Sequence record: NC_052661.1
DNA length: 64,000 nucleotides
Strand: one strand, 5' to 3'
Origin: Escherichia phage ukendt
Notes under the pieces: model-generated
What the model was told of the DNA's origin: nothing
Seen by the model: only the letters and a program-made list of their open reading frames with translations
Databases searched by the model: none
In this document: positions 1 to 64,000 of the stretch, in pieces
Layout of the letters: the number at the start of each line of letters is the position of its first letter
Position numbering within the stretch: position 1 is the stretch's first letter
Made by a program: the position numbers and the translations under genes

Positions 1-276
1 AATCTCTTCCTCCAAACGGGAGATCTCTTCTCTTAGATATACCATTTCGGATTCTTTCTCTTCTAATTCATTTTCAAATTTTACTTTATTAGCCTCATTT
101 TCATAATGCAGTTCAGCGTAATCATCACGCATTTGTTCAATAAGATGAATCAGAGACAAGATATAATTGTCTCCCGTTTCATCACGCCACTCTTCACCGT
201 GACGGAGAACGGTAATTCGTCCAGTATCTTCATCTAAAATTGTCTCATATTTACGATCATCTGTATAAATCTGCAT
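1..276 (-). CDS. hypothetical protein, partial (start at 276; C-terminal end lies beyond the window edge)
   Basis: ATG at 276..274 preceded by AAGGAG RBS; frame open to nt 1 (92 codons, no stop); Glu/Leu-rich coiled-coil-like; absent from ORF track only because no stop lies in the window. Confidence 0.45.
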   Translation of the reverse strand, partial: MQIYTDDRKYETILDEDTGRITVLRHGEEWRDETGDNYILSLIHLIEQMRDDYAELHYENEANKVKFENELEEKESEMVYLREEISRLEEEI

Positions 277-285
277 TATTTCTCC

Positions 286-690
286 TTATTGAAGTTTAAG
301 TGAACCACGAAGACGTTTCTCTTGCTGATCACGGATATATTGTGGAACCTCGTGAATTGAATCATTACCGTGCCTATTTTCAACAACTAAAGAGATAACT
401 TGATAACCAAACTCTTCAGCAAGAGCTAGATAAGGTTTAAGTTCTTTCTCTGTGGTTGAAGTATTAGAAACAATAATCTTGTTAAGATTAGATGCCATAG
501 CATCACGAACAATACCCTGACACCATGCGTGTGCTTTACCTACATTTTCTGGCTTCCAATCGTAAACACCACTCTCTGTGTAATGATATTGATCTGCCTC
601 ACAGATAGGCCAATAACCTTCAGAAATAATTTCTGCTACTGTAGATTTACCAGCACCTGAAACGCCACGTAAAATGATAAGTTGTTTCAT
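286..690 (-). CDS. P-loop kinase (polynucleotide/nucleoside kinase-like)
   Basis: Walker A GVSGAGKST near N-terminus; 134 aa; last gene of a kinase-ligase-phosphoesterase operon. Confidence 0.6.
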   Translation of the reverse strand: MKQLIILRGVSGAGKSTVAEIISEGYWPICEADQYHYTESGVYDWKPENVGKAHAWCQGIVRDAMASNLNKIIVSNTSTTEKELKPYLALAEEFGYQVISLVVENRHGNDSIHEVPQYIRDQQEKRLRGSLKLQ

Positions 691-1623
691 TTATCCTCCA
701 AAAAAGTTTTCGATTTTTTCACGTCGCTCTTGCTGATTTAAAGCAGCCCATTGAATCTTCGTAAAATTATTTCGAATCCATTCTAACAAAGCGTAATATT
801 CTTCGTCAACCATTTGTTTGGCATTTTTTGGATTATCCCAAATCAGATCCCACTTTTTATCTCCACCGCGCATAAGAAACTTCTTAGTAAGATAGTGTGG
901 TGATTTAATTTTTAAAAGTAAGTTGAACGGATAGTTTGTTTCACGAACTACAAACCCTTCGTGTTTACAATGTTTAGACATTTCAACAACATCTGAAAAC
1001 TTAACCATTGGATGAACTTCAGGACGCTTAAATTTGGTGACAGAAGCAATTCCATCAAGAGCACCTTCAGGTAACATAAAACTTGTCCCATCAGGATTTT
1101 GAATTCTGGCACCAATTAAGTATGCACCTGGTTCTTCTTCGACAATATGCGGATCAGAAGGATCACAGATTTCAAAAAGGAAAGTTGCTTTTGCGCTCTC
1201 TGTCCATTTGATGAAATGTTCTATGTCATCACACTCTGAAACAATATGATTCTTTGCAATACTTGCAAAATCTGATTCAAGGCTTCCTGTTGTCGATACA
1301 ATAAGTTGACCTTTATATACACCTACAGAGGCCATAAAACCATTTACTTTACGAACCACATCTACAAGTTCATCCGCTGGTAGATCTGTGCCATTCTCAA
1401 AACGATTAAAAATCTTAGTGAAAGGCCAAATAACAACATTGTCATCAGCATCAACAACGATTCCGCGACATTCTAGAAGACGAGAATCAATGCTCCATAA
1501 GTTATCCCAGAAAACTTTGTTCTTATACTTAAGAACAGATAGACCAGAATACTCTCCTTCTTTATATGTTTTCTTATGAACTAAACCTTTTTCAACCAAA
1601 TCGTCGCAATTAAATTTAGTCAC
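691..1623 (-). CDS. ATP-dependent RNA ligase-like nucleotidyltransferase
   Basis: Covalent nucleotidyltransferase motifs in canonical order and spacing: RKVNGF (motif I lysine), HEGFVVRE (motif IV), LLKIKS (motif V); stop/start abut flanking genes. Confidence 0.55.
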   Translation of the reverse strand: MTKFNCDDLVEKGLVHKKTYKEGEYSGLSVLKYKNKVFWDNLWSIDSRLLECRGIVVDADDNVVIWPFTKIFNRFENGTDLPADELVDVVRKVNGFMASVGVYKGQLIVSTTGSLESDFASIAKNHIVSECDDIEHFIKWTESAKATFLFEICDPSDPHIVEEEPGAYLIGARIQNPDGTSFMLPEGALDGIASVTKFKRPEVHPMVKFSDVVEMSKHCKHEGFVVRETNYPFNLLLKIKSPHYLTKKFLMRGGDKKWDLIWDNPKNAKQMVDEEYYALLEWIRNNFTKIQWAALNQQERREKIENFFGG

Positions 1624-1624
1624 A

Positions 1625-2176
1625 TTACTCTCCTTTGATTATTTTGTGATGGTCTACAGTCACGATATCTCGTTTACTCATCATAGAAATTATCTCATCA
1701 AAATGCAAGATTTTTCCGTGTGCATCCCAACCCACATCTAACATTTTACCATAAGCTTCATCAGGGAAAGATCCGTGGGAATGCCCATGTAGCATGATTG
1801 ATCCACGACCTTGTTTATTCCAGGAGGCAATAGGGTAATGACTTAAGACGAAGAACAGCTTCTGGTATTTCACTTCGTCATAATACACCACTTCGCCATA
1901 CTCTGCAAGCACTTCTCGGTGTTTGCTGTAGTCATGGTTCCCAACACAGTAGGTGATATCTCCTTGGAGACGGGAAGCAATTTTACGGGTATCTTCTTCA
2001 GTTCCGAAACAGAAGTCGCCCAAATGCCACATCTTAACACCAGGAGTAGTAGCACATTTGTTCCATGCTTCGATCAAGGCTTCTGTCATGTGGTCCATAT
2101 CTTCCCACGGACGATATTCAGGAGCAAACTCTCGAATACGTTTATGCATAAAATGCAAATCGCTTGTAATAAACAT
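1625..2176 (-). CDS. calcineurin-like metallophosphoesterase
   Basis: DLHF, HLGDFCFG, VGNHDY and LHGHSHG motifs in the order typical of the metallophosphoesterase fold; 183 aa. Confidence 0.7.
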   Translation of the reverse strand: MFITSDLHFMHKRIREFAPEYRPWEDMDHMTEALIEAWNKCATTPGVKMWHLGDFCFGTEEDTRKIASRLQGDITYCVGNHDYSKHREVLAEYGEVVYYDEVKYQKLFFVLSHYPIASWNKQGRGSIMLHGHSHGSFPDEAYGKMLDVGWDAHGKILHFDEIISMMSKRDIVTVDHHKIIKGE

Positions 2177-2532
2177 TAGTATAATCCCTCGCTAAATAAT
2201 TCATGATCGTGACCATTACGCTCATGGTCGATCTGGTCAGCATTTTCCGCGATGATGTAAGCATCCGCACGACTCCACCAATTGTAATACTGATCGATAA
2301 AGCCTTGATTATCTGGTGTGCACAAAGTTTTGTTGATTACACCTGCTTCTTTCAACACGTTTAACTGTGCATATAGTACAGGATTTGCATGTCGAACACA
2401 AGGAATAATTAACTCTTCACCATTATTCAAAATATACTTATTTGCAGCACAGACGATAACACGTTGCGCATAATGACCCTCACCCATCCAGGTAAGAGGT
2501 TGGTAACAAATATTGTTTTCAATACCACTCAT
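2176..2532 (-). CDS. hypothetical early protein
   Basis: 118-aa ORF, start overlaps stop of downstream gene; no recognisable motif. Confidence 0.4.
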   Translation of the reverse strand: MSGIENNICYQPLTWMGEGHYAQRVIVCAANKYILNNGEELIIPCVRHANPVLYAQLNVLKEAGVINKTLCTPDNQGFIDQYYNWWSRADAYIIAENADQIDHERNGHDHELFSEGLY

Positions 2533-2691
2533 TGTTTCCTAATCCTCCTCTCTTAAGTTATCCTCGAAAAAACTAGTGTCTGGAAGTAAAAGATCATTAC
2601 TTGTGTCGGGCCAATCCTCTTCTTCTCGGTAGATAAAGTAACCTTCGTCCTCTTCTTGTTCCGACCAAACCGAATGATGCATGTTCTCTCC

Positions 2692-3048
2692 TTAATAGTG
2701 CACACGAATCATTTTAATACCATAACGCAGCATGGATTCTTTTGCAAGCATGAATTTATCCCCAGCGGCGGGATTAGAAGTATGCACGAAAATGGTAGGT
2801 GAACCAAAGCAAGGTTTACCAAACGCCAAAAGTTCTTCCAGGCGCAGGAAAACATCATACCCATCTTGGTCAGAATCTTCACCCAAATCGTTGTCAAAAT
2901 GCCACTCGTCTACAAAACGATAACCCTTCTGCACCTCGTTCATGTAGCGAGAGGCAAGAAGTTCCTGTGATGTTTTAAACCAGATTGCATCTGGACAACC
3001 ATAATCTTTTGGATCACGTAAATCATCAAGCCAAATAATAGTACCCAT
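2692..3048 (-). CDS. hypothetical early protein
   Basis: 118-aa ORF in the co-directional early block; function not recognisable. Confidence 0.4.
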   Translation of the reverse strand: MGTIIWLDDLRDPKDYGCPDAIWFKTSQELLASRYMNEVQKGYRFVDEWHFDNDLGEDSDQDGYDVFLRLEELLAFGKPCFGSPTIFVHTSNPAAGDKFMLAKESMLRYGIKMIRVHY

Positions 3049-3058
3049 ATAACCTCCT

Positions 3059-3529
3059 CTAAGCTGGCATGATTAAAAAAGAACTCTCCACTTCAAAATG
3101 CCAATCATCTACAAGCCCTGATTCCCAATCCTTCTCTTCATGGAAAGAGCAAATCCAACGGTACATACCTGGCGGTGTATTCTCAACATCTTCTGGCAAC
3201 CCATAATCCAAAGCTGTCTTACCGTTCTCGGTAAAACCAGGATGGAGATTAGGAGCTTTCAGTACAGAAACCATACCTCCAACATCTACAGCCACGATCC
3301 ACTCTGTCATGTATGGGCTGTCATATTGAGGCTCATCAGAACCTACCTCAACAGCCTCTGTGCGTAAGATGATAATAGCCTGCTCTGTGATTGGGGCTTT
3401 GACAATATACCCGTGATCCTCAAAAAGATCGATAACCTCGAACTCATCGCCGTTTTCGATACCATAGCTCTTATTCAAAGAGATAAACTTCGGGTTATCA
3501 TCGTAAGCTTTAGTTACTTTAATTTTCAT
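3059..3529 (-). CDS. hypothetical early protein
   Basis: 156-aa ORF, acidic; tightly packed with neighbours. Confidence 0.4.
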   Translation of the reverse strand: MKIKVTKAYDDNPKFISLNKSYGIENGDEFEVIDLFEDHGYIVKAPITEQAIIILRTEAVEVGSDEPQYDSPYMTEWIVAVDVGGMVSVLKAPNLHPGFTENGKTALDYGLPEDVENTPPGMYRWICSFHEEKDWESGLVDDWHFEVESSFLIMPA

Positions 3530-3750
3530 TTTTCCTCCTTCACTTTAACCTCAAATTCTACAGGCTTACCCTCAATGTAAAAACACTGATACTCTGCCTT
3601 ATCATCCTCATCACGAGGCCAAGTTACCAAGGAGTTATAGCAATCTTCTGGTGCTTTGAAGATGGTTTTAGTCTCCACAGTAACATTCCCATTAAGTGTT
3701 GCCAATACCACCCACCCAGCTACAGGGATCATAGTGCCTCCACTTTCCAC
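3526..3750 (-). CDS. hypothetical early protein
   Basis: 74-aa ORF; 4-nt start/stop overlap with neighbour. Confidence 0.35.
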   Translation of the reverse strand: MESGGTMIPVAGWVVLATLNGNVTVETKTIFKAPEDCYNSLVTWPRDEDDKAEYQCFYIEGKPVEFEVKVKEEK

Positions 3751-3911
3751 GTTTTACCCTTATCAACCAAGGTCTTTGCTACAGCATACTCCTTCCCATT
3801 AACAATGAAATAATAAACTATAAAAGATTTTCCGATTGTTACTGTCTTAGTAACCTCTACGCGTTTAACACCTTGCATGTATTTCGCCTTACCGGAATAA
3901 AGTAAAATCAT
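3729..3911 (-). CDS. hypothetical early protein
   Basis: 60-aa ORF overlapping neighbours in the operon-like packing. Confidence 0.3.
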   Translation of the reverse strand: MILLYSGKAKYMQGVKRVEVTKTVTIGKSFIVYYFIVNGKEYAVAKTLVDKGKTWKVEAL

Positions 3912-4189
3912 TTTGCATTCCTCTTATTATTGATAACATCCATAGCAGTATATGGTTTATTAGTGCCATGATACTCCAGAATCATTGGAGAGCCTTCTTG
4001 CACTACTTCAAAAATACCATAAACAGAACTTTCAGCAAATACCATTTGCTTCGTGCCTTCATCGTTTACAACGAGAGAAAACTTCTTGCCTGTCCCGTTG
4101 AGGATCTCGTATTTCTTGCCAGCAGTGAATAATCCAGAGTACCACTCGTTATCTGTTGCTTTTACACACTTCAGGAAAGTCTTGATCAT
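3908..4189 (-). CDS. hypothetical early protein
   Basis: 93-aa ORF; start/stop overlaps with flanking ORFs. Confidence 0.35.
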   Translation of the reverse strand: MIKTFLKCVKATDNEWYSGLFTAGKKYEILNGTGKKFSLVVNDEGTKQMVFAESSVYGIFEVVQEGSPMILEYHGTNKPYTAMDVINNKRNAK

Positions 4190-4539
4190 TTCTTTTTGCT
4201 CCTCTTTTTAGATTTCTCATACAAACCTAACACAGCCGCCTCTTTTGCACAAGTAGGAACTGAAGTCATTCCTCTTCGTTTTGCTTCTGGTAGTTGCAAA
4301 GTCCATATTCCCCACCAATAAATTTGGTCTGCCGTGAGTGGTTCAGCCATTGGATCTGCCTCCTGCTCCTCAAGACGTTGCAACGCTTCTTCAATCTTCT
4401 CGATTGGTGTGTCAAAGACGAATGCCTCCGTATCAAATTTATCTTTCTTAGGAACTGATTTGGCTACTTTGAGAACCTCGTTTTTCGGTTTCTTAGTAAC
4501 GTTCTTTGGCTTTGATAACTTCTTCGGTGTTTTCGCCAC
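4186..4539 (-). CDS. hypothetical Lys-rich protein (possible nucleic-acid binding)
   Basis: GTG start at 4539..4537 with GGAGG RBS 6 nt upstream; very basic N-terminus and KKRSKKK C-terminus. Confidence 0.4.
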   Translation of the reverse strand: MAKTPKKLSKPKNVTKKPKNEVLKVAKSVPKKDKFDTEAFVFDTPIEKIEEALQRLEEQEADPMAEPLTADQIYWWGIWTLQLPEAKRRGMTSVPTCAKEAAVLGLYEKSKKRSKKK

Positions 4540-4732
4540 TTACTACCTCCATACGATCTAAAAAGTCATTCACAAATCTCCAGTAACGTTGACCTGTTCT
4601 AAGATCTTCATAGATAACCACAGGATCAAACACTTTAGATATTCCGGCAGGTTTTGGAAATTCCACTACCGTATATAAACCACCTTTTGCTACACAAGAA
4701 TAGGTTACGCCTGTAATTGGATAGTTGCTCAT
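4493..4732 (-). CDS. hypothetical early protein
   Basis: 79-aa ORF. Confidence 0.35.
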   Translation of the reverse strand: MSNYPITGVTYSCVAKGGLYTVVEFPKPAGISKVFDPVVIYEDLRTGQRYWRFVNDFLDRMEVVSGENTEEVIKAKERY

Positions 4733-4923
4733 TTCTTTACGTACTCCATGATTGGGGTATGGTCGCCAGTAAGTGTAACACGGCTGTAGGACACATCTTG
4801 TGTCTTCAGTGTATCAATCCACTCTAAGAAGTGTTCTTTCGCTTCTGTGTAGTTCTGTGTGCCTTTAACAACGTGTATACCATCTAGAGTTACACGGAAT
4901 ACCATTTGAATAACGTCTTTCAT
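4729..4923 (-). CDS. hypothetical early protein
   Basis: 64-aa ORF; 4-nt overlaps with both neighbours. Confidence 0.35.
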   Translation of the reverse strand: MKDVIQMVFRVTLDGIHVVKGTQNYTEAKEHFLEWIDTLKTQDVSYSRVTLTGDHTPIMEYVKK

Positions 4924-5117
4924 TTCTTACCTCCTTTGTTGTCAAAATAACTTACCAGAACATCGTGAACCACACACATGGCAAAAATCAGAACAATTGT
5001 TGTCAGGACTGGATTCTCACTAATTAGTGCTATCATCTTTAACCACCTCCAATTGCCTTTCGAGTTTGACTTTGTTTGAGAACTGATAATGACACAACTT
5101 ACATTGCATGTCAACAA
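4920..5117 (-). CDS. hypothetical small membrane protein (true start probably the internal ATG at 5036)
   Basis: Hydrophobic stretch VLTTIVLIFAMCVVHDVLV; track ORF overlaps upstream gene by ~98 nt, the internal Met reduces this to 17 nt. Confidence 0.25.
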   Translation of the reverse strand: MLTCNVSCVIISSQTKSNSKGNWRWLKMIALISENPVLTTIVLIFAMCVVHDVLVSYFDNKGGKK

Positions 5118-5343
5118 TCTGATCGTGATTTAACCCTACAATTTTAACTTCCTTTGCACCATCCCATTCCAAATACTCAAAGCCATCCAAATGATTACTC
5201 TTGTCCAACAGGAATGCTATCTGCTGCCATTCAATCTGAATATCATTTAAATGATATGCTGCACAGAAGATATCCTCATAGTAAAAGACGACCATTGTCA
5301 TTGCTTCGTCCAGTACAACTACCTCTTGTCTTGTAAATCTCAT
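5020..5343 (-). CDS. hypothetical early protein (first gene of the minus-strand block)
   Basis: 107-aa ORF directly downstream of the divergent control region. Confidence 0.4.
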   Translation of the reverse strand: MRFTRQEVVVLDEAMTMVVFYYEDIFCAAYHLNDIQIEWQQIAFLLDKSNHLDGFEYLEWDGAKEVKIVGLNHDQIVDMQCKLCHYQFSNKVKLERQLEVVKDDSTN

Positions 5344-5598
5344 TCTAGCCTCCTAAACGCGTCTCTGACGCACTTTTTATATATAAGATGATAAATCACC
5401 TTACCTAGTAAGTAAACTTGCTCTACGAGCCTCTTATGAAGCTTATGTTATAGGCTATACTATTGCTACCTGTTTAAGCAAGGTTTTTGCACACAGAAAA
5501 TAATTTTTAATAAAACTCTTGACTTTTGTGTTCGAAGTATGCTACCCTAGAAATCTATTAACGAGCGAAGCGAGTTAAGGTTTTAGGTTGTTGATGTA

Positions 5599-5630
5599 GT
5601 ACTCTGTACTCAAGTACTGTACTCCGTACT
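5599..5630. repeat. five closely spaced GTACT repeats
   Basis: GTACT at 5599, 5606, 5614, 5619 and 5626; further GTAC-containing motifs at 5681..5716. Confidence 0.6.
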
Positions 5631-5766
5631 AGATTAATAATTATTAAATATTAATAATAAATAATTATTAGATCTAACAAACAGGTACAGTGTATCAGAA
5701 CTGGTACGTACAGATCAACTTCTATCAATTAAAAAATAAAATAATAAATTATTATAAATAATACTT

Positions 5767-5778
5767 GATCTATAGATC
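5767..5778. repeat. perfect 12-bp palindrome GATCTATAGATC
   Basis: Read directly from sequence; 48 bp upstream of the first plus-strand ORF. Confidence 0.6.
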
Positions 5779-5825
5779 AGTATGAAGTATAGTACGGAAC
5801 ATCTTAACAAGAATGGAGGTGTGCA

Positions 5826-6011
5826 ATGATTAGTGAGAATCCGTGCAAATGGCATCATGTGCCTATTAAAGATTGTATGTCTTGTAATCCACGTTCTATT
5901 TATAACATTGCATCTTATGATGATGACAATGTGTTAGACGATGATGAAGGCTGGGAGGATTTAGATTGGACTGGTTATGAAACCAAAAAGGATAAAATTA
6001 TTCCTAGTTGA
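5826..6011 (+). CDS. hypothetical small acidic Cys-containing protein
   Basis: ATG preceded by GGAGG RBS; 61 aa. Confidence 0.4.
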   Translation: MISENPCKWHHVPIKDCMSCNPRSIYNIASYDDDNVLDDDEGWEDLDWTGYETKKDKIIPS

Positions 6012-6048
6012 CTTAAGATATCCTTCGTGCTAAACTAGAAATGAGGAG

Positions 6049-6300
6049 ATGCCGATCACTCCCCATTTGGGGTTCGAAGGATATATGCAAAATAGCTTTT
6101 ATTTTAGGTGCCGTGCTTGTAATAGGCATTTGACAAACCACTCCAGACGTGATAAAAATGGAGTCATCAAGGAATCAGACCTCTGTTCTATTTGCACAGG
6201 TTTGGCTTTTGATGATAGTCCCGAAAGGGTTTATCAGCATCAATGTATAACAGACGTTCTCGTGTCAAACTTGGTAGAGGACGAACAACTAACAGATTAG
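6049..6300 (+). CDS. hypothetical zinc-ribbon-like protein
   Basis: CRAC...CSIC cysteine pairs; possible alternative start at ATG 6085 with better RBS spacing. Confidence 0.35.
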   Translation: MPITPHLGFEGYMQNSFYFRCRACNRHLTNHSRRDKNGVIKESDLCSICTGLAFDDSPERVYQHQCITDVLVSNLVEDEQLTD

Positions 6301-6308
6301 GAGGAACA

Positions 6309-6557
6309 ATGTCTCTATTAGAAAAACACGTGTTTGAAGATGGTAACGGCAATGCAGTTTTTCTTTTCCATCCAGAAAAATACACATCTGAAAACAATGG
6401 TACAACTTCTATTGTAATCACTAAAGATGTTAAAGTTATTGATTTCTTGGCTCTGATGCGAGAGATGGATCTTGAAATTAATACTTTTAACGCAGAAGCT
6501 TTGGTTGTTGCTCTTCTGGAAAAGAAAGATAGTGAAGAAGTAGCAGAATATGCTTAA
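6309..6557 (+). CDS. hypothetical protein (start refined from track start 6243)
   Basis: ATG 6309 preceded by AGGAGG RBS; followed by a 10-bp-stem hairpin at 6571..6598. Confidence 0.45.
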   Translation: MSLLEKHVFEDGNGNAVFLFHPEKYTSENNGTTSIVITKDVKVIDFLALMREMDLEINTFNAEALVVALLEKKDSEEVAEYA

Positions 6558-6564
6558 ATAACTA

Positions 6565-6594
6565 TTGACAAACGTATCCTTCATATGTTAGGAT
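6565..6594 (+). promoter_or_regulatory. sigma70-like promoter (TTGACA, 18-nt spacer, TG-extended TAGGAT)
   Basis: Exact TTGACA at 6565..6570; TG then TAGGAT at 6589..6594; upstream of the first tRNA pair; overlaps the hairpin. Confidence 0.4.
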
Positions 6595-6804
6595 ACGTTC
6601 ATCAAGTGTGGTAACAGGGTCGTTGACTTTTGTTAAGAGAGGCTTGCACTGCGGATAGTGTTAGAGACTACTTCTTCAGAGGTTAGCTACCAAAGAGGAA
6701 AAGGAATAGTCTCGGCTCAAGAACTTTTACGCTGAAAGTTGGGCTTGGTCTTAGAGAATGTAGCGGTTCTCTACAATCGTCAGCGTCTCTGTTACCACAT
6801 TTAT

Positions 6805-6879
6805 GGCCCTGTAGCTCAATGGGAGAGCTGTCGGCTCATAACCGATAGGTAGCTGGATCGAAACCAGCCAGGGCCACCA
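6805..6879 (+). tRNA. tRNA-Met (anticodon CAT; elongator vs initiator vs Ile-lysidine not resolved)
   Basis: Hand-folded cloverleaf: acceptor GGCCCTG/CAGGGCC, D-stem GCTC/GAGC, anticodon loop CTCATAA, T-arm GCTGG-ATCGAAA-CCAGC, encoded CCA. Confidence 0.75.
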
Positions 6880-6881
6880 AC

Positions 6882-6956
6882 GTCTTTATGGTGTAATGGA
6901 TAGCACAGGAGTCTTCTAAACTCTTAGTCAAGGTTCGATTCCTTGTAAAGACACCA
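6882..6956 (+). tRNA. tRNA-Arg (anticodon TCT)
   Basis: Acceptor GTCTTTA/TAAAGAC, anticodon loop CTTCTAA, T-arm CAAGG-TTCGATT-CCTTG, encoded CCA. Confidence 0.75.
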
Positions 6957-7028
6957 GAACATTTTAACATGAATTAGCTCAAGTGATTTGAACCCACTAC
7001 TGATCATGGTGGCAGAGAATGAGGTAAG

Positions 7029-7100
7029 TATGTCAGACATTATAAACAAAGGCCACGGTTATATTAGAAGACATAAATGCTCGAAGAGCACCGTTCGCTG
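7029..7100 (+). CDS. possible 23-codon micro-ORF between tRNA blocks
   Basis: ATG 7029 with GAGG 5 nt upstream; MSDIINKGHGYIRRHKCSKSTVR; may equally be untranslated spacer or RNA. Confidence 0.15.
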
Positions 7101-7152
7101 AGAACGGGGGTTGGTGGAGTCACCATTCATGGTAAAATGTTTTAAAAAACTA

Positions 7153-7182
7153 TTGACAACTAACACTATTTTATGTTAGATT
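7153..7182 (+). promoter_or_regulatory. sigma70-like promoter (TTGACA, 18 nt, TG-extended TAGATT)
   Basis: Exact -35 at 7153..7158; predicted start site a few nt before tRNA-Ser at 7191. Confidence 0.5.
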
Positions 7183-7190
7183 ATAAGCAT

Positions 7191-7281
7191 GGAAGGGCAA
7201 ATCGACGTGGCGACGAAAACGGTCTTGAAAACCGCCGAGCTTGAAAGAGCCTTGGGAGTTCGACTCTCCCTCCTTCCGCCA
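7191..7281 (+). tRNA. tRNA-Ser (anticodon TGA), type II
   Basis: Acceptor GGAAGGG/TCCTTCC, anticodon arm ACGGT-CTTGAAA-ACCGC, long variable arm, T-arm GGGAG-TTCGACT-CTCCC, G73, CCA. Confidence 0.7.
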
Positions 7282-7285
7282 GATT

Positions 7286-7371
7286 GGTAGATTGGTGAAA
7301 TGGTAGCCACGACAGTTTGCTAAACTGTAGTCGGAAACGGCGTGTAGGTTCGAGTCCTACATCTACCGCCA
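7286..7371 (+). tRNA. tRNA-Ser (anticodon GCT), type II
   Basis: Acceptor GGTAGAT/ATCTACC, anticodon arm ACAGT-TTGCTAA-ACTGT, long variable arm, T-arm GTAGG-TTCGAGT-CCTAC, G73, CCA. Confidence 0.75.
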
Positions 7372-7501
7372 AGTTCTTTTTAATGTAGCTTACTTTAGCA
7401 GAGTAAATCTTCGGCAAGTGGCGGTAACCACTTTACCGATACCTCATAGTTAGTGGTGTGAACACTGGCTATTTTAAAAAGAATTTAAATATTAGTATTT
7501 A

Positions 7502-7589
7502 GGTGAGTTAATTCCGTAGGGGTAGCGGGGCAGACTGTAAATCTGTTATCATTGCGATTCGGGTGGTTCGACTCCATCACTCACCACCA
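7502..7589 (+). tRNA. tRNA-Tyr (anticodon GTA), type II, with atypical 5' region
   Basis: Acceptor GGTGAGT/ACTCACC perfect, anticodon arm GCAGA-CTGTAAA-TCTGT, A73, CCA; junction between acceptor and D-arm is longer than canonical. Confidence 0.5.
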
Positions 7590-7595
7590 AATTAA

Positions 7596-7681
7596 GATGA
7601 GTTGGCTGAATGGTTTAAGCGGCGGACTGTTAATCCGTGTTCGAAAGAACAATATAGGTTCGAATCCTATACTCATCGCCA
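7596..7681 (+). tRNA. type II (long variable arm) tRNA with anticodon GTT; isotype ambiguous (Ser-like body, Asn anticodon)
   Basis: Acceptor GATGAGT/ACTCATC, D-stem GCT/AGC, anticodon arm GCGGA-CTGTTAA-TCCGT, variable-arm hairpin GTTC-GAAA-GAAC, T-arm ATAGG-TTCGAAT-CCTAT, G73, CCA. Confidence 0.55.
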
Positions 7682-7688
7682 GAATTAT

Positions 7689-7765
7689 GGACTTGTAGAG
7701 TTAAGGTAAACCCCCAGTCGCCAATAGGCTTCTGGAATTGCAGGTATCGAATCCTGCCGAGTCCC
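7689..7765 (+). pseudogene. tRNA-like remnant (acceptor and T-arm-like pairing, no canonical anticodon arm)
   Basis: GGACTTG...CGAGTCC acceptor-like pairing, T-like GCAGG-TATCGAAT-CCTGC with 8-nt loop, no encoded CCA, no 5-bp/7-nt anticodon arm found. Confidence 0.25.
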
Positions 7766-7771
7766 AGCATT

Positions 7772-7846
7772 GCTCCTATAGTATAATGGCTATTACAACG
7801 GTTTTGTAATCCGTGGATCTCTGTTCGATTCAGTGTGGGAGCACCA
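7772..7846 (+). tRNA. tRNA-Thr (anticodon TGT)
   Basis: Acceptor GCTCCTA/TGGGAGC with one G-U pair, anticodon loop TTTGTAA, T-loop TTCGATT, encoded CCA. Confidence 0.65.
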
Positions 7847-8118
7847 ACACAACATTAAGAGCACTGTGATTGATCGTCGTATCCTGTGCACAAGGTCTGC
7901 TCGAAAGACAGTGTTCTTAGTATTGTGTTGATCACAAAAAGAGTCACCCGAAACTTGACCGGAGTAGGGTTGGATGGGGCAAAATGAGAAGCGGCTCTCC
8001 CATCGACAGCAACGAAGAATAATATTTGACTTTGGTTTTGTATTATTTAAGTTAGCTTACCGAACGTAGGGCTAGTCACCCAACGGGATACTCGTCACTG
8101 TCCCAATCAATAAAAGTC

Positions 8119-8148
8119 TTGACAACAAATAGTAAAATGTAGTATAGT
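8119..8148 (+). promoter_or_regulatory. sigma70-like promoter (TTGACA, 18 nt, TG-extended TATAGT)
   Basis: Exact -35 at 8119..8124 and TATAGT at 8143..8148; predicted start just upstream of tRNA-Gly. Confidence 0.55.
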
Positions 8149-8159
8149 AAAGATATAGG

Positions 8160-8233
8160 GCGTTCTTGGTGTAGCGGTAGCATTCCGTCCTTCCAAGTCG
8201 GCGGCACGAGTTCGATCCTCGTAGAACGCTCCA
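8160..8233 (+). tRNA. tRNA-Gly (anticodon TCC)
   Basis: Acceptor GCGTTCT/AGAACGC, anticodon loop CTTCCAA, T-arm ACGAG-TTCGATC-CTCGT, encoded CCA. Confidence 0.7.
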
Positions 8234-8330
8234 AATTATTTAATAAAGGGTTGCCAGAAAACTTTCTCTTTTACTCATGGTTTTCTCCTTCTCTCACACT
8301 TCTTCTGGTTGCCCTTCATTAAATGATTTT

Positions 8331-8406
8331 TGGTTTGTAGTGTAGTCCGGTAGCACACGACACTTTGACTGTCGTAGGTTTGGTTCAAATCCAGACAGAC
8401 CAGCCA
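8331..8406 (+). tRNA. tRNA-Gln (anticodon TTG)
   Basis: U1-A72 pair and G73 as in enterobacterial tRNA-Gln; anticodon arm CGACA-CTTTGAC-TGTCG; T-loop TTCAAAT; CCA. Confidence 0.7.
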
Positions 8407-8411
8407 TATAA

Positions 8412-8488
8412 CGGAATTTAGCTCAGTTTGGTAGAGTGTACGCTTTGGGAGCGTATTGTCGCAGGTTCGAATCCTGCAATTCCGACCA
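8412..8488 (+). tRNA. tRNA-Pro (anticodon TGG)
   Basis: Acceptor CGGAATT/AATTCCG, anticodon arm TACGC-TTTGGGA-GCGTA, T-arm GCAGG-TTCGAAT-CCTGC, CCA. Confidence 0.8.
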
Positions 8489-8494
8489 ATTAAA

Positions 8495-8568
8495 TGTTTC
8501 GTAGTTCAATGGTAGAACCCACGACTGATAATCGTGAGACACAAGTTCGATTCTTGTCGAAACAACCA
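8495..8568 (+). tRNA. tRNA-Ile (anticodon GAT)
   Basis: Acceptor TGTTTCG/CGAAACA, D-arm GTTC-AATGGTA-GAAC, anticodon arm CACGA-CTGATAA-TCGTG, T-arm ACAAG-TTCGATT-CTTGT, CCA. Confidence 0.8.
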
Positions 8569-8570
8569 GT

Positions 8571-8643
8571 TTCCCGTTAGACTTACAGGATAAGAGTTCC
8601 ACAGCTTATTGTGATGCTGGTTCGAATCCAGCACGGGATACAT
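8571..8643 (+). pseudogene. tRNA-like remnant (good T-arm, degenerate anticodon arm, no CCA)
   Basis: T-arm GCTGG-TTCGAAT-CCAGC and 6/7 acceptor pairing (TTCCCGT/ACGGGAT); no acceptable anticodon stem-loop. Confidence 0.25.
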
Positions 8644-8646
8644 AAT

Positions 8647-8725
8647 AGCGGGATAGAGGAGTCTGGTCGTCCTCGCCAGTTTCATATGCTGGAGATCATT
8701 GGTTCAAATCCGATTCCCGCCTCCA
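8647..8725 (+). tRNA. second CAT-anticodon tRNA (Met/initiator/Ile-lysidine), with a 1-72 mismatch
   Basis: Anticodon arm CCAGT-TTCATAT-GCTGG, T-loop TTCAAAT, acceptor AGCGGGA/TCCCGCC with an A1-C72 mismatch, CCA. Confidence 0.6.
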
Positions 8726-8840
8726 AATATCGCTTGCCAGCGGTATCTTTGAAGACCTTGCCTGGTTCCTTCTAAGATGGAGGGGTGCGACTCCTTAACG
8801 CACAATTATAATAAAGCATTTCAAATTAACAGTATTTATT

Positions 8841-8864
8841 AGCCTCCTTATTGGAGGCTTTTTG
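8841..8864 (+). terminator. rho-independent terminator closing the tRNA array
   Basis: AGCCTCC-TTATT-GGAGGCT hairpin followed by TTTTT. Confidence 0.7.
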
Positions 8865-8883
8865 CTATCTATTGAATAAAACT

Positions 8884-8911
8884 TGACTTATTATTTTTTA
8901 TATGTTAAGAT
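8884..8911 (+). promoter_or_regulatory. sigma70-like promoter (TTGACT, 16 nt, TG-extended TAAGAT)
   Basis: -35 at 8884..8889; TG at 8903..8904 then TAAGAT; AGGAGG RBS and ATG 8933 follow. Confidence 0.5.
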
Positions 8912-8932
8912 AAAGTTTAGGAGGATTTTATT

Positions 8933-9229
8933 ATGCCTAAACTAAAACGTGGTCGTGGAAGACCAACAGCCGAAATGCAACAGATCTACGCAATGGATGC
9001 GGCGCAAGCAAGTGTAAAAGAATTATTTGCAGAGCATTATTTAGAAGCTATGCGATATATTGTTGAACTTGTTAATGATAAGGATGCAGCAAAACCTCTC
9101 CGCTTCCAAGCAGCTAAAGCTATTAAAGAGCAAGTAGAAGAATGGTTAGAAGAACATTATGAAGCTATGGAAGAAGAAACCCCTGCCGTGCAGAATACAG
9201 ATGACGTTCCTAAAAAGATCGTAATCTAA
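8933..9229 (+). CDS. hypothetical protein; possible small terminase subunit / DNA-binding protein
   Basis: N-terminal KRGRGRP basic motif; first ORF of the module that contains the large terminase; AGGAGG RBS. Confidence 0.3.
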   Translation: MPKLKRGRGRPTAEMQQIYAMDAAQASVKELFAEHYLEAMRYIVELVNDKDAAKPLRFQAAKAIKEQVEEWLEEHYEAMEEETPAVQNTDDVPKKIVI

Positions 9230-9369
9230 TCCCTCTCCTCTCTTGGGGCTTTGCCCCTCCTCCTTGTTATTTTTAACACCCCTCTCCGAAAGGTTAGGGG
9301 CTTTTTTATTTTTAATGCTTGCAATTGTATATCATTTTGTGATAAGATCAGATATGAGGAGGATAAAAT

Positions 9370-9540
9370 ATGCGCAATTTTGTAGTTAAAAATGATTTTA
9401 ACCGTTCTTCTTATCATAAAGATAAAAAGAATGATTACACACGGGTTTGGAACTTGGAGGAAGAACTTTATGATGACAGAGAAGACTTGGGAAGAGATCC
9501 TAGCGGAGGCTCAACCAATGGAAGTGAAGAAGATAGTTAA
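9370..9540 (+). CDS. possible 56-aa ORF missing from the track
   Basis: ATG 9370 preceded by GAGGAGG; acidic product; overlaps the 9392..9607 track ORF in another frame, so at most one is real. Confidence 0.25.
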   Translation: MRNFVVKNDFNRSSYHKDKKNDYTRVWNLEEELYDDREDLGRDPSGGSTNGSEEDS

Positions 9541-9590
9541 CAACGCCCCTTCTCTTCCTAAAATAAAATTTTATGAGGAAGTAGAAGATA

Positions 9591-9983
9591 ATGAATCTAA
9601 AGACTAAAACTGTATTAAGTTTTGTTTTAATTGTTGTTCTTATTCTTGCCGGAATGTTTGCTTATAACAAGATACGTGAGTCTGGCTACAAAGATGGTGT
9701 TGCCTATCAAACGCAAGTATATCAAGCAGCCCAAGCAAAAGCAAAACAAGATTTCGATGTTCTTCAAAAAAGAGCGGATGAAGAAAGAGCATTATTAAAT
9801 ACTCAAATAAACAACTTGTCTAAAAACAATGCACAATTAAAAGCAGATTTAGAGAAGAAGAAACAAACGATCAATGAGGATACAACGAATTATGCAAAAA
9901 CTAATTCTGGCAGTATGTCTTGCTTTGCCCCTAATGATGACGGGTTGTTCATCATCAACAAAAGTTTCCCCAGTTCTTATTGA
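9591..9983 (+). CDS. i-spanin (Rz-like inner-membrane spanin)
   Basis: N-terminal transmembrane segment VLSFVLIVVLILAGMFAY followed by a long coiled-coil; overlapped by a lipoprotein ORF in another frame. Confidence 0.55.
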   Translation: MNLKTKTVLSFVLIVVLILAGMFAYNKIRESGYKDGVAYQTQVYQAAQAKAKQDFDVLQKRADEERALLNTQINNLSKNNAQLKADLEKKKQTINEDTTNYAKTNSGSMSCFAPNDDGLFIINKSFPSSY

Positions 9984-10218
9984 TGAGTGTAAGGCCGTAG
10001 CAATAGAAAAGGTTAAAGGTCCAGATTCGGACTTGATGGATAAAGTATCGACACCTGTGCCATACACTAAAAATCAAATTGCAAAAGGGGTTAGTAGATC
10101 TGAAGTTGTCAACAACCAAACTCAAAACAATGCTCTTTGGGAGCAAGATAGACGAAAGGTTTTAGGTTTACAAGCATATATTAAAACACTGCAAGAAAAA
10201 GGTATTATTGCTGAATAA
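9874..10218 (+). CDS. o-spanin (Rz1-like outer-membrane lipoprotein); start may be ATG 9892
   Basis: Signal sequence ending in lipobox-like LMMTG-C; begins inside the i-spanin gene in a different frame. Confidence 0.5.
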   Translation: MRIQRIMQKLILAVCLALPLMMTGCSSSTKVSPVLIDECKAVAIEKVKGPDSDLMDKVSTPVPYTKNQIAKGVSRSEVVNNQTQNNALWEQDRRKVLGLQAYIKTLQEKGIIAE

Positions 10219-10227
10219 GGAGGGAAT

Positions 10228-12303
10228 GTGGCAAAGAAAAAGGCAGCAGGTAGTTTAGCTGGAGTAGATATTGAAGTAAAGGCTCAACCAGGTAAACAGA
10301 CTCTTGCAATGGATTTAATGCCAGAAGTTATGATTTATGGTGGTGCCGCTGGATGTGTTTCTGCTGAAACGGAATATCTTACAAAAGATGGTTGGAGACA
10401 GATTAGTGAATATTCGGGAGAAGATATTTACCAATACAACCCTAAGAATAAGCGTTTAGAATTGGTAACACCTTACTTTGTAGAATACGATTTAAATGGA
10501 GATAATCTATACAGAATAACAAATGGTGTAGGATTGTTCCAAGAACTTAGTATGGAACACCGTTTTGTATTCTATAAGAAAAAGAAATCAAAGAAACATT
10601 TCGAGATTCTTGTAGGAGATCTTATTGCATTACAGCAAATAGGAAAACCCCTGCAAGGTTATGTAGAAAATCCATTCGGTAAACGTGTTCCTTTTAACAT
10701 ACCTGGTAAAAAGAGCACTTACTTAAAAATACACGAGGTTATTTCAACAGATGATAAGAAATATTGTTTTGAGACTCCAAGCAGCTATATTGTCTTTAGA
10801 CGTGGCGATCACTGCTTCGTTACTGGGAATAGCGGCAAGTCTCGTCTGCTATTGCTGAAAGCTTTAAAATACGCCTACAAAGACCCTTTGTTTGGTGGAA
10901 TACTTTTCCGTAAGAACACCACTGCTCACCGTAAACCAGGTGGTCTGTTTACAGAAGCAAAACGTTTGTATCTTCCTTTACAACCGCACGTAAAAGAAAG
11001 TACAATGGATATCATTTTTGAAGCCACTGGCGGTGGAACCCTCAAATTTGACCATTTGGAAAACGATAACGTAACCGCAGAAACAAACCATCAGGGTACA
11101 CAGTATTCAATGGTAGGTTTTGACGAGTTAACCCACTTCACACAGTATGAAATGCTCTATCTTCTGGGACGTATGCGTTCAGAATCAGAAACAAGCTTCA
11201 TGTTGTGCACATGTAACCCCGATGCAGATAGTTGGGTTTTGAATTGGGTACTACCTTATCTCGATGAGGGCGGTTATCCTAGAGAAGATATGTGTGGTAA
11301 ACAAAAATATTTCATCATTGTTAACGATGAACCTGTTTTTGCTGACACACCTGAAGAACTGAAAGAAAAATATCCAGAAAACTGTTTCATGGAAAACCCT
11401 AATACAGGGGAGACAGTTATTATTGAACCACAAACTTTCGTATTTATCGGTGGGACAATATTTGATAACCCAGAATTGATTAGGCTTAACCCTAATTATT
11501 TAGCACAGCTTAAATCACAAACAGCAATCAAAAGAGCACAACTCTTGGACGGCTGTTGGTTTGCACGTATACAGAAAGAGTCTTTCTTCCAACGTGAATG
11601 GTTGCATAAGATATCTTATAAAGATGTTCCTAATAATCTTAAACTAATGCGAGCATGGGATAAAGCTGTTTCAGTTCCTACAGAAACTTATCGTTATCCA
11701 GACTATACAACATCTGTCAAAATGGGTAAAGACCAAGATGGTAATATCTACATCTTTGGTGACTATGATTATGATGCTGTGGATGAGAAAAGTAAAATTT
11801 TCGGAAGGTTTCGAAGATTACCTGGGGAAAGGGATAACCTGATTCTAAATCAATGTAAGATTGATGGACCAGAAGTTACAGTAGTTCTTCCTAAAGACCC
11901 ATCTGGTGCTGGGACAATAGAATATACAGAGTCTGCAAAGAAACTTATTCTAGAGGGTTTTGTTGTTAAACCGGATGCTATGCCAGGTAACAAGAAAAAG
12001 CTTCAGCGTTTTATGCCTTTTAGTAGTGCGTGTCAAAACGGTTTTGTTTATATTGTTGAAGATTCTTTCCCTAATGTGGAAACTTTAACCCACTTTTATA
12101 AAGAATTGGAATCTTTCAATGGTGAAAGATCTACAGCCACTATTAAAGATGACATTCCCGATGCTGCTGCTTCTTGTTTCAATACTCTGTCAAAAGAGAA
12201 TACTTTCAAAGCAGTAGCTATCCCTGCAACAACAAATGCTCCTACAGGATACAGTAGAATGAACAGCGGATTTCACCAACCGTATAGTGTCCGTAAAAGA
12301 TAA
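10228..12303 (+). CDS. terL: terminase large subunit, interrupted by an in-frame intein
   Basis: GTG start after AAGGAGGG RBS; Walker A reconstituted as GAAGSGKS once residues 43-201 are removed; Walker B MVGFDEL; nuclease-like C-terminal half. Confidence 0.85.
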   Translation: MAKKKAAGSLAGVDIEVKAQPGKQTLAMDLMPEVMIYGGAAGCVSAETEYLTKDGWRQISEYSGEDIYQYNPKNKRLELVTPYFVEYDLNGDNLYRITNGVGLFQELSMEHRFVFYKKKKSKKHFEILVGDLIALQQIGKPLQGYVENPFGKRVPFNIPGKKSTYLKIHEVISTDDKKYCFETPSSYIVFRRGDHCFVTGNSGKSRLLLLKALKYAYKDPLFGGILFRKNTTAHRKPGGLFTEAKRLYLPLQPHVKESTMDIIFEATGGGTLKFDHLENDNVTAETNHQGTQYSMVGFDELTHFTQYEMLYLLGRMRSESETSFMLCTCNPDADSWVLNWVLPYLDEGGYPREDMCGKQKYFIIVNDEPVFADTPEELKEKYPENCFMENPNTGETVIIEPQTFVFIGGTIFDNPELIRLNPNYLAQLKSQTAIKRAQLLDGCWFARIQKESFFQREWLHKISYKDVPNNLKLMRAWDKAVSVPTETYRYPDYTTSVKMGKDQDGNIYIFGDYDYDAVDEKSKIFGRFRRLPGERDNLILNQCKIDGPEVTVVLPKDPSGAGTIEYTESAKKLILEGFVVKPDAMPGNKKKLQRFMPFSSACQNGFVYIVEDSFPNVETLTHFYKELESFNGERSTATIKDDIPDAAASCFNTLSKENTFKAVAIPATTNAPTGYSRMNSGFHQPYSVRKR
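10354..10830 (+). mobile_element. mini-intein (159 aa) inserted in the terminase P-loop
   Basis: Begins with Cys43 (CVSAETEYLTKDGW), S-x-x-H block (SMEH), ends ...HCFVTGN followed by Ser; no endonuclease-sized domain. Confidence 0.75.
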
Positions 12304-12306
12304 TTG

Positions 12307-12336
12307 TTGACAAAAGTCACTTTAAAGTGTATTATA
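12307..12336 (+). promoter_or_regulatory. sigma70-like promoter (TTGACA, 17 nt, TATTAT with upstream TG)
   Basis: Exact -35 at 12307..12312 and TATTAT at 12330..12335, between terminase and portal genes. Confidence 0.5.
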
Positions 12337-12404
12337 ACTAGATAGGTGAGGTTGTATATAATACAGCCTTGCCTTAACGATTTTATACCTGACTGGAGGA
12401 ACAA

Positions 12405-13970
12405 GTGTCAACAGGAAAAAGAACGTACACTAAAAAGTCAGAATACTGGGACAAAGGTGCTGCAAATAAAGCTGCTCTCTCTCCAACAAAAGAGGCAGAG
12501 AAAGAGAAAACGTTACTCCTGTCACCTGAAATAGGAACGATCGGATTAAACTCAATCAAAGCATTTACGAATTTCATGCAACCTTATGAGACTCGTTTCC
12601 CAGAATGTATTCGCACTTTTAAAGAGATGGGTGAAGACCCTGATGTAGCTACTGCTCTTGACGCTACATATATCTTTGTAGATAGAGCATTCTTTGATTT
12701 CAAGATAAAATACAATGTAAACTCGGCAAAGTCAAGAAAAGCTGCTAAGTTTATTGATTACATGTTACGCAATATGCAAGCCCCTCTACGTCAATATGTT
12801 AGATCACTTTTGACATATAAGCAATATGGTTTTGCATTCGCAGAGAAAGTTTATGAGTTGGATGAAGATCCTAAAAGTCCTTACTTTGGGTATTGGCGAT
12901 TGACCAAACTGGCTTTTAGACCACAAGACACTCTTCACATGGCTCAACCTTTTACATATTCGGCAGACGGACGTTCTATTCTATCTGTTAACCAGAATAT
13001 CACCAATACGATGTTAGCTCCAGGTAATACAACTTTAGAAACTGGTATTAAAGAAATTCCTTTCAGTAAAGTTTTATTTGTTGGTAGTAACATTACAGAG
13101 AATAACCCACTAGGAGTTAGTCCGCTTTTAGCTGTATATCGTAGCTGGCGTGAAAAATCTCTTATTCAGGAATTTGAGGTTATTGGGGTATCTAAAGATT
13201 TAGGTGGTATGCCAGTTCTTAAGGTTCCAAGTGACATTCTAAACAGAGCATCTTTAGATCCTGCTGGGGATGAAGCACAATCTCTTCGAGTTCTCCAAGC
13301 CAACATCGCTAACCTGCACTCTGGTGAGCAAGCCTACATGGTATTGCCTTCAGACGTTTATGAAGGCACAGTGATGCGTCAATACGATCTTGTATTCCAA
13401 GGTGTTGATGGCACGGGTAAACAGTTTGACACTCAAGCACTAATCAAACAACGCAAGCTAGATATTTATAACCGCTTTGGTGCGGGTGTGTTGATTATGG
13501 GTGATGGTGATGCAGGAAGTTTTGCGCTTTCTGACAACAAACAAACACTATTGTCTCATTTTATTGAGCGAGATGTAGATATTGTTGTAGAAGCTATAAA
13601 CTCTCAACTGATCCCTCAAACACTACGACTAAACAATATCTTCCTTTCTGATGAAGATATGCCTAAGTTTGTCAGTGGTGAAATGGGTGATCCTGATATT
13701 GAAGTAAATGCTAAAGCTATTCAGCAGTTGGTAGCCTCTGGTGCAATACCTTTAACACCAGAAGTTATTAACGAGTTCCTTGAAAAAATTGGTTTTGAAT
13801 ATCGTATCCCTGACGATATTGTTGCCAATAAAGAGAAATTCTTTGAATTCATGGATAACTACATGCCTGACAAAACTTCACGATCAGGAGATGGTTTAGC
13901 TACAGCGGGAACTGGAACGTCTGATACTGTTTCTGCTTTAGATCCTTCAGCACAAAACCTGTCGAATTAA
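12405..13970 (+). CDS. portal protein
   Basis: 521-aa ORF immediately after large terminase; GTG start with GGAGGA RBS; call is by position and size only. Confidence 0.55.
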   Translation: MSTGKRTYTKKSEYWDKGAANKAALSPTKEAEKEKTLLLSPEIGTIGLNSIKAFTNFMQPYETRFPECIRTFKEMGEDPDVATALDATYIFVDRAFFDFKIKYNVNSAKSRKAAKFIDYMLRNMQAPLRQYVRSLLTYKQYGFAFAEKVYELDEDPKSPYFGYWRLTKLAFRPQDTLHMAQPFTYSADGRSILSVNQNITNTMLAPGNTTLETGIKEIPFSKVLFVGSNITENNPLGVSPLLAVYRSWREKSLIQEFEVIGVSKDLGGMPVLKVPSDILNRASLDPAGDEAQSLRVLQANIANLHSGEQAYMVLPSDVYEGTVMRQYDLVFQGVDGTGKQFDTQALIKQRKLDIYNRFGAGVLIMGDGDAGSFALSDNKQTLLSHFIERDVDIVVEAINSQLIPQTLRLNNIFLSDEDMPKFVSGEMGDPDIEVNAKAIQQLVASGAIPLTPEVINEFLEKIGFEYRIPDDIVANKEKFFEFMDNYMPDKTSRSGDGLATAGTGTSDTVSALDPSAQNLSN

Positions 13971-13998
13971 AAATATTTAATATTTTTTAATTTTTCTA

Positions 13999-14027
13999 TT
14001 GACAAAACAACAAATATCCTGTAGACT
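13999..14027 (+). promoter_or_regulatory. sigma70-like promoter (TTGACA, 17 nt, TG-extended TAGACT)
   Basis: Exact -35 at 13999..14004 in the AT-rich spacer after the portal gene. Confidence 0.45.
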
Positions 14028-14063
14028 AAGATTTATGGGATATCTGTTTTTAAGAGGTTTCAA

Positions 14064-14543
14064 ATGGAACTCAATAAAGATACACTGTGGGAACTCTTCA
14101 AAACCTTCGCTGGTTTTAAAGAGAATTCTGAATCCCAACAAGATTCTATACCATCTCAAAAACCTGAAACTCTAGTCAAACAAAATAAATTTGATGAAGA
14201 AAAGATGCAGGTTATTGAGGTCTTGTATTGTCCACCTGAAGAAGACGATCTCCACGGAGAGCGCATGTCTGATTTGGAAATCAGGAAGATGGTTGACAAC
14301 TTCAATGAGAATATTACCAATATTAGTGGTAATCTTGGTCACATGAAGAACACCGATAAGTTTTCTCCAATTAAAGCTTGGGTAAATGAAGTCGATTGTT
14401 ACATTGGTGACGAACTCGTTGTGGAAGGAACTCCCCTCGTTAAAATCCAATTCAACGACCCTGAATTATATCAAGCTCGTAAAGACGGCGTTCTTAAAGG
14501 TTTGAGTATAGGCGCAATGGGCGTTAAAGTCAAGAAGGACTAA
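14064..14543 (+). CDS. hypothetical head-morphogenesis protein
   Basis: 159-aa acidic ORF between portal and scaffold genes. Confidence 0.3.
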   Translation: MELNKDTLWELFKTFAGFKENSESQQDSIPSQKPETLVKQNKFDEEKMQVIEVLYCPPEEDDLHGERMSDLEIRKMVDNFNENITNISGNLGHMKNTDKFSPIKAWVNEVDCYIGDELVVEGTPLVKIQFNDPELYQARKDGVLKGLSIGAMGVKVKKD

Positions 14544-14545
14544 TC

Positions 14546-15661
14546 GTGGCAAATACATATTTAACTAACGTAGACTTTTCTGGAAAAGCTACGGAAGAGT
14601 CACTAGGTGCTCATATTGCTTACACTTTTGATTTTCAAGGTGGAGCGGCATCTGGTTATAATACCCCCCTTTTATTTAAGTCAGACGGATCTCCAGACAT
14701 AACTTTTGAAAAGTTAGAAGCTCTCACTAAAATGGGAGAAGATGTTACAGAGTTACGTAAAAGCTATATTCAACAAGTGATGGATCGCATTTCTGAAAAA
14801 GTGCGTGAAAAATTTGAAGCTGGTTGGGATTGGGTTTACGTTATTGATGCTGACTTCGATGCGAACGTTGCAATTTTCTGTTCAGATAACGGTATGTTCT
14901 CTGTTGGCTTTAAAGTTGACGGACTGAATATTGAAGTTGAAGAGGTTGCTAAACCTGTTGTTCGTGTTACTGATTATCAAGTTGTTGATGGTGATGTAAT
15001 GATCTCCATTGATTTCTTTGAGGACGTTTTAGACGATGCTTTGAGTAATCTCGTTAAGAGTTCCTTGAAACAAAGTCAAGTTAAAGATTATTTAGTGAAA
15101 GCTCACGCTAAAGCTAATACAAACTCTGTGGATGCAGAGGCTAACCCCGCAGGTGATAAATCTGCAAACACAACTGGAATCAATAAAGGAGAAACCCCTT
15201 TGGAAAATATCAACAAAGAAGAATTCCTGAAATCTGCTGAATTCCAAGAACTGATGAAAGCACAAATCGCTGAAGCTGTAGAAAAAGCAGCCGCAGATGC
15301 ACGTGCAGCCGCAGAACTTGAAGCACAGGAAAAAATCGCTAAGGCAGAACAGGAAGCAGAAGAACTTCGTAAAGCTGAACAAGCTCGTATCGAAGAAGAA
15401 TATACAACTGTTGTTAAATCCTATTCTTTCGTAGAAGAAGACAAAGTTGAAGCTCTCGTTAAATATCTGGTAGACAATAAAGATATCGCTGAAACTATCG
15501 TCAAAGCATTCGAAAAAGCACGTGCAGAAGTGGACGCAGTTAAGAAAGAATTTGGAACAGAACGTGGTGTTGACGTGATCAATACTCAACCTGTAGCTAA
15601 ATCTTCTTCTGAACTGATTAGTCAGAAAGCTGCTGAACTTAAAAAAGCCCAGAAACAATAA
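14546..15661 (+). CDS. prohead scaffolding protein (possibly with an N-terminal processing domain)
   Basis: GTG start overlapping upstream stop; C-terminal half is an Ala/Glu/Lys-rich coiled-coil; sits directly upstream of decoration and capsid genes. Confidence 0.5.
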   Translation: MANTYLTNVDFSGKATEESLGAHIAYTFDFQGGAASGYNTPLLFKSDGSPDITFEKLEALTKMGEDVTELRKSYIQQVMDRISEKVREKFEAGWDWVYVIDADFDANVAIFCSDNGMFSVGFKVDGLNIEVEEVAKPVVRVTDYQVVDGDVMISIDFFEDVLDDALSNLVKSSLKQSQVKDYLVKAHAKANTNSVDAEANPAGDKSANTTGINKGETPLENINKEEFLKSAEFQELMKAQIAEAVEKAAADARAAAELEAQEKIAKAEQEAEELRKAEQARIEEEYTTVVKSYSFVEEDKVEALVKYLVDNKDIAETIVKAFEKARAEVDAVKKEFGTERGVDVINTQPVAKSSSELISQKAAELKKAQKQ

Positions 15662-15680
15662 TCTTAGGAGATTAAATTAA

Positions 15681-16079
15681 ATGGCTAAAGGAATTACTTT
15701 ATCTAACTCTCGCCAGGAATTCGGACACCTGGTTCTGGGTGGAGTGTTTAGCTCTGACCTTGGACACTGTGTACGTGAAGTTAACCTGGTTAAAACAGCA
15801 ACCATGAAAATTGGTTCTATCCTGAAAGCTGACAACACTGAAGCTGCTAAAGCTGAAGCTGCCGATGCTGCTAAAGTTCTGATTTGGACTGATGCTCTGT
15901 TCGGTATTGACGATGTAGCAGTAGGTGACACTTTCACCGCAGTTGTTGGCGTACGTGATCTTACTCTGAACCGCTTTGCAGTATACTACAAAGATGGCTC
16001 CCTGGTAGATGACGCTGGCGTAGCAGCACTGGAAACACATGATCTGAAACTGACCGAAAAAGTCGTTTTCACTTCTTAA
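15681..16079 (+). CDS. head decoration protein (tentative)
   Basis: 132-aa ORF immediately upstream of the major capsid gene; shares its host-optimal codon usage. Confidence 0.4.
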   Translation: MAKGITLSNSRQEFGHLVLGGVFSSDLGHCVREVNLVKTATMKIGSILKADNTEAAKAEAADAAKVLIWTDALFGIDDVAVGDTFTAVVGVRDLTLNRFAVYYKDGSLVDDAGVAALETHDLKLTEKVVFTS

Positions 16080-16100
16080 TTTTAATAGGAGATTAATATA

Positions 16101-17102
16101 ATGCCAGCAGTAATTTTAGATCAGGTTGTAGATTTCAGCCCTATGATCGAACTTCAGGATTCCCCTGATACACTGATTGCCAGCCTGAATCTGTTCAGTG
16201 TTGACTATCATTCAACTACCGCTATTGAAATCGGTAAAGAAAAAGCTGAAGATGCTCTGATCTCCGCTCGTGAGCGTGGTGGTGAGCGTAACTTCCTGAC
16301 CATGAAAAATCCAGAACTGAAAGCGTTCCGCATTCCGTTCTTCCCTCTGGATAAAAACATCAAAGCTCAAGATATTCAATCTTTCCGTAGCTTTGCAATG
16401 GCAGGAATCAATGACTCTCTGCGCACAGACGCTGAAGTTGTTAACCGCTATATGTCCCAGATTCTGCGTGATGTAGCAAAAACCAAAGAAAAAATCTTTG
16501 CAGAAGCAGTTATGGGTCGTGCCTATAACGGCGTAGGTGGTGCAGCTAACTCTGCATACAACTGGTATACCGAATGGGGTGCTACCCAGAAATCTGTTGC
16601 TGTAGACTTTGCTTCTACCACTGTTTCTCCAGCAGCCACTATCGAACAAGAAGCTCGTGCTTACATCATCGATACTAAACAAGATGGCTCTACCGCTACC
16701 CGTATCGTAGCTCTGTGCTCTCGTGAATTTTTCGCATCTCTGGTTAACTCTCCATTTGTTCGCCAGGCGTATCAGTATTTCCAGGGAACTCCTAACCTTC
16801 TGCGTGACCGCCTTAGCGGTAACATGGATGTTCAGGTGTTCGAATGGAACGGTGTAACTTACATTGAAGATATCCACGGTAACATCCCTGCTGGTGAAGC
16901 ATATGTTCTGCCTATGGGTATCGAAGGTATGTTCCAGGCGCACTACGCTCCTGCGGATACTCCAGAACTGGCTAACACCCAGGCTCGTGAACTGTATACC
17001 TTCATGATCAGCCAGCACCGCACTATTCAGCTTCAGTCTGAATTCTCGCTGCTCGCAGTTAACACCCGTCCAGAACTGGTAGTTAAACTGACTACGGCTT
17101 AA
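16101..17102 (+). CDS. major capsid protein
   Basis: 333-aa ORF after scaffold/decoration; strong RBS TAGGAG; high-expression codon choice (ctg, cgt, ggt, aac); followed by a strong terminator. Confidence 0.7.
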   Translation: MPAVILDQVVDFSPMIELQDSPDTLIASLNLFSVDYHSTTAIEIGKEKAEDALISARERGGERNFLTMKNPELKAFRIPFFPLDKNIKAQDIQSFRSFAMAGINDSLRTDAEVVNRYMSQILRDVAKTKEKIFAEAVMGRAYNGVGGAANSAYNWYTEWGATQKSVAVDFASTTVSPAATIEQEARAYIIDTKQDGSTATRIVALCSREFFASLVNSPFVRQAYQYFQGTPNLLRDRLSGNMDVQVFEWNGVTYIEDIHGNIPAGEAYVLPMGIEGMFQAHYAPADTPELANTQARELYTFMISQHRTIQLQSEFSLLAVNTRPELVVKLTTA

Positions 17103-17123
17103 TAGAACTCTGTTAAGATTAGA

Positions 17124-17154
17124 GGCTCGTCCGTGATGGGCGAGCCTTTTCTGT
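17124..17154 (+). terminator. rho-independent terminator after the major capsid gene
   Basis: GGCTCG...CGAGCC stem followed by TTTTCTGTTT. Confidence 0.7.
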
Positions 17155-17186
17155 TTACAATAAGAGTTTACAACGAGGAGATTGAT

Positions 17187-17531
17187 ATGTCAAACCCAGA
17201 ATTGAAACGTTACTTTAGTTATCACGAAATGATTCGTGATTTCGAATCGCTTTCACCACTGATCGATGCTGATAAAACATTAGTATCTGCGCCACCAATG
17301 TCTTTCTATCTGAAAGATGGTCGTATTGCATTAGGTGGAAACTTCATTCACTTCCTCACGCGTTTGAGAGAAGAAACAGGTATTCTTGTGCATCCTTTTG
17401 CAAGTGAAGAACACATGGGTTACTATCTTGTAAGTTACGAAGACTATGCACCTGTAAAAATCAAAGAAGAAGTTTTAAAAGTAGAAGCGGTAGACACTCC
17501 AGCTAAAAAACGTTCCCTTCGTAAAAAATAA
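17187..17531 (+). CDS. hypothetical head/neck protein (start refined from track start 17133)
   Basis: ATG 17187 preceded by GAGGAG; the track start lies inside the terminator hairpin. Confidence 0.4.
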   Translation: MSNPELKRYFSYHEMIRDFESLSPLIDADKTLVSAPPMSFYLKDGRIALGGNFIHFLTRLREETGILVHPFASEEHMGYYLVSYEDYAPVKIKEEVLKVEAVDTPAKKRSLRKK

Positions 17532-17540
17532 GGTGGGCTT

Positions 17541-18089
17541 ATGCTGAATGCGGTAGAGTTGGCACCACTGATCCGAATTCTTGTTTATAACCCTTCTCAA
17601 GAAGTATTGCCAGATGTGATGCTGATTCAGATCATCCAAACTTGGATTGATATTATAGGGAATGAAGATAAGGATAAGTGTGCAGTATTGTGGAACAGCT
17701 TGATTTCTGTTTTAGAGTATTTATGGAACAACGATGTTCTTAACAACAGTACTCAAACAGGAGGAGCTATGTCCCGCAGAGAAAAGATGGGTGAAGTCGA
17801 AGTTGAAGTTAAATTTAACAACGGTCAAGTCACTTATAAATCTCCGTGGGAAGATATCTATCATAACTATTTAAATGGTCTTATGGTGATCCCTGGGTGC
17901 ACGGCAGGACGAGGAGCAACCAGCAAAGTTCTTATTGGCGGTGTGGATGCTCGTGAGATTGATCGAGTAAACAGCGATCCTAACTCTGTAAATGGTCTTG
18001 GTAATGTTGCAAGTGTTGATCGTAATACACGCAACGTTAATTATTTGCGAAATTATGGACCTGTTTCTTTTTATCGTAGGGACAAATAA
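17541..18089 (+). CDS. hypothetical head-tail joining protein
   Basis: 182-aa ORF in the neck region between capsid and tail genes. Confidence 0.35.
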   Translation: MLNAVELAPLIRILVYNPSQEVLPDVMLIQIIQTWIDIIGNEDKDKCAVLWNSLISVLEYLWNNDVLNNSTQTGGAMSRREKMGEVEVEVKFNNGQVTYKSPWEDIYHNYLNGLMVIPGCTAGRGATSKVLIGGVDAREIDRVNSDPNSVNGLGNVASVDRNTRNVNYLRNYGPVSFYRRDK

Positions 18090-18577
18090 TGGAAAGTGAG
18101 ATCTTACCAGGTGACGATACAGATTGGGAAACCATTATCAAAAAGATGATGGACCTTGAACAAGTTCAAATCGAAGCTGGTTTTTTAACAAACAAAAGGC
18201 ATCCTGAATCAGATCTCACTATTCCTGCAATAGCAGCTATTCAACAATATGGTAATGAAACAAATAACATACCTGCTCGCCCTTTTATAACAGATGGTGC
18301 TGTTATCTCACAGAACGATATCGCTAAAAAGATGAAGCAGGTTTTTTCAAATTACCTAATGAACAATGTTGGGTTGGCTGTTTTTGAGCCTATAGCGAGA
18401 GCCTCTAGAGAAGGAATAGCTCAAGCGATTGCAATGCAACGTTATCGTCCTTTATCTCCTGTGACAATTAAGATACGACAAGATAAAGGCAACTATTCTA
18501 ATCATATCTTAATAGATACGGCATATATGATAAATGCAATCGAAACAAAAATCACAAAAAGCAAGTCTAAAAAATAA
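18089..18577 (+). CDS. hypothetical head-tail joining protein
   Basis: 162-aa ORF; start overlaps upstream stop. Confidence 0.35.
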   Translation: MESEILPGDDTDWETIIKKMMDLEQVQIEAGFLTNKRHPESDLTIPAIAAIQQYGNETNNIPARPFITDGAVISQNDIAKKMKQVFSNYLMNNVGLAVFEPIARASREGIAQAIAMQRYRPLSPVTIKIRQDKGNYSNHILIDTAYMINAIETKITKSKSKK

Positions 18578-18622
18578 CTTGCATAAACTTTGTTTTTGAT
18601 GTATACTAAAAAGGAGATACAA

Positions 18623-19039
18623 GTGTTACTAGATCAATTTACTCTCCTTGATCTAACTGAATACCAAGGTCGTAGACGAGTCTACAAAGAGGCAGTTGAT
18701 TCAGTTATTGCTAACTTAGACAGTAGTGTAGAGTATGAACCATTTACTATTGAAGCAGCAAGCTTACAACCGATATCTGGTAAAACACTGAATGCACTAC
18801 CTGAAGGTTACAGATCTAAGGCTCAATATAGTTTCTGGACTAAAACAGAAATGAAGGGGTTACAACAAGGAACAGAACAGTTATCAGATCAGATATTGAT
18901 AGATGGTAAATGGTATTCTGTTTATTCCCTTAAGGATTGGACCAGAACATCTTTCTTAGTCCATCATCACTGTGTTGCAATATTAGACGATCAAAACAAC
19001 TCCTGGTCTTATGGAACAGAAGGAGGAAACTTTGGCTAA
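18623..19039 (+). CDS. hypothetical neck/tail-completion protein (start refined to GTG 18623)
   Basis: AAGGAG RBS at 18611..18616 followed by GTG 18623, in frame with the track ORF starting 18590. Confidence 0.35.
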   Translation: MLLDQFTLLDLTEYQGRRRVYKEAVDSVIANLDSSVEYEPFTIEAASLQPISGKTLNALPEGYRSKAQYSFWTKTEMKGLQQGTEQLSDQILIDGKWYSVYSLKDWTRTSFLVHHHCVAILDDQNNSWSYGTEGGNFG

Positions 19040-19670
19040 TATTTACCAACAAATAGAAGCATACGAAAATGCCATCTACTTAAATATAGGTGGCTTCCTT
19101 CAAGAATTAGTGGGGTTGCCAGTCTATGTTATGGATAAGCCATTCATTAAACCGGATACTCCTTACCTAGCACTACGTATTATCACTTCCAGCGATTCTG
19201 GAGGTTGGTCTTACCGAAGCTCTATTCAAAATGATATGTATTCCTACGAGATGGATAATACCTACGAGATTGAACTTGTAGCCTATCGTGGAAGACCTAC
19301 TACTTTGATGAGCTATGTTCTGGCTGCTCTCCGTGGTGCAGAGGAATTAAAATACAAACATCTCTATTCTAAAGGTCTTGGTTTTTTAGGAGCCTCCAAT
19401 ATAGCTCAAGCCAATACAATTGTAGACGGAGATAAGACTGAATTAAGAGCGCGTATGGTTATGACGTTCAACACTCGTATGAGTATTGAAGATATTGCTA
19501 CTACACCAATAGAAGCAATCAACATGCACATCCGTTCATTCAGAGATAGTTACAATGATCCTATCCCTTTAGATTTAATTCTAAACAGGGTTTATGCAAT
19601 TACTTTGGTTCCAGGCGAATACTCGTCAGTTAATCAAAATGGATCATTATTTAACAACCCTACCGAATAA
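19032..19670 (+). CDS. hypothetical neck/tail-completion protein (start refined to TTG 19032)
   Basis: AGGAGG at 19021..19026 then TTG 19032, in frame with the track ORF starting 19011. Confidence 0.35.
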   Translation: MANIYQQIEAYENAIYLNIGGFLQELVGLPVYVMDKPFIKPDTPYLALRIITSSDSGGWSYRSSIQNDMYSYEMDNTYEIELVAYRGRPTTLMSYVLAALRGAEELKYKHLYSKGLGFLGASNIAQANTIVDGDKTELRARMVMTFNTRMSIEDIATTPIEAINMHIRSFRDSYNDPIPLDLILNRVYAITLVPGEYSSVNQNGSLFNNPTE

Positions 19671-19704
19671 ACTCATTGGAATTAAGTTTCTAACAGGAGC
19701 ATAA

Positions 19705-21078
19705 ATGGCAACTTTTCGTGAAAAGGTAGCAACCGTAACTTTACTGTATGGTGCTACATCAATTCGTGAAACCCAGTTCGATATTCCCCTGATCCTTACA
19801 GGTCAGAACGTAACTGGCGAAGCGATTCAATATTACTCTTCTTCCGATGCACTTTTGGAAGCAGGTTATGGATTAAATGATCCAGCGTATATTATGGCAG
19901 TCAAACTGTTTAACGGTTTGTTCCCACCAGATCAAGTTATGGTTGGTAAGCGTGAAGTTACAAACTTTACTCTAACTCCAATCGTAGAAGATAGTACAAC
20001 TTACACAATTACCATCAAAAATGGTACCAAGAAAAAAGAATTTAAATTCATTGCTGATGACACTGCAACTGCACAAGAGATTGTAGTTGGTCTGACTGAA
20101 ATGATCAATGCAGATCTTGTTTATGGCCCACTGTTTACAGTAGCTAACAACGGCGCTGCAATGACTTTCACTCCAGTAGAAGGTAAGTTTGGTTCTATTG
20201 ACAGCACAGGTTTCACTCAAGAAACTGTCTATGCTAATGCTATTACGGAAGATATCGCTGCTCTGCATGATATTGATAGTAGCTGGTTCTGGACCCTTTC
20301 AGATTCCCATGAAACAGAAGATGTTCTAGCTTTGGCTGCATGGGTAGAAGAGAATGATAAAGTTTACTTCTTCTCTAGCTCTGAACCTGGAATTAAAACG
20401 AAAGCAGAAGATAACGTTCTGGAACGACTGAATGACCTCGGTTATAATAACACTTGCTTTGCTTTGTGGATGACTGATGCAGATTCTGTATTCCCAGAAG
20501 CAGCAGTTGTTGGTGCAATCTGTTCTCGTCAACCTGGTTTAACTACTCTTCACGGTAAAACACTGGTAGGTGTAGAGATCGAGAAACTGGATCAGACTTC
20601 GGAAAACAATATTGTTCAACAGAACGGTAACATCTATCGTAAAGAGCATGGAACTCTGTTCTATCGTGATGGATTGATGGTTAGCGGTTTCTTTGTTGAC
20701 TATGTTGTTCATGCTTTGTGGTTTAAAGCTCGCACAGAAGAATCACTGTTTACACTGTTTAAACAACAGTCTATGCTGGGTGGTGGTGTTCGTGCTACTT
20801 CAAACGGTCTAGCTTTGATTCGACAAGCTGTTCTGGCTAACCCGATCCAAGTAGGTATCCTCAACGGTTCCATCGCTAATGAAGTTGTTACTTCTGAAGA
20901 GACTGGTTTGCGTGTCGATCTGAAACCTATTGTTTATATTCCTTCTCGTGCCGATATGACCGATGCGCAAATCAATGCTCGTCTGGTTGATGGGATGAAG
21001 ATTGAATATGTTTACGCTGGCTTCTTCCATTACGTTAAAGTTCAGGTCAACGTCCTGACTAACCGTACTGCAAACTAA
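19705..21078 (+). CDS. tail sheath protein (tentative)
   Basis: 457-aa ORF followed by a ~160-aa tube-sized ORF, a frameshifted chaperone and the tape measure; baseplate wedge-like gene further on supports a contractile tail. Confidence 0.5.
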   Translation: MATFREKVATVTLLYGATSIRETQFDIPLILTGQNVTGEAIQYYSSSDALLEAGYGLNDPAYIMAVKLFNGLFPPDQVMVGKREVTNFTLTPIVEDSTTYTITIKNGTKKKEFKFIADDTATAQEIVVGLTEMINADLVYGPLFTVANNGAAMTFTPVEGKFGSIDSTGFTQETVYANAITEDIAALHDIDSSWFWTLSDSHETEDVLALAAWVEENDKVYFFSSSEPGIKTKAEDNVLERLNDLGYNNTCFALWMTDADSVFPEAAVVGAICSRQPGLTTLHGKTLVGVEIEKLDQTSENNIVQQNGNIYRKEHGTLFYRDGLMVSGFFVDYVVHALWFKARTEESLFTLFKQQSMLGGGVRATSNGLALIRQAVLANPIQVGILNGSIANEVVTSEETGLRVDLKPIVYIPSRADMTDAQINARLVDGMKIEYVYAGFFHYVKVQVNVLTNRTAN

Positions 21079-21083
21079 TACGG

Positions 21084-21100
21084 CGGGGGTTAAGCCCCCG
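21084..21100 (+). terminator. GC-rich hairpin after the sheath gene (weak terminator or stability element)
   Basis: CGGGGG-TTAAG-CCCCCG; downstream T-tract is poor. Confidence 0.35.
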
Positions 21101-21124
21101 TTATCAAAATAAAGAGGATCTATA

Positions 21125-21604
21125 ATGGATAAAATGCTTACTGGCGTAATGGCCTACGACCCATCTCAAGTTATCCTTTCATTAGGTGGTTGGGAACCGT
21201 GGGGTTTTGCGGCTGATACTAAAATCGTTATTGCTAAATCTAACGATATTATCAACCCTTATTCAGGGACTGATGGGGACGTTTCATTAGCTTTGAGTCG
21301 TAACCGTTTGGGAACACTCACAATGTCTTTGCAACGCACATCTCCAGCTAACGAAGTACTTGCAACATATGCACAAACAATGTATTCTACTCGTCAAGTA
21401 GCATTCAGTGTTTACTTGGAAGACCCACGTGGCTATTACATTAGCACGATTGGATGGATTCAAAGTCAGCCTGAAGATACTATTGGCGAAATGATTACAG
21501 AGAACCAATGGGTTATTGGTCTTAAAGATGCAAGCCTTCTGCGTAATGAAGTTGGTGTAGGTTTGAGCACCCTTAACTCAATCTCTGCTCTGACAATTCA
21601 ATAA
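21125..21604 (+). CDS. tail tube protein (tentative)
   Basis: 159-aa ORF between sheath-like gene and chaperone; flanked by terminator hairpins. Confidence 0.5.
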   Translation: MDKMLTGVMAYDPSQVILSLGGWEPWGFAADTKIVIAKSNDIINPYSGTDGDVSLALSRNRLGTLTMSLQRTSPANEVLATYAQTMYSTRQVAFSVYLEDPRGYYISTIGWIQSQPEDTIGEMITENQWVIGLKDASLLRNEVGVGLSTLNSISALTIQ

Positions 21605-21611
21605 TAAATAA

Positions 21612-21632
21612 AGGGCAGAAATGCCCTTTTTA
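21612..21632 (+). terminator. rho-independent terminator after the tube gene
   Basis: AGGGCA-GAAA-TGCCCT hairpin followed by TTTTTA. Confidence 0.65.
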
Positions 21633-21649
21633 TCATTAGAGAGGAAAAT

Positions 21650-22132
21650 ATGTCACAAGAACAAGATAACACAATTCAAAAATATGCTCGACCAGAAGAA
21701 GTAGTTGAGATTCCATTAGATGGAAACAGATCTGTTACTTTCCGTATTATGAAATGGAGTCCATCTAAAGTGTTCGACAGGATTCCAGAATTAGGTAGTG
21801 TTCTGGTTGTTCCTATGACTATGTATAGCACAGCAACAATGTCCGCAGACGAAGACCTTGAGTCACGTATTGCTATGGCACTGATCCAACTTTTTGCAGG
21901 TTTGGAAGAAAAGAATTTAACTGTCTTTTTGCGTAAAATTTTAGATGAGGTTTATACCCAAGACGGTTATAACGTTGCAGAAAATTTTGATGAATTATTT
22001 ATGGCTCACCCAGAACTAGTGTTAGATCTTACTGCTAAAGTTCTGGAGGTAAACTACGGCCCTTTTTTCAAACGAGGTTTCGGAAAACTGTTCACACAGC
22101 TTCAGGCGATGACGAGTTTAGCAGCAAATTAA
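21650..22132 (+). CDS. tail assembly chaperone (short, in-frame product)
   Basis: 160-aa acidic ORF directly upstream of the tape measure; contains slippery heptamer T-TTT-TTC. Confidence 0.55.
   Translation: MSQEQDNTIQKYARPEEVVEIPLDGNRSVTFRIMKWSPSKVFDRIPELGSVLVVPMTMYSTATMSADEDLESRIAMALIQLFAGLEEKNLTVFLRKILDEVYTQDGYNVAENFDELFMAHPELVLDLTAKVLEVNYGPFFKRGFGKLFTQLQAMTSLAAN
22063..22069 (+). promoter_or_regulatory. -1 programmed ribosomal frameshift slippery site (TTTTTTC)
   Basis: X-XXY-YYZ heptamer in the zero frame of the chaperone ORF; the -1 frame is open from 22039 through 22398. Confidence 0.5.
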
Positions 22133-22398
22133 CACCTGCGATTGAACATGCTATCGACACAGCAACGAAAACCCTTACTTTGAAGTGGTATGAGGTTATT
22201 CTTTGCAAAGTCGTTAAAGATACCTCGGAAACACTGAAAACATTAGATAACTACGGTGTAGATTATCTTTTAAAACTATATGAGTATTTAACATACGAAG
22301 AGTATGTTGAAGCCATGTATGTTAAAGACACTTCAATAAAGAGAAAACATCAAAACCAGACAAATAAAATGTCAGATTTGTTTAAGAAACTTGTTTAA
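22069..22398 (+). CDS. C-terminal extension of the chaperone made by -1 frameshift (fusion of about 248 aa)
   Basis: -1 frame open across the overlap; the downstream track ORF has only a TTG start and no RBS, consistent with expression by frameshift. Confidence 0.45.
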   Translation, partial: QTRFRKTVHTASGDDEFSSKLTPAIEHAIDTATKTLTLKWYEVILCKVVKDTSETLKTLDNYGVDYLLKLYEYLTYEEYVEAMYVKDTSIKRKHQNQTNKMSDLFKKLV

Positions 22399-22418
22399 TC
22401 CAACACGAGGAACATACT

Positions 22419-24407
22419 TTGTTAGAAATTAACGCCTCCAGAATTAGTAACGTGGTTACGTTTAAGGTGGACAAGAACAGTCTCAAGGAAGCAAAAGATG
22501 CCGTGTTGAGTGTTCAGAAGTTTGCAAATAAAATGCAACCCACTATGAACATGACCAAGTTTAGACAACAAATGAAAGAGATTGAACGTGAACTTAAGAA
22601 AGCTCAAACTCAAAGCCAAAAACCTATGCGAGCACCTACTCCCGCTGGAGCGGGTGCTCCTGTAGGTGGTTCTGGTAGACCTAGAACTCCTAAAACCCCA
22701 CAAGGTAGAGAAGAAGAAAAAGCTCGTAAAGCGGCTGAACGCGAAGCTAAAGCAGCAGCACGTAGGGAAGACTTAGGTAATCTTCGTTTACAGAACTTTA
22801 ACTATCGAGCAAGAGCATTTAGTAAAGCCAGTCCTGGAGCTATGCAAGAAGCTAGAGACGTTATGGGTAAAGCTGTAGAGCAATACAAAAAAGGTGAAAT
22901 AACTCTTCAACGTATGAACCAAGCTCTTGCTCACCAGTTAGATGCTTTACGCAGATCTCATCGTGAAAAGAATGCTGAAATAGAAGATGAGGTTCGCGGT
23001 CGTCGCCGTATTCGTAGAGAGCTAGAAGCAGAAGCTAAAATGCGTATACGTATGCGAAATCGTGAACTTAGGGATATAGAACGAAATCGTAAGCGTGAAT
23101 TGGCACAACAAAAACGTGATCGTGATCGTAGATATGGACAACTAAAAGAAGGTGCAGCAGGTCTTAATCCACGCATGATTGCATCCTCTTTGATTGGTGC
23201 TGGGCTGTTTGCAGGTGGTTCTGTAGTTGGTAACACGTTGATGAATACTAACGAAAGAATTAAACTTGTAAGCCGTGGTGCTGAAAACGTTCAGACAAAC
23301 GCCAACGCTATTTTGGCAATGACAGCTTGGGGTGAACAGAACGGTGTAGACTCTGCAAATATTATTAAATCAATAGATAATATTAAAGACGTTCGTGAAC
23401 GTCTTGGTAATACAGTTTTAGCTGCAAAGTGGAATGAGAAAGAAGGGAAGTGGAAAGGCGGTGATAATGGCATAACTGACATTATGAACTTGTTTGGATG
23501 GAATCCAGAACAGCTTAAACCTTTACAGAACGATCCTTTAGCTTTTATTCAGGCTACTGTTAATGAAGGTGAGCGTCGAGGTATGAACTCTGCTCAAATA
23601 GGGCGACTTCTTGAAAACCTTGGTGATGACCTTATGCACTACCAACGTATGTTTAGTAAAAACGGCGAAGGGTATAATGAAGTATTGAAAATGCTTCAAA
23701 GAACAGGTGCAACATTAACTCAAGAACAAATAGATGCTTCTAAAGAGTTTACTCGTTTTGCTGCAACAGTTCAGCTTGTAGGTCAAGGTATGCAGAACCA
23801 CTTCTTAGAGGGTTTTGTGAAAGCCTTACCTAAAGATGATTCTTGGTTGGATAACGTTAAAGTGCTAGATCAGTTTGCCAAAGATTTAGGTGAAGAACTC
23901 GGTAAGACAACAGTTCAATTAGGAGGTTTTGCTAAAGAATTGGGAGATGGTTTCGGATCTTTTACCAATTGGCTTAAAGAAACATTCCCAGATACATTCG
24001 GAGACAACACAGATCCTAATAAATCTATGGCACAAAAAGCATACGAGGCAACGCAAAGTGGAGACAGCAATCCTGTAGCAGATTGGTTGTACAATTTAAC
24101 AGGTATTGATACACAAGACATTGGTCGTATGTGGAGAGGAGAACAAACAAGGACACGTGCTTTTGGATTTGGTAATCCTCTTGAAGATTTACGTGAATCA
24201 GCCTACACACCTAACGTAAGTTTGGCTCGTAATCAACCTGTTGTTGAGAATACGGTAGCAATACCAAGTGATCTTATCAAAGTTACGATCAGCCCTTCTT
24301 CAGAGTTTGGAAATATTCTTGATGCAAGAATTCAAAATAGCGGAAATAGCATTTTCCAACGTTTGTCTCTTTCAACTCTAAGTGGACAATCTAACACTGG
24401 TGGTTAA
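22419..24407 (+). CDS. tail tape measure protein
   Basis: 662 aa; long Arg/Glu/Ala-rich predicted coiled-coil; sits after the frameshifted chaperone; TTG start with GAGGA RBS. Confidence 0.7.
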   Translation: MLEINASRISNVVTFKVDKNSLKEAKDAVLSVQKFANKMQPTMNMTKFRQQMKEIERELKKAQTQSQKPMRAPTPAGAGAPVGGSGRPRTPKTPQGREEEKARKAAEREAKAAARREDLGNLRLQNFNYRARAFSKASPGAMQEARDVMGKAVEQYKKGEITLQRMNQALAHQLDALRRSHREKNAEIEDEVRGRRRIRRELEAEAKMRIRMRNRELRDIERNRKRELAQQKRDRDRRYGQLKEGAAGLNPRMIASSLIGAGLFAGGSVVGNTLMNTNERIKLVSRGAENVQTNANAILAMTAWGEQNGVDSANIIKSIDNIKDVRERLGNTVLAAKWNEKEGKWKGGDNGITDIMNLFGWNPEQLKPLQNDPLAFIQATVNEGERRGMNSAQIGRLLENLGDDLMHYQRMFSKNGEGYNEVLKMLQRTGATLTQEQIDASKEFTRFAATVQLVGQGMQNHFLEGFVKALPKDDSWLDNVKVLDQFAKDLGEELGKTTVQLGGFAKELGDGFGSFTNWLKETFPDTFGDNTDPNKSMAQKAYEATQSGDSNPVADWLYNLTGIDTQDIGRMWRGEQTRTRAFGFGNPLEDLRESAYTPNVSLARNQPVVENTVAIPSDLIKVTISPSSEFGNILDARIQNSGNSIFQRLSLSTLSGQSNTGG

Positions 24408-24414
24408 TAAAATA

Positions 24415-24436
24415 CCTCGCTTCGGCGGGGTTTTTT
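24415..24436 (+). terminator. rho-independent terminator after the tape measure gene
   Basis: CCTCGC-TTCG-GCGGGG (UUCG tetraloop) followed by TTTTTT. Confidence 0.75.
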
Positions 24437-24444
24437 CGTTTCCC

Positions 24445-24474
24445 TTGACACGAAGTTTCTATATGTGTTACAAT
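24445..24474 (+). promoter_or_regulatory. sigma70-like promoter (TTGACA, 18 nt, TG-extended TACAAT)
   Basis: Exact -35 at 24445..24450, TACAAT at 24469..24474, just after the terminator and before the baseplate genes. Confidence 0.55.
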
Positions 24475-24533
24475 AATCAATATGGGAAGATCTTGCATCT
24501 TCCTTTTGGCATTATCATTACTACGAGGTTATC

Positions 24534-25235
24534 ATGGCAGCAATGACTCCACAACAGTCGGTGAGAGCCGTCTATAAGGCAGAACAGGAAATCAACTCTA
24601 CCGAGAATAAAAATACCTCGGCATCTACTGTAAAGGGTGATAATGGTTTCTGCATTTTAGCAAGTGTTTATAATAGTTCAAGTGATCAATACATTCAAAA
24701 CTTTAAAGCAATTACTTTCGATTCAGTCCCTGAAATAGGTGTAACTCGTGAGGCAGATGTTACAAGTTTTCCAGTAGAATCAGGATCGGATGTAAGTGAC
24801 CACGTTCAAATAAAAAACAACAGATTTAAACTTTCAGGTATAATTACCGAAACACCAATTCGGCTTATGCGAGATCAATTATACAGTGCAGGTGTAAATG
24901 GTGCAAGGATTTCTCAAGCAATAGAATATCTAGATCAAATATTTGAGTCAAGACAACCAATAGTTCTTTTGACAGAACACAGAACTTTTGAAAATGTTAT
25001 TCTCAAAGGTTATTCGTATGATTATAAATCTGAATTTGCTATGCAATTTGATTTAGAGTTTGAACAAATCCGTCTCGTTTCTAAGGCCACTACTAATGCT
25101 ATTGCTGTAAAAACAGCACCAAATAAATCGACGGGTGGTGATGTGAAAGGTCAAGTTGCTTCGAATGGTCCTAAGTCAGATATTACAGTAAGAACGGCTG
25201 AAGCTACTAATACCCCAACAAACAACGGAGGTTAA
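24534..25235 (+). CDS. hypothetical tail/baseplate protein
   Basis: 233-aa ORF, first gene after the tape measure. Confidence 0.35.
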   Translation: MAAMTPQQSVRAVYKAEQEINSTENKNTSASTVKGDNGFCILASVYNSSSDQYIQNFKAITFDSVPEIGVTREADVTSFPVESGSDVSDHVQIKNNRFKLSGIITETPIRLMRDQLYSAGVNGARISQAIEYLDQIFESRQPIVLLTEHRTFENVILKGYSYDYKSEFAMQFDLEFEQIRLVSKATTNAIAVKTAPNKSTGGDVKGQVASNGPKSDITVRTAEATNTPTNNGG

Positions 25236-25237
25236 TA

Positions 25238-25651
25238 GTGACAACTTATTCTAAAACAACAAGGTCTACAAGTAATACAGGCTACAGTGCAGTTTATCTA
25301 GAGGACCATTCTACTTATTTTGCATGGTACCTGAAAACTGAAGAGTATCCTGATCAAACATATACAGTTACATTGGATGGAGTTGATTATGACATTCGTT
25401 TAAGGTGGAACACTAGGGACGAGTCTTGGCAATGTCAGATTGGATTATCTGGAGATGATCCAAGTATAAGTTTCAAAGTTACAAATGGTTTAGATCTTCT
25501 TAAACCTTATAAATATCTTGAAAGTGTGCCAGATGGTCAATTGTATATAGTAGATACAGTTAAGATTAATGGTCGTCCTGGGTATACAACTACAGGTCGA
25601 GATAAACGTTTTGTATTGGTTTATATTGATAACAAACCTAATCAGGCGTAA
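25238..25651 (+). CDS. hypothetical tail/baseplate protein
   Basis: 137-aa ORF tightly packed in the baseplate block. Confidence 0.35.
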   Translation: MTTYSKTTRSTSNTGYSAVYLEDHSTYFAWYLKTEEYPDQTYTVTLDGVDYDIRLRWNTRDESWQCQIGLSGDDPSISFKVTNGLDLLKPYKYLESVPDGQLYIVDTVKINGRPGYTTTGRDKRFVLVYIDNKPNQA

Positions 25652-25660
25652 GGAGATAAT

Positions 25661-26671
25661 ATGGCAGAAAGAGAGTATACAAAAGCTCCTGCCCCTAATT
25701 TAAACAGGGCATACAAATTATTAATTGGTTCTGCCACAAACACAATACAGAAGAGAACTAAGAACTCGGCATTTAAATCTACAGTAGATTTGGATACCAA
25801 GTTAGGAACAACAGAAAAATCCTCTTCTAATTTGTATTTGTTGCAAGACCATCAAATAACCTTCAGTATTAAGAAAGATAATAACAAAGATCCTAACCAA
25901 GCAGAGATTGTAGTTTATAACCTTTCGGATGATACTGTTAACTATATAAACCGTGGTATCCGAAATAACTTGGCTGTTGCTTTAGCGGTAGGATACGAAG
26001 GTGAAGAGTTGGTTATGGTCTTCAAAGGAACTATCCAGTGGGTTAGTGATACTTTTGACTCGGTAGACAGGAAAACCACTTTACACTGTTTGGATGGCGG
26101 TATTAACATTGCAGAAGCAAGAACAAGCCGCAGTTATCCAAAAGGAACTAAAATCAAACGTGTTGTGACAGATTTGGTAAAGGATTTAGGAACTACAGAA
26201 GGTAATATACACGTAGATAATGATCAAACCTTATCCTCAGCAACAGCTATGTGTGGAAACACTTCACATTACCTAGAACATATTTGTAAAAGTATTGATC
26301 ACAATGTGTCAATACAAGATGGATCTGTTTATGTCACTCCTCGTTCACAAATGTCTAGTGCACGTAGCGCCTACATTAGCCCTGAAACTGGTCTGATAGG
26401 AAGTCCAGAACCATTCCACAACGATATAAAACCTACTAAAAAAGTTACCAAGTCATCTAAGAAGGCAAAGAAACCTACAGATGGTGTTAAATTCAAATGC
26501 CAAATGAATGGTGCAATATTACCAGAAAAAACAATCTGGTTAAAAAGCCGAGATTATGATGGTCCATTTAAAGTTGTTTCTGTTTCTCACAATGGTGATA
26601 AAGAGGGTAAAGAGTGGGTTACTGAGGTGGAGTGTGTATCCGTGTCTGAAATAATGACTAAGGAGAAATAA
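25661..26671 (+). CDS. baseplate hub-like protein (tentative)
   Basis: 336-aa ORF between tape measure and spike-like gene; position-based call. Confidence 0.35.
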   Translation: MAEREYTKAPAPNLNRAYKLLIGSATNTIQKRTKNSAFKSTVDLDTKLGTTEKSSSNLYLLQDHQITFSIKKDNNKDPNQAEIVVYNLSDDTVNYINRGIRNNLAVALAVGYEGEELVMVFKGTIQWVSDTFDSVDRKTTLHCLDGGINIAEARTSRSYPKGTKIKRVVTDLVKDLGTTEGNIHVDNDQTLSSATAMCGNTSHYLEHICKSIDHNVSIQDGSVYVTPRSQMSSARSAYISPETGLIGSPEPFHNDIKPTKKVTKSSKKAKKPTDGVKFKCQMNGAILPEKTIWLKSRDYDGPFKVVSVSHNGDKEGKEWVTEVECVSVSEIMTKEK

Positions 26672-27405
26672 TGGATGCATTGAATTTTGTCACAGCAATG
26701 CGTGGCTTAATGACAGAACAATTAGCAGAAGTCCATACAGCCTTGCCAGTCCGTGTGACTGGCGTTAATTATGGTGCTAAAACTGTCACTTTAGAATCTA
26801 TTGTTAAAAACACACGATCTAGTGAAGATGAAATAGATTATCCTACTTTTGAAGATGTTCCTTTTATGGTTAATGGTGGGGGGACAGGAAGAATCTCATT
26901 CCCTATTAAAGCTGGTGATTTAGGAACTGTTATATTTTCTGAAAGAGATCCTTCTAATGCACTGCAAACTAGTGGAGAAACCTCTTCATCATCCACTTTT
27001 ATGCAGCCTTGTGGATTATACCCTATTTGTTTTATTCCCAAAATAGCTACAGGAACAGATTCAACAGAAGCTGTAGATTCTGAAAAGGTAGTTATTTCTA
27101 ATAACAAAAACACGTACGCTTCTTTCGACCCTACAGGTAATATTTCAATATGGAATAGTCAAGGGATGAAAATAGATATTACTACCTCTGGTATTACTAT
27201 TACAGATGGCACAGGGACTTTGGATCTAAAAGGTGGTAATTTAACTTTCAAAGGCGGCGTAGCAGATATTAATGGTCTTAAAATAGATCAGAACGGTTTG
27301 ATGACAGATGGTAATGGCATCGGATTCCATACTCACACACACACGGTTCGTAACATTCAGAGCGGTAGCTCAAGTGCCGAGTCCTTAAAACCAACAGGAG
27401 CCTAA
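26671..27405 (+). CDS. baseplate central spike protein (tentative)
   Basis: 244 aa; Gly/Thr-rich repetitive C-terminal half ending in a HTHTH histidine cluster. Confidence 0.45.
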   Translation: MDALNFVTAMRGLMTEQLAEVHTALPVRVTGVNYGAKTVTLESIVKNTRSSEDEIDYPTFEDVPFMVNGGGTGRISFPIKAGDLGTVIFSERDPSNALQTSGETSSSSTFMQPCGLYPICFIPKIATGTDSTEAVDSEKVVISNNKNTYASFDPTGNISIWNSQGMKIDITTSGITITDGTGTLDLKGGNLTFKGGVADINGLKIDQNGLMTDGNGIGFHTHTHTVRNIQSGSSSAESLKPTGA

Positions 27406-27406
27406 C

Positions 27407-28033
27407 ATGGGAATCCCTTTTGACTTAAAGCTTGGACCAAACAACGACCTCATCATGGACGATGGGGATTTGGTCCTCACCACAACCAGAACAGAAATTG
27501 CAGCACAAACTCTTGGGATAACTCTGAACACGTATCGTGGAGAGTGGTTTTTAAATACTAACTTCGGTGTTCCTTACTTACAAGAGATTATTGGTGTTGC
27601 TAGAAAGAAAGATATTGTAGACAGAATATTTTTAGCGGAGATTGCCAAAAACGTTTACATAGATACAATAAACAGTTATAAATCTGCTTATGACATGGAT
27701 CAACGTTATTACTCAATGACAGTTATGGTGACAGTTGGAGCAGATACAGTAACATCCGTATTCAATACTCAACCTTCTGAAGAGTTTATTTACCCTGAAG
27801 CTGGTGAAGACAATGCAGCGATCATTTGTGAAGCTTACAGTATTGTTGAGAATTCGAATAGACTTTATCGCTTTATCAACTTTGTTGGTTTGCCACGTGA
27901 TACCTACTCTACTTGGTGGAATGAATGGTCTACAGAGTCAGCAGGGGAAAGAATCATGGTTAACGAAAAAGGTGATGCATTAGCTACAAACAATAATTTC
28001 GGTATAACAGCTATGACAGGAGTAGAAGAATAA
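27407..28033 (+). CDS. hypothetical baseplate protein
   Basis: 208-aa ORF, 1-nt spacing from the spike-like gene. Confidence 0.3.
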   Translation: MGIPFDLKLGPNNDLIMDDGDLVLTTTRTEIAAQTLGITLNTYRGEWFLNTNFGVPYLQEIIGVARKKDIVDRIFLAEIAKNVYIDTINSYKSAYDMDQRYYSMTVMVTVGADTVTSVFNTQPSEEFIYPEAGEDNAAIICEAYSIVENSNRLYRFINFVGLPRDTYSTWWNEWSTESAGERIMVNEKGDALATNNNFGITAMTGVEE

Positions 28034-28506
28034 TGGCAGATTTAACTACGATCAAAGTTTCTGATCTTACACAAACAACCTCTGTATCTGATACAGATTT
28101 CTTTGTAACAGATCAGGCTGGAATAACAAAGAAGACTTCTTTGAAAGTGCTGTTGAGTGGTGCAGGGGTAACTAGAAACCGTTTAAATGCACGGGGAACA
28201 GTAACTAGCACCTTGGCATTAGATATTAGTTCAGCAGAATATTTTTCGGCAACCTTATCTTCTGCAACGTGCACAATTAGTTTTACTAATATTCCAGTAG
28301 CAACGAATGCAGTTTTAAACTTTACTTTATCTTTGCGTCAAGGAAGTGGCGCAAATAAAGTCGTATGGCCTTCTTCTGTAAAATGGAGTTTTGGTCGTTC
28401 CCCAGTTTTGAGTTATCGTCAAGGTGCAACAGACACTTTTGAATTTATCAGTTATGATAATGGTGCAACTTGGACAGGTAGCTTAGTTTTAGCAGGAGTT
28501 ATTTAA
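28033..28506 (+). CDS. hypothetical baseplate/tail protein
   Basis: 157-aa Ser/Thr-rich ORF; start overlaps upstream stop. Confidence 0.3.
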   Translation: MADLTTIKVSDLTQTTSVSDTDFFVTDQAGITKKTSLKVLLSGAGVTRNRLNARGTVTSTLALDISSAEYFSATLSSATCTISFTNIPVATNAVLNFTLSLRQGSGANKVVWPSSVKWSFGRSPVLSYRQGATDTFEFISYDNGATWTGSLVLAGVI

Positions 28507-31382
28507 TGTCAAGAGTTAAGCACAATATTGACAACACGTTTCAGTTGATTGAAGGGTTGGTTCAGTTTTTGGAAAGAAATACTGGGCTTACCATAGATCC
28601 TACGGTTCAGCATTACATTATCAACCCACAAAACGTATTGGCGAACAACAGACACTTTATTAACTGGACAGCGCAGGAAGGGCAACCAAACGGTGACGCT
28701 ACTACCGAAGGTCAATCTGTGCTTATCACTGGTTTTGCTTATGCATATTTGGCTACAGGGGATAAAAAATATCTTGAATCTGCCGAGAAGTATTGGCAAG
28801 CCTATATAGATCACTTCTTCGGGGGCCAACCTATTCCTGATCCTCCGGCTAAGTATCGTCCCAACTGGATCATCAATGGTAAAGAACCACGTTTAGCACA
28901 TTACCCTCTCACAGATGATGGGTATCCTACGCACGGTGGGTTCAAAGGTAGCATGATGACTTGGATTAACGGAAGGACTGTTATTCCTAAAGGTGCACCG
29001 CATTGGGGGGAATACTTAGATAAAGCTTGGTTTGCTTTCAATGGCAATCTTGGTTGGAACTCCGTTAACGCAACAGTTTATGCAACTAATCCAGATGGTT
29101 CAACCAACTGGAAAGAATATGGAGATCAGTGGGACGTTGAATGGATTATAGATCGTCTAGGACGTAAAGTTGATTGGGATGGTAACATTTTATCTACAGG
29201 TCACAGCTTCGCAGAATATGGAACAGTGCAACTTAAAAATGCTTCTGTGAACGGTGATTATAAATTCAACTACGCTACATGCAACCCTGTAGAACACGGT
29301 GGATATCTGCTTAAGCGTAATGAGATGTGGCATAACCGTCCTGTAAACGTTCCGGTAGAGTTAGGTTATCAAGATAATGCTTCCGATGCTGAAACGTGGT
29401 GGTGTGATGCAAACTACTTGATGTATCAGATCACAGGAGAGAGAAAATACTGGCTTTGCTGGCAATCTTCTTTATTGTTGTGTCAAGACTACTCAAACAT
29501 CGATATGTTTGATAAATTCTTCCGTAGATCTACGACAGCAATAATTCCTTTTACAGATGGTATCTCTTATGATTACTCATACCCATCTACAGCAATACCT
29601 AAATATTCTCGTGACGAATTAGGATACACAGTAATTCGCCAAGATGTTGCAGCACAAACAACTCTAGAACAACAGGCAGTTTGGTTCAGAGTGGATCAGA
29701 ATTCAAAACTGCGTATTGAGTTTCAAGGTGTAGATGATGCAGGGGAAGGTGTTCTTTTCCGTCCAGAGTTAGAATTAAGCAAGACTAAGAGTGAAACAGA
29801 CACAGTGACATATCGTTGTGGCTTACCTCTTGGTGCAGCTAATATGACTAAGATGGATATACCTTTATCTAGTTTTATGCGCACTGAACCTCCTGGAGGT
29901 GGTGTATATATTATTGCTGAACCTAGAATAATTGTTGACTGGGGAAGCAATACTGTGGTACAATATAAATATGCAACTGGTATTGCTGGGACAAATAGTG
30001 ATCAGATAGTTTCTGCTAATATGGATTCAGATGGTGGTTTTACTATTGGATTTTGGTTAACACCAACTAAAACAGCTAATTTAAAATCTATTACGTATCG
30101 TTCATATGCAGATGATTTTAACATCACTATTACGGATTCCGCAGGTTGGAGATGGTGGGCCATGTTAGAAAAAACAAATTCTGCATGGGTTACTAAAGCT
30201 TTAAGTCCTGCTGATTTCAAATTAAGCACTTGGCAACCTAATCACAATGACACAGAGACAAAACCTTCGTCAATAAACCTGACTACTGTTGATCAGATCA
30301 ACATTGCATTGGATTCTGAACCTGCAAATGGCTTGACAGGGGCAATCGACTTTTATTGCGTTAACGATATCCCATCTTTGTATTCTTCAGCCGCTGGCGA
30401 TGATTACACAATGTATTTCAGGGTTACAGTTTCATCTGAAAATCCTTATACAGCAAAACTTGGAGATTGTACAATACTGGACTACAAACTTGACAGTTTG
30501 AATTATACTCCAGGAATCATTCCATTTTCCAATATTAGTGATCCTAACACAGCATTATATGACGGTTGGCGTGGTATTCCTTACCCAGGTTATCAATACC
30601 CATCCTTATATTGTTTTAAAGGGAGAGATATTGACTGGGTTCGTATGAACAACAGTATAGACTTTTTATATGATTCCCAAATGTGGTTTTATAATAAGTT
30701 TGCCCCTGTGATGCCTGGGCCAATGGCACAAGCTTATGTTTGGGATCGTTGGGATGCTCATAAATACGGAAACAAGAATGAGTTCACAATGTATCATTGG
30801 AACGATAAAGCTTGGGATGGTTATGAAGCACGAGCATTCTTCTGTGCGTGTCATACAGTATACGAACTGAAGCAACGAGGAGCAGAAGTTCCTGAAAAAC
30901 TTTTAACAGTTTGTAAAAACTGGATCAATTATCTGAAGTGGTTCCAAGATAACAACGAAGGAAGAACACCAACAATATTTTATCCCAACGGAGAAGTGGC
31001 TGCGCCTGTAGATGACTTTACAAGTCACATGTCTGCGCTCTTTATGGCGGGATGTGCTATAATGGGGATGGCTGGATATGATTCAGAAATTCCTAACATT
31101 AAAATAGTAGCAGATCGCTGTTTTGAACTTATTCAGGAAAATTATATTGTTCTTGGTCCTAATCACGTTATGAATGGTTGTTGGAGTGCTGCTCCTAGAC
31201 CAGACAGTGATAACGGAGTCTTCTTTGGCTTCCACGCCGGAGAGTTGTTACGTGGTTTTGGGTTGTATGCCTTATACAAAAAACTTAATCCCCAAAATGC
31301 ATTACCTGTTTTGGATTCGAGCAATATTCCTGCACTTACTGTTTTGACAATGGCAAACATTAGTGTGGACGTTACCGAGTAA
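28506..31382 (+). CDS. large tail-associated protein with helical, Trp/Tyr-rich enzyme-like domains (candidate polysaccharide depolymerase)
   Basis: 958 aa; Trp/Tyr-rich segments (e.g. FAYAYLATGDKKYLESAEKYW, WDGYEARAFFCACHTVYEL) resembling alpha/alpha-barrel glycosidases or lyases; in the fibre/spike block. Confidence 0.4.
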   Translation: MSRVKHNIDNTFQLIEGLVQFLERNTGLTIDPTVQHYIINPQNVLANNRHFINWTAQEGQPNGDATTEGQSVLITGFAYAYLATGDKKYLESAEKYWQAYIDHFFGGQPIPDPPAKYRPNWIINGKEPRLAHYPLTDDGYPTHGGFKGSMMTWINGRTVIPKGAPHWGEYLDKAWFAFNGNLGWNSVNATVYATNPDGSTNWKEYGDQWDVEWIIDRLGRKVDWDGNILSTGHSFAEYGTVQLKNASVNGDYKFNYATCNPVEHGGYLLKRNEMWHNRPVNVPVELGYQDNASDAETWWCDANYLMYQITGERKYWLCWQSSLLLCQDYSNIDMFDKFFRRSTTAIIPFTDGISYDYSYPSTAIPKYSRDELGYTVIRQDVAAQTTLEQQAVWFRVDQNSKLRIEFQGVDDAGEGVLFRPELELSKTKSETDTVTYRCGLPLGAANMTKMDIPLSSFMRTEPPGGGVYIIAEPRIIVDWGSNTVVQYKYATGIAGTNSDQIVSANMDSDGGFTIGFWLTPTKTANLKSITYRSYADDFNITITDSAGWRWWAMLEKTNSAWVTKALSPADFKLSTWQPNHNDTETKPSSINLTTVDQINIALDSEPANGLTGAIDFYCVNDIPSLYSSAAGDDYTMYFRVTVSSENPYTAKLGDCTILDYKLDSLNYTPGIIPFSNISDPNTALYDGWRGIPYPGYQYPSLYCFKGRDIDWVRMNNSIDFLYDSQMWFYNKFAPVMPGPMAQAYVWDRWDAHKYGNKNEFTMYHWNDKAWDGYEARAFFCACHTVYELKQRGAEVPEKLLTVCKNWINYLKWFQDNNEGRTPTIFYPNGEVAAPVDDFTSHMSALFMAGCAIMGMAGYDSEIPNIKIVADRCFELIQENYIVLGPNHVMNGCWSAAPRPDSDNGVFFGFHAGELLRGFGLYALYKKLNPQNALPVLDSSNIPALTVLTMANISVDVTE

Positions 31383-31390
31383 GGGGTAAA

Positions 31391-33544
31391 ATGAAACAAG
31401 CTATATTTACTGTCACGCGAGACAAGAGAGTAAATGCGAGTTCATTTAACTACACGACTGTTGACGGAACAGCAGTCGCTGGTAGAGATTATATTGCAAA
31501 ATCGGGAACACTTGTGTTCCCTGATGATGCTGATTCTGCTACCATTGTGGTTGAAGTATTTGAACGACCAAAGAACTCAATAGATCTTAACTTCTCCCTC
31601 CAAGTTTCAGGGATTAGTCAAAATAATATGATGGTTGAAACAATCATCAATTGTATTATAACTACTATCCAAGAAAATACCACTCCAATAACTTGGACTA
31701 CAAAAGACGTTAAAATGTTCTCTCCTATGTATTGGACAATAGATTCTCAAGCAACGGAAAGTTGTTCTATTGTATCTCATGGAGACTCTTTTACTGCAAG
31801 ATTTGTAAACAGAACAACAGCAGGTTTGGCAGGGGTTATCTGGAGCACAGTTGACAAATATGACCATAAAGGTGTTGGGTATTTACCCCACACAGATTTA
31901 AGTTCAGAGAAACTTTGGTTTAAAATGGAAATTAGTCAAAACATGCCAGGTTTTAAAGAAGAACCTTTGGTGCCGACTTTGACTGTAACTCTCCTGGATA
32001 AAAGTGTTCATTATGTCAGTTTAGGATTCTACGCTTCAGATATTTCAGAAGATGGTAAAACAGCTACAATCAAGTTAGATTTTGGTAATATCTTTTCTGG
32101 CCCTAATAATGATATTCCTTTGGATATGAGTGCTGTAGATAATATTTTCTTCTCTTTGATTACAGCAAGGTATGAAGAAATAGAAGAGATTGTACCTATT
32201 GCCAGTCTAGAGGCTTGGTTTACTTTCACTCTTCTTGAACCTACTTCTGGTTACAGTATGATGAAAGTCAGCAACCTTGTCCAGCCTGAACATGATATTC
32301 GCATGTGCACATCTTATGATGATATGTATAACCTGACTCCAGAGAGAGTTATTTATAATACATATGCACTAGGTTATCGTGGAATGATTAACCATTATAA
32401 CGGAATGTCTCACTATTATGAGTTCTCATGGAACGGAACATCTTGGGCTTTAAATAGATCTGTTTTCCTGAATCCGGCTACAGAAGCTTGGCTTAACAGT
32501 TTCCATTCTATAGCTAATGAAAATGGCTACACAATAATGAACTCTTTGAGTTTTGAGTTGATGAGCACAGTTTGTCCTGTTGAATGGGTCCAGCATGATT
32601 GGAACGATGCTCTTGCAGCAACAGGGTATAAGCCTCCTAGTTACGTGTTGTCTCCAACTATTGACGAAGGCATGGAATATTTGCAAAATGTTATTAACAA
32701 AATAGCATCTATTTCTCAAGCTAATAACATTCCAGTCGTCATTCAAATTGGTGAACCTTGGTGGTGGTATAATACAGCAAGTAAAATGCCTTGTATATAT
32801 GATTACACTACCAAACTGGCATTCAATACAGAAACAGGCTTATTTGCACAAGATGCAGGAACAATAGATAATTATAAAACAGGAACGCCATTTGACGAAT
32901 ACTATGCATTTCTGTCTCGTAAACTAGGGTTAAGAGTTACAAAGTTTGCAACAGACACCAGAGCAACTTATCCTGGAGCTAAAGTAACATTGCTTCCGTT
33001 CTTACCATCAATTATCGGCAACGGTTTGATGGAGAAAGTTAACTTTCCGTCTGATTACTACATTCCTGAAGCTTTTGATTTTTATTGTTCAGAATGTTAC
33101 GACTGGCTTCTGGAAGGTAAAATGATGAAAGCATTCGATGCAATTACCATACCACATGAAAAATTAGGTTTTGAATATTCTGATATTCACTATCTTTCGG
33201 GTTTTGTTCCAGATGCTACTCTTGCACCTTTGTATGGCTTCGATCCTGAATCAAACTACCGCACGTATCTTTGGAAAATGATTATAGGTAATATAGTGTT
33301 GAACGCCAATAAGTTTGACGGACTTACACAATATATATGGGCCTATCCTCAAATAATGCATGATTCTATCACGGTAGTTAATTCTCAATCCCAAGTTTTC
33401 TATATGGGTAACGTGCCTTTGAACGTCTATTTACAGGATATCACTCTTAAACAGGCAAATGTTGAGATTGCCACCATAAGTGGAATTACATTAGCCACTA
33501 AATCTGGAGAAGATTTAGTAACAACACAAAAATTTTATATATAG
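31391..33544 (+). CDS. tail fibre/spike protein
   Basis: 717-aa ORF co-linear with neighbouring spike genes; no catalytic motif recognised. Confidence 0.4.
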   Translation: MKQAIFTVTRDKRVNASSFNYTTVDGTAVAGRDYIAKSGTLVFPDDADSATIVVEVFERPKNSIDLNFSLQVSGISQNNMMVETIINCIITTIQENTTPITWTTKDVKMFSPMYWTIDSQATESCSIVSHGDSFTARFVNRTTAGLAGVIWSTVDKYDHKGVGYLPHTDLSSEKLWFKMEISQNMPGFKEEPLVPTLTVTLLDKSVHYVSLGFYASDISEDGKTATIKLDFGNIFSGPNNDIPLDMSAVDNIFFSLITARYEEIEEIVPIASLEAWFTFTLLEPTSGYSMMKVSNLVQPEHDIRMCTSYDDMYNLTPERVIYNTYALGYRGMINHYNGMSHYYEFSWNGTSWALNRSVFLNPATEAWLNSFHSIANENGYTIMNSLSFELMSTVCPVEWVQHDWNDALAATGYKPPSYVLSPTIDEGMEYLQNVINKIASISQANNIPVVIQIGEPWWWYNTASKMPCIYDYTTKLAFNTETGLFAQDAGTIDNYKTGTPFDEYYAFLSRKLGLRVTKFATDTRATYPGAKVTLLPFLPSIIGNGLMEKVNFPSDYYIPEAFDFYCSECYDWLLEGKMMKAFDAITIPHEKLGFEYSDIHYLSGFVPDATLAPLYGFDPESNYRTYLWKMIIGNIVLNANKFDGLTQYIWAYPQIMHDSITVVNSQSQVFYMGNVPLNVYLQDITLKQANVEIATISGITLATKSGEDLVTTQKFYI

Positions 33545-33552
33545 GAGTAAAA

Positions 33553-35967
33553 ATGTCAACTACAATTACTAATTTACCCGAAACATCAAAAGTTAATGGT
33601 TCAGATTACCTGGTTTTAGATCAACCTGATAAAACTGTTAAAAGCACAGTTTCCAACTTTCTTGCTGACACTGGGGTGGTTTTAGCCACCCAGTTGAAAG
33701 ATACAGATGGAGCAGATTTAATACAATCCTCAAATGGTAATACTGTTCAGGAAGAGTTGAATAACAATCTTCTTAATGATCGTGAACAGTGGCGTCGTAG
33801 TCTTGCTGAAGCAGGGCTAACACTGGTAAGCGGTAGCTTTGAGGAAGGCGCTACAGTAAATAGTAAAACGGATGCTGTTTGGCACATTTCTGTTGGACAG
33901 TGTTATACATGGCATGGCGCTTTCCCTAAAACTGTTCCTGCTGACTCAACCCCTACATCAACCGGTGGTGTTGGTCCTAGTGCGTGGGTTAGTGTTGGTG
34001 ATGCGAGTTTGCGGTCAATAGCTCAATATAGAGCCAATAACATCGAAGCGTTAAAATCATTGCCGCTTGCAGTTGGAGACATTGTTAATATTGCTGGATA
34101 TTATGATGTTTTTGATGGAGCGCAGCATTACCGAGTGATTAGTGATGCAGATGATGGAACAGGAGTTCAGCTCAATAATGGTTTATGGGCAAATATTATC
34201 ATTAATGGCGATGCTTGTGTTGATTGGTTCGGGGCTAAAGGTGACGGTGTAGCTGATGATTGGTGGGCTATCAATAAAGCCATTAATGCTTCAATTTCTA
34301 CCGCTTATCAGGGCGGTTGGTGGGAAACGTCAAGTAGAAACCCTAAATTTAAGGTGCATCTCAGTCGCCGCTCTTATCGTATTACTCGGCAAATACTACT
34401 ACCTCCTTACATAGAGTTTTATGGTATGGGTTCGCGCTGGTATTTTTCTGGTGATAATAATTCTCGCTTAATCCCTGATTTTGATAATCCGTTGCAATTC
34501 GCTGTGAAATCTGCTAGCTATATTGTTGAAACCGGTGAACTAGCACCTGAGGGGTGGTATTCTGGGGTGGTTTGGGTTGACCCAAAAAAACTAACGACTT
34601 GTCATGGTATTAAAACTTATGGATATAGCATCGAACCAACAAAACAAATTTTAGGCGGTATAAGACTGATAGCGAGCCCAATTTCTCATGTATATGATAT
34701 ATTCATAACAAATGTTGATTTTGGAGTTTTACTGAATTGTTCATGGGTGAGTAAGGTTGACGTTAAAACTCATCATAATAAATGTGGGGTTATGTCTAGT
34801 CATGATGGTAATAACACTCACGTGGATGGTTATTTTACAGGGACAGAAATCAAACCGCTTGATGGTAATCCTTACCTCAACCCAATAGAGTCTTTAGACC
34901 CTACAACAGGGCTCCAAGACAAATCTATATCTGACCCAGACAGTAAAATAGGTGTGATTTTTTATTGGTCACAGGGGTCAACAAGTACGAATATGACGTG
35001 TGAGGGTAACACTATTTCGTTGGCTGTGGCTAAGGGTGGTGCTGATGTAAGGTGTTTATACTCAGAACGTAATTCAGATTGTACATTTACTGGGTACAGT
35101 TCACTAGTTACAATTGGTGAAATAACTGGCATTGGTGACGGTGGAACTTTTGAGCTTGGTGTAAATAATACTATTTCGTTAGACAAAGACACTCAGTATG
35201 GTGTCGCTAAACGATTTAAGTACGTGAGCGAGTGGGGTAATAAGATGTTTATGCCCTCTAGCTGGAAAGAATACACCAAAGGTTGTTTAGTTAAAGGATT
35301 TGATTATAGCGAAATTTTTGTAGATGCGATAAATGGAGATGACACTAATGTTGGTTCCAGTCTTTACCCTGTGAAAACTTTGGAGAGAGCTCTAACGCTT
35401 GTGAATTCAGTGTATACTACATCTAACTTGCTAAGCTCAGTGCCGAGGGATAGAGTAATAAAGTTAGTAGGCTCAGCAACATACTATCCAGACGGACAGC
35501 ATAGGTTCATAGGTGGATCGTTGACAATTACAAAAGCTGATAACTCACGACCGATTGTTAATTTATCAAAACCAATCCGAATTAACGACACATCTCTAGT
35601 ATTTGAGGAAGTAAATTTAGTGCGACCAACAGATGACCACGGGAATGGTGAGAATGGCGCAATTTTCCTTGAGGATGGGAGTAATGAAGTCAGATTGAAA
35701 AACTGTGATCTAAGTCTACAAAAATTCAGCTTCTTATATCCTACTTGGGGTTTTGCTGGAATATGTACCTTGGTGTTACACGGGGTTAGTGTTACTGGTG
35801 ATTCAACAACAAGAATGATACAAACAGCTGATGGATATCATGATTTGCACTTGTTTAATGTAATTAGCTACGAGACAACTTACACTGGAGGAATAGAGTC
35901 AAGACTAGATAAAGGCTATGATATACCAGCAGATAGACGTGGTCATATATTGGGTGTATCAATATAA
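33553..35967 (+). CDS. tailspike with pectate-lyase-like beta-helix domain
   Basis: 804 aa; WFGAKGDGVADDWWAINKAINAS (GDG-x-DD signature of pectate-lyase-type beta-helices); shares the FPK..VPA..STP..TGG..AW motif with two other spike genes. Confidence 0.6.
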   Translation: MSTTITNLPETSKVNGSDYLVLDQPDKTVKSTVSNFLADTGVVLATQLKDTDGADLIQSSNGNTVQEELNNNLLNDREQWRRSLAEAGLTLVSGSFEEGATVNSKTDAVWHISVGQCYTWHGAFPKTVPADSTPTSTGGVGPSAWVSVGDASLRSIAQYRANNIEALKSLPLAVGDIVNIAGYYDVFDGAQHYRVISDADDGTGVQLNNGLWANIIINGDACVDWFGAKGDGVADDWWAINKAINASISTAYQGGWWETSSRNPKFKVHLSRRSYRITRQILLPPYIEFYGMGSRWYFSGDNNSRLIPDFDNPLQFAVKSASYIVETGELAPEGWYSGVVWVDPKKLTTCHGIKTYGYSIEPTKQILGGIRLIASPISHVYDIFITNVDFGVLLNCSWVSKVDVKTHHNKCGVMSSHDGNNTHVDGYFTGTEIKPLDGNPYLNPIESLDPTTGLQDKSISDPDSKIGVIFYWSQGSTSTNMTCEGNTISLAVAKGGADVRCLYSERNSDCTFTGYSSLVTIGEITGIGDGGTFELGVNNTISLDKDTQYGVAKRFKYVSEWGNKMFMPSSWKEYTKGCLVKGFDYSEIFVDAINGDDTNVGSSLYPVKTLERALTLVNSVYTTSNLLSSVPRDRVIKLVGSATYYPDGQHRFIGGSLTITKADNSRPIVNLSKPIRINDTSLVFEEVNLVRPTDDHGNGENGAIFLEDGSNEVRLKNCDLSLQKFSFLYPTWGFAGICTLVLHGVSVTGDSTTRMIQTADGYHDLHLFNVISYETTYTGGIESRLDKGYDIPADRRGHILGVSI

Positions 35968-35989
35968 ATAATTGATATTATGCTTCATG

Positions 35990-36022
35990 GTAATTGTGGG
36001 TGAATCACTCACAATTACTTTT
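35990..36022 (+). terminator. long near-perfect inverted repeat after the tailspike gene, followed by TTTT
   Basis: GTAATTGTGGGTGA / TCACTCACAATTAC arms (one mismatch), then TTTTAG. Confidence 0.5.
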
Positions 36023-36547
36023 AGGTACTACAGTTGATAATTCAGATTGATACATTGGATTAGCAGGTGCGTGTACTACTAGCACTTGAATTTTGATACA
36101 TAAATCCGGCACCCTCCCTCACCCTCAACGCGCCCAATTGCCTCCATAGGAGGCTCATTACCTCCTTGTGGGCTTTGTTGTAGGCATGATTGCTGTTCAA
36201 TATTTTAGGCACTAACCAGCCGACATTGTTGATGGAAATATAAACGTAAACAACAATGCATATAACTCAGTTGTTGTGGCACTAAATTCTTACGTAGGTT
36301 ATAGGTTGTTGTAAAACAAAACCCCGACTCGGCGGAGAATTATAAAGGTACTATCATGGACTTCATTACGATTCAAACAAACTATGTCCTGCAAGCGCAT
36401 GTCATCGCCATGTGATAAAATGATGAAAACATATCGTAGCAGGGTTAATCTTGTCTTTAGTTACTATCGTACTAACTCAAAGTGTTGTCACTACCACTGC
36501 AAGCCCCCTCCAAAGAGGGGCTTACTTAGAAAAACAAAGAGGTTTAT

Positions 36548-36856
36548 ATGAACGAATTATTCTCACAAGGTGGTAAGGGTTCAACAGGAATCCTAACCAA
36601 CAAGCAAGCAGTAGCCCGTCACTTTGGGGTTAAACAATCTGAGGTTGTTTACTTCTCAGTAGGTGCTCTGCTTACAGGTTACAAAGTCATCTATGACAAA
36701 GTGTCACAGAGGGCTTACTCATTACCTGCTGATATTGCCCCAGGTACTACTGCCATTAGTCTTAGTGCTGCTGTACTTGTGCATTCAGCGGGTTCTGTAG
36801 ACCTTGGGGAATTAGCTATATCTCGTGATTTAAAAAGTAATGAGAACGCACTATGA
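36548..36856 (+). CDS. orphan tail-spike module (homologous to an internal segment of the 41160..44213 spike)
   Basis: ARHFGVKQSEVVYFSVGALLTGYKVIYD...GSVDLGELAISR aligns with ARKYGLLDDEVAYATAGQSLTGIKALYD...GSVDLSALAVER in the 1017-aa spike; preceded by 580 bp without ORFs. Confidence 0.35.
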   Translation: MNELFSQGGKGSTGILTNKQAVARHFGVKQSEVVYFSVGALLTGYKVIYDKVSQRAYSLPADIAPGTTAISLSAAVLVHSAGSVDLGELAISRDLKSNENAL

Positions 36857-37095
36857 GAAAATTTTTAATAGGTATGTTCTGTACATATCCTGATAATAAA
36901 GTCAGTTCTACTAAAGTCTGGAACGCTGTAGGCATGTCGGTTATGACAGGCATGTTTATCTTTTTAGGAATAGAAAAAGAAATTCCTGAATGGATGGGTT
37001 GGGCTTTTGTTTTCATGATAACTCCTTCTCGCCTCATGAAAAATCTTATTGATTTACGCTGGGGCAGATCACAATCTACCAAAGAGGATGACTAA
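36853..37095 (+). CDS. small two-TM membrane protein (holin-like or exclusion-type)
   Basis: 80 aa; hydrophobic segments VWNAVGMSVMTGMFIFLGI and WMGWAFVFMITPSRL; charged C-terminus. Confidence 0.35.
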   Translation: MRKFLIGMFCTYPDNKVSSTKVWNAVGMSVMTGMFIFLGIEKEIPEWMGWAFVFMITPSRLMKNLIDLRWGRSQSTKEDD

Positions 37096-38582
37096 TGGAC
37101 GAATATGGTTTGACAGATGCGGGATTTGTAATCCCGACTTTTGACGATGTTTTAAACAACTACATGACAGCAGTAAAAAACACATTTGGTGCAGATGCAG
37201 CCACTTCGGAAGATACTGTGATCGGACAACTGTTTAGAATAATTGCATACACAGATTACACATTGTGGGAAGGTATGCAAGGGGTTTATAATACTCAAAC
37301 ACTGGATGGTGCAGAAGGTATTTATCTTGACGAAATCTTTTCTAAACGTGGTTTCTATCGAGCAGGGGCAGCAGCAAGTACAGGTTATGCCTATGTTAAG
37401 AGTAATAACAAAGCAGCTTGGACTTATGAGTTAGGCACAGATATTTACTTCAACTCTGATAGTGATATGAACTACTATGTTAGCACACCAACTATGTTGA
37501 ATGCTAAGATTGCAGCTTATCAAATTTCTCGTGCTAATGCAACTGCTACAGGTGTTCCAAATATTACTTTTTATGCACAAAGTGCGATAGATGGAGGACT
37601 AAACAGTAAAACACTTGCACCTGGTTCTTCTACATTTATAACCGATCTTGAAACTTTTATCAAGGCGAATTTAACAGAAGCTGATCGTAGTCTTGTATTT
37701 TCTGATTCAGGTAACTTATCAATTGGTTTTACTTCTTTAACCAGTGATACTCCAGTGGGGCTGGTAACTCCTATTAAATTTTATGCTAGTGTTCCGGTTG
37801 GAACCAAGTGGAGTGAGATTCCGGTAGTTGCAGCAGAGAAAGGATACAATCCTGTTGGTGTGGAGTCTATTACAGGGATATCTTCTACCTTTACAGGTTA
37901 TCTTGACAGTGGTAACTTTTATTCATTTTCTCCTGGTCGGGATGTTGAGACAGACGCAGAATTCCGCTCTCGTTTCAATGACAACGTTGATGAAGCTAAC
38001 GCAGGGACACGAGCAGCTATTGTGAAAGCTCTGTTACTTACAGATGGTGTTACTAAGGTGAAGATTTATGATAACCCTACATTACATGATCAAGAACACG
38101 CTCCAGCTATGACTTTCCAGACTATAGTTTATGGTGGCAGTGCAGAAGAAATTGCAAATGTTATCTATAAAACCAAACCAATCAACACTTTGACACACGG
38201 AACAACAAACATAACTGTTACAACGGAAGACGGAGGACAAGAAATTATTCGTTTTTCTCCTGGTGCTTCTGCTACATATTCCGTAAAACTTGTTTATCAA
38301 ACTGTCAACGGAACAACTTTAAGTGGAACAGAAAAACAAAACATTGTAGAAGCTTTACAAAACCTGCAAGCTTACTTTGAATTAGGTTCTTCAGTAACGA
38401 ACGATCAAATCAAAGGTGTTATTTATGCAGCACTTGCTTTTGGACGCTTGACTTCTCTTCGTGTTTATGTTAAACTTAATACTGAGGATGACAGTAAATA
38501 TACAGAGAATAATATAGTTCCTGCTTATAATGTTGTCCCTTCTTTTGACCTTGATAACATTTCTTACGAGTATGGAGTGTAA
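37095..38582 (+). CDS. baseplate wedge protein (J-like)
   Basis: 495 aa; position immediately upstream of a fibre gene and its assembly chaperone, matching the wedge-fibre-chaperone order of contractile-tail phages. Confidence 0.5.
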   Translation: MDEYGLTDAGFVIPTFDDVLNNYMTAVKNTFGADAATSEDTVIGQLFRIIAYTDYTLWEGMQGVYNTQTLDGAEGIYLDEIFSKRGFYRAGAAASTGYAYVKSNNKAAWTYELGTDIYFNSDSDMNYYVSTPTMLNAKIAAYQISRANATATGVPNITFYAQSAIDGGLNSKTLAPGSSTFITDLETFIKANLTEADRSLVFSDSGNLSIGFTSLTSDTPVGLVTPIKFYASVPVGTKWSEIPVVAAEKGYNPVGVESITGISSTFTGYLDSGNFYSFSPGRDVETDAEFRSRFNDNVDEANAGTRAAIVKALLLTDGVTKVKIYDNPTLHDQEHAPAMTFQTIVYGGSAEEIANVIYKTKPINTLTHGTTNITVTTEDGGQEIIRFSPGASATYSVKLVYQTVNGTTLSGTEKQNIVEALQNLQAYFELGSSVTNDQIKGVIYAALAFGRLTSLRVYVKLNTEDDSKYTENNIVPAYNVVPSFDLDNISYEYGV

Positions 38583-38584
38583 AA

Positions 38585-39214
38585 ATGGCAGTGAGTGTTG
38601 ACCATGTAACAACTTGGGCCAGTATCAATGAAGACGTTAAAAACCTTCTGATTGAAGATTTTAAATCTTCTCCTAACATTGTCAAGCTCCTCTACATCGT
38701 ATCCAGTGAAAAGCAAAAGATAGATCAGGCAATGATCTATCTTGCTAAACACCGCTTGATCTCCACAGCCACAGGCAAATACCTAGATATTTTAGGAGAA
38801 GAAATGGGGATTGAACGTAATGGCTCTGATGATGAAGAGTATAGAACAATATTAAAAATCAGGGCTTACCGCGTAGCCTCATCGGGGACTCGTGGTGACA
38901 TAATTGATATCTTCGCCCGTTTCACAGGGACAGAGCGTGAAACGCTTAATACTTATGTAGGTTTGAATAAAACCTTTGACGTGTTTTTCTACAACCTGTG
39001 TCTTCAATCTGATCAAGCTTTAGAGCAGTTACTAAGTGTTTTCCCTATTATTAGTAGCTACCGTCTTGGAGCAAAAGCAGGATCAGCTTTTGGTTTTAGT
39101 TCTTATTATGCTACCAAACCGCCTCATGGTATTGGTGGTTTAGGTTCCCTGTACATGGAATCTACTGGGGATGAAACAGGACGCATGTGTACGCTTCTCA
39201 AGCAAATAGATTAA
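38585..39214 (+). CDS. baseplate/tail-fibre-attachment protein (tentative)
   Basis: 209-aa ORF between the wedge gene and the fibre gene. Confidence 0.35.
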   Translation: MAVSVDHVTTWASINEDVKNLLIEDFKSSPNIVKLLYIVSSEKQKIDQAMIYLAKHRLISTATGKYLDILGEEMGIERNGSDDEEYRTILKIRAYRVASSGTRGDIIDIFARFTGTERETLNTYVGLNKTFDVFFYNLCLQSDQALEQLLSVFPIISSYRLGAKAGSAFGFSSYYATKPPHGIGGLGSLYMESTGDETGRMCTLLKQID

Positions 39215-39223
39215 GGAGTTTAA

Positions 39224-40255
39224 ATGGCGAAGCCAATATATTATCCTGACTGGGCTACACAAACTGTAACGCTCCCAGGAACTTTAAACACAAACAAAAT
39301 TAGACCTAAAGAAACTATCCGCACAGTCGGTATGGACTATGGTCAGATCATGACTTGCGAAGAAATGAACTGGATTCTTAATAATATCGGTTTGTGGATT
39401 CGTTATTTGGTTGATGATTTTATTCCTACTTTGCCTGATACTTACTTGCCTTTAGTGGGAACTAAGATTACAATGGCTGGTGATGCTACTGGTGAGGCTA
39501 CTTGGAATGGTAATAAAGAAGTTATTTTATCTATACAAGTTCAAGATAACAGCCATAATCACTTATCGGCAAACATTACAGACGCTACTAGTTCAATAGT
39601 AAAACCAAATGTATTGGTAAAACGTGATGCAGGTGGTGCTATTTACGGTGGTGATATTTATGTTAATGGCACTTCCACAACAGATCCTGCAACCCTGTTC
39701 TTCAAAAACTTTGCAGGACAAACAAATGGTGAGATTTCTGCCGAGTATCAAACCGGAGGCCAGCTTTACATCTATCGTAGAAATCCTAGCACAGGTGGCG
39801 TTGCGGCTGGCGTTCGTTTATATGATGCTGGTTATGTTCTAATTGACAATCCAAGATCGAATAGTGGACAAGATACTTCAAACGGAAACGCTTTGGTCCG
39901 CTTAGATTATTTGAACTCTCGTTTAAGCTCTCTTCAAAATACATTACAAACAAACATTAACAGTGTTCAAAATAATTTGAATAATGTTAATAGCAATTTA
40001 AATTCTCGTATTGATAATTTGCAAAACAGCTTACAAAGTCAGATAAACTCGCTTCAAAGTCAAGTGAATGCACGTGTAACGGCAGTTCGTATTAATGGAC
40101 GTATTCAGTTAGGTGTATCAGAATCCCCTTACTATGCTGGTCACGTTATGACTGGTTGGGCTTTCGGTGATAAGAAAGAACTTCGTGGTGCTTCTTATTG
40201 GTCTGGTCCATTGCAGTACTATGTAAATGGTAGATGGGTAACAGTAAGCTACTAA
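39224..40255 (+). CDS. tail fibre protein
   Basis: 343 aa; Asn/Gln/Ser/Leu heptad-like repeats (LQNSLQSQINSLQSQVNARV) typical of trimeric fibre shafts; followed by an assembly chaperone. Confidence 0.5.
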   Translation: MAKPIYYPDWATQTVTLPGTLNTNKIRPKETIRTVGMDYGQIMTCEEMNWILNNIGLWIRYLVDDFIPTLPDTYLPLVGTKITMAGDATGEATWNGNKEVILSIQVQDNSHNHLSANITDATSSIVKPNVLVKRDAGGAIYGGDIYVNGTSTTDPATLFFKNFAGQTNGEISAEYQTGGQLYIYRRNPSTGGVAAGVRLYDAGYVLIDNPRSNSGQDTSNGNALVRLDYLNSRLSSLQNTLQTNINSVQNNLNNVNSNLNSRIDNLQNSLQSQINSLQSQVNARVTAVRINGRIQLGVSESPYYAGHVMTGWAFGDKKELRGASYWSGPLQYYVNGRWVTVSY

Positions 40256-40270
40256 GTAGGAGAATAAATA

Positions 40271-40810
40271 ATGAATATTGTTTACGATGGTTTTGAACTA
40301 TATACTCCAGAACCTAATGAAGAGACGCTCTTTTTAATTGGTTTAGGGGTAGGATTTTTAAGAGATTCCTCTGGCAGGGATTGGTATGATTTATCGAAAG
40401 AGTTAGATGCTAAGTATCCTGATGCATATTTTGTTAGTTTAAATACTGATAACTTAGTCTTAGGTGTAGGGGAAGATGCAGTAGGATTATTCCCCCACAA
40501 TATGCGTGTTGTTGTTACAGATAACGTTCCAAAAGGTATGGCTGAATACCCAAGACAATGGAGATATAATGGAACAACTTTTGAAAAACATAACACTTGG
40601 ACGCAAGAAGATGTGGATACTACACTAGAGACAGAATTGACGTGGGCTGGAAACCAAATAGGTGCTTTGACAGATTTGCAAGAGTTACAAGGTTTGTCAG
40701 AGGAACAAGAAAAATGGTTAAAAGCTGTTAAGTTATATCGAGCATCTTTAGTTTTGTTAGATCTGAAAGACTTGAACAACATTCAATGGCCCGATAGACC
40801 TACTCAGTAA
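40271..40810 (+). CDS. tail fibre assembly chaperone
   Basis: 179 aa; C-terminal LYRASLVLLDLKDLNNIQWPDRP resembles the conserved end of fibre-assembly proteins; sits right after a fibre gene. Confidence 0.6.
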   Translation: MNIVYDGFELYTPEPNEETLFLIGLGVGFLRDSSGRDWYDLSKELDAKYPDAYFVSLNTDNLVLGVGEDAVGLFPHNMRVVVTDNVPKGMAEYPRQWRYNGTTFEKHNTWTQEDVDTTLETELTWAGNQIGALTDLQELQGLSEEQEKWLKAVKLYRASLVLLDLKDLNNIQWPDRPTQ

Positions 40811-40820
40811 GGGATACAGT

Positions 40821-41156
40821 ATGGAATTTCAAGAAGCATGGGGACTTGCCAAGGATGCAATCATCCCTTTAATCGGAGTCATCTGGTTCTTTTTCAAACA
40901 AAAAATGGATAAATTCGGCTCTGATCTTGAGGAAATGGAGGAGAAAAGTCGAGAGCTAGAGAAGAAGTTGGTCTTTGTTGAATCAACTTATGCAACTAAA
41001 GCCGAACTTACCCAGATGCTAAATCAAATTAACTCTACATTAATGGCAAATAATAACACTCTTGAGCAAAAAATTGAAAAGATTATGGACCTCAAGAATG
41101 CGACTATTCAAATGATGCTAGATGACATAGTTAAACGTACACAGAATAAGGGGTAA
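40821..41156 (+). CDS. small membrane-anchored coiled-coil protein
   Basis: 111 aa; N-terminal hydrophobic segment AIIPLIGVIWFFF then a charged coiled-coil. Confidence 0.3.
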   Translation: MEFQEAWGLAKDAIIPLIGVIWFFFKQKMDKFGSDLEEMEEKSRELEKKLVFVESTYATKAELTQMLNQINSTLMANNNTLEQKIEKIMDLKNATIQMMLDDIVKRTQNKG

Positions 41157-41159
41157 TTA

Positions 41160-44100
41160 ATGGCAACATTCCCAACATATCCAGCAACGTCTCTTGAACA
41201 GGGCGTAGATCTGGTTATTTTCTCGTCTAACCAACTCCATGATGTTATTAATGGAAGTGCTACAGAGAGTATTGAAACAGAATCAGGGTTGATACCAACC
41301 CTGAGAAAAGCCCTTGTTGACAACTTTTTCTTTAAAAGCCCATTAGATTGGGCGCAAGGCACAAACGAAACAGTTTTTAACCAACTTCGTTATTTCCAGA
41401 ATGGAGTATTGAGCGGTTATTACTACGCCCCTAACGCTACATTGGTTAACCCAATCCCTATGCAAGGGACTCCAGTAGGAGATAACAACTGGGTATTGTG
41501 GGGACTGAAAACAGAACAATTGGCAACAGAAGTCACCCCTTGGGTATATTCTGGTGCAACTGGTTATGAAACAGTAATCAGTCCTCCCTACATCTTTGAT
41601 AGTGCTATTGTTACGATCAATGGTGTTATTCAGGTTCTGGGAGAAGCTTTCCGCATAGAAGATAGTAAGATCATCTTATCTGAACCTTTGGGACACGATC
41701 CTGCGACAGGACTGCCAAACAAGCTTTTTGCTTATATTGGTAAAATCGTAGCTTCAGCAGATACAGATCCTAACCTAGAGAATCGTCTTGTTAGTTTAGA
41801 AACAAAAACGGAAGAACTAACAGAAAGCATGGATAAAGTCCCTCTGCAAACTATTGCTCGTAAATATGGTTTGTTAGATGATGAGGTAGCTTATGCTACA
41901 GCGGGTCAATCATTAACAGGGATTAAAGCTCTGTATGATCCAGTAGCACAATCTTCCTACACATTGCCTCCTAACATTACAGGGACGTTAACATCTTTGT
42001 CTGTTTCTGGAGTAATGACTTATTCTGGTGGTTCTGTAGATCTTTCTGCACTAGCTGTTGAACGTGGACAATTTGTTCATTTACCTACAAGCTTTGGTAA
42101 TAACGTAACCTTGACAGCTAAAAACCAGACGATTGGACGTGGTGCTGGTCGATATCGTTGGGCTGGAAGTTTACCAAAAAGTATTTTGGCCTCCGATACA
42201 TTGGAGACAAGCGGTGGATTAGGTCCAAATGCATGGGTTCTGACCAATACAGAAGGACTGTTAACCCCTCGTGGTGGAACATACAACGATTTATTCGATG
42301 TTGTCTACTTGTCAGAATTTGCTAACAACACAACAACATATACCACACCAGAAGCAGCTTTCCAAGCGGCACTGTTAGCAGCAAAAGCTTCGAAAAGCAA
42401 GATTCTCGATGCTTACGGTTGCGATATGACTTTCACGACAAGCTCTTTTGATATTCAAGGTATCACTTTGCGTGGGGGTGTGTTCCGTGGTCAACGCGAC
42501 TATCGTGTGCAAAATGCTACAGTAGAAGGCACAACTTTCCGTAACTCTCGTGTTATGTATTGGGGTGGTGCTGTGCGCATGTTCGATTGTTTGTGGGACG
42601 GTGCTCCTCGCGCAGGTCAAGTTGGTAGCTTGGTATTCCAAGGCAACCCAATATCAGGTACTTTTGAAATTGATAATTGTACTTTTAAAAACGGGTTGTA
42701 TGGCATCCTTCAACAAGGAACAGGGGAACCAGTAACACGCGGTGTCTTCCGTAACCTTACCTTCATGGACATGCAAGGTGATGCAATAGAACTGAACGTC
42801 ATCAATAAACATTATGATGATGGTTGTGTGATTGAGAATATTTACCTGTCTAATATCGATGGGACTAACGCTCCTATTCCTCTGTCCAACTGGGGTATCG
42901 GTATTGGTGTAGCTGGTAAAGGACCATATGGTTACGGAATTCCTGATGATCAATATTGCAAGAATATTACAATTCGTAACGTTTTTGCAAAACGTTGTCG
43001 TCAGATTGTCCACGTAGAAGTTGGTCGTAATATTTCTATCGAAAACATTCATGGCGATCCAGATCAAACTGTATCTGTTGGAACAGGTTTGGCAACTGGC
43101 GCAGTTGTAATGTATGGAAGTAAAGATTTTACGATTGATGGTGTTTATGGAGAGCCTAAAACAGACGGTAGCACACTTGCAAGTAATATCCGTATGATTT
43201 ATTTGGAGTGGGGAACTAACGCAGTTCTGGACGAAGAGGGTAATCCGGTAGTTCCGGCACAGGGTAGACCTTCAAACCCATGCTTTAACTATTCTGTTCG
43301 TAACATTCACACCAAAACTGGGCGGGTTTTTGCAGGAGTTTCCGCTGGGCCAGGTTATGAAAACAGAGTCAGCTTTGAGAATATCCGTTGTGCTGCGTTG
43401 CAGTTGTTCGGTGTAGCTTCTTGGCTTTCAATGTCTAACATCACCTGTAATATCTTTGATTGTGTTGGTCAACCTGAATCTGGTCCAGGGACATTTTATG
43501 ATGGATTCTTCCGTAGAGAAAAATCTGTTCTTGAGATGGTTAACGTAAACTGTTACCCAGATGGCAAGACGATGGTTACTGGTCGTCCACAGTGGAGCCG
43601 TTGCCGTTACTCGGATATTCATCGTGTCAACTGTAATGTTGAAGCTAATATGTATACCAATATCGCAGGTGGTATTGGAGCTATTGTAGGGACAACTGGC
43701 AAAGTTTATTACTTAGAGCCTAACCCTAGCCGAAACATTGATGGGATGCATTTCCCAACAGGGAAGGAGTTTGACAAAGGGGATATGATAGTCAAAGCGG
43801 ATAATACGTTCTTCCTTGTAACAACAAGCGGGGCATACATTCCAGATATCCCAGCTTTCGGTATTCGAGCTACACAAGCAGGAGATACCTTCCTGACACA
43901 GAACTTGACTCCTAATGGGACAGCAACAAACGCTTCTTGGTTGTATCACTATCCTCTGTCAGCAGGAACACGTATCCGTATTCCTGGTGCTGGTGTAGGT
44001 GGAGCAGATTTGGACACAGTTATTACTCGTGCACCTTATCAAGATAATGATACGTGGACTAACCCAGTTAAAATAGACATTGCAGATCCAATTGTAACGC

Positions 44101-44213
44101 CTACGAGTGCTGGAGTTAGAATCAAAACCATACCTAACGATTCTAGTAATGTTTCTGTAGGTAATACTGCGGTTATTCGCCCAACACCAGTGGTAGATGT
44201 GCCAACAACCTAA
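41160..44213 (+). CDS. tailspike with parallel beta-helix domain
   Basis: 1017 aa; repetitive beta-helix-like segments (NCTFKNGLYGIL, NITIRNVFAKRC, NISIENIHGD); shares N-proximal modules with two other spike genes. Confidence 0.6.
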   Translation: MATFPTYPATSLEQGVDLVIFSSNQLHDVINGSATESIETESGLIPTLRKALVDNFFFKSPLDWAQGTNETVFNQLRYFQNGVLSGYYYAPNATLVNPIPMQGTPVGDNNWVLWGLKTEQLATEVTPWVYSGATGYETVISPPYIFDSAIVTINGVIQVLGEAFRIEDSKIILSEPLGHDPATGLPNKLFAYIGKIVASADTDPNLENRLVSLETKTEELTESMDKVPLQTIARKYGLLDDEVAYATAGQSLTGIKALYDPVAQSSYTLPPNITGTLTSLSVSGVMTYSGGSVDLSALAVERGQFVHLPTSFGNNVTLTAKNQTIGRGAGRYRWAGSLPKSILASDTLETSGGLGPNAWVLTNTEGLLTPRGGTYNDLFDVVYLSEFANNTTTYTTPEAAFQAALLAAKASKSKILDAYGCDMTFTTSSFDIQGITLRGGVFRGQRDYRVQNATVEGTTFRNSRVMYWGGAVRMFDCLWDGAPRAGQVGSLVFQGNPISGTFEIDNCTFKNGLYGILQQGTGEPVTRGVFRNLTFMDMQGDAIELNVINKHYDDGCVIENIYLSNIDGTNAPIPLSNWGIGIGVAGKGPYGYGIPDDQYCKNITIRNVFAKRCRQIVHVEVGRNISIENIHGDPDQTVSVGTGLATGAVVMYGSKDFTIDGVYGEPKTDGSTLASNIRMIYLEWGTNAVLDEEGNPVVPAQGRPSNPCFNYSVRNIHTKTGRVFAGVSAGPGYENRVSFENIRCAALQLFGVASWLSMSNITCNIFDCVGQPESGPGTFYDGFFRREKSVLEMVNVNCYPDGKTMVTGRPQWSRCRYSDIHRVNCNVEANMYTNIAGGIGAIVGTTGKVYYLEPNPSRNIDGMHFPTGKEFDKGDMIVKADNTFFLVTTSGAYIPDIPAFGIRATQAGDTFLTQNLTPNGTATNASWLYHYPLSAGTRIRIPGAGVGGADLDTVITRAPYQDNDTWTNPVKIDIADPIVTPTSAGVRIKTIPNDSSNVSVGNTAVIRPTPVVDVPTT

Positions 44214-44222
44214 TGGAAATAG

Positions 44223-44242
44223 AGAGGGGGAAATCCCCCTCT
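44223..44242 (+). terminator. hairpin after the spike gene (putative terminator)
   Basis: AGAGGGGG-AAAT-CCCCCTCT; pyrimidine-rich but weak U-tract. Confidence 0.4.
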
Positions 44243-44278
44243 TCTTCCAATAGAATGGTCTAATAATAGGAGAGATAA

Positions 44279-46303
44279 ATGAATTTAACAAGACCTAATA
44301 GTGCGATAGCCGATCTGGTAGAAGCTACTTATCGAAAACGTCGCAGTTTTGAGGCAGGTTTTACATTACGTAATTCCCGTGAAGTTTTGCTGTTAGCAGC
44401 AGAAGGGAATTATTACCAATGGAAAGGAACTTTTCCTAAAGTAGTTCCAGCAAACTCTACGCCAGCCACCACAGGTGGTATTTCTTCCCTTGCATGGCAA
44501 AGTGTTGGGACCGCTGATGATATAGCAATTATCAATGCCAAGTTTACGGCAGTGCAACAACAGATCGATGATTTGTCAGAAGCAATACCTGAAGCTGGTA
44601 AATCGGCTTATCAGATCGCACTTGATAATGGTTTTGTTGGAACAGAAGCCCAGTGGCTTGCTTCTTTGAAAGGGGATACTGGTGCTCAACTTAATATTAA
44701 GGGATCATTAGCAAGCACTAGTGAACTACCATCTACAGGTAACATTGCAGGAGATGGTTATATCGTAGGTGATGTGATTTACGCTTGGGATGGTTCTGTT
44801 TGGAAACTTATTTCTTCTCTTGGGCCAGAAGGGAAATCAGCTTATGAGGTATGGTTGGCAGATGGTAATACAGGATCTGTTTATGATTTTCTTACCTCTA
44901 TAAAAGGTGATAAAGGTGATGTTGGTCCTACAGGGCCACAGGGAGCACCTGGTGTTAACGCCAACGGTTTTGATTATCGTGGGGATTTGCCTTCTACAAG
45001 TAACTTACCACAACCTAACTCTGAAAACGTAAGCCAAGCGTACTCTATCGATGGTAATCTTTATGTCTCTAATGGGACAGCTTGGGTCAACATGGGTAAT
45101 ATTGTTGGTCCTCAAGGCCCACAAGGTGAGGCAGGTAAAGACGGTCTAGATGGAACAGATGGAGACGAAGGGAAATCTGCATATCAAAGTTGGCTGGACG
45201 CTGGTAATGAAGGGACAGAAGTAGATTTTGTTGCTTCCTTAAAAGGAGAGAAGGGTGACAAAGGAGATAAGGGAGATCCTGGTCCACAAGGTGAACAGGG
45301 TGTTCAAGGTATCCAAGGTCCGGTTGGTGCAGGTCTTTCTGTAAATGGTGAATTGTCAGATGTTTCAGAATTACCTTCTGTAGCGGAGGTTGGTGATGCC
45401 TACATTGTAAAAAATGACCTTTACGTGTGGATCGACGACAATCAAACGTGGCTCAATGTAGGTAGTTTGGGTGGTAGATCTATTACAGCTAAAGGTCATG
45501 TTGCAAACGGCGAAGCTCTTCCTGTTTATAATAACTATGGTGATGCTTACTTAACTGAAGACACTAGTAATCTTTACATCTATACCTACGATCAAGACAC
45601 CAATTCCGCATCTTTTGTTGACATGGGAAGTATTAAAGGCGACAAAGGTGAAAAAGGGGATAAAGGAGATAAGGGTGATCCTGGAACAAACGGAACCAAC
45701 GGTACTGATGGGACCAACGGTAAGGACGGCGCACAGTGGTTTGTAGCAACAACTAATCCAGTCGCAGGAGACGGTGTTATCAATGATTACGCCTTCAATA
45801 CTACCACTGGAGCAGTGTTTAAGAAAACAGATTCTTCTACGTGGACGCTTATAGGAACTCTTCCTAGTATACCAGAAGCCCCTCAAGACGGCTTGACGTA
45901 TGGTAGGTCTGATGGAAACTGGATCGAAATATCAGGATCAGATCCTACGGAAGCTATAACACCAACTAGAGTTACAGCAGGTTTCATGGAACTTGAAACA
46001 ACTACTGCCAACTCTGGAGCATCTTGGACTCCTTCTGGAACTTCCAATATGTATGTTGTTACAGTAACTGATGCTCTGACAGTTGGAGCATGGCCTGGTG
46101 TCACTGGCTCTACAAAACCTAAAGCGTTTTCAGCAATGATTTATTTGATTCAAGATACAACGGGACACACGGTTACACTAGATGCGTCTTATGGAGCACT
46201 AAATGATACAGAAATAGCAACTACTGCTAACGCAGTAACAATTTTGCAATTAACGTATCCTGGTGTGGGTGATATCGTGGACATGGTTGTTGTAACACGA
46301 TAG
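44279..46303 (+). CDS. tail fibre with collagen-like Gly-X-Y tracts and repeated fibre modules
   Basis: 674 aa; Gly-X-Y runs at residues ~209-229, 277-299, 322-352, 452-483; three copies of a ~29-aa module GKSAYQ..L..G...E..W/F L.S.KGD. Confidence 0.6.
   Translation: MNLTRPNSAIADLVEATYRKRRSFEAGFTLRNSREVLLLAAEGNYYQWKGTFPKVVPANSTPATTGGISSLAWQSVGTADDIAIINAKFTAVQQQIDDLSEAIPEAGKSAYQIALDNGFVGTEAQWLASLKGDTGAQLNIKGSLASTSELPSTGNIAGDGYIVGDVIYAWDGSVWKLISSLGPEGKSAYEVWLADGNTGSVYDFLTSIKGDKGDVGPTGPQGAPGVNANGFDYRGDLPSTSNLPQPNSENVSQAYSIDGNLYVSNGTAWVNMGNIVGPQGPQGEAGKDGLDGTDGDEGKSAYQSWLDAGNEGTEVDFVASLKGEKGDKGDKGDPGPQGEQGVQGIQGPVGAGLSVNGELSDVSELPSVAEVGDAYIVKNDLYVWIDDNQTWLNVGSLGGRSITAKGHVANGEALPVYNNYGDAYLTEDTSNLYIYTYDQDTNSASFVDMGSIKGDKGEKGDKGDKGDPGTNGTNGTDGTNGKDGAQWFVATTNPVAGDGVINDYAFNTTTGAVFKKTDSSTWTLIGTLPSIPEAPQDGLTYGRSDGNWIEISGSDPTEAITPTRVTAGFMELETTTANSGASWTPSGTSNMYVVTVTDALTVGAWPGVTGSTKPKAFSAMIYLIQDTTGHTVTLDASYGALNDTEIATTANAVTILQLTYPGVGDIVDMVVVTR
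45242..45334 (+). repeat. collagen-like Gly-X-Y coding repeat
   Basis: Encodes LKGEKGDKGDKGDPGPQGEQGVQGIQGPVGAG. Confidence 0.6.
45632..45727 (+). repeat. collagen-like Gly-X-Y coding repeat
   Basis: Encodes IKGDKGEKGDKGDKGDPGTNGTNGTDGTNGKDG. Confidence 0.6.
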
Positions 46304-46306
46304 TAG

Positions 46307-46331
46307 AAGCCCCGAAAGGGGCTTTCTTTTT
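46307..46331 (+). terminator. rho-independent terminator
   Basis: AAGCCCC-GAAA-GGGGCTT then TCTTTTTA. Confidence 0.7.
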
Positions 46332-46344
46332 ATGGAGGGTTTAA

Positions 46345-49017
46345 ATGTTTCCAATTCCAATATTTACTATTATGACCAGCACTGGTGTCGTTCCTCTGCC
46401 AGCGGGTATTGTTAAAAAAGTAATCACTTTAGATTACCCAGACAATGCTGGTAATTCTAACAGCAGTTTAGCAATTTTGCTTAACGATGGTAGATTGTTT
46501 ACTCAAGGTGCAAACCTTTTTGGTGAGATTGCAGATGGAACTCGTAGTGCACGATTCAATAATTTCCACTTAGCTTCTACTGTAGTAGCGGATGTGTTTA
46601 CCGCAGATCGTTGTTTTGTTATTAAAACTAATAGTGGGGGATGGCAATATTCAGGATTGACAGCAGGGTTGGTAGGATCTATAGCAGCAGGTGGTGCGGA
46701 TGCATGTGTAACTACTTGGACCAGCTTTCCATCTGTAATAACGGGGACTATCTCTTTAGCCAATCTTAAAGAGGTTAAGGGAGGATATAACAACACTCTC
46801 TGGTTAATGAATAGTGGTGTTCTTTATGGATCGGGTCAAAACACAGTAGGCAGTTTAGGTGCAAGTACTACTAACGAAGTTTCTACTCCTCGTCAAATAA
46901 CGAGTGCAGCAGTTGCTTTTGATGCAGGTTACAACCAATGCTCTTATGTCAACAATGTGGGAACCTTGCGTGTTTGTGGAGCCAGCAAAGGTTTAGCAGG
47001 TAATAATAACACAACAAAAGCTTTTGTAAATGCTACGATATCCACTACTGAAACAGTGTATGTCAAAGATTACATCAATACCGTTTCCCAGACAATAGTT
47101 GTAGGAGATACCTCCGGTGGAACTGGTACAACAAACTACCTTTATGTTAGATCTAATACAGAAACAACCTACACTAAGCTGGATACCTTTGCAGCAGGTT
47201 TCTCAACATGGAAGTTTCCACCGAGCCGTCACTCTTTTTTCGTTGGGATTAATAATTCCTTGTGGGCTATCGGTAAGAACTATACGGCAAACTTAGGTCT
47301 GGGGTATGATTCTGCGAGCGGAGATCCACTCCAAGTGGGAAAACCAGTTAAACCTGAAGGAGTGGGTTCCTGGGATATAAACAAGCTCACAAGCGTTCAT
47401 ACGCTGAATATGGATGTTACTAACCAATTAGGTTATCAAGGAACATTTTTCGTTTATAATGGAAGTATGTATTATTCCGGTATTTGGAAAGATGGGAAAG
47501 CGTCATATCTGTTCAATAGCGGTCTAAACTATAATAAATTCACACCAATAGCAAGCTCCGTGATTACGGGTGATGTGCTGGCAACTAGCTTAACTACAGA
47601 TTCTTTAGGAATTTGTATTGTAGGTGGAACTAAACAGTTGACACATTCTGTTAGCCCAGAAGGAGGTAAACTTTTCAATATTAAATACACTTCTTCTGCC
47701 CCTGCAAACATGACAATATCATCTACTGGCTTAATGACTTTCCAAGCAGAAGGTGGTTTTGATGCAGGTATGACAGCCTTAAACGCTGAAGGAACAACTC
47801 TATCAGATATCTCTGGAGGATATGCTTCAACATTGAGCGTTTACACCCCTAGCTTATCTGCGATGGATGTAGGAACAACACAAACAATGGTAGCAGAAAT
47901 AACGCCAACAGGAGCAGCAAGCTTACCTGGTATGGTTGTTGAGTATACAACTACAGATCCTAGTGTTGCTACAGTAGATCCTACAACTGGCGTAATAACT
48001 GGAGTTGGTGATGGTGGTTGTAGAATTGGTTGCACAGCTACGTATCAAGGTGTTGTTACCGCTTCTGATAGTTCTTATTTAACGGTGAACGCTGTTGCGG
48101 GAAAGGAGTTAGCTCCATCTCCGAGTAGTAGTTTAACGGTTCTAAACGGATATTTCAACCACTCGGCAGATGGGGCGATTACGTTCCCAACTTTATCGGG
48201 TACTGTTACACCAGCTAACTTTGTAGTTAAGGTGGATGACGTTGTAGTTCCTTCAAGTAAAGTAATATTTAGAAATAAAGCTTTCTCTACAGTGGATAGT
48301 TATCCAGCAGGAGAATATAGACTGGCTATTGAATTTGCAAGTGCTTCTGTAGTTAATAATGTTGAGGTATCTATGGAAGCAAATCCAGATCTTTTAGAAT
48401 TGTGGGGCGGCAACAGGATTGGTTATTCTACAAGCCCAGCCTCACAGTTCTTAAAAGGTTGTGCTAACTTAAGACGAATAACCTCTGATTGTTTTAGTAA
48501 CACATCTTACACCGGAACGTCTATAAGTGGTATTTTCTCTGGCTGCACAAGTTTGACAGCTATCCCTGAAGGATTATTCAGCGATACTTTATTTCCTTCG
48601 ATGACAACAATGTCAAGCACGTTTGAAGGTTGTACGTCTTTAACATCTATTCCTTCTGATTTATTTAAAAATTTATCAAAAGTTACAAGATACTCTTACA
48701 CCTTTAAAAATTGCACCTCTCTTGCAGAAGTTCCAGCCGGAATGTTTGACAATATTCCAACGAAAGTAACCTCTTTAACAGCTACGTTCCAAGGTTGTTT
48801 AGCACTTACAGATTTTAATAAAATCTTTAATGACAACCCAGGGTTAACGGTTTGTGGTCAACGTGGAGCATTGTCTTCTTTCTTTAGTGGATGCACAAAT
48901 CTTACAGGAACAGGAGTAACATTAACAAGCACATTAGGTGGAGCAGCTAATAGTTACCTATTCAGGTATTGCACAAAACTTTCTGATTATAACAACATTC
49001 CTTCGGGTTATAAATAA
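46345..49017 (+). CDS. multidomain adhesin-like tail protein (RCC1-like repeats, Ig-like segment, BspA-type leucine-rich repeats)
   Basis: 890 aa; N-terminal repeated G-x-N-x-x-G-x-L-G units; central TTTDPSVATVDPTTGVITGVGDGG segment; C-terminal repeats of F.GCTSLT.IP..LF. Confidence 0.5.
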   Translation: MFPIPIFTIMTSTGVVPLPAGIVKKVITLDYPDNAGNSNSSLAILLNDGRLFTQGANLFGEIADGTRSARFNNFHLASTVVADVFTADRCFVIKTNSGGWQYSGLTAGLVGSIAAGGADACVTTWTSFPSVITGTISLANLKEVKGGYNNTLWLMNSGVLYGSGQNTVGSLGASTTNEVSTPRQITSAAVAFDAGYNQCSYVNNVGTLRVCGASKGLAGNNNTTKAFVNATISTTETVYVKDYINTVSQTIVVGDTSGGTGTTNYLYVRSNTETTYTKLDTFAAGFSTWKFPPSRHSFFVGINNSLWAIGKNYTANLGLGYDSASGDPLQVGKPVKPEGVGSWDINKLTSVHTLNMDVTNQLGYQGTFFVYNGSMYYSGIWKDGKASYLFNSGLNYNKFTPIASSVITGDVLATSLTTDSLGICIVGGTKQLTHSVSPEGGKLFNIKYTSSAPANMTISSTGLMTFQAEGGFDAGMTALNAEGTTLSDISGGYASTLSVYTPSLSAMDVGTTQTMVAEITPTGAASLPGMVVEYTTTDPSVATVDPTTGVITGVGDGGCRIGCTATYQGVVTASDSSYLTVNAVAGKELAPSPSSSLTVLNGYFNHSADGAITFPTLSGTVTPANFVVKVDDVVVPSSKVIFRNKAFSTVDSYPAGEYRLAIEFASASVVNNVEVSMEANPDLLELWGGNRIGYSTSPASQFLKGCANLRRITSDCFSNTSYTGTSISGIFSGCTSLTAIPEGLFSDTLFPSMTTMSSTFEGCTSLTSIPSDLFKNLSKVTRYSYTFKNCTSLAEVPAGMFDNIPTKVTSLTATFQGCLALTDFNKIFNDNPGLTVCGQRGALSSFFSGCTNLTGTGVTLTSTLGGAANSYLFRYCTKLSDYNNIPSGYK

Positions 49018-49020
49018 GAA

Positions 49021-49048
49021 AAGGAGCCATTTGGCTCCTTTCTTTTAT
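49021..49048. terminator. bidirectional terminator between the convergent structural and replication modules
   Basis: AAGGAGCC-ATTT-GGCTCCTT hairpin flanked by an A-run upstream and T-run downstream. Confidence 0.7.
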
Positions 49049-49073
49049 AAAAACTCTTTATAAATCAATAAGA

Positions 49074-49955
49074 TCAGAACGGAATATCATCGTCGAAGTC
49101 CATTGGAGGTTCTTCTTGATTACTTGGTTCTGGTTGTGGTTCAGGTTTCTTCTCTTCTTTCTTCTCTTCTTTCTTAGGTTGTTCTGCGGAACCACGGATG
49201 GCAGCAGCAACTTTATCAGACAGAGCCAGAACTTTACGAGCAGAGTCAATCAGATCTTCTACAGATACAGTCTTAATGGTATGGTCTTTACAAGCATTGA
49301 GAATAGCGTGACCAACAGATGCCCCAAGATCATAATCATTAATATCAACACCACGAGATTCAGCAACTTCCGATTTCAGCGTGACAGTTGCAGATTGAAC
49401 AACCCCAGCGATATCGAAAGCATCGCCTTTAACACCATTACGAATCAGTTCCAGTGCACCATTTACTGCGTGACCAGTTTCCAGACCTACAGTATCACGT
49501 TTTTTATAGGATTGCTTAGGAGCAGCATCGTTGGAACCCTTATTGCCAGAAGATTTGTTAGACTTCTGAACACCATCGGTAGACAATACTGTAATACGAG
49601 ATTTTTTAGTATTGTAGTAAGTTTTACCGCCTTTATTATCAACGCGATCAATATCAATACTTACTTCTACACCTTTTTCAATAGTGATCCAATTATCACC
49701 TTCTTTGACTTGCAGGTTTTCATAACCTTCTTTCAGTTCAATGTCACCAAGAGAAATCCAAACACCTTTCTCATCTGGTTTAGCACCTTTCTCTTTCAGA
49801 ACAAGAGAGGCTCGGTGAGTTGAAACAATCGTTTTTCCTTCCCAATGAAAAGTTTTAGGTTCAGCGAATTTATCCAGTTTAACGTAGTCTACGATACCAG
49901 TTGCATAAGTTACGGTTTTGCCTTTACGATCAGTTTCAGTATTAATTACGGACAT
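49074..49955 (-). CDS. ssb: single-stranded DNA-binding protein
   Basis: Gly/Pro/Glu-rich linker and C-terminus DFDDDIPF, identical in form to the acidic tail of bacterial SSB. Confidence 0.8.
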   Translation of the reverse strand: MSVINTETDRKGKTVTYATGIVDYVKLDKFAEPKTFHWEGKTIVSTHRASLVLKEKGAKPDEKGVWISLGDIELKEGYENLQVKEGDNWITIEKGVEVSIDIDRVDNKGGKTYYNTKKSRITVLSTDGVQKSNKSSGNKGSNDAAPKQSYKKRDTVGLETGHAVNGALELIRNGVKGDAFDIAGVVQSATVTLKSEVAESRGVDINDYDLGASVGHAILNACKDHTIKTVSVEDLIDSARKVLALSDKVAAAIRGSAEQPKKEEKKEEKKPEPQPEPSNQEEPPMDFDDDIPF

Positions 49956-49971
49956 TATTATCTCCTCTACA

Positions 49972-50364
49972 TTACATTAATTTTGCACAGAAAGAGCGGA
50001 GTCTTTCCATATCATCTTGCTCTAACAGGTATTTACCTTTACCTATTCCAACTCCAATTTCACCATTAGGAAAATGAACTATTTGCACTGGGAAACCTCC
50101 GAGTTTAATTGTGGCAGCTTTGCCTTCTTCGTCTATAACGTTTCGGATTGTATCTTGCAGTGAAATGAATTCTTTGTTTGTAACAGTGGTTTCAATTATT
50201 TCAGATGTTTCAACACGAGCGGTTAGCTTCTTGTCGCCACCTTGAATAACCAAAATTTGAAAATAAAAAGAGTTGTCAAGACCTACAACATTTTTCTCAA
50301 CTAGTGTTAAACTGGTATAATTTCCATAAACAGTTTCAACAGCTATCTTAGAACGTTCAGTCAT
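49972..50364 (-). CDS. hypothetical replication-module protein
   Basis: 130-aa ORF between SSB and the nucleotidyltransferase gene. Confidence 0.35.
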   Translation of the reverse strand: MTERSKIAVETVYGNYTSLTLVEKNVVGLDNSFYFQILVIQGGDKKLTARVETSEIIETTVTNKEFISLQDTIRNVIDEEGKAATIKLGGFPVQIVHFPNGEIGVGIGKGKYLLEQDDMERLRSFCAKLM

Positions 50365-50409
50365 TGAATGCTATCCTATCATAAAATGTTTAATATTGTC
50401 AAGCTTTAA

Positions 50410-51003
50410 TTACCAAGGAATATCATCTTCTTCCAATCTGGTATCTATTTGAGGTGGACGTGGAACCTTAACCTCTTTCACAAAACGAAGATATGGGAAA
50501 CGTGTAGCAATTTTAATAACATGTTTGGCATCTTCTCTAACATCTTTGTGCAAGAAGCAGATCCCTGTTTCCAAAGTTGTTTCAAAATCTTTAGAGTAAT
50601 AACAATCCTTTCCATCAAATGCAGCCTGGCAGATAGACAGATCAAACTCATTTAGAAAGGTTGTCATTACGCTTGGTTCCATAATCATAAGGTTGCAAAG
50701 CTGACCATCACGTTCAAACTCAAAAACGTGTTTAAGACCAGTAACACCCTCATAATTGTCAGAAGCCTCTTTGTTTCCTAGTTTACGAACATTAGTTCCC
50801 ATCAAAGCAGATGCAATCAATTCTTGTATTTGCTCTTCTGATCGATGTGCAGGAAGGGATGTGTAGAAATCCAGATCACGTCCAGCAATATCAAGAATAC
50901 GCCAATCACGAACAGCACCGCCAGCCAAGACAGAATTAGGATCAGCGATCTTTAATACGGTAAGAATCTCTTTGGCAATATTGATTTGTTTTGATTTAGT
51001 CAT
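50410..51003 (-). CDS. minimal nucleotidyltransferase (CCA-adding-enzyme head-like) with SSB-like acidic C-terminal tail
   Basis: LAGGAVRDWRILDIAGRDLDFY matches the GGxVRD...DxD signature of CCA-adding/poly(A) polymerase head domains; 197 aa; ends EEDDIPW. Confidence 0.55.
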   Translation of the reverse strand: MTKSKQINIAKEILTVLKIADPNSVLAGGAVRDWRILDIAGRDLDFYTSLPAHRSEEQIQELIASALMGTNVRKLGNKEASDNYEGVTGLKHVFEFERDGQLCNLMIMEPSVMTTFLNEFDLSICQAAFDGKDCYYSKDFETTLETGICFLHKDVREDAKHVIKIATRFPYLRFVKEVKVPRPPQIDTRLEEDDIPW

Positions 51004-51214
51004 TGATACGCTCCACAGTTACTTTTACAACATCGTCCATATTAATCTCATCCCCCAAGACCTCAATAACACCTTCCTCATAAAGTCGAGCACATTCTTC
51101 CCACACTTCAGCTTCCGTCATTCCACCTGCAATCTTATTTGCAAGACCTTTAATAACATCTTCATTTTGTTCATCAACAAGAATTGAAACATTAAAGCTC
51201 ACTAATTTACGCAT
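50996..51214 (-). CDS. hypothetical small acidic protein
   Basis: 72-aa ORF; start overlaps upstream gene. Confidence 0.3.
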   Translation of the reverse strand: MRKLVSFNVSILVDEQNEDVIKGLANKIAGGMTEAEVWEECARLYEEGVIEVLGDEINMDDVVKVTVERIND

Positions 51215-51385
51215 TGTTTTCTCCTTATACTTCTAAACGGAAAGTTTCTTTAGATACAAAATCGTATCCACCTTTTTCAAGCCAGTCATTGTAAACATCA
51301 TCGGCTTGAGACTCTATCATAAAATACCGAGTGGTAACTTCGTCTCCCACAATACGCACAATTTTATAGCAAATCATGATACCAT
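51212..51385 (-). CDS. possible 57-aa ORF missing from the track
   Basis: ATG at 51385..51383 preceded by GGAGGA; MGNGIMICYK...; below the 60-aa track cutoff. Confidence 0.25.
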
Positions 51386-51391
51386 TTCCCA

Positions 51392-51583
51392 TTAATCTTC
51401 CTCCAGATCAATTTCATTGTAACAATGTATGCAGAAACCATCATTGTGCATATGTTGTTCATAAGACATATCTTTACCACAAGACCAACAACGGATATCA
51501 CCATCGTCCCATTCACGTTCTTCTTCGCCTTCAAATTCATCTGGTAGGTAAGGCATACCAAGACAATCTAAATCGTAATGCAT
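51392..51583 (-). CDS. small acidic Cys/His-rich (zinc-binding-like) protein
   Basis: 63 aa with CWSCG...CIHC pattern; AGGAG RBS; directly downstream of the polymerase gene. Confidence 0.35.
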   Translation of the reverse strand: MHYDLDCLGMPYLPDEFEGEEEREWDDGDIRCWSCGKDMSYEQHMHNDGFCIHCYNEIDLEED

Positions 51584-51631
51584 ATCTCCTCCTATAAAGG
51601 GGCAGAAGCCCCTTATAAAACAATGAGTTAA

Positions 51632-54600
51632 CTAGTGACAGGACGCCCAGGAGTTACCCACATCATATCCGGCAGTAAGCTGAACATTAAGATTGTAAAA
51701 TTCTCCAGCCTTAGTAACAGCTAAAGCAGCAAGTTCACCTGCCCGACTATAGGCTGTAAACCATCCACCTTTGGGAGATTCATGAATGTTAGCCCAAATT
51801 TGCCCTGTCTCTTTTTCCTTATTATGCTTCCATTCTTCAACTTTAGCAAGGCATTCTTTATCAATTTTCTTTTGTTCTTCAGGATCGTCTACTTTCTTCC
51901 AACCTAATGATTCAGGTGAAAACCATTTAAATTCTACAAGGTTACGAGAAACTTCAAGCTGGGCTTCATCGTGATATGCAATCATTTGTTGCACGAAGTC
52001 TTTATTCTTCCAGTCATCTTTAAAGAAGTCAACACTTAGCCCTTCTTCTTCGATCATGTCGTCATAAATAACCATTGCACGTTTAGCACAGATAACCCCA
52101 CCACTTTGGAACAGAGAGTTAAGAATCGCGTGAGCAGAACGAGTAGGAACCTTACGACCGTCAATACCCAAAACATACTGTTTACCAGTCTTAACCCAGA
52201 AATCGTTTAAACGTTCTTTAAGACGCGCCAGTGGGAATGCAGCTTCCCAGAAAGCATCGAACACCAGTTGCCCTGTGTATTTATCGCTACCAATTGTTTT
52301 AGCAACCTTGTCTGCTTGAGCGCCGTACGTGCAGTTACCTGTCAACGTGATAAAACCATTCTGACGCATAACAAAAGATTCATTCTTGGTTGAGATACAG
52401 AATACATCTGTTACTCGTGAAAAAGCTTTTGTCAACCTCTGTCCTGAAATAGTTTGTCCGTTATTGATTGCCAACGTTAACATGCCATCTTTTTGAACAG
52501 AACCATACGCAATATTACCTGTCATATTGATAGCCAAAGAAACAGCGTCGCTAATCTTACCTTTCTTTTGACGGATAACAAGACTGCCGTTTGGACGCTT
52601 ATGACCATCTGCCATCCAGAATGCCTCTAAGAATGCTTCCAACACAGCTTGACCTTGATTAGCAATTAATGTAGACCAGTCCACTTCGTGCTTATTTTGA
52701 CCCACTTCAACGCCACATTTAGTCAAAAATTCCCTAAACTGACTCTTATTAGGACGTAATGAATGCATCGTTCCAGATACATACTCGTCAAATGTGAAGA
52801 TATCTCCCACAGCCTCACGTGCTTCTTCTAAGAATTTTTTCTCATCTTGATCTACCGTGACTGTAATACCCATTACTTTATTTCTGGCTTTGCCAGACCA
52901 CTTATAGTAGCCATCCGAAAGAAGCCAGCCTAAGAAACGACCTTCTTCCACTGTTAGAGTAGACACCACACCAGATCGCCCTGCTGCAATTATGTTTGAC
53001 TCCGAGTTTAAATCCTCTGTAGATCTACGCTCCACTTGCATATACTTAACATTGTTACCATCTGATCGCATAGTTTTTCTCTGTGCGTTAATCCACATAT
53101 GATCGTTAGTAACTTCTACTTTGAACCACTTGTTACCGAGAGAGACAACTTCTGCATCGTTATAGTCCCACAGCTTAAGAATAGGGGTATATTCGTAAAG
53201 AGCGGTGTGAGTATTATAAGATAAAACTTCATCCCCTACAAAAAGATCTTTACGTTTCTTCCAACCCGTTCTTGTTAACACTTCCGTATTATCTACAGGT
53301 ACACAACCGTATTTAACGCTCTTAGCAGGACCACGTTCAAACTTACGTCCAATAATATCAGTAATATGTTTTGCCATCATAGTATGCACATCGTTTGGTT
53401 TTTCTAACAGAAGTGCATTACAGTAAGCATGATCAGGATTATCATATCTCCACGTATAATGCGACTCAATCTTCGCCTCTAATGAATCAAAGTCATAACC
53501 AATCTGGAAGTATTTAGGAACCTCTACACCAAACAGGTTACGCATTTGCCATCCAAACAAAGAGGTAACACGAGGAATATTGGCTACAGACCTATGCTTC
53601 ATACGAGAGGTTGCTGCATCGCATGTAGCCGCTGGCGTAGGTATACGTCCATCTGCACGAACTGCTGCCAAGAAACCTTTGTTGTATTCTTGATCTTCTT
53701 CGTCTTCTTCCCAATCAGCACCACCGCCTAAAATAGAGTTCCTACGATGCTTATACGTTAAGTATTCTACAATCTGCGTAGCATAAGGAAACTTCTCACC
53801 CAAAGCTTGCAGGTTAGGACAAATTTCTTTTTCCTGACCTTTGGTAAAACATGGGTTAGTCAATACTTTAAGACCGCGACCTTTACCTTTTGCTATACGC
53901 TCTTGAATCTTCCTTTCCAAGGTTTCGGGTGTGCACTCCAGATGATCACAACGATCCTGACAAAAATTAGAAGATAGAGTTTGCTCAACGTAAGCTCGAA
54001 TACCTTTCTGAAGTTCTTCCTCACTCTTTTTAATTTTGGTGCCAGATTTAAGCGTCAAGTCTTTATCTTTGTATTCAGACGGTACCCAACCTAATCCTAC
54101 AAGCCAGTTTTTAATATGGGTTGTATCGTTCAATGTTGCAGGGATGTTAGGATCACATAGAGGCTCATCTGCTGCAACTGGCAGTTTCCACTCTTTCCCC
54201 AACATAACTAACCACCAATCTCCATCCCTCTCTTCCAAATGACCATCATGTTTCTTAGCAAAATTGATCATATGGTTAGTTGGCTCTAAGTTCTTTTTAA
54301 TTTGCAACTTAGGTGGAATAAAAGCCTTAAGATAACCTTTTGTTGCTGGTTTAGGTGGCAAAATAGGCTCAACGAGTAAACGAAGACGCTCCATTTCTGC
54401 ATCCAAAAAAGCAAGGTTCTCTTCTGCTTGCTTCATGTTAAAAGCAAACCCACGGTGTTCCTGGCGTGTAATAATGTCTGCTACACGTTGTTCAAGTTCA
54501 AATGGACCTTCCCATTTATCATAATCACCCCACTCTTCCATAAGGTAATTATATACGCTCGTATTGGCTTTGTTGTCATAGATACAGTAATAAAGCATAT

Positions 54601-55201
54601 CAGCAGCAAAAGTCTTAAATCGATCTTCTTCTGGAATCTCTTTACGGAAATCTATTTTTACATCACCTCCTGCCTTTCGAGAAAGTGCTGCCAAGCTATG
54701 TCCTGATTTGCCCTCAATCTTTCGATCTGGGTTTAACACTTTACTCAAAATCAAGGAGTCAATAAGTTTTACCTTATTTTTGCCCCACGTATTATATTTA
54801 ACACTGTAATCTAAGCCATAAAACAGTTTTGTAGCCAACCAGTCATAGTTGATACCGTTGTGAGCCACAGCCATTTCAACCAGATATTCAGGCTTATCTT
54901 TAAAATAACCTTCATGATTAATAAAGTCTGGGAAATCTTTTAGTTGAAAATGTGTGTAATCTTGCGCCACATACTCTTTAAGAACATATGTGTATTTGCC
55001 ATCTGACTCTTCATAAGGACGCCCATCAAAGATGTATTTAGGGCCATCGTGGAAAGCTACTATTTCTCCTGTTTCATGGTTCTCTAAGACAATACAGTGC
55101 ATTTGAAATGTGTCTTTGAGACGATAAGGACTAGCTAAATAATCGATAGTGTCATTATTCAACAAGCCGTTTGCTTCAATATCCCATGTAAACTTACTCA
55201 C
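51632..55201 (-). CDS. family A DNA polymerase with 3'-5' exonuclease domain, interrupted by an intein
   Basis: N-terminal DIEANGL exonuclease motif; motif B reconstituted as RGPAKSVKYG-CTYGAQADKV after removing residues 633-956; motif C YHDE; GTG start overlaps the stop of the upstream methyltransferase. Confidence 0.85.
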   Translation of the reverse strand: MSKFTWDIEANGLLNNDTIDYLASPYRLKDTFQMHCIVLENHETGEIVAFHDGPKYIFDGRPYEESDGKYTYVLKEYVAQDYTHFQLKDFPDFINHEGYFKDKPEYLVEMAVAHNGINYDWLATKLFYGLDYSVKYNTWGKNKVKLIDSLILSKVLNPDRKIEGKSGHSLAALSRKAGGDVKIDFRKEIPEEDRFKTFAADMLYYCIYDNKANTSVYNYLMEEWGDYDKWEGPFELEQRVADIITRQEHRGFAFNMKQAEENLAFLDAEMERLRLLVEPILPPKPATKGYLKAFIPPKLQIKKNLEPTNHMINFAKKHDGHLEERDGDWWLVMLGKEWKLPVAADEPLCDPNIPATLNDTTHIKNWLVGLGWVPSEYKDKDLTLKSGTKIKKSEEELQKGIRAYVEQTLSSNFCQDRCDHLECTPETLERKIQERIAKGKGRGLKVLTNPCFTKGQEKEICPNLQALGEKFPYATQIVEYLTYKHRRNSILGGGADWEEDEEDQEYNKGFLAAVRADGRIPTPAATCDAATSRMKHRSVANIPRVTSLFGWQMRNLFGVEVPKYFQIGYDFDSLEAKIESHYTWRYDNPDHAYCNALLLEKPNDVHTMMAKHITDIIGRKFERGPAKSVKYGCVPVDNTEVLTRTGWKKRKDLFVGDEVLSYNTHTALYEYTPILKLWDYNDAEVVSLGNKWFKVEVTNDHMWINAQRKTMRSDGNNVKYMQVERRSTEDLNSESNIIAAGRSGVVSTLTVEEGRFLGWLLSDGYYKWSGKARNKVMGITVTVDQDEKKFLEEAREAVGDIFTFDEYVSGTMHSLRPNKSQFREFLTKCGVEVGQNKHEVDWSTLIANQGQAVLEAFLEAFWMADGHKRPNGSLVIRQKKGKISDAVSLAINMTGNIAYGSVQKDGMLTLAINNGQTISGQRLTKAFSRVTDVFCISTKNESFVMRQNGFITLTGNCTYGAQADKVAKTIGSDKYTGQLVFDAFWEAAFPLARLKERLNDFWVKTGKQYVLGIDGRKVPTRSAHAILNSLFQSGGVICAKRAMVIYDDMIEEEGLSVDFFKDDWKNKDFVQQMIAYHDEAQLEVSRNLVEFKWFSPESLGWKKVDDPEEQKKIDKECLAKVEEWKHNKEKETGQIWANIHESPKGGWFTAYSRAGELAALAVTKAGEFYNLNVQLTAGYDVGNSWASCH
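52334..53305 (-). mobile_element. intein (324 aa) with LAGLIDADG homing-endonuclease domain, inserted in polymerase motif B
   Basis: Starts CVPVDNTEVLTRTGW, T-x-x-H block (VTNDH), two LAGLIDADG-like motifs (LGWLLSDGY, LEAFWMADGH), ends FITLTGN followed by Cys. Confidence 0.8.
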
Positions 55202-55995
55202 TATTCCTCCTTTCTAATGTTCTCCAGAACCCACTGAAGTTCTTTTAAACTTAAACTTCTTACTCCCGCAGTTTTACTAGCTTCCGCTTTAAGTAACGGG
55301 TAAGCTTCAATGATACGCGTTTTAAGATCAGAAGTCAAGGCTTTTAAAAAATAGGTAGATGCTTCAGATAAAGAATCTTCTTCTGTTAGCACTTTACCTG
55401 CGCTTGCTCCGGCTCTCCTAACAGCTATGTCGTAGTCTTTGCTGTTACCTAATACGAACAGTCGATTCTCTCCTAAAACAACGGGAGAACGCTTCTGGCT
55501 GCGTTTAATCCATATTTGGAATACACAAGGAACATCCCAAGGTTCTCCATGAAGAATAAAAGATCCTTTGGGACACTCTTCTTCGTGAAGAAGATGCATA
55601 TAAGGATTTAGTTTGTGTGCAAAAAAGATTTTTTGAAATGTGCGAGGTAAGATAAAACAAATACCACCTTCGTTATCCAGCATTTCAGCACAATGGTTAA
55701 AGAACTTAATGGCAAGACTAGCGTTTTTTCCGAATGGAGGATTACCAACAAAAGCCGTTACACTACCAACAGACTCAACAGATTGAGCTAAAAAATCTGC
55801 CTCAATACAATCTTCAAACTTAGGGTCAATATCAAAAGAAGTTATGTTTTTAAAACAAGAAGAGAAAGCTCCTTCTCCCGCAGATGGTTCTACGTAGTTA
55901 GCTTCCTCTCCAAAAATTTCTTTGATCTTATCACATAAGAACCCCGCATAAGCGGGGTTAGTGTAATATTGATCAAGTGTGTTCAACTTGCTCAA
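55201..55995 (-). CDS. amino-methyltransferase (probable DNA N6-adenine or N4-cytosine methyltransferase)
   Basis: AdoMet-binding EPSAGEGAF precedes catalytic VGNPPFG (NPPF), the gamma-class motif order; 264 aa. Confidence 0.7.
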   Translation of the reverse strand: MSKLNTLDQYYTNPAYAGFLCDKIKEIFGEEANYVEPSAGEGAFSSCFKNITSFDIDPKFEDCIEADFLAQSVESVGSVTAFVGNPPFGKNASLAIKFFNHCAEMLDNEGGICFILPRTFQKIFFAHKLNPYMHLLHEEECPKGSFILHGEPWDVPCVFQIWIKRSQKRSPVVLGENRLFVLGNSKDYDIAVRRAGASAGKVLTEEDSLSEASTYFLKALTSDLKTRIIEAYPLLKAEASKTAGVRSLSLKELQWVLENIRKEE

Positions 55996-56004
55996 TAGTC
56001 CTCC

Positions 56005-56436
56005 TTAGTTGTTAGCGAACTCAATAGTGAGGTCAACTTTACCATCATCAGAAATAACCATGTTTTTGGTATTTTTAAAGATGATATCTACTTTACCTTC
56101 ACTTACACGACAGAATGCAACACCATCTGCAACTTTATCGATATAATATTTGTAAGAAAGAATACCCACTTTACTACGACCAGCACCTTTTGTGAAAGAA
56201 GGGCTTACATCGAAACGAAAACCTTTAGAAGAAACAACACGGTAAGAACGTCCAGTTGGAAGATGTTCAATAACAGAGACATTGTTCTCAACAACTTTTA
56301 CAGCAAACTCTTCAGGATGATCCTCAACAATCATGTGTGGGATGGCAAATGCCAACGCTTGTTTGTGTTTAATAACACCAGCACCCAGAGCACCAGCAGC
56401 TTTAACTTTTGCATTCAGATCGATTGTCATACGCAT
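56005..56436 (-). CDS. hypothetical protein with its own promoter
   Basis: 143-aa ORF; GGAG RBS; promoter TTGACA/TATACT immediately upstream. Confidence 0.4.
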   Translation of the reverse strand: MRMTIDLNAKVKAAGALGAGVIKHKQALAFAIPHMIVEDHPEEFAVKVVENNVSVIEHLPTGRSYRVVSSKGFRFDVSPSFTKGAGRSKVGILSYKYYIDKVADGVAFCRVSEGKVDIIFKNTKNMVISDDGKVDLTIEFANN

Positions 56437-56469
56437 TTTTACTTCTCCTCTTGTTTGGTTGATGAGACA

Positions 56470-56499
56470 AGTATAAGTCCCTTCCGCAAAGTTGTCAAC
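56470..56499 (-). promoter_or_regulatory. sigma70-like promoter on minus strand (TTGACA, 18 nt, TATACT)
   Basis: Reverse complement of 56494..56499 is TTGACA and of 56470..56475 is TATACT; lies between a terminator hairpin and the 56436 start. Confidence 0.55.
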
Positions 56500-56514
56500 A
56501 GGTATTTTTAATAA

Positions 56515-56530
56515 AAGGGCCGAAGCCCTT
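56515..56530 (-). terminator. terminator-like hairpin at the end of the primase-helicase gene
   Basis: AAGGGC-TTCG-GCCCTT on the minus strand overlapping the stop codon, followed by TTATTAAAAA. Confidence 0.45.
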
Positions 56531-58307
56531 AGTAGTTGCTATCCGTAGGTAAGTTAGCAGGGTTGTTAAAATACTGCTCTTTGTCGTGAAGAGTTGCAGT
56601 TCTAATGTCATAGTAAAACTGCCCTGCTGGACCAGTCTCCGAGAACTCACGGTTTTTTAGGATAAAGCAATGAGTTGTATTACGTTCTACAGGATCTTCA
56701 GCAGCCTTATCTCGTTCCAAAGCCAAGGTAATACCAGCACCTTTAGCCAAGAAACTACTACCCATTGCATCGTCCTCTGTTAAGTGCTCATTGCCACCAT
56801 TAGCTGACTTCTTAACGTGTGAGATGACGATAATAGTTATAGCATACTCTTTCATGATTCGCTTCAACCATGTTGCTAACTCTTCCTGGGCTTGAACATC
56901 CATACCAGAAAGCAAATCAGAATAAGGGTCGATAACAAGAATTGTTACTCCAAAATAGATGATCATCTCCAAAACTTTTTCTTTGATAGACTCCACATCT
57001 GCTCCACGATCATCACACACGTAAAAACGTGGTGATCCATCTTCTCTTTCGTAAAAATCTAGGATTTTTTCTTTATTCTCTTCCAAGATTTGAAATTTCT
57101 CTTCCGGTGTTTTCCTGTGTAGAGGAATGTGTAGGAAAGAGGATAACAGGTTACGAGAATACTTTTTATAAGTCGCTTCCAAGGACAGAATACCTAGGGT
57201 ATGTTCTGGGTGTGCAACAATAATATGTTTGGTGATCTCGTTCACCATCAAAGTTTTACCGATACTGGTCTTTGCCAGGATGACTGTAATCTCTTCCTCT
57301 ACTAAACCACCACCCAACATGTTTGCAGCAACACGCATAAAAGGAGGCAAGGTAATCATCTTGGATTCCAAGCATTCCAATGCAGCTTCATACAAGACAT
57401 TAGAAGCATAAACACCTGCTGGGGTGTATAGACGAGCACTCCAAAAAGCTTTTACGAAATCTTTTGCACGGCCTTCTTCCAGATACTGATTGGCATCCTT
57501 AAGATCCATCTGCATACGGTAGACTTTGTTACGAGGCAGCACCTTAACAATATTTTCAAATGCCTCGTTACCTGCTTTGTCGTTATCCATGCAAACAATA
57601 ATCTTCTTAAATTTTTCAAAGAAAGGATATTGTGCCTGAACTTGTTTATACATACTGGTTTCACCAGTTGTGCCACTTACTACGGCTGGAAGCTCATATT
57701 TACTGTCCAAGTTTTCAGATAGCATTTGATAAGCTGCCAGAGCATCGTGTTCACCACCTGTAATTACAACAGTATGAGAACGATCTGCAAAACGAATTTG
57801 TCCAAAAAGATCTACATCTTTACCTACTTGACCAATAGGTTTACTGAAATCTTTAGGATGAATACGACGCTTAAAACCAACCAATTCTTTACCGATGGTA
57901 GTTGGATATAAACAACTTTCTACTACCATCTGATCCCCTTCCTGACGGTATTCATAACGAACACCATAGAAAGATGAAACTTTTTCTTTAATGCCTCGAT
58001 AACCACGTGGGTTGGTTGATGTTTCTTGAACAATTTTACGATGAATCTGTTTATTAAATTCCGAACCCACAATCTCCTCCTCTTCTTCTAAAACTTCACC
58101 ATTTTCTCGTAACCATTCTACGCTAGGAATAGTGTATTCACACGCAAAGCACTTAGCACCTTTATGCTCTCCATTAGAATCTAATCCATAAACCATCAGG
58201 TTATTACGAGAGCGATCCTTGCCATTTTTCATGCAGCGCGGACAACCTGTATGTCCTTCCTTGCTAAGATCAACATCAAATCCATATTTAGTTATAATGT
58301 GCGACAC
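56529..58307 (-). CDS. bifunctional primase-helicase
   Basis: N-terminal Cys4 zinc ribbon (CPRC...CFAC), TOPRIM-like VVITGGEHDALAAYQ, helicase Walker A AKTSIGKT and Walker B ILVIDPYSD. Confidence 0.8.
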   Translation of the reverse strand: MSHIITKYGFDVDLSKEGHTGCPRCMKNGKDRSRNNLMVYGLDSNGEHKGAKCFACEYTIPSVEWLRENGEVLEEEEEIVGSEFNKQIHRKIVQETSTNPRGYRGIKEKVSSFYGVRYEYRQEGDQMVVESCLYPTTIGKELVGFKRRIHPKDFSKPIGQVGKDVDLFGQIRFADRSHTVVITGGEHDALAAYQMLSENLDSKYELPAVVSGTTGETSMYKQVQAQYPFFEKFKKIIVCMDNDKAGNEAFENIVKVLPRNKVYRMQMDLKDANQYLEEGRAKDFVKAFWSARLYTPAGVYASNVLYEAALECLESKMITLPPFMRVAANMLGGGLVEEEITVILAKTSIGKTLMVNEITKHIIVAHPEHTLGILSLEATYKKYSRNLLSSFLHIPLHRKTPEEKFQILEENKEKILDFYEREDGSPRFYVCDDRGADVESIKEKVLEMIIYFGVTILVIDPYSDLLSGMDVQAQEELATWLKRIMKEYAITIIVISHVKKSANGGNEHLTEDDAMGSSFLAKGAGITLALERDKAAEDPVERNTTHCFILKNREFSETGPAGQFYYDIRTATLHDKEQYFNNPANLPTDSNY

Positions 58308-58319
58308 TTTGTTCTCCTG

Positions 58320-58598
58320 TTAAAATGGTTCGTTAGTCTCCATCATATATTCTGCTTCTAGTTCTTCCATGTGCTTTCTAAATTGGAAAGCAATTTCTGC
58401 TACAGTTACATTTAAATCTTTTTCAAAAACTTCTGTAGATCCTTCATAAAAACGAATACCGTCAATTAAAAGCCCTCCGTGGTAATCCCAATCGCTTTCA
58501 CGAGAAAGTGGATTAGGTTCTTCATAATAGTAATCCACCTCCACGACCAAGGCTTTCCCGTTACGAGTGGTGTATTCAAAATCAAAAGTGTTAATCAT
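58320..58598 (-). CDS. hypothetical small protein with acidic-aromatic C-terminus
   Basis: 92 aa ending EAEYMMETNEPF. Confidence 0.35.
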   Translation of the reverse strand: MINTFDFEYTTRNGKALVVEVDYYYEEPNPLSRESDWDYHGGLLIDGIRFYEGSTEVFEKDLNVTVAEIAFQFRKHMEELEAEYMMETNEPF

Positions 58599-59542
58599 TA
58601 TAGCTCCTCAAATAAAAGTCTACGACGCTCATTCAACACATCAATGTGATAATGAGTCCTGACATACTTAGCTAATGCTAATCCTTTCTCCATGCAAACA
58701 TCGGGAGCACTTAATAAGTATTCCGTAATATCTTTCCACTCGGAAGGTGTTTCAGCAAAGAATAACAAATCTTTAAACTCTTGTGTATGATAATTCTCAC
58801 GAGGAGAGCAGATTAAAGGTAAACCCTTAGCACCTGCCTCAAGAATTTTAAGATTGCTTTTTGCATTATTAAACACGTTATCGATCAATGGTGCAAGACT
58901 GATTTGATGACCATCGTAAGATTCCATGTAGTTGGCATATGGTCTTACACCTTCATAAACACAAGTTGGTGCTACATTTTCCCTGATTAAAGACCATTCA
59001 CGACTACTTAAAACTTCAGAATCCCTACGAAAACCACATATTGTAAGATCTTTACCAAAATCGGGCAAGATAGCCAAATCTTGTTTATGTGTTTCACTTC
59101 CAGCCCAGACTAATGGAGTTTTGGAGTAGCGATCACGGGTCAACACAAATTGACCTTCATCGTAAGGAAGTCCATTAGGGATTATGTGCACATTATCATT
59201 GTATTGTGAAAGTTCAACTTGCAAGGCAGGTGTCGTAGTTGTAACAAGATCACTGTGCTCTAAAAACCATTTTAAATGTTCACGAATACCTGATTCAAAA
59301 ATACCTTCTAACATGTGTCCTTTTGGAATAACTAAAGAGTCATCCAAATCCATAACCATTTTAAAGCCCAGGTTTTTAAGGGCTAAAAAGCCCTCTTTAC
59401 CTTTTGTTGGCACTCCGTTAAAAACGAAAACGTTGTGTTTAGGTTGTGAAGAGAACTGCCTTGAGTAAGGCAGCACTACCCTATGGAAATCGCAGACACT
59501 ATAATTGATTCCGTTACGATTGTCAAGAATTATTTGTCCCAT
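58598..59542 (-). CDS. glycosyltransferase (GT-B-like), paralogue 1
   Basis: 314 aa; TPLVWAGSETH and KSNLKILEAGAKGLPLICS resemble the donor-binding C-terminal half of GT-B enzymes; paralogous to next gene. Confidence 0.55.
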   Translation of the reverse strand: MGQIILDNRNGINYSVCDFHRVVLPYSRQFSSQPKHNVFVFNGVPTKGKEGFLALKNLGFKMVMDLDDSLVIPKGHMLEGIFESGIREHLKWFLEHSDLVTTTTPALQVELSQYNDNVHIIPNGLPYDEGQFVLTRDRYSKTPLVWAGSETHKQDLAILPDFGKDLTICGFRRDSEVLSSREWSLIRENVAPTCVYEGVRPYANYMESYDGHQISLAPLIDNVFNNAKSNLKILEAGAKGLPLICSPRENYHTQEFKDLLFFAETPSEWKDITEYLLSAPDVCMEKGLALAKYVRTHYHIDVLNERRRLLFEEL

Positions 59543-59549
59543 ACTTCAC

Positions 59550-60497
59550 CTACAAACTTTCAATAACCTGGCGTCGCAATTCGTTTGCATCTGCCAGATT
59601 ATAATGTGTTCGAACATGTTCCGCTAAGAACAAGCCGCGATCTTCCCGATAGTTCGGATTGCGAAGAAGCTTAACAATTTCGTAATGCCATTCAGCTTTA
59701 TTCTCTGCGTAAGCAACAGCGCGAGCATCTACAGGGTTAAAATAAGGTAATACCTTAGAACAAACAATCGGAATACCTTTTGCCCCAGCTTCAAGGATTT
59801 TGAGATTACTTTTACAATTATTAAAATCATTGTCTACCAAAGGAGCTATAGCAATAGCATGACTTTCGTAAACACTCATGTAATTATCTAAATCTTTTAC
59901 AGCAGCTTTATATTTGGCGTTTGGTAAATTTCTACGGATCTTAATCCACTCTTGCCCTGTGATACTCTGCGATGCTTCATATCCTGCAATAGTAAGAAGT
60001 TCATCATCGAAAGTATTAGAGACTAGTCGTAAATCGGGTTCGTGACTAGCACCGCCAGCCCATACAACAGGGGTACCGGATGAACGATCATTTGACAAAG
60101 TGAATTGTCCGCTATCAAAAGGAAGTGCATTTCGGATCACAACAACATTCCTATTTAAGTGACGGATTTTATATGCCAAATATTCCGTAGTCACAATGAC
60201 CACATCGGCAAGCTTAACCATAGCTACAATAGCATGAGTGTTTGACTCATATAAACTTGCTAAATAATGTTCTGGATTAAGTTGGTAGAAATCATCTAAA
60301 TCTACAACAATCTTAACACCTTGACGTTTCAGGGACAGAACATATTCTGCCCCTTTAGAATGAATACGGTTAAACACGACAACATCTTTCTTAGGCTGAA
60401 AATTATTGTTGTTAAATGGTATAACAATACGATGATAATCACAACCACTGTGAGGTTTTGCATCAATTTTCAGTTTAGTCCATTTTTTATTTGACAT
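59550..60497 (-). CDS. glycosyltransferase (GT-B-like), paralogue 2 (start refined from track start 60536)
   Basis: TPVVWAGGASH and KSNLKILEAGAKGIPIVCS; internal ATG 60497 has an AGGAGG RBS and aligns with the paralogue N-terminus. Confidence 0.55.
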   Translation of the reverse strand: MSNKKWTKLKIDAKPHSGCDYHRIVIPFNNNNFQPKKDVVVFNRIHSKGAEYVLSLKRQGVKIVVDLDDFYQLNPEHYLASLYESNTHAIVAMVKLADVVIVTTEYLAYKIRHLNRNVVVIRNALPFDSGQFTLSNDRSSGTPVVWAGGASHEPDLRLVSNTFDDELLTIAGYEASQSITGQEWIKIRRNLPNAKYKAAVKDLDNYMSVYESHAIAIAPLVDNDFNNCKSNLKILEAGAKGIPIVCSKVLPYFNPVDARAVAYAENKAEWHYEIVKLLRNPNYREDRGLFLAEHVRTHYNLADANELRRQVIESL

Positions 60498-61170
60498 GTG
60501 CCAGTGCCTCCTCATAAGAAATTCGGATTTTCCCATTTTTAATATCTTCTAAAGACGCTTTATATTCTTCCCAGTTAATGCCAATAGCAGCTTCTTTCTC
60601 TTCTTTTGTCAGATTAGCAAAAGGCATAGGATTGTTTCCAAAAACATCGTCTGGGTGGATATAAGCCATGATACGAAGTGGACAAGGTATTGCCTGAATG
60701 CCCTGATTCAAACCAGCAGCTTTCAAACGGTGTACCCATTCAGCATCTTCAAAACCATAGCCGTGAGTGTAAGGGCGGAAATAACCCATCTTCTCAATAA
60801 CGGCACGAGAATACATTGCAAATTGACACATTGCAAGTTCCCAGAGAATAACTTCTCCTTTACTCCCAACAACTTTATCTTTGAAATACTCCGGCATACC
60901 AAAGAAATCCCATCCTCCAGAGACAGCTTGATCTACAAAATATGTTTCCCATCCCTCCATGATTGGGTAGCAATCGTCGTCAAAAATAAACCAATAATCA
61001 TAACCTTCTTCATAAAACTGGTGCATAAGTTCATTCCTGGCGTAAGCTACACCTTTACGATCTGGATCGTTGAATACTCGAAAATCTGCATGTGGATCTG
61101 TTACAAGGTAGTCTTTAAGTGGACGGACACCTACAGTGATAACACCCACTCCGATTTTAATATTTTCCAT
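60487..61170 (-). CDS. glycosyltransferase (GT-A-like, DxD motif)
   Basis: 227 aa; YDYWFIFDDDCYP acidic DxD-type motif. Confidence 0.5.
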   Translation of the reverse strand: MENIKIGVGVITVGVRPLKDYLVTDPHADFRVFNDPDRKGVAYARNELMHQFYEEGYDYWFIFDDDCYPIMEGWETYFVDQAVSGGWDFFGMPEYFKDKVVGSKGEVILWELAMCQFAMYSRAVIEKMGYFRPYTHGYGFEDAEWVHRLKAAGLNQGIQAIPCPLRIMAYIHPDDVFGNNPMPFANLTKEEKEAAIGINWEEYKASLEDIKNGKIRISYEEALAHVK

Positions 61171-61178
61171 TTTCTCTC

Positions 61179-61742
61179 CTAAATAGTTTTACTGTGATCG
61201 TGACAGTGTAATAAATGATGTATAGACCGTTGAGGATTTGTTTGACCTAATCTGTAAATGTGAAACAGATACATTCCCCGCATCAATCCTAACCTCTTTC
61301 CTTTTTCATGTAAAGTGCGAGAGAAAATTAAGTCGAATTGGATAGATTTTTCTTCGAAAGGAATTTCATTCCACAATGATTTTCTAAAAAGCAAAAAGAA
61401 ACCTGCCAGAGGTGTTCCGAAAGGAACTTCTTCAACACTCACTTTATGATATTCTCTTGCAATCTTAGCATATTTTATATGGTTTAGAATGTCTGGATCA
61501 TCGTTAATTTGGTTAGAGAAAAGCTGATAACCACTACCTAACCTGTTACAAGTTGCACCTATTACATCAAAAGGCGGGTTTGACATAACAAGCTCTTCAA
61601 GCATAGATGGTTGATCAGGCAGGAGGAACATTGTATCGGTATCTCTTAAACACACCCAACTATCATCTGGAAGAACGGCAATAGCTTCATTGATAGCCTT
61701 GCCGATATTTCCTGTCAGATAGGGAGTAATATAATAAATCAT
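61179..61742 (-). CDS. putative glycosyltransferase (small GT-A-like)
   Basis: 187 aa; VCLRDTDTMF acidic motif; first gene of the four-gene block. Confidence 0.4.
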   Translation of the reverse strand: MIYYITPYLTGNIGKAINEAIAVLPDDSWVCLRDTDTMFLLPDQPSMLEELVMSNPPFDVIGATCNRLGSGYQLFSNQINDDPDILNHIKYAKIAREYHKVSVEEVPFGTPLAGFFLLFRKSLWNEIPFEEKSIQFDLIFSRTLHEKGKRLGLMRGMYLFHIYRLGQTNPQRSIHHLLHCHDHSKTI

Positions 61743-61758
61743 TCTCCCCTCCGTTATA

Positions 61759-61950
61759 TTAACTGTCAGCTACAATCCCACGTTTAATCATTTCTTGTTG
61801 GATTTGGATGACACGATCTCGTGCTTCCATATATTCTTTAAAAGATTCTTGGAGATGGTCACGAGCTACATCCCGTAGTTTAATCAGTTTGTCGTTTGTC
61901 ACTTCTTGAAGAGAGATTTCGCCAGTTTCATTGGTCCCAAGCGTTTTCAT
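61759..61950 (-). CDS. hypothetical small protein
   Basis: 63-aa helical, charged ORF. Confidence 0.3.
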   Translation of the reverse strand: MKTLGTNETGEISLQEVTNDKLIKLRDVARDHLQESFKEYMEARDRVIQIQQEMIKRGIVADS

Positions 61951-62206
61951 TTACAACCTCCTTAATAGCTACTGCACAGTTCTTACAAATACATTGACCT
62001 TTGTTCTTAGAAATTTCAATGTAAGGTTCATTTTCGTTTTCTCCGCGTCGTGAATCGTATATTACAGTATTGAAGCAGACAACGCAAATGTTTTTAATAA
62101 CGACATATTTTTGCACTTTTTGCTTAGTGCGAAAATTGACTTCAATGACTTCTCCCATCAGTGAATCTCCCCTAAAATGTTGTTTTGAGACATTACTGCG
62201 GAGCAT
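61928..62206 (-). CDS. zinc-ribbon-like small protein
   Basis: 92 aa with CVVC...CICKNC pattern. Confidence 0.35.
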   Translation of the reverse strand: MLRSNVSKQHFRGDSLMGEVIEVNFRTKQKVQKYVVIKNICVVCFNTVIYDSRRGENENEPYIEISKNKGQCICKNCAVAIKEVVNENAWDQ

Positions 62207-62505
62207 TCTACAGCATCATGAGTCCTTGCAAAACGCTCCCACAGCACAGCATCTACTTTAAGAACCATACAAGGATAAATACTGTCGTTGATCATATCAA
62301 TGCTATATTTATCTACATCCTTTTCATCTTCCATAAACAAAGTAGCGTATGCTTCCAAATGTTTATGGGTGTAGTATACGTCCTCTTCGGTAAGACCGAC
62401 AACCAGGTAACTTGCTACAACAACAGTATTATCTTCTTGCATTTTAACTCCCCTTTGGTAGATAGAAACCATGCACTTTATCTCGATAAACAAGACGCAT
62501 ATCAC
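62158..62505 (-). CDS. hypothetical protein (may start at the internal Met after the endolysin stop)
   Basis: 115-aa track ORF overlaps the endolysin 3' end by ~60 nt. Confidence 0.3.
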   Translation of the reverse strand: MICVLFIEIKCMVSIYQRGVKMQEDNTVVVASYLVVGLTEEDVYYTHKHLEAYATLFMEDEKDVDKYSIDMINDSIYPCMVLKVDAVLWERFARTHDAVECSAVMSQNNILGEIH

Positions 62506-62965
62506 GCTCCCAGTGTGTCCTTATATTCCGTTTCTTGAAGTATAGAGCACCTTTAGTAACATCTAAAACAGACCGCAATTCAGGAAAATGTTTCTCTAAA
62601 TAAAGTAAACGTTCCGCTATTGCTTTTGCTTCCTGCCACTTATCTTTCTCTGTTACGTTAAAAGTTTTCGCATATGAGAATTGCCCTTTCTGGAACAAGA
62701 CTCCTCTGACTGTGTTAGGGAAGTATGTATCATTTCTTCTGTTGATTACTACATTCCCAACGGCATTCATTCCTTTTTTACCCAGACCTCGACCTTCTGC
62801 GTAAATTGCACAAGCTAATAGAATTTTATCATTATATTGCTTTGTACATTTGTGAACTACTTTAGCGGTTTTTACGTTTGCAGCTTCGGCTTTCGCCACA
62901 ACAGGTGTAAATGTAAAAGCAGTTAAGGATAGTAACGCAACTGTTACAAAGTTTTTTATCAGCAA
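62444..62965 (-). CDS. endolysin, SleB/CwlJ-type cell-wall hydrolase with N-terminal signal sequence
   Basis: N-terminal hydrophobic leader ending AKA-EA; mature region contains LLACAIYAEGRG...VGNVVINR...VLFQKGQFSY. Confidence 0.65.
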   Translation of the reverse strand: MLIKNFVTVALLSLTAFTFTPVVAKAEAANVKTAKVVHKCTKQYNDKILLACAIYAEGRGLGKKGMNAVGNVVINRRNDTYFPNTVRGVLFQKGQFSYAKTFNVTEKDKWQEAKAIAERLLYLEKHFPELRSVLDVTKGALYFKKRNIRTHWERDMRLVYRDKVHGFYLPKGS

Positions 62966-63066
62966 ATTTTGCCTCCTTTTTAAGTTAACGAATTTCTAGT
63001 ATAACACGATAGAGGCTTTATTGCAAGAGGGGGATTTCTCCCCCCCTCAAAATCATTTGTTAATTA

Positions 63067-63669
63067 TTATGGACATTCATACCATTCTTTTTTACCACCG
63101 AAGGCCATCACCACATCACAAATATCCAGACCAGCTTTACCTACACCATATGCTTTCAGCTTCCATTCCCCATCTTCACGAACCAAGGAAGCCACGTGGC
63201 AGATTGTGTTGCCAGCTACTTCAGGAGCCAGGAAGTCAAAATCCAGAATTTCCACATTGCGCTCGGAGTCGAAGATTTTAAGCATACCTTCAGAAGCATG
63301 ACCAAAACGTTTCAGACCTGTATCATCATCAATGGTCAGAACAAAGGCAATCTCTTGTGCATCAGGAGAGATTTTAGCCAGAGTAATATCAATCTGCTCC
63401 ATGCTGCCAGTTCCATCACGAACATCATCACCAGCAAAGGTAGAACGTTCAGGATCAAACTTGTTAGCATAGCAAACCAGATGACGTGCAGACAGCATTT
63501 CAGGATTGCCAGCGGCATTGTGACGACAAACCAGTGCACTTACATCCAGATCCAGTTTAGAATCAGATTTCCAAGAGAATTCCAGGCGCAGTTCTTTCAG
63601 AGCCGGAGCAACTTTCTTCAGGGAAATTTTTTCGCTAGAGCCTTTTTTCAGGGAAATTTTATCAGTCAT
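63067..63669 (-). CDS. TerD-family protein
   Basis: 200 aa; ISLKKGSSEKISLKK N-terminal repeat, LDLDVSA, FVLTIDDD and GEWKLKAYGVGKAGL align with hallmark segments of bacterial TerD. Confidence 0.7.
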   Translation of the reverse strand: MTDKISLKKGSSEKISLKKVAPALKELRLEFSWKSDSKLDLDVSALVCRHNAAGNPEMLSARHLVCYANKFDPERSTFAGDDVRDGTGSMEQIDITLAKISPDAQEIAFVLTIDDDTGLKRFGHASEGMLKIFDSERNVEILDFDFLAPEVAGNTICHVASLVREDGEWKLKAYGVGKAGLDICDVVMAFGGKKEWYECP

Positions 63670-63684
63670 CTTTTGTCTCCTCTA

Positions 63685-63954
63685 TTATTTAAGTGTAATA
63701 CCAGTTACAGTCAATTCTACTTCCAAAAGCTTAGATGTGTTTTGGATTGATACTAATTGTGCATGATGGTTTAGTTCTACAGCAGAATAATCATTTTCCC
63801 CATCGTCTACTTTTAAATAAACAATGATTTCACTAAGATCTAAACCATTTTCGTCAAATGCATTTTCATAGACGAAAGTATCTCCTACATCCAAATCTTT
63901 AATGGTAAGGCATCGTTTATTTACTTTTTGCTCATCAATTTCGAAGTTTAACAC
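63685..63954 (-). CDS. hypothetical protein
   Basis: 89-aa acidic ORF at the window edge. Confidence 0.35.
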   Translation of the reverse strand: MLNFEIDEQKVNKRCLTIKDLDVGDTFVYENAFDENGLDLSEIIVYLKVDDGENDYSAVELNHHAQLVSIQNTSKLLEVELTVTGITLK

Positions 63955-64000
63955 TTCTTCCTCCTAATGTTATCTCCGGTTTGTATATACGAAGAATTAT

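Follow-up and report, generated by a model that had tools for sequence, protein, structure and literature searches.

What is a coliphage likely to do with a protein that joins an RCC1-like propeller, Ig-like domains and a leucine-rich-repeat (LRR) solenoid? This question is raised by one gene of Escherichia phage ukendt, which we analysed within a window of 64,000 nucleotides (the whole stretch of DNA taken from sequence record NC_052661.1). The genome is that of a Phapecoctavirus coliphage with 99.4% nucleotide identity to DIJ07P2. The open reading frame runs on the plus strand from an ATG start codon at position 46345 to position 49017 and encodes 890 amino acids plus a stop codon. An earlier first-pass annotation, made from the sequence alone, had given exactly these coordinates and had called the gene the last of the structural module, which also holds: it is the final plus-strand gene of this module and of the tail-fibre locus, and the genes from 49074 onward lie on the minus strand and form the replication module. 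A hairpin matched on both strands marks the convergence of the two modules (Table 1). The protein is 96 to 99% identical across 33 phage records. Its direct upstream neighbour (44279-46303) encodes a collagen-like fibre that has a Tail_spike_N domain, and further upstream (41160-44213) lies the gene for a spike that degrades colanic acid. The fibre gene is separated from the 890-aa gene by a terminator-like hairpin, and the same element carries a terminator annotation in Schickermooser. Since no sigma-70-like promoter was seen on the plus strand downstream of this hairpin, the gene is presumably transcribed by read-through and, given this arrangement, its expression may be low. Neither a paralogue of any domain of the protein nor a second protein with its N-terminal M-x-P-x-P motif was found elsewhere in the window.

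The RefSeq annotation of the protein is "tail protein," and it is probably identical to TfpM1 (890/891 aa; short for "major tail fiber protein 1"), which was named from a VOG/Pharokka annotation (PMC12695924). What is already known is therefore the gene as "tail protein" or TfpM1; its modular architecture, the optional nature of the propeller and the C-terminal cassette are new and are described here.

Table 1. Features of the 890-aa protein gene and its flanks in phage ukendt
Feature	Position	Strand	Basis or remark
Terminator-like hairpin	46306..46325	+	Consensus scan: 8 pairs (5 G-C), then T-run
Ribosome-binding site GGAGG	46334..46338	+	Read from sequence; 6 nt upstream of ATG
CDS	46345..49017	+	Member of PHROG 11922 "tail protein"
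N-terminal peptide, aa 1-20, MFPIPIFTIMTSTGVVPLPA	46345..46404	+	Candidate virion-docking segment
RCC1-like seven-bladed β-propeller, aa ~21-410	46405..47574	+	Pfam RCC1, Foldseek, PHROG 4219
Two tandem Big_2 Ig-like domains, aa 411-497 and 498-584	47575..48096	+	Pfam, model strands, LigA match
β-Sandwich domain, aa 589-695	48109..48429	+	AlphaFold2, pLDDT 82-96
LRR solenoid, TpLRR/BspA type, aa 696-890	48430..49014	+	Seven units of 18-32 aa, Cys in each
Exchangeable cassette: distal half of Ig2, whole C-terminal module, terminator stem	47946..49038	+	DNA alignment versus Schickermooser
Bidirectional terminator-like hairpin	49020..49041	both	Scan matches each strand: 9-10 pairs, 5 G-C

The protein begins with a short peptide in which M1, P3 and P5 are invariant in all relatives examined, including those from phi92, PVP-SE1, GAP31 and rV5-type phages. 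This M-x-P-x-P motif is kept in relatives that lack a propeller, namely phi92 gp152 and a 942-aa JohannJBalmer protein, and also in an 1878-aa rV5-type protein. The pLDDT of the peptide is low in the monomer AlphaFold2 model (46 to 66), and we infer from its conservation that it may dock the protein onto the virion. Both this peptide and the β-sandwich domain discussed below had been missed in the earlier reading of the sequence.

An N-terminal propeller had been proposed on the basis of a series of G-x-N-x-x-G-x-L-G repeats. The propeller itself was borne out by the RCC1 profile and the predicted fold, but the series was not, as a literal search gave a single match (aa 164) and the looser pattern G.N..G occurred twice in aa 1-410 against 0.45 expected (p about 0.07). 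The motif was therefore rejected as evidence, and the propeller is established by profile and fold. An RCC1 repeat (PF00415) was detected at aa 158-188 with 23.9 bits against a gathering score of 21.7, and this was the only repeat above the cut-off. The RCC1-like domain PF25390 reached 42.1 bits (E = 9e-11) and failed its cut-off of 150, the propeller sequence being highly divergent; the match to PHROG 4219 had an E value of 1.5e-35. In the full-length AlphaFold2 model (pLDDT 86.6), values for aa 20-410 were mostly 80 to 95, and the seven-bladed propellers matched by Foldseek were UVR8 (E = 1.2e-13, TM score of 0.71 normalised to the target, 413 columns), HERC2 and RCC1 (1a12, E = 4e-9). As modelled, this part of the protein is a seven-bladed RCC1-like propeller that can be superposed on all three. 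On sequence comparison, it is an optional part of the protein family. In PHROG the propeller family is labelled "regulator of chromosome condensation," a name transferred from eukaryotic RCC1, and there is no reason to expect a guanine-nucleotide-exchange or chromatin role in the phage propeller.

The threonine-rich stretch that follows (up to 8 threonines per 40 residues in aa 481-560) was correctly recognised at the outset as Ig-like. It contains two Big_2 domains (PF02368, 34.9 bits against a gathering score of 22.8, in two stretches); their strands span aa 411-583 in the model, and Foldseek matched the region to the Big_2 segment of LigA (E = 8e-8). The Ig pair is conserved throughout the family and is 65 to 67% identical to those of phi92 gp152 (65%) and JohannJBalmer. 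That virions display Ig-like domains is a recognised theme (Fraser et al. 2006, as cited elsewhere). The β-sandwich domain that comes next had no match to a Pfam family when the isolated tip was searched. It travels with the LRR module, and both are conserved together at 89 to 95%.

The C-terminal repeats described earlier are clearly present. The pattern [FL]x[GN]CxxL occurs six times, at aa 703, 731, 760, 787, 815 and 847 (spacing of 27 to 32 residues), followed by a degenerate seventh unit, FRYCTKL, at aa 873; 0.02 occurrences are expected by chance, with a maximum of 2 in 20,000 shuffles. The units measure 28, 29, 27, 28, 32, 26 and 18 aa, and each begins with [FL]x[GNY]CxxL. Of the three Pfam families suggested for this protein, RCC1 and Big_2 exceeded their gathering scores, and LRR_5 (PF13306) did not, with 15.4 bits for the whole protein and 19.9 bits for the tip alone against a cut-off of 27.7. 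DUF285 (PF03382) also stayed below its cut-off of 25 (13.7 bits for the whole protein and 15.6 bits for the tip alone), and membership in the BspA type is therefore argued from the fold and from homologues. Relatives of the tip detected with phmmer (E values of 1e-59 to 1e-95) pass LRR_5 with up to 65.8 bits or DUF285 with up to 66.2 bits. Because the propeller dominated the Foldseek search of the full model against the PDB, which was uninformative on the tip, the tip was modelled separately (pLDDT 90, pTM 0.85), and its predicted fold is closest to TpLRR/BspA structures. Structure prediction thus recovered the propeller, Ig and LRR folds that the first-pass annotation had anticipated.

Compared with BspA/TpLRR surface proteins (LRR_5, DUF285; PDB entries 6mlx, TpLRR, and 4fs7, BACOVA_04585), the ukendt module has only seven units, sits on a phage protein, scores below the curated cut-offs and comes without a signal peptide or a cell-wall or T9SS anchor context. 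Its nearest LRR sequence relatives are surface proteins in which LRR_5/DUF285 occurs together with BACON or Mfa-like fimbrillin domains, as is typical of gut Bacteroidales. BspA-type LRR modules are also annotated in many uncultured gut phages. A literature search returned no study characterising a BspA-type LRR as a phage receptor-binding domain and nothing relevant on Phapecoctavirus and RCC1 or on LRR-type phage receptor-binding proteins; a catalogue of eCIS receptor-binding domains mentions β-propeller lectins, with LRR and RCC1 absent.

The comparison with phage Schickermooser revealed how the tip varies. DNA identity is about 99% up to position ~47946 and about 78% from there to ~48097; similarity is then absent to just beyond the stop codon, and identity returns at ~49038. 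The recombination boundaries at ~47946 and ~49038 are thus sharp. Across the family, the C-termini comprise at least four different modules, or none. Allele A, the LRR tip of ukendt, was found in 34 phage records, and the allele B tip was found at ≥95% identity in 31, which makes B roughly as common as A; about half of the sequenced Phapecoctavirus genomes have a tip different from that of ukendt. Allele C, a DUF285-type LRR (E = 7e-39), and allele D, another unrelated domain, are rarer, and Seunavirus-type phages (GAP31, 4MG and Salmonella phages) and phi92 have no tip. Proteins with allele B (phAPEC8_00180, Schickermooser_00178 and P0008) are 96 to 98% identical to the ukendt protein over aa 1-584 and have the same flanks, and their total length equals that of allele A proteins to within three residues (888 to 891 aa), whereas their C-terminal 307 aa differ. 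These 307 aa are unrelated to the allele A tip (hhalign probability of 0.2%), and the tips of alleles A and C are only distantly related (73%, E = 3e-5). Within allele A, the tip is 89 to 95% identical and the propeller only 75 to 81%, which fits lateral movement of the tip. Several allele A carriers grow on E. coli K-12 MG1655; nepoznato and tuntematon are allele A phages that plate on K-12.

The allele B tip matches "Tail fiber protein gp17" (PDB 9occ) at an E value of 2e-20 and the head-spike fibre Rcc01080 of the gene transfer agent RcGTA at 3e-14. Capsular polysaccharide is the ligand of the RcGTA head-spike fibre, and residues 2 to 10 at the N-terminus of this fibre anchor it (PMC10218006). 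With a conserved N-terminal part, nonhomologous C-terminal alleles and sharp boundaries, the family shows the organisation of a modular receptor-binding protein, and judged from these alignments, the tip is a self-contained cassette exchanged between related phages by recombination. Given this exchange and the homology of the allele B domain to receptor-binding fibre tips, the C-terminus can be regarded as a binding module; support for a binding module, rather than a classical fibre, as had been suggested in the first-pass annotation, is thus indirect but fairly strong.

Relatives of the protein occupy the same place in other phages. The genes for phi92 gp152, PVP-SE1 gp040, GAP31_232 and the rV5-type protein bas58_0041 (1878 aa) are likewise the last of the tail-fibre module, with a fibre gene ahead of them and the strand switch behind, and the JohannJBalmer relative also holds a matching locus position. 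In phi92 gp152, which is only 202 aa long, the Ig pair is shared, and both propeller and tip are lacking. The GAP31 and Seunavirus proteins share the propeller and the Ig pair at 38 to 44% identity and end after Ig2, while similarity to the rV5-type proteins covers the first ~190 aa (about 40% identity), after which these proteins continue with about 1,700 residues of other domains. The combination of β-sandwich and LRR tip is absent from the phi92, PVP-SE1, GAP31 and rV5-type relatives. Independent examples of a comparable layout are a tail protein of a Klebsiella P2-like prophage (ST16-OXA48phi5.4 QBP07953, 1008 aa) and P0156, each of which joins Tail_P2_I, Big_2 and LRR_5. As in the ukendt protein, the order in the Klebsiella Tail_P2_I proteins is an anchor, an Ig spacer and a C-terminal BspA-type LRR; the gene adjoins a tail-fibre gene, and the LRRs are about 30% identical over 185 aa. 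However, the Klebsiella anchor is the baseplate protein gpI instead of a short peptide plus an RCC1 propeller, and the LRR region is much longer (9 to 10 matching places per record) and lies above the Pfam cut-offs, unlike that of ukendt. RcGTA Rcc01080 and T4 Hoc-type proteins offer another parallel, as they are flexible, stand outside the tail-fibre set, have a short terminal anchor and point their binding domains outward. Both sit on the capsid, whereas the locus of the ukendt protein suggests the tail, and there is no sequence similarity to Hoc.

Our analysis thus establishes the domain architecture of the protein, the place of its gene in the locus, that the tip is exchanged as a cassette and that the alternative tip is homologous to receptor-binding fibre tips. 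The explanation that we favour, with a probability of roughly 0.6, is that the protein belongs to the lateral tail-fibre apparatus of Phapecoctavirus as a virion-associated accessory adhesin, built as beads on a string with an exchangeable host-binding tip. The N-terminal peptide (M-F-P-I-P...) would dock the protein on another virion component, and the propeller and the two Big_2 domains would serve as a conserved stalk or spacer, which may itself contribute weak carbohydrate contacts. The β-sandwich and the seven-unit BspA/TpLRR-type LRR would then form the distal ligand-binding tip of what is predicted to be a string of ordinarily monomeric domains and not a trimeric fibre. This LRR tip may bind an enterobacterial host surface structure, either protein or glycan, thereby aiding reversible adsorption and contributing to host range. 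It is of note that a few discrete, well-conserved alleles are unlike the hypervariability typical of primary receptor-binding proteins, which counts against this reading, and that the relatives of the allele B tip are parts of fibres, which counts against a monomeric arm. The possibly low expression and the LRR scores below the Pfam cut-offs also speak against it.

As for presence in the virion, no proteomic, microscopy or genetic evidence was found in the literature for a Phapecoctavirus, and virion mass spectrometry is absent from the papers on phages BME3 and O177. A 2026 cryo-EM paper on phi92 does not mention gp152 and leaves fibre II without an assigned gene, and the text of the rV5 proteomics paper does not mention gp27/gp28. 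Indirect support comes from relatives: mass spectrometry detected RCC1-type proteins of PHROG 4219 in phage W70 virions (PMC11370258), and PVP-SE1 gp040 appears in a list of PVP-SE1 structural proteins that gives no readable sign of mass-spectrometric confirmation. The authors of the BASEL collection annotate the rV5-type and JohannJBalmer relatives as lateral tail fibre proteins.

An unlikely alternative, but the one that survives best, is that the protein decorates the virion for adherence to the environment: by analogy, the Ig domains and the BspA-like LRR might stick to mucus glycoproteins or animal extracellular matrix and so, as has been proposed for T4 Hoc, enrich the phage where its hosts live, without recognising the bacterium itself. 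Ig-like domains are the sole globular element present in all family members, phi92 gp152 with its 202 aa included; the closest relatives of the LRR are the surface proteins with BACON or Mfa-like fimbrillin domains; the few well-conserved alleles do not resemble arms-race variants; and the phages were isolated from faeces and wastewater. All of this would suit such a role. However, the allele B tip is homologous to domains that bind bacterial capsules or cap tail fibres, the same LRR type is fused to baseplate gpI beside a tail-fibre gene in Klebsiella prophages, and the gene lies in the tail-fibre locus rather than in the head module. Non-canonical adherence had also been suggested in the first-pass annotation, from the resemblance to adhesins; what the comparisons favour here is, instead, recognition of the bacterial surface as part of the tail-fibre apparatus. 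Coliphage ES17 binds mammalian glycans, and a link to it was considered and set aside, as ES17 is a podovirus unrelated to Phapecoctavirus. A target of a diversity-generating retroelement was likewise considered, and no sign of one was noticed.

Quite unlikely is also a classical homotrimeric tail fibre, that is, one of the visible lateral fibres, as the name TfpM1 implies. This would agree with the description of the probable same protein as a tail fibre protein (PMC12695924, from VOG/Pharokka), with the RefSeq label and with the resemblance of the allele B tip to the tips of fibre-named proteins. However, searches of Pfam, PHROG and the model detected no coiled coil, collagen, β-helix, triple-β-helix or intramolecular-chaperone domain, and there was no match to Tail_spike_N, the T7 gp17 N-terminal domain or Tail_P2_I, the 20-aa peptide being the only conserved N-terminal element. 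Both upstream neighbours, in contrast, have known N-terminal anchor domains, and they carry trimerisation-type elements (collagen repeats in the fibre and a subthreshold Beta_helix match in the spike, 16 bits versus 25.9). Propeller, Ig, β-sandwich and LRR domains, which are all that was detected in the 890-aa protein, are normally monomeric, and the single-chain models were confident without partners (pLDDT 86.6; tip pTM 0.85). Finally, it is highly improbable that the protein is no virion surface protein at all and acts inside the cell or the capsid: PHROGs 4219, 7220 and 16766 are labelled "regulator of chromosome condensation" and similar W70 virion proteins are suspected of aiding DNA encapsidation in the capsid (PMC11370258), but the label merely transfers the name of eukaryotic RCC1, Big_2 Ig and BspA-type LRR domains are modules of extracellular or surface proteins, fibre-tip domains can replace the tip, and the gene is placed in the tail-fibre locus in four phage genera.

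With an accessory adhesin as the preferred reading, it is conceivable, although doubtful, that such proteins represent a distinct class of phage receptor-binding protein, in which a monomeric, peptide-anchored arm recognises its ligand through an LRR solenoid that is interchangeable with lectin-type tips. LRR solenoids are the scaffold of Toll-like receptors, variable lymphocyte receptors and bacterial BspA adhesins, and the ligand of the LRR might be an outer-membrane protein of the host rather than a glycan. If true, this would make the LRR arm the first tractable example of its class.

The host ranges of Phapecoctavirus are among the broadest of coliphages, with 65 to 84 of 198 ESBL/AmpC strains in one collection (PMC10844046), and these phages are candidates for therapy and biocontrol; the roles of the individual gene products in their "Swiss-army-knife" tail are largely undefined (PMC8594841, PMC13450770). 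Our analysis corrects the misleading label "regulator of chromosome condensation" on the phage propeller family. Furthermore, two roughly equally common tip alleles on a near-identical scaffold constitute a natural experiment for the mapping of host range, and the tip junction provides a ready-made site for tip engineering.

The 890-amino-acid product of the last gene of the tail-fibre locus is, in our reading, a virion-attached accessory adhesin with an N-terminal docking peptide, a stalk, and an exchangeable ligand-binding end, and we give this a probability of about 0.6. The gene, whose coordinates in the first-pass annotation were exact, is already known as a RefSeq "tail protein" and is a member of PHROG 11922; it is probably the same gene as TfpM1 (890/891 aa), whose C-terminal variation has been remarked on previously (PMC12695924). 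The region shares 99.4% nucleotide identity with Phapecoctavirus DIJ07P2 and 96% identity with many other Escherichia phages of this genus (Stephanstirmvirinae), e.g., nepoznato, tuntematon, AV125/126, and ESCO5. The surrounding gene order is the same in nepoznato, where the orthologue, annotated as a "tail protein," lies 3' of genes for a baseplate wedge subunit, a short tail fibre and its assembly protein, a colanic-acid-degrading spike, and a collagen-like tail fibre and 5' of replication genes in the opposite orientation. Between the tail protein gene and the next gene, nepoznato has an additional 432-nt "endonuclease" gene (record L001, 14705-15126) that is missing from the window; a homing endonuclease that is mobile and inserts where the two modules meet could account for this difference.

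Features of the tail protein locus and adjoining replication genes in the window
Feature	Position	Strand	Remark
Upstream protein with Tail_spike_N domain	41160-44213	+	
Upstream protein with Tail_spike_N domain	44279-46303	+	
Terminator-like hairpin	46306-46325		flanks ORF 46345-49017
Ribosome-binding site GGAGG of ORF 46345-49017		+	sequence
Tail protein gene	46345-49017	+	890 aa
Terminator-like hairpin	49020-49041		flanks ORF 46345-49017
Site without the nepoznato "endonuclease" gene	49049-49071		
Candidate SSB-like protein	49074-49955	-	293 aa
Nucleotidyltransferase-like ORF	50410-51003	-	
Family-A DNA polymerase	51632-55201		1189 aa
Putative intein in polymerase	52334-53305	-	aa 633-956

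The N terminus had been described as a series of G-x-N-x-x-G-x-L-G repeats forming an RCC1-like segment. The literal motif occurs in a single exact copy, with a looser form that does not exceed chance, and this part of the description was not borne out; the propeller itself was. One RCC1 repeat exceeds the Pfam cut-off, an RCC1-like domain profile matches with an E value of 9e-11, and sequence matches in the PDB are RPGR, HERC2, and UVR8. The full-length AlphaFold2 model (34 homologues as input; mean pLDDT, 86.6) matched the seven-bladed propellers UVR8, HERC2, and RCC1 (E value, 1e-13), superposing with a TM score of 0.71, normalized to the target, over ~410 columns, and this predicted fold indicates that the RCC1-like propeller is real. 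The reported Ig-like stretch corresponds to two Big_2 domains, which exceed the Pfam cut-off.

The C-terminal repeats were also found, with six copies of [FL]x[GN]CxxL spaced 27 to 32 residues apart and a degenerate seventh (0.02 expected in shuffled sequence). Their designation as BspA-type leucine-rich repeats (LRRs) stands by fold and transitive homology and not by a direct profile score: LRR_5 and DUF285 are below Pfam cut-offs in both the whole protein and the isolated tip, but a separate model of the tip (aa 585 to 890; pLDDT, 90; pTM, 0.85) predicts a β-sandwich (aa 589 to 695) followed by a solenoid, and sampled relatives pass one or the other cut-off. When 1.84 billion representatives were searched exhaustively with phmmer, 15,423 relatives were returned (831 with an E value of ≤1e-30), and those sampled were large surface proteins exceeding the LRR_5 or DUF285 cut-off, with BACON domains, Mfa-like fimbrillins, or, in one protein (P0156), the phage baseplate protein Tail_P2_I together with Big_2 as fusion partners. 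Matches in BFVD were mainly uncultured-virome proteins called "BspA family leucine-rich repeat surface protein." The predicted solenoid can thus be held to belong to the BspA/TpLRR class.

Searches with tblastn and for homologues revealed a family with four layers, whose members share a slot at the end of the tail-fibre locus, 3' of a fibre gene (phi92, GAP31/Seunavirus-type, rV5-type, and JohannJBalmer). The first layer, at the N terminus, is the peptide M-[FYLI]-P-[IF]-P..., in which M1, P3, and P5 are invariant in all relatives examined. The second, the propeller, is found in Phapecoctavirus and, at 38 to 44% identity, in GAP31 and the other Seunavirus-type phages; rV5-type phages have only part of it (the initial ~190 residues, at ~40% identity, of a 1878-aa "lateral tail fiber protein with intimin domain"). 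It is absent from phi92 gp152, where the Ig pair directly follows the N terminus MYPIPLFMSTTSASVV, and from a 942-aa JohannJBalmer protein, which keeps both the peptide and the Ig pair. The Ig pair, the third layer, is 65 to 67% identical even in these two propeller-less proteins, and the fourth, the C-terminal module, is variable. The JohannJBalmer protein (Justusliebigvirus, phi92-like; record L007, 2093-4921), at the matching locus position, consists of the peptide MYPIPLF, the Ig pair (67%), ~450 other residues, and a different tip, allele B (91%). TfpM1 has been stated to be absent from Justusliebigvirus (PMC12695924); because of this protein, that is true only for the propeller-bearing form. 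The gene or its homologues also occur in MG065650.1, MG065656.1, MG065672.1, and OR584014.1, labeled "Campylobacter phage" B15/C3/A141 and "Pseudomonas phage PsgM04F." B15 and PsgM04F have full-length copies (91 to 97% protein identity), and C3 and A141 have single domains only (41 to 61%), like Justusliebigvirus and rV5-type coliphages; the host labels of these records appear doubtful.

Tips are exchanged as precise cassettes. In a DNA alignment with Schickermooser, identity is ~99% as far as ~47946, in the middle of the second Ig domain, falls to ~78% up to the end of that domain, and is lost over the entire unalignable C-terminal module, returning from ~49038, directly 3' of the stop codon and of the loop of the terminator. 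Allele A, the LRR tip, is present in 34 records of the phage database and allele B, at ≥95% identity, in 31. Metagenomic relatives carry a bona fide DUF285 LRR (allele C; E value, 7e-39) or, in P0020, an unrelated domain (allele D), and phi92 gp152 and Seunavirus-type proteins have no tip. By profile comparison, A and B are unrelated, and A and C are distant relatives only. In phiWec-type relatives (P0003 to P0007), the β-sandwich and LRR are 89 to 95% and the propeller 75 to 81% identical to those of the window, the inverse of the usual receptor-binding-protein pattern; such conservation within allele A would fit a tip that has recently moved laterally or one under strong ligand constraint.

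Allele B, which has no Pfam family, matches PDB entry 9occ, "Tail fiber protein gp17" (E value, 2e-20). It also matches Rcc01080 (E value, 3e-14), the head-spike fibre of RcGTA and a capsular polysaccharide binder (PMC10218006). The allele B carrier in JohannJBalmer is a lateral tail fibre protein according to the BASEL authors. Therefore, the C-terminal slot of the family appears to be a socket for receptor-binding domains, which in the window holds an LRR. Klebsiella P2-like prophages have an independent fusion of Tail_P2_I, Big_2, and a BspA-type LRR (~30% identity to the window LRR), encoded next to the tail-fibre gene. The first-pass annotation had suggested that the protein may mediate non-canonical adherence; read as adherence to non-host material, this would suit the universal Ig core, the gut-bacterial adhesins that are the closest LRR relatives, and the few, conserved alleles. 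Two observations point to the host surface as the target: allele B is homologous to domains that bind bacterial capsule and to domains of fibre tips, and the prophage design combines the baseplate protein gpI, Ig, and LRR. We consider adherence to non-host material unlikely. A classical trimeric fibre is slightly less likely still and fits the data poorly: the protein gave no hint of a trimer, unlike its upstream neighbours, both of which carry Tail_spike_N, the fibre also having collagen repeats and the spike a weak β-helix match. A role in "chromosome condensation" inside the cell also fits poorly and is highly improbable.

In the accessory adhesin that we favor, the propeller and Ig domains would form the conserved stalk and the β-sandwich and LRR the exchangeable end. 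The short N-peptide may dock the protein to the virion, since it is kept in propeller-less relatives, has low model confidence alone, and has a precedent in the RcGTA fibre, whose sole ordered part is N-terminal residues 2 to 10, clamped on the spike base (PMC10218006). Among relatives, RCC1-type proteins of PHROG 4219 have been detected in W70 virions (PMC11370258), and PVP-SE1 gp040 is listed as structural; we found no placement of the protein in a Phapecoctavirus virion by proteomics or imaging in the literature, and the phi92 cryo-EM study of 2026 makes no mention of gp152. In the collagen-like fibre, the Tail_spike_N (TSP1/Gp66) attachment domain lies at the N terminus (aa 12 to 77), and in the colanidase-like spike it is internal (aa 302 to 361), which, by analogy with Ackermannviridae and CBA120-type phages, suggests a branched attachment scheme.

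The adjoining replication genes have features of their own. The ~324-aa polymerase insert starts with Cys exactly at the end of the DNA_pol_A match, ends in ...TLTGN followed by Cys, and has two LAGLIDADG-like motifs and a weak match to the intein endonuclease PI-PkoII (E value, 0.0012); it matches no Pfam intein family but looks like an intein. The protein encoded directly downstream of the tail protein gene ends in PMDFDDDIPF, the motif found at the extreme C terminus of E. coli SSB, suggesting a phage SSB-like protein that may recruit host SSB partners. The nucleotidyltransferase-like protein ends in EEDDIPW, and neither of these two has a Pfam match.

In summary, the searchable literature yielded no account of an architecture that joins propeller, Ig domains, β-sandwich, and LRR, of the invariant N-peptide and optional propeller, or of a fibre-tip domain as the counterpart in a precise cassette exchange. 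We rate the gene product as a probable member of the modular phage receptor-binding proteins. Since carriers of allele A plate on E. coli K-12, an LRR-type phage adhesin is directly testable.

Follow-up and report, generated by a model that had tools for sequence, protein, structure and literature searches.

The analysed window is a stretch of 64,000 nucleotides of Escherichia phage ukendt (NC_052661.1), whose DNA is 97-98% identical to that of phAPEC8-like Escherichia phages (Phapecoctavirus, Stephanstirmvirinae). At 50410..51003 it carries a complete coding sequence, with ATG start and stop codon, for a stand-alone nucleotidyltransferase (NTase) of 197 amino acids. The list of open reading frames and the translation bore out this gene, which an earlier note on this DNA had described without its strand; the minus strand is the coding one. 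A GGAG motif lies 9 nt upstream of the start, and the stop codon of the preceding 72-aa gene (50996..51214, minus strand, PHROG 25475) overlaps the NTase start at the junction ATGACTAA, which suggests that the two genes may be translationally coupled. The identity of the protein is already known from existing annotation and PHROG labels: its counterpart in phAPEC8_ev052 is 100% identical and annotated as 'putative tRNA nucleotidyl transferase / poly(A) polymerase', RefSeq labels it 'nucleotidyltransferase', and both of its PHROG matches, 10174 (3e-63) and 1614, bear the nucleotidyltransferase label. The protein is acidic, with a pI of 5.2. A direct sequence search against the PDB returned noise only (PYL1 and similar), NCBIfam gave a CCA match at 12 bits, models of toxin and defence NTases (MenT/AbiEii, MNT, CD-NTase) did not match, and neither did PADLOC, as expected for an anti-defence gene.

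The NTase gene is part of a leftward gene string, all features of which are given here on the minus strand. The string begins with a 92-aa protein (58320..58598, PHROG 4240), which has a conserved terminal Phe on a weakly acidic tail, a T7 gp4-like primase-helicase (56529..58307) with DnaB-type NCBIfam matches and a conserved terminal Tyr, a 143-aa protein, a methyltransferase-like protein and a family A DNA polymerase with an intein-like insertion (51632..55201, Pfam DNA_pol_A). After the polymerase come three small genes, the NTase, a 130-aa protein (49972..50364, PHROG 16560) and a 293-aa SSB-like protein (49074..49955). A terminator scan placed a bidirectional terminator-like hairpin at 49019..49042, with a stem of 9-10 bp and a T-run on both strands, closing the string after the SSB-like gene. 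The 130-aa gene, conserved in its position between the NTase and SSB-like genes, also follows the NTase gene in Justusliebigvirus muut, FKP3 and the metagenomic locus L011. The synteny of primase/helicase, polymerase and NTase is found in the window and in L001, L002 and L011, the NTase gene lying near downstream of the polymerase gene in all four; it lies directly upstream of it in the T7-like Pectobacterium phage PP47 and adjoins a DNA ligase gene in L012. In T7-like Pectobacterium phages, 'tRNA nucleotidyltransferases' have been described between helicase and polymerase, their role being called unknown (PMC7693777). Some family members lie among early genes, outside replication modules, and members with the C-terminal tail described below also occur outside polymerase neighbourhoods; the genomic contexts of two tailed members, P0160 and P0122, held nothing informative.

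The SSB-like neighbour is composed of an OB-fold N-terminal domain, a helical domain and a disordered acidic tail. Its translation ends in PPMDFDDDIPF, confirming the DFDDDIPF tip previously read from it, and its last 12 residues, EPPMDFDDDIPF (49077..49112, minus strand), are identical to the C-terminus of E. coli SSB (phmmer; PDB 1eqq/4mz9 and 7f2n). P292 and F293 do not vary, and the ending [DE]x[DE][IVLC]PF is present in about 85 of 103 homologues. With its OB-fold and a disordered tail ending in the SSB C-terminal motif (SSB-Ct), the protein fits a bacterial-type SSB.

The folded core of the NTase (aa 1-176; 50476..51003, minus strand) is predicted to be a class II head fold with a short helical extension. 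Catalytic motif A, located by family conservation at aa 27-47 (AGGAVRDW…DLDFY; 50863..50925, minus strand) with metal-binding D43 and D45, was found in the translation as LAGGAVRDWRILDIAGRDLDFY, in which LAGGAVRDW…RDLDF supplies the GGxVRD and then DxD elements of the signature that the earlier note had recognized. Foldseek against viral models returned many phage proteins that likewise consist of the head alone and measure about 170-220 aa; they come from Vibrio, Ralstonia, Caulobacter, ICP1 (ORF223), Dickeya, Pectobacterium, Yersinia and Pseudomonas phages. An exhaustive phmmer search (E<=1e-3) of 1.84 billion cluster representatives yielded a family of 275 clusters at 50% identity, nearly all of 175-235 aa. 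Given these cluster lengths and the head-only Foldseek matches, a 'minimal' NTase is the family norm: the small, head-only size described for the protein holds, but it is not special to this gene, about 200 aa being normal across the 275 clusters. Column statistics over 100 family members, tailed ones included, showed G28, G29, R32, D43 and D45 to be invariant, and Q6, A10, A27, A30, D33, W34 and K164 to be at least 90% conserved. Q104, F120, S123, C125, F140, H/Y161 and F169-P170 are family-specific, and the position of the third catalytic carboxylate, E95, holds Glu in only 56% of the family. The invariant DxD argues for the NTase being an active enzyme. A stand-alone 191-aa 'CCA-adding enzyme head domain' protein of solved structure exists in S. 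pneumoniae (PDB 2la3, NP_344798.1); unlike the phage NTase it is bacterial, and sequence searches with the NTase did not detect it.

[quoted passage not shown] In contrast to the class II CCA enzymes it has no body or tail, and its profile likeness to them is confined to 27-40 residues. The absence of the neck, body and tail domains, already pointed out for this protein, was confirmed: it is 197 aa long and its fold ends near residue 176, against about 400 aa in CCA enzymes. Pfam PolyA_pol (PF01743) scored 15.4 bits on the NTase (E 0.024), below the gathering cut-off of 23, and 15-20 bits on its relatives. Against CCA enzymes of the PDB, the profile of the 100 family members aligned along a stretch of only about 40 residues that includes motif A (E 6e-4); HHalign against E. 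coli CCA gave 26% over 27 columns, motif A being the only NTase region to align with either. In CCA enzymes, the RRD of motif B reportedly recognizes the ribose and the EDxxR of motif D templates the base. Across the 100 family members the conserved Arg is absent from the motif B-equivalent positions 118-121 and the conserved Glu-Asp from the motif D-equivalent positions 157-158, the NTase itself having EFD and EDAKH there, in a register that was set by eye and by HHalign of Gad2 against CCA and is hence approximate. All 10 phage tRNA genes in the window (6805-8725) encode the 3' CCA, and the host E. coli has its own cca gene. Judging from its motifs and domains, the NTase is most probably not a tRNA CCA-adding enzyme, and its nucleotide and acceptor specificities are predicted not to be inheritable from CCA enzymes.

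A closer relative is the anti-Gabija protein Gad2, which has about 400 aa, comes from Bacillus phage SPbetaL7 and is predicted by AlphaFold to contain a nucleotidyltransferase domain. [quoted passage not shown] The mechanism of Gad2 was still unresolved as of a 2026 review (PMC12904381). Precomputed Pfam matches to PF26128 'Gad2' occur on relatives of the NTase, namely P0009, which is 61% identical to it, and P0163-P0168, with weaker ones on P0016 (faint), P0093 (weak) and P0122 (faint). In HHalign, the family profile matched the verified Brevibacillus Gad2, whose sequence came from the supplement of the same preprint, at 94% (E 1.5e-7, 124 columns) and a nine-sequence Gad2 alignment at 97.7% (E 1.8e-12), with 125 columns that cover essentially the whole head domain; Gad2 against CCA gave 0.7%. 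Gad2 and the NTase family have in common the signatures AGG, DxD-[FY], Q-x-[IM] and F-D-x-[ST]-x-C, the place of the last being taken by RRDFTINA in CCA enzymes; nearly all members of either are encoded by phages or prophages. The published list of Gad2 homologues includes short forms of 214-281 aa and rV5-like enterobacterial phages. Several of these homologues carry aromatic or acidic ends (KPIF, VPIF, PYPWF, ELDEDGWPLAA), and the canonical SSB-type tip DDIP[FW] was absent from the approximately 20 sampled. Profile comparison thus places the NTase family nearer to the Gad2 nucleotidyltransferase domain than to a true CCA enzyme. The earlier description of a CCA-like class II head therefore stands for motif A and the head fold and falls for the kinship with CCA enzymes, the Gad2 domain being the closer by HHalign.

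The relationship is a distant one. Gad2 has about 400 aa and a C-terminal domain, which the 197-aa NTase does not; their identity is about 19%, pairwise BLASTP is not significant, and the R32-D33-W34 of the NTase family, in which R32 is invariant, is missing from Gad2. Because the homology is remote, and Gad2 lacks R-D-W and has an extra C-terminal domain, we call the NTase Gad2-like and not a Gad2 orthologue; the remote homology and the missing R32-D33-W34 also mean that the function of Gad2 may not transfer to it. With this wording, we regard the structural and family assignment, a class II head of Gad2-like type, as very highly probable. No direct tie of the NTase to Gabija was found in E. 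coli. The internal DDD[IV]PF of some Gad1 homologues was considered as a link between the SSB motif and Gabija inhibition; it is missing from phi3T Gad1, and the idea was rejected.

Behind the core, the NTase ends in a variable linker (aa 177-192; 50428..50475, minus strand), predicted from pLDDT and homologue comparison to be disordered, and in the tip DDIPW (aa 193-197; 50413..50427, minus strand), a putative SSB-tip mimic delimited by homologue conservation. The EEDDIPW C-terminus that had drawn attention to the protein is real, the translation ending in RLEEDDIPW. In the final two blocks of 10 residues the pLDDT is down to 59 and 49, respectively. DDIPW ends nine of 10 homologues of 59-99% identity, the remaining one ending in DSFPW, and in the same 10 the linker before the tip differs in both length and sequence. 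A constant tip behind a variable linker is the pattern that would be expected of a short linear docking motif on a disordered tether. Of the last five NTase residues, four match the E. coli SSB tip DDIPF, and the ending found on both the NTase and the SSB-like protein is far beyond chance: under the phage's own amino-acid composition, the expectation for a DDIP[FW] C-terminus is 5e-7 per protein, giving a probability of 1e-8 for at least two among 290 proteins, and the complete phAPEC8_ev052 proteome has the pentapeptide at just two places, each of them a C-terminus.

Similar endings were found far out in the family. IP[FWY] closes seven of 147 distant family representatives (NFPDDIPW, SSNDIPW, YPDDGIPF, WNDTIPF, EPYIPF, EKPIPF and VESIPY), a binomial P of 3.5e-13 against a baseline set by the internal tripeptide frequency of the family, and other distant members have acidic-aromatic ends (PWDEEF, PWEDLF, DFSDEW, FSDDDF, ESWETPF). 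On a neighbour-joining tree built from core columns only, which has long, poorly resolved branches and shows that the tailed members are not one tight clade, these fall in at least seven separate places. The association of tail and NTase thus appears recurrent, whether by repeated gain or by repeated loss. The NTases of Justusliebigvirus, the closest sister genus, lie in the same gene order and end in NNEEFKI or DDAWDDDKI, without an SSB-like tip, and such a tail is also absent from one Vibrio phage NTase and from that of PP47, a more distant relative (84% by HHalign). Since the Justusliebigvirus proteins and many family members have no SSB-like tip, the tail is an accessory feature that the enzyme does not require. 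Co-variation of the NTase tail with the tip of the phage SSB was considered and rejected, the Justusliebigvirus SSB-like protein keeping DFDDDIPF where the NTase ends differ; so were T7-type tails on the small NTases of T7-like phages, that of PP47 having none.

In E. coli the SSB protein is tetrameric, and hence presents four tips. Like the NTase tail, SSB-Ct (DDDIPF) combines a disordered linker, acidic residues, Ile-Pro and a terminal aromatic with a free carboxylate; the two differ in that the NTase tip sits on an enzyme and the SSB tip on an OB-fold binder of single-stranded DNA, and in that Trp replaces Phe. Through its C-terminal tip, bacterial SSB recruits proteins of DNA repair and replication. 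The tip of E. coli SSB docks many partner proteins (PMC5872125). We conclude that the NTase tail is probably a functional docking tail, a claim drawn from conservation and resemblance.

In phage T7, several replication proteins dock on a common partner through C-terminal acidic-aromatic tails, and the earlier note had compared the NTase tail to these and proposed that several proteins of the replication module share it. The T7 gp2.5/gp4 type is typified by PP47, whose SSB and helicase end in …GDDGDF and …DESDDY. The concept is the same but the motif is different: the NTase carries the host SSB-type IP[FW]. The comparison with a T7-type tail consequently gives way to a copy of the tip of host E. 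coli SSB (DDIP-F/W), which the SSB-like neighbour carries exactly. In the strict sense only the NTase and the SSB-like protein share it, and the sharing does not extend at that strength to the others. The 92-aa protein does end in ETNEPF, as had been read, and its homologues end in NEPF, NESF or NASF in three genera or lineages, the sister genus included, but this tail is barely acidic and the resemblance weaker; the primase-helicase ends in Tyr, with DSNY, AGSY or EGSY across the subfamily. A protein of L012 ending in DDFDDF was at one point read as a phage SSB; it is an exonuclease, and the inference built on it, that the NTase copies the bacterial tip in place of the phage one, was withdrawn.

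Several other explanations of this protein and its tail were weighed. As annotated, the protein might be a poly(A) polymerase or a minimal enzyme adding CCA, CC or A, and would mend the tRNA ends of phage or host after attack by host nucleases or toxins. We consider such a role in tRNA 3'-end repair quite improbable, as the NTase has no body and tail domains, the Arg-Arg of motif B and the Glu-Asp of motif D are unconserved in the family, the PolyA_pol score stays under the Pfam threshold, and the family profile aligns with E. coli CCA over 27 columns and with Gad2 over 125. The window tRNAs all encode their CCA in the presence of a host cca gene, the protein is acidic (pI 5.2), and an SSB-type tail would have no obvious purpose in such an enzyme. 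The C-terminal likeness could also be neutral, a coincidence or a feature serving another purpose such as stability, with no docking at all, in line with a motif of just five residues that is missing from the sister genus and most family members. Against this stand the constancy of the tip behind a variable linker down to 59% identity, its enrichment in the family (P=3.5e-13) and the genome-wide coincidence (P=1e-8), and we find a neutral tail very hard to credit.

If the tail does dock, it may do so at the phage replisome. In the model of the earlier note, the NTase would be a replisome subunit, and the SSB, the helicase, the 92-aa protein and the NTase would all dock on the phage family A polymerase in the manner of T7. 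The module is indeed T7-like, with its gp4-type primase-helicase and family A polymerase, the NTase gene lies beside the polymerase in four related loci and PP47, the terminal aromatics of the helicase and the 92-aa protein are conserved, and PP47 has classic acidic-aromatic tails on its SSB and helicase. However, the actual motif is limited to the SSB-like protein and the NTase, it is the host SSB tip and unlike the T7-type acid run ending in Phe, and the helicase and 92-aa tails are hardly acidic. Moreover, the Justusliebigvirus and PP47 NTases keep the gene order without the tail, while tailed members are also found away from polymerase genes. A common replisome tail thus seems unlikely to us. 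Alternatively, the tail might be a decoy that competes with host and also phage SSB for SSB-interacting proteins, for instance blocking host nucleases or helicases, the NTase activity being secondary or unrelated. The near-identity of the two tips would suit such a competitor, and SSB-Ct peptides in free form are known to inhibit the binding of SSB to its partners competitively (PMC5872125). But the catalytic residues are invariant across the family, tailed members included, and the phage already encodes an abundant protein with the exact SSB tip. A monomeric protein with a single tail would also, on general grounds, be a poor competitor of a four-tailed SSB tetramer. These points leave a decoy highly doubtful.

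The reading that we prefer is a composite, a stand-alone Gad2-homologous NTase that docks through an SSB tip and carries out a DNA- or defence-related nucleotide transfer, and we judge it about evenly balanced between right and wrong. The core, a class II head with intact DxD on a Gad2-like domain, is predicted to be competent, and a disordered linker of about 16 residues would present DDIPW at the C-terminus. The free C-terminal aromatic, together with the Pro, Ile and acidic residues, would plug into a pocket that normally takes the SSB tip; the owner of this pocket might, speculatively, be a host SSB-interacting protein, a defence component or a phage replisome protein. Docking would concentrate the enzyme at sites organized by SSB, such as forks, gaps and DNA ends. 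There, and again speculatively, the target of its nucleotide transfer would be a DNA end, a protein or a nucleotide, most plausibly with a counter-defence or DNA-end-modifying effect as suspected for Gad2. An anti-defence role as such, proposed by analogy, is a tentative idea that we hold to be possible but on the doubtful side. Its most specific form, in which a Gad2-family NTase addressed by SSB-tip mimicry nucleotidylylates a host SSB-interacting or defence protein (e.g. Gabija) or a guarded DNA end, we regard as unlikely in all its particulars.

That the gene exists and encodes an NTase was already known, as was the head-only family; the Gad2 family is published, and Pfam faintly touches some of the members. 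In the literature we found no description of a conserved, recurrent SSB-tip mimic on this NTase family, no explicit move of the phAPEC8-like 'tRNA nucleotidyltransferase' to the Gad2 side of the superfamily, and nothing relevant in a search for studies of the phAPEC8 NTase or of 2la3.

Many phage genomes harbour small 'tRNA nucleotidyltransferase' genes. That a whole family branch is Gad2-like rather than CCA-like argues for re-annotating many of them; Gad2 is the only experimentally validated relative identified here. The copy of the SSB tip appended in several lineages provides a concrete handle on the partner that binds DDIPW. If that partner were the phage polymerase, the NTase would be a new replisome accessory enzyme. 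If it were a host SSB-interacting protein or a defence component, the NTase would be a phage enzyme addressed by short-motif mimicry of a host hub protein, and the search for the substrate of Gad2-type enzymes would be narrowed. Should the SSB-tip-addressed anti-defence reading prove true, the tail would be a missing clue to how Gad2-type enzymes work.

The ten phage tRNA genes of the window (Met, Arg, Ser, Asn, Thr, Gly, Gln, Pro, Ile and Met) form a cluster on the plus strand at 6805..8725, and the 3'-CCA is gene-encoded in all ten of them. Within the leftward replication string, the 45-nt gap between the stop codon of the stand-alone Gad2-like nucleotidyltransferase (NTase) and the gene of the 130-aa protein contains a sigma-70-like promoter match on the minus strand (50373..50402; TTGACA, an 18-nt spacer and a TG-extended TAGGAT). 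However, sigma-70-like matches in this region did not exceed the number in shuffled controls, and this match may therefore have arisen by chance.

Further along the string, the family A DNA polymerase (51632..55201) is 1189 aa long in the window, compared with 865 aa in the close relative phAPEC8_ev052. This difference is accounted for by one single 324-aa insertion (52334..53305, minus strand; polymerase aa 633-956), the flanking polymerase sequence being 98-99.6% identical between the two phages. The insertion starts with a Cys (CVPVD…), ends with …TLTGN and is followed by a Cys, and thus carries, as read from its sequence, the signature of an intein. Directly adjoining the polymerase gene, with start and stop codons overlapping at 55201, lies the gene of a 264-aa methyltransferase-like protein (55201..55995, minus strand), which has a weak Eco57I match and matches PHROG 5172 and 799. 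Since the protein is annotated as 'DarB-like anti-restriction' in phAPEC8_ev052, this gene is a candidate anti-defence gene embedded in the replication string. A tandem duplication also adjoins the replication module: two paralogues of about 320 aa each (58598..59542 and 59550..60536, minus strand) share common motifs (…NLKILEAGAKG[LI]P…), and their homologue in Escherichia phage muut is annotated as a glycosyltransferase.

The DFDDDIPF tip of the SSB-like protein is not terminal in every homologue. In phage muut (locus L001, 7026..7973), it is internal and followed by 17 additional residues (…APIGLQYGRNFLHCF), at least four homologues end in NFLHCF or NFIHCI, and others end in ELLYAM or LLHAMP. 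An extension thus masks the tip in some lineages, and this extension could be a true variant, a frameshift or a read-through. In the metagenomic phage contig L012, the tailed NTase family member P0093 (305 aa, with an N-terminal extension) comes directly after an ATP-dependent DNA ligase, and a PHROG-107 exonuclease (L012 413..1486) bears a strongly acidic-aromatic C-terminal tail (…NEDDSDALDDFDDF). The sole further P[FWY] C-terminus in the phAPEC8_ev052 genome, …GGDELQRLPF, belongs to a 74-aa ORF located beside the anaerobic ribonucleotide reductase activase (LR597654.1 126012..126236, outside the window), and is probably unrelated.

Gad1, the other anti-Gabija protein, is unrelated to Gad2. 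At an internal position, some of its metagenomic homologues carry a segment that is identical to the SSB tip, EIDDDIPFEHK or IDDDVPFEHK (bioRxiv 10.1101/2023.05.01.538930, Supplementary Table 9). This segment is absent from phi3T Gad1 and is therefore lineage-specific among Gad1 homologues. Among about 20 genuine Gad2 homologues sampled from Supplementary Table 10 of that preprint, aromatic or acidic tips are frequent (…ETLKPIF, …KAVPIF, …EAPYPWF, …ELDEDGWPLAA and …STDEEVFE). These endings hint that C-terminal docking tails may extend more broadly across the Gad2 superfamily.

Follow-up and report, generated by a model that had tools for sequence, protein, structure and literature searches.

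A full-length homologue of the intein described here resides in the RDF (phosphoesterase) protein of mycobacteriophage Bethlehem (gp51 in Kelley et al. 2016, gp52 in AY500153). It splices completely in E. coli, its endonuclease is toxic to E. coli, and replacement of its penultimate Gly with His greatly slows splicing, Gly being the faster residue (PMC5050341). A second member of the same intein family is carried by the polymerase of phi92, PaulScherrer and SD2, which belongs to the same polymerase family and phage subfamily as the present host protein. This intein is found in 34 records, and MZ501100 and PQ821640 annotate the phi92-type element as an "intein-containing DNA polymerase precursor". 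The archaeal family B polymerase inteins (PI-PkoII, PI-TliI) and PI-SceI combine a HINT splicing domain with a two-motif LAGLIDADG endonuclease, and likewise interrupt a catalytic motif, which belongs either to a replicative polymerase or to the VMA ATPase. A further group, the class 3 inteins, includes the prototype MP-Be "DnaB" (the Bethlehem TerL intein), Msm and Mch DnaB1, and AceL NrdHF; it is phage-associated, lacks an N-terminal nucleophile, usually has a penultimate His and a Ser or Thr at +1, and is mostly located in P-loop ATPases. Class 3 inteins are proposed to have arisen from a "standard phage intein" lineage. A 2024 paper stated that no inteins were reported in coliphages (PMC11162368), and we found no description of the present element in the literature on inteins in Phapecoctavirus, Justusliebigvirus or phage family A polymerases.

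Insertion in the DNA Polymerase Gene

The analyzed DNA was a 64,000-nt stretch of Escherichia phage ukendt (NC_052661.1), which is hereafter called the window. On its minus strand, an open reading frame for a family A DNA polymerase occupies 51632..55201 and encodes 1189 aa, insert included. Its N-terminal part (N-extein, 632 aa, minus strand, 53306..55201) was matched by PHROG 17 DNA polymerase (E 1e-102) and Pfam DNA_pol_A; besides the 3'-5' exonuclease region it holds motif A, which reads DFDSLE at aa 570, and RGPAKSVKYG, with which motif B begins. The C-terminal part (C-extein, 233 aa and stop, minus strand, 51632..52333), which matched PHROG 16667 DNA polymerase I (E 5e-81), contains CTYG, which completes motif B, and the YHDE of motif C. 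Between them lie aa 633–956 of the precursor, a 972-nt insert of 324 codons with zero stops (minus strand, 52334..53305) that reads CVPVDNTEV...FITLTGN, with ...RGPAKSVKYG before it and CTYGAQADKVAKTIG after it. The earlier note had proposed a 324-codon in-frame intein at this place, and both its coordinates and its sequence were exact; the initial Cys, the T-x-x-H block (T-N-D-H, with T66 and H69), the motifs LGWLLSDGY and LEAFWMADGH, and the TLTGN end followed by Cys were all found as it had described. The GC contents of the intein (40.0%) and of the exteins (39.4% and 42.2%) gave no compositional signal.

When the insert was removed in silico, the remaining parts gave an 865-aa polymerase, equal in length to the intein-free polymerase of phage ESCO13, with a predicted junction peptide of SVKYGCTYGAQADK. 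Pfam DNA_pol_A scored 30.9 bits on the unspliced protein (cut-off 34.3) with an alignment that stopped at aa 634, and 50.9 bits on the spliced one in a single contiguous alignment. The motif B pattern (RGPAKSVKYG/CTYG, where the slash denotes the junction) appeared solely in the spliced sequence, and the protein has no intact motif B at any other place. The three motifs A, B and C that mark a family A polymerase read DFDSLE, RGPAKSVKYGCTYG and YHDE, and the earlier proposals that the insert splits motif B and that the spliced polymerase has about 865 aa were borne out. The insertion site is the O-helix (motif B) of a phage replicative family A DNA polymerase; in E. coli Pol I numbering, it would fall between Gly763 and Leu764, with the conserved Tyr766 two residues further on. 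Since motif B is split in the 1189-aa precursor, this precursor must lack an intact nucleotide-binding helix.

Intein-free alleles, a check suggested by the earlier note, were found in ESCO13 and in phAPEC8-type phages, whose polymerase has 865 aa. ESCO13, compared residue by residue, is without exactly these 972 nt, and its exteins are ~98% and 99.6% identical to those of the window. Dozens of phAPEC8-like genomes (~95–96% nt identity) matched the gene as two pieces of 2598 nt in total, which is 3570 minus 972. An in-frame insertion at a conserved host site, missing from close homologues, is one of the features by which an intein is recognized. It would be highly improbable that the insert is instead a polymerase subdomain confined to this lineage, or an intron removed at the nucleic-acid level that harbors a free-standing endonuclease gene. 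Accessory domains do occur as insertions in T7-type polymerases, and the polymerase CDS of Pseudomonas phage KIL1, which has a related insert, is annotated as a two-piece join; however, the insert of KIL1 is likewise in frame throughout, as C...TGN followed by C. The subdomain, like a group I intron carrying a homing endonuclease gene, was rejected on the grounds that near-identical (98%) homologues are precisely without the insert and do not share it, that its fold is HINT plus LAGLIDADG, and that it is in frame and stop-free with intein catalytic residues at both ends. No alternative open reading frame of at least 60 aa was found inside the insert. A chance open reading frame was also rejected, given the exact 972-nt absence in relatives. 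Of the two findings that the earlier note named as refuting, a whole motif B at another place and homologues that share the insert as a subdomain, neither was made.

Predicted Structure and Splicing Residues

The AF2 model of the intein (pLDDT 83, pTM 0.84) exhibited the HINT fold in Foldseek comparison. Its top matches were endonuclease-containing inteins, namely TliVMA (E 6e-16), PhoVMA, PI-SceI, PI-PfuI and PI-PkoII; the intein matches spanned E 6e-16 to 9e-8, and LAGLIDADG enzymes ranked after them. The archaeal polymerase inteins and PI-SceI are hence the best structural matches, yet they share only 9–16% sequence identity with the present intein and differ in their unrelated host (family B polymerase or ATPase), canonical penultimate His and block F Asp. 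Pfam Hint gave a sub-threshold 12.8 bits, and a search of NCBIfam and PHROGs with the insert alone gave no meaningful match, so the intein would escape these profile libraries when they are used alone. Similarly, a word-indexed protein search returned just 7 relatives, while the family became visible through an exhaustive HMMER search, which gave 1764 related clusters. Among the top 148 of these, over which residue conservation was counted, ~100 sit in polymerase motif B.

The N-terminal splicing lobe (~aa 1–105, minus strand, 52991..53305) was assigned from family conservation and alignment with MP-Be, and contains Cys1 of block A and Thr66-x-x-His69-x-Trp71 of block B; C1, T66 and H69 are each present in 148/148 family members, and W71 in 146/148. 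The C-terminal lobe (~aa 289–324, minus strand, 52334..52441), assigned from family conservation, contains Cys303 of block F (in VFC; 148/148) and Thr322-Gly323-Asn324 of block G (142, 146 and 147 of the 148, respectively). The residue at +1 is always Cys, Ser or Thr in the family (C 68, T 41, S 39), and is Cys here, encoded by TGC as the first codon of the C-extein (minus strand, 52331..52333). The N-terminal Cys or Ser with a block B T-x-x-H, and the C-terminal Asn followed by Cys, Ser or Thr, which are both expected of inteins, are therefore found as Cys1, Thr66 and His69 and as Asn324 and Cys+1. Two common residues are missing. The penultimate His (block G:6), which is not universal in inteins, is replaced by Gly323, and the Asp usual at block F:4 of class 1 inteins is replaced by Cys303. 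The family as a whole is marked by the penultimate Gly, the Cys of block F, the B:12 Trp and the G:5 Thr. The Gly-Asn terminus was noted earlier as common with a terminase intein, and this was confirmed: the terminase gene carries a mini-intein at 10354..10830 of the window (plus strand) that ends in Gly-Asn.

The relatives differ in site and detail. The Bethlehem RDF intein (family HMM E 1e-36; 317 vs. 324 aa) likewise has Cys1, a block B T-x-x-H, a nested LAGLIDADG endonuclease, a penultimate Gly in an L-T-G-N end, and a block F "[VW]-aromatic-Cys" 21 residues ahead of the terminal Asn; it differs in its phosphoesterase/RDF host, Val instead of Trp at B:12 and Ser instead of Cys at +1, and is an actinobacteriophage element, whereas the present intein belongs to a coliphage. 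The phi92-type intein (~33% identity) also has C1, H-R-W, V-W-C and T-G-N followed by C, but is shorter (245 aa) and is inserted just after motif A (…KIESHY/CWRY…), ~45 residues upstream. Members in Pseudomonas phages KIL1-5, Vibrio phages VPMCC14 and VnaP and ~100 metagenomic clusters occupy the same helix with 26–56% identity to the present intein, although their insertion points are 1 to 4 residues off and +1 may be Ser or Thr: KIL1 reads RKDGKT/CNYASVYNAG, and the insertion point of P0006 and P0018 lies one residue further N-terminal. It is well supported that the 52334..53305 intein is a new but fairly ordinary addition to this phage intein family, which is already known; its one unusual trait is a catalytic signature.

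Class 1 and Class 3 Features

The signature in question is that the family, in at least 146 of the 148 sampled clusters, joins an invariant Cys1 with the class 3 triplet of Trp (B:12), Cys (F:4) and Thr (G:5), here W71, C303 and T322, a point missed by the earlier note. The intein was left outside class 3, because that class has no Cys, Ser or Thr at position 1 and Cys1 is present and invariant here; it would be the N-terminal nucleophile expected of class 1. The penultimate His and block F Asp that are missing here are both typical of class 1, and the triplet raises the possibility of a chemistry other than the plain class 1 pathway. We tentatively consider a non-class 1 route, which is possible but not the favored reading, where Cys303 with Trp71 and Thr322 would be an essential nucleophile or relay. 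Cys303 could itself attack the N-terminal junction, the class 3 way, in which case Cys1 would be auxiliary or not needed at all; alternatively, it could take the N-extein from the Cys1 thioester and hand it to the +1 residue. A related possibility is a redox switch through a Cys1–Cys303 or Cys303–Cys+1 disulfide, and disulfide-bonded precursor conformers were seen for a mutant of the homologous RDF intein (PMC5050341). That intein was, however, treated as class 1 by Kelley et al.

In favor of this route, Cys303, Cys1 and the block B His are equally invariant, with W71 and T322 close behind; against it, the invariance of Cys1 argues for its own use, and class 3 is defined by lacking such a nucleophile. 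In block B, His69 and Trp71 align with His65 and Trp67 of MP-Be, but Thr at B:7 is of class 1 type. The correspondence of blocks F and G was obtained from a C-terminus-anchored alignment, the residue spacing and an HMM alignment with 6zgq, as hmmalign placed neither block of MP-Be or Npu DnaE on the family mini-profile. The spacing from the F:4 Cys to the terminal Asn is 21 residues, the same as in class 3 MP-Be (C320–N341), Msm DnaB (C118–N139) and Mle DnaB (C124–N145), and Ser or Thr at +1 in 54% of the family is class 3-like. The best-matching solved mini-intein by both sequence profile and fold was the class 3 AceL NrdHF intein (6zgq), in which residue 124 (F:4) aligns with C303, although canonical class 3 DnaB intein structures were absent from the profile matches at E ≤ 1. 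Cys at F:4 could also simply replace the usual Asp as a hydrogen-bonding residue. Three inteins with the WCT triplet and Ser1 or Cys1 were noted by Tori et al., who left their mechanism open (PMC2807308). Somewhat more speculatively still, the Cys1-WCT phage family could be a surviving "standard phage intein" progenitor of class 3, or could use a relay from Cys1 through Cys F:4 to +1 that lies outside all three classes. If so, the family would bear on the dispute between divergence of class 3 from class 1 and a convergent origin.

Homing Endonuclease Domain

The LAGLIDADG homing endonuclease domain (~aa 119–281, minus strand, 52463..52951) was located with phmmer and Foldseek, and contains LGWLLSDGY (aa 124–132) and LEAFWMADGH (aa 226–235). 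A phmmer comparison of the insert with PI-PkoII (2cw7, E 1.2e-3) aligned both motifs with their acidic residues kept, giving the two acidic-ended helices of a monomeric two-motif enzyme. Foldseek matched the endonuclease fold to I-DmoI and I-Tsp061I (E ~3e-5). The A-D-G of the second motif is invariant in 8/8 sequences of one family alignment, and the first motif is conserved in the six that retain it.

A dead endonuclease with intact splicing, where the intein would be inherited vertically or by ordinary recombination, is unlikely. Decayed endonucleases are frequent in inteins, Pfam LAGLIDADG_3 gave 18.6 bits, which is under the 22.5 cut-off, and just ~10 of ~130 related GenBank records carry the insert. 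Against this stand the acidic residues of both motifs and the AF2 confidence, which is good across the domain except for short loops at ~aa 135–139, 155 and 275–290. The toxicity of the RDF endonuclease in E. coli and the near-identity of the intein between two genera, described below, also argue against a dead enzyme.

Intein-Free Alleles and Flanking Sequences

The window and phage phiWec187 read KYG/CTYG at the insertion site, while ESCO13 and SD2 read KYG ITYG. The uninterrupted site in phAPEC8, ESCO13 and SD2 is …AAATACGG[G/T]AT[C/T]ACTTATGGTGC…, in which the +1 codon is for Ile (ATC/ATT). Since intein-free alleles have Ile at +1, the intein brings its own Cys nucleophile and leaves an Ile-to-Cys scar. 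The intein of phiWec187, a phage of another genus, is identical to that of the window at 971/972 nt, and the intein protein is 99.7–100% identical across phages of the two genera. The exteins of phiWec187 share only 77% and 86% protein identity with those of the window, and the polymerases ~75–80% overall.

This near-identity extends into the flanks. The window and phiWec187 are 100% identical from −228 to +19, with an abrupt fall outside. Relative to ESCO13, dense mismatches run from −397 to −1 against the ~98% background of this Phapecoctavirus gene, and downstream mismatches occur solely at +0, +1, +5, +8, +11 and +14. From these two comparisons, an upstream co-conversion tract of ~230–400 nt, consisting of foreign sequence in the N-extein (minus strand, 53306..53702), and a downstream tract of <20 nt that includes the +1 codon (minus strand, 52314..52333) were delimited. 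Foreign DNA thus adjoins the intein in both polymerase backgrounds. Ordinary recombination that merely included the intein could in principle be the source of this flanking mosaic. We infer that a near-identical intein with flanking tracts in two diverged backgrounds is the footprint of recent homing, probably into a Phapecoctavirus and a Justusliebigvirus background at the least, both within Stephanstirmvirinae; the tracts hug the insert, which also speaks against a dead endonuclease.

Proposed Pathway and Significance

The intein interpretation of the earlier note is supported, and the insert is very probably a functional, mobile two-domain intein with a HINT splicing domain and a nested LAGLIDADG endonuclease, as judged jointly from sequence, model and analogy. 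The gene is translated as a single 1189-aa precursor with split motif B. Cys1 would then form a thioester with Gly−1, from which the N-extein would pass to Cys+1, and cyclization of Asn324 and an S-to-N shift would release an 865-aa polymerase (...KSVKYG-C-TYGAQ...) that keeps Cys at the position of the Ile in intein-free alleles. The intein-bearing phages nieznany, nepoznato, AV126 and phiWec187 were isolated as viable, so their polymerase presumably matures; because of this viability and the experimental splicing of the RDF homologue, splicing is probably autocatalytic. During co-infection, the endonuclease would cut the uninterrupted site of intein-free polymerase alleles, as suggested by the comparative footprints. 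Repair off the intein-bearing allele would copy the intein together with the +1 Cys codon and adjoining sequence, of which the 5' stretch is long and the 3' stretch <20 nt.

In GenBank/RefSeq, the gene is labeled "DNA polymerase I", "putative DNA polymerase/3'-5' exonuclease domain" or "hypothetical protein", and neither an intein nor a mature peptide is annotated in it; no intein annotation of the motif B element was present among the records examined. Comparative and phylogenetic work on therapeutic-candidate coliphages hence inherits a 324-aa artefact from the unannotated intein. As a mesophilic and presumably fast-splicing intein with Cys+1 and a penultimate Gly, it may have modest interest for protein engineering. 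With its many natural sequences that contain Cys1 and the class 3 triplet, the family allows what the block F Cys does, and how class 3 arose, to be tested in E. coli and coliphage, which make an easy system. The locus would also document cleanly how an intein homed in nature between two genera of phages; its mapped conversion tracts show a strong asymmetry, and the nucleophile codon was apparently carried in with the intein, leaving an Ile-to-Cys scar in the dNTP-binding helix of the polymerase.

The Insert Splits Motif B of the DNA Polymerase

The family A polymerase gene of ukendt, a phAPEC8-like coliphage (Stephanstirmvirinae, Phapecoctavirus), is read from the minus strand as a single long ORF of 1189 aa (51632..55201). 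Its start overlaps by 1 base the gene directly upstream (55201..55995, minus strand), whose counterpart carries the annotation “putative DNA N6-adenine methyltransferase” in the records of nieznany and phAPEC8. Within the polymerase ORF, an insert of 972 nt (324 in-frame codons, stop-free) runs from 53305 down to 52334 on the minus strand, corresponding to aa 633–956, as the earlier note had placed it from the sequence alone. The insert reads CVPVDNTEV...NGFITLTGN, preceded by ...ERGPAKSVKYG and followed by CTYGAQADKVAKTIG. No other-frame ORF of 60 aa or more was found inside it, and its GC content is unremarkable (40.0% versus 39.4% and 42.2% in the flanks). Deletion in silico gave a polymerase of 865 aa, the mature length of about 865 aa that had been predicted. 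With the insert present, the Pfam DNA_pol_A profile scored 30.9 bits, below its cut-off of 34.3 bits, and the alignment ended at aa 634; removal of the insert raised the score to 50.9 bits, in a single contiguous alignment covering profile positions 89–345. PHROG polymerase families gave separate matches to the N-extein and C-extein (the polymerase parts before and after the insert), which contain motif A (DFDSLE) and motif C (YHDE), respectively. The motif B pattern is absent from the precursor and has a single occurrence, RGPAKSVKYGCTYG, once the insert is spliced out, so that the proposed splitting of this motif was borne out. When motif B is aligned with that of T7 (RDNAKTFIYGFLYG) and of E. 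coli Pol I (RRSAKAINFGLIYG), the insertion point presumably falls between the residues equivalent to Gly763 and Leu764, midway along the O-helix. This helix binds the incoming dNTP.

The precursor is one ORF with a split motif B, and intein-free alleles exist. The nearest records over the gene are AV126, nieznany, and nepoznato (98.4–98.8% nucleotide identity), and the insert is present in 10 records. Dozens of records, including phAPEC8, ESCO13, and tuntematon, exhibited a two-piece match spanning 2598 nt, which equals 3570 − 972. The annotated polymerase of ESCO13 consists of 865 aa, shares 98.3% and 99.6% identity with the two exteins, and aligns with a clean gap over precisely the 324 intein residues. 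A search with 60 aa spanning the intact junction detected the empty site in approximately 121 records at ≥90% identity. Intein-free alleles in related phages, for which the earlier note had suggested looking, were hence found. Both alternatives that it had named can therefore be dismissed: motif B does not lie intact elsewhere in the precursor, and the insert is not a normal polymerase subdomain, as homologues lack it. Among related records, GenBank MG065639, MG065645, MG065656, MG065689, and MG065650 are labeled “Campylobacter phage” A150, A145, C3, A110a, and B15; these genomes are approximately 146–151 kb, and their polymerase genes are 86–95% identical to those of Stephanstirmvirinae coliphages. 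Their host label looks doubtful.

Domain Composition and Family of the Intein

The central part of the insert matched the intein endonuclease PI-PkoII (2cw7, E 1.2e-3), aligning FLGWLLSDGY to LLGYYVSEGY and FLEAFWMADGH to FLEGYFIGDGD. An AlphaFold2 model constructed with 8 sequences (mean pLDDT 83, pTM 0.84) was compared with the PDB using Foldseek, for which the top matches were all endonuclease-containing inteins: TliVMA (E 6e-16), PhoVMA, PI-SceI, PI-PfuI, and PI-PkoII. The free-standing LAGLIDADG enzymes I-DmoI and I-Tsp061I ranked next, and the first-ranked mini-intein was the class 3 AceL NrdHF intein. By the PI-PkoII and Foldseek matches, the insert is a bipartite intein, with a two-motif LAGLIDADG endonuclease nested in a HINT splicing domain, which supports the original LAGLIDADG intein reading; the T-N-D-H block and both LAGLIDADG-like motifs lie at the positions first assigned to them.

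When 1.84 billion representatives were searched exhaustively with HMMER, 1764 relatives were detected at E ≤ 1e-3, of which 609 passed E ≤ 1e-10. When the window intein was aligned with 147 of the best matches (n = 148), Cys1, the block B Thr and His, and the block F Cys (C303) were present in 148/148, the terminal Asn in 147/148, the Trp two residues after the block B His and the penultimate Gly each in 146/148, and the antepenultimate Thr in 142/148. The +1 residue, the first of the C-extein, is Cys in 68, Thr in 41, and Ser in 39. The residues needed for splicing and LAGLIDADG catalysis are all present and strongly conserved.

Approximately 100 of the 148 inteins are located in motif B of family A polymerases, at insertion points differing by one residue or more, and the remainder in other exteins. 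Several Vibrio phages carry related inteins, and Pseudomonas phages KIL1-5 have one in motif B four residues earlier (RKDGKT/CNYASVYNAG). The KIL1 polymerase (record L008, 737-3844) is annotated as an intron-like two-piece join, though the sequence reads through in frame; this is probably a mis-annotated intein. The phi92-like phages possess a 245-aa relative (~33% identity; 34 GenBank records) at another position, directly following motif A (…EAKIESHY/C…ITITGN/CWRYEQ…), which occurs in phi92 gp159 and is annotated explicitly as an intein in phage SD2 (record L004, 3001-3735) and BASEL phage PaulScherrer (L009, 2504-3238). This post-motif-A position gives the polymerase family a second, non-allelic site of insertion. 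None of four Stephanstirmvirinae polymerases compared directly carries both inteins, and the window residue at the +1 position of the phi92-type intein is Thr. Four metagenomic proteins of 343–355 aa (P0004, P0005, P0081, and P0123) are free-standing relatives without exteins, which lack Cys1 and the terminal Asn, have G-S-D-Q in block B, and replace the block F Cys with Ser or Gly. Both LAGLIDADG motifs are intact, and these proteins, with their degraded splicing residues, look like intein-derived stand-alone homing endonucleases, comparable to yeast HO.

Probable Homing Footprint and the +1 Residue

The intein of phiWec187, a Justusliebigvirus phage, is identical to the window intein in 323/324 aa and 971/972 nt, and its exteins share 77% and 86% protein identity with those of the window. 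The two sequences exhibited 100% nucleotide identity from 228 nt upstream to 19 nt downstream of the intein, outside of which identity drops to the inter-genus background of ~75–80%. In coordinates relative to the intein (negative, upstream; positive, downstream), comparison with ESCO13, an intein-free phage of the same genus, gave ~98% identity apart from intein-flanking mismatches, which are dense from −397 to −1 and also occur at +0, +1, +5, +8, +11, and +14. Mismatches between phiWec187 and SD2, a phage of the same genus as phiWec187 with an unoccupied motif B site, likewise clustered from about −217 to +11. These tract comparisons suggest at least two gene-conversion events, each centered on the intein. 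The window segment from −397 to −229 matches neither genus, so its donor would be a third lineage. The putative tract on the minus strand extends about 230–400 nt 5′ of the intein (53306..53702) and less than 20 nt 3′ of it (52314..52333), and this strong asymmetry is seen in both recipient lineages. On this comparative evidence, such a pattern is the footprint expected of endonuclease-initiated homing, probably recent, and the asymmetry could come from the cleavage-site position or from selection on the C-extein.

Intein-free alleles of both genera read KYG-I-TYG, with the codon ATC or ATT, and intein-bearing alleles read KYG-intein-C-TYG, with TGC. Given Ile at +1 in the intein-free alleles, the window intein does not make use of a pre-existing nucleophile, the Cys codon being probably imported in the short 3′ conversion tract. 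The mature polymerase is predicted to carry an Ile-to-Cys substitution in the O-helix. During co-infection, the endonuclease would cut empty sites, and repair would copy the intein and its Cys codon into the cut allele. Splicing would start with an N-to-S acyl shift at Cys1, followed by trans-thioesterification to Cys+1, Asn324 cyclisation, and then an S-to-N shift.

Comparison with Characterized Inteins

The Bethlehem RDF (phosphoesterase) intein, a homologue of 317 aa (C...ITANHRV...EVWCLRV...HLTGN/S), gave an end-to-end match to the family HMM (E 1e-36). Its splicing in E. coli is complete, the endonuclease is toxic when left active, replacement of the penultimate Gly with His slowed splicing to hours, and the mutant formed disulfide-bonded precursor conformers (Kelley et al. 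2016, PMC5050341). The Gly-Asn terminus pointed out in the earlier note is thus a known, functional phage-intein variant. That this terminus is common to the terminase intein, as the earlier note remarked, is also correct. The terminase mini-intein (10354..10830, plus strand; 159 aa), which lacks an endonuclease domain, interrupts the Walker A P-loop (…IYGGAAG/CVSAETEY…HCFVTGN/SGKSRLL…) of the large-subunit ORF (10219..12300 stop-to-stop, plus strand) and ends in T-G-N with Ser at +1. The family HMM (E 2e-12) places it in one superfamily with the polymerase intein, and it has Cys1 and a block B of S-M-E-H-R-F, in which Phe takes the place of Trp at B:12.

In the family, positions B:12, F:4, and G:5 are taken by the conserved Trp, the Cys of block F, and the antepenultimate Thr, and a WCT triplet at these positions is the defining mark of class 3 inteins (PMC2807308). 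The triplet, a feature missed at first reading, is present in the window intein, and the assignment is supported on four counts. In the family HMM alignment, His and Trp of block B fall on His65 and Trp67 of the MP-Be “DnaB” intein, the prototype of class 3, which was found in Bethlehem gp11 (terminase) with S62, H65, W67, C320, T339, H340, and N341 in agreement. The block F Cys precedes the terminal Asn by 21 residues in the window intein, MP-Be, the Bethlehem RDF intein, and the terminase mini-intein; published numbers give the same spacing for Msm DnaB-1 (C118, N139) and Mle DnaB (C124, N145). When the endonuclease-deleted family profile was searched against all PDB sequences, the best match was the class 3 AceL NrdHF intein (E 2.6e-7), and the block F Cys, which is as conserved as Cys1, aligned to the position mutated in its crystal (C124A). 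However, class 3 inteins by definition lack an N-terminal nucleophile, whereas Cys1 is invariant in the present family, and for this reason we would not file the window intein as class 3. The combination of Cys1 and WCT is sparsely covered in the accessible literature: Tori et al. noted, and did not test, three WCT inteins with Ser1 or Cys1 (PMC2807308), a survey from 2020 that covered 1701 class 3 inteins left out Cys1 sequences by construction (PMC7891396), and Beyer et al. described WCT as confined to class 3 and argued against a class 1 origin (PMC7664689). Cys303 may act as a nucleophile or relay, may serve as a redox partner, or may simply stand in for the usual Asp.

Replicative-polymerase inteins, LAGLIDADG homing, and penultimate-Gly phage inteins are already known, and an intein at another site in the polymerase of the same phage subfamily was annotated before. 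The records that carry the motif B intein leave it unannotated and label the gene “DNA polymerase I”, “putative DNA polymerase/3′-5′ exonuclease domain”, or “hypothetical protein”, and literature searches found no published description of it. Its modest added value lies in the clean homing record, the apparently imported nucleophile, and the Cys1-plus-WCT signature.
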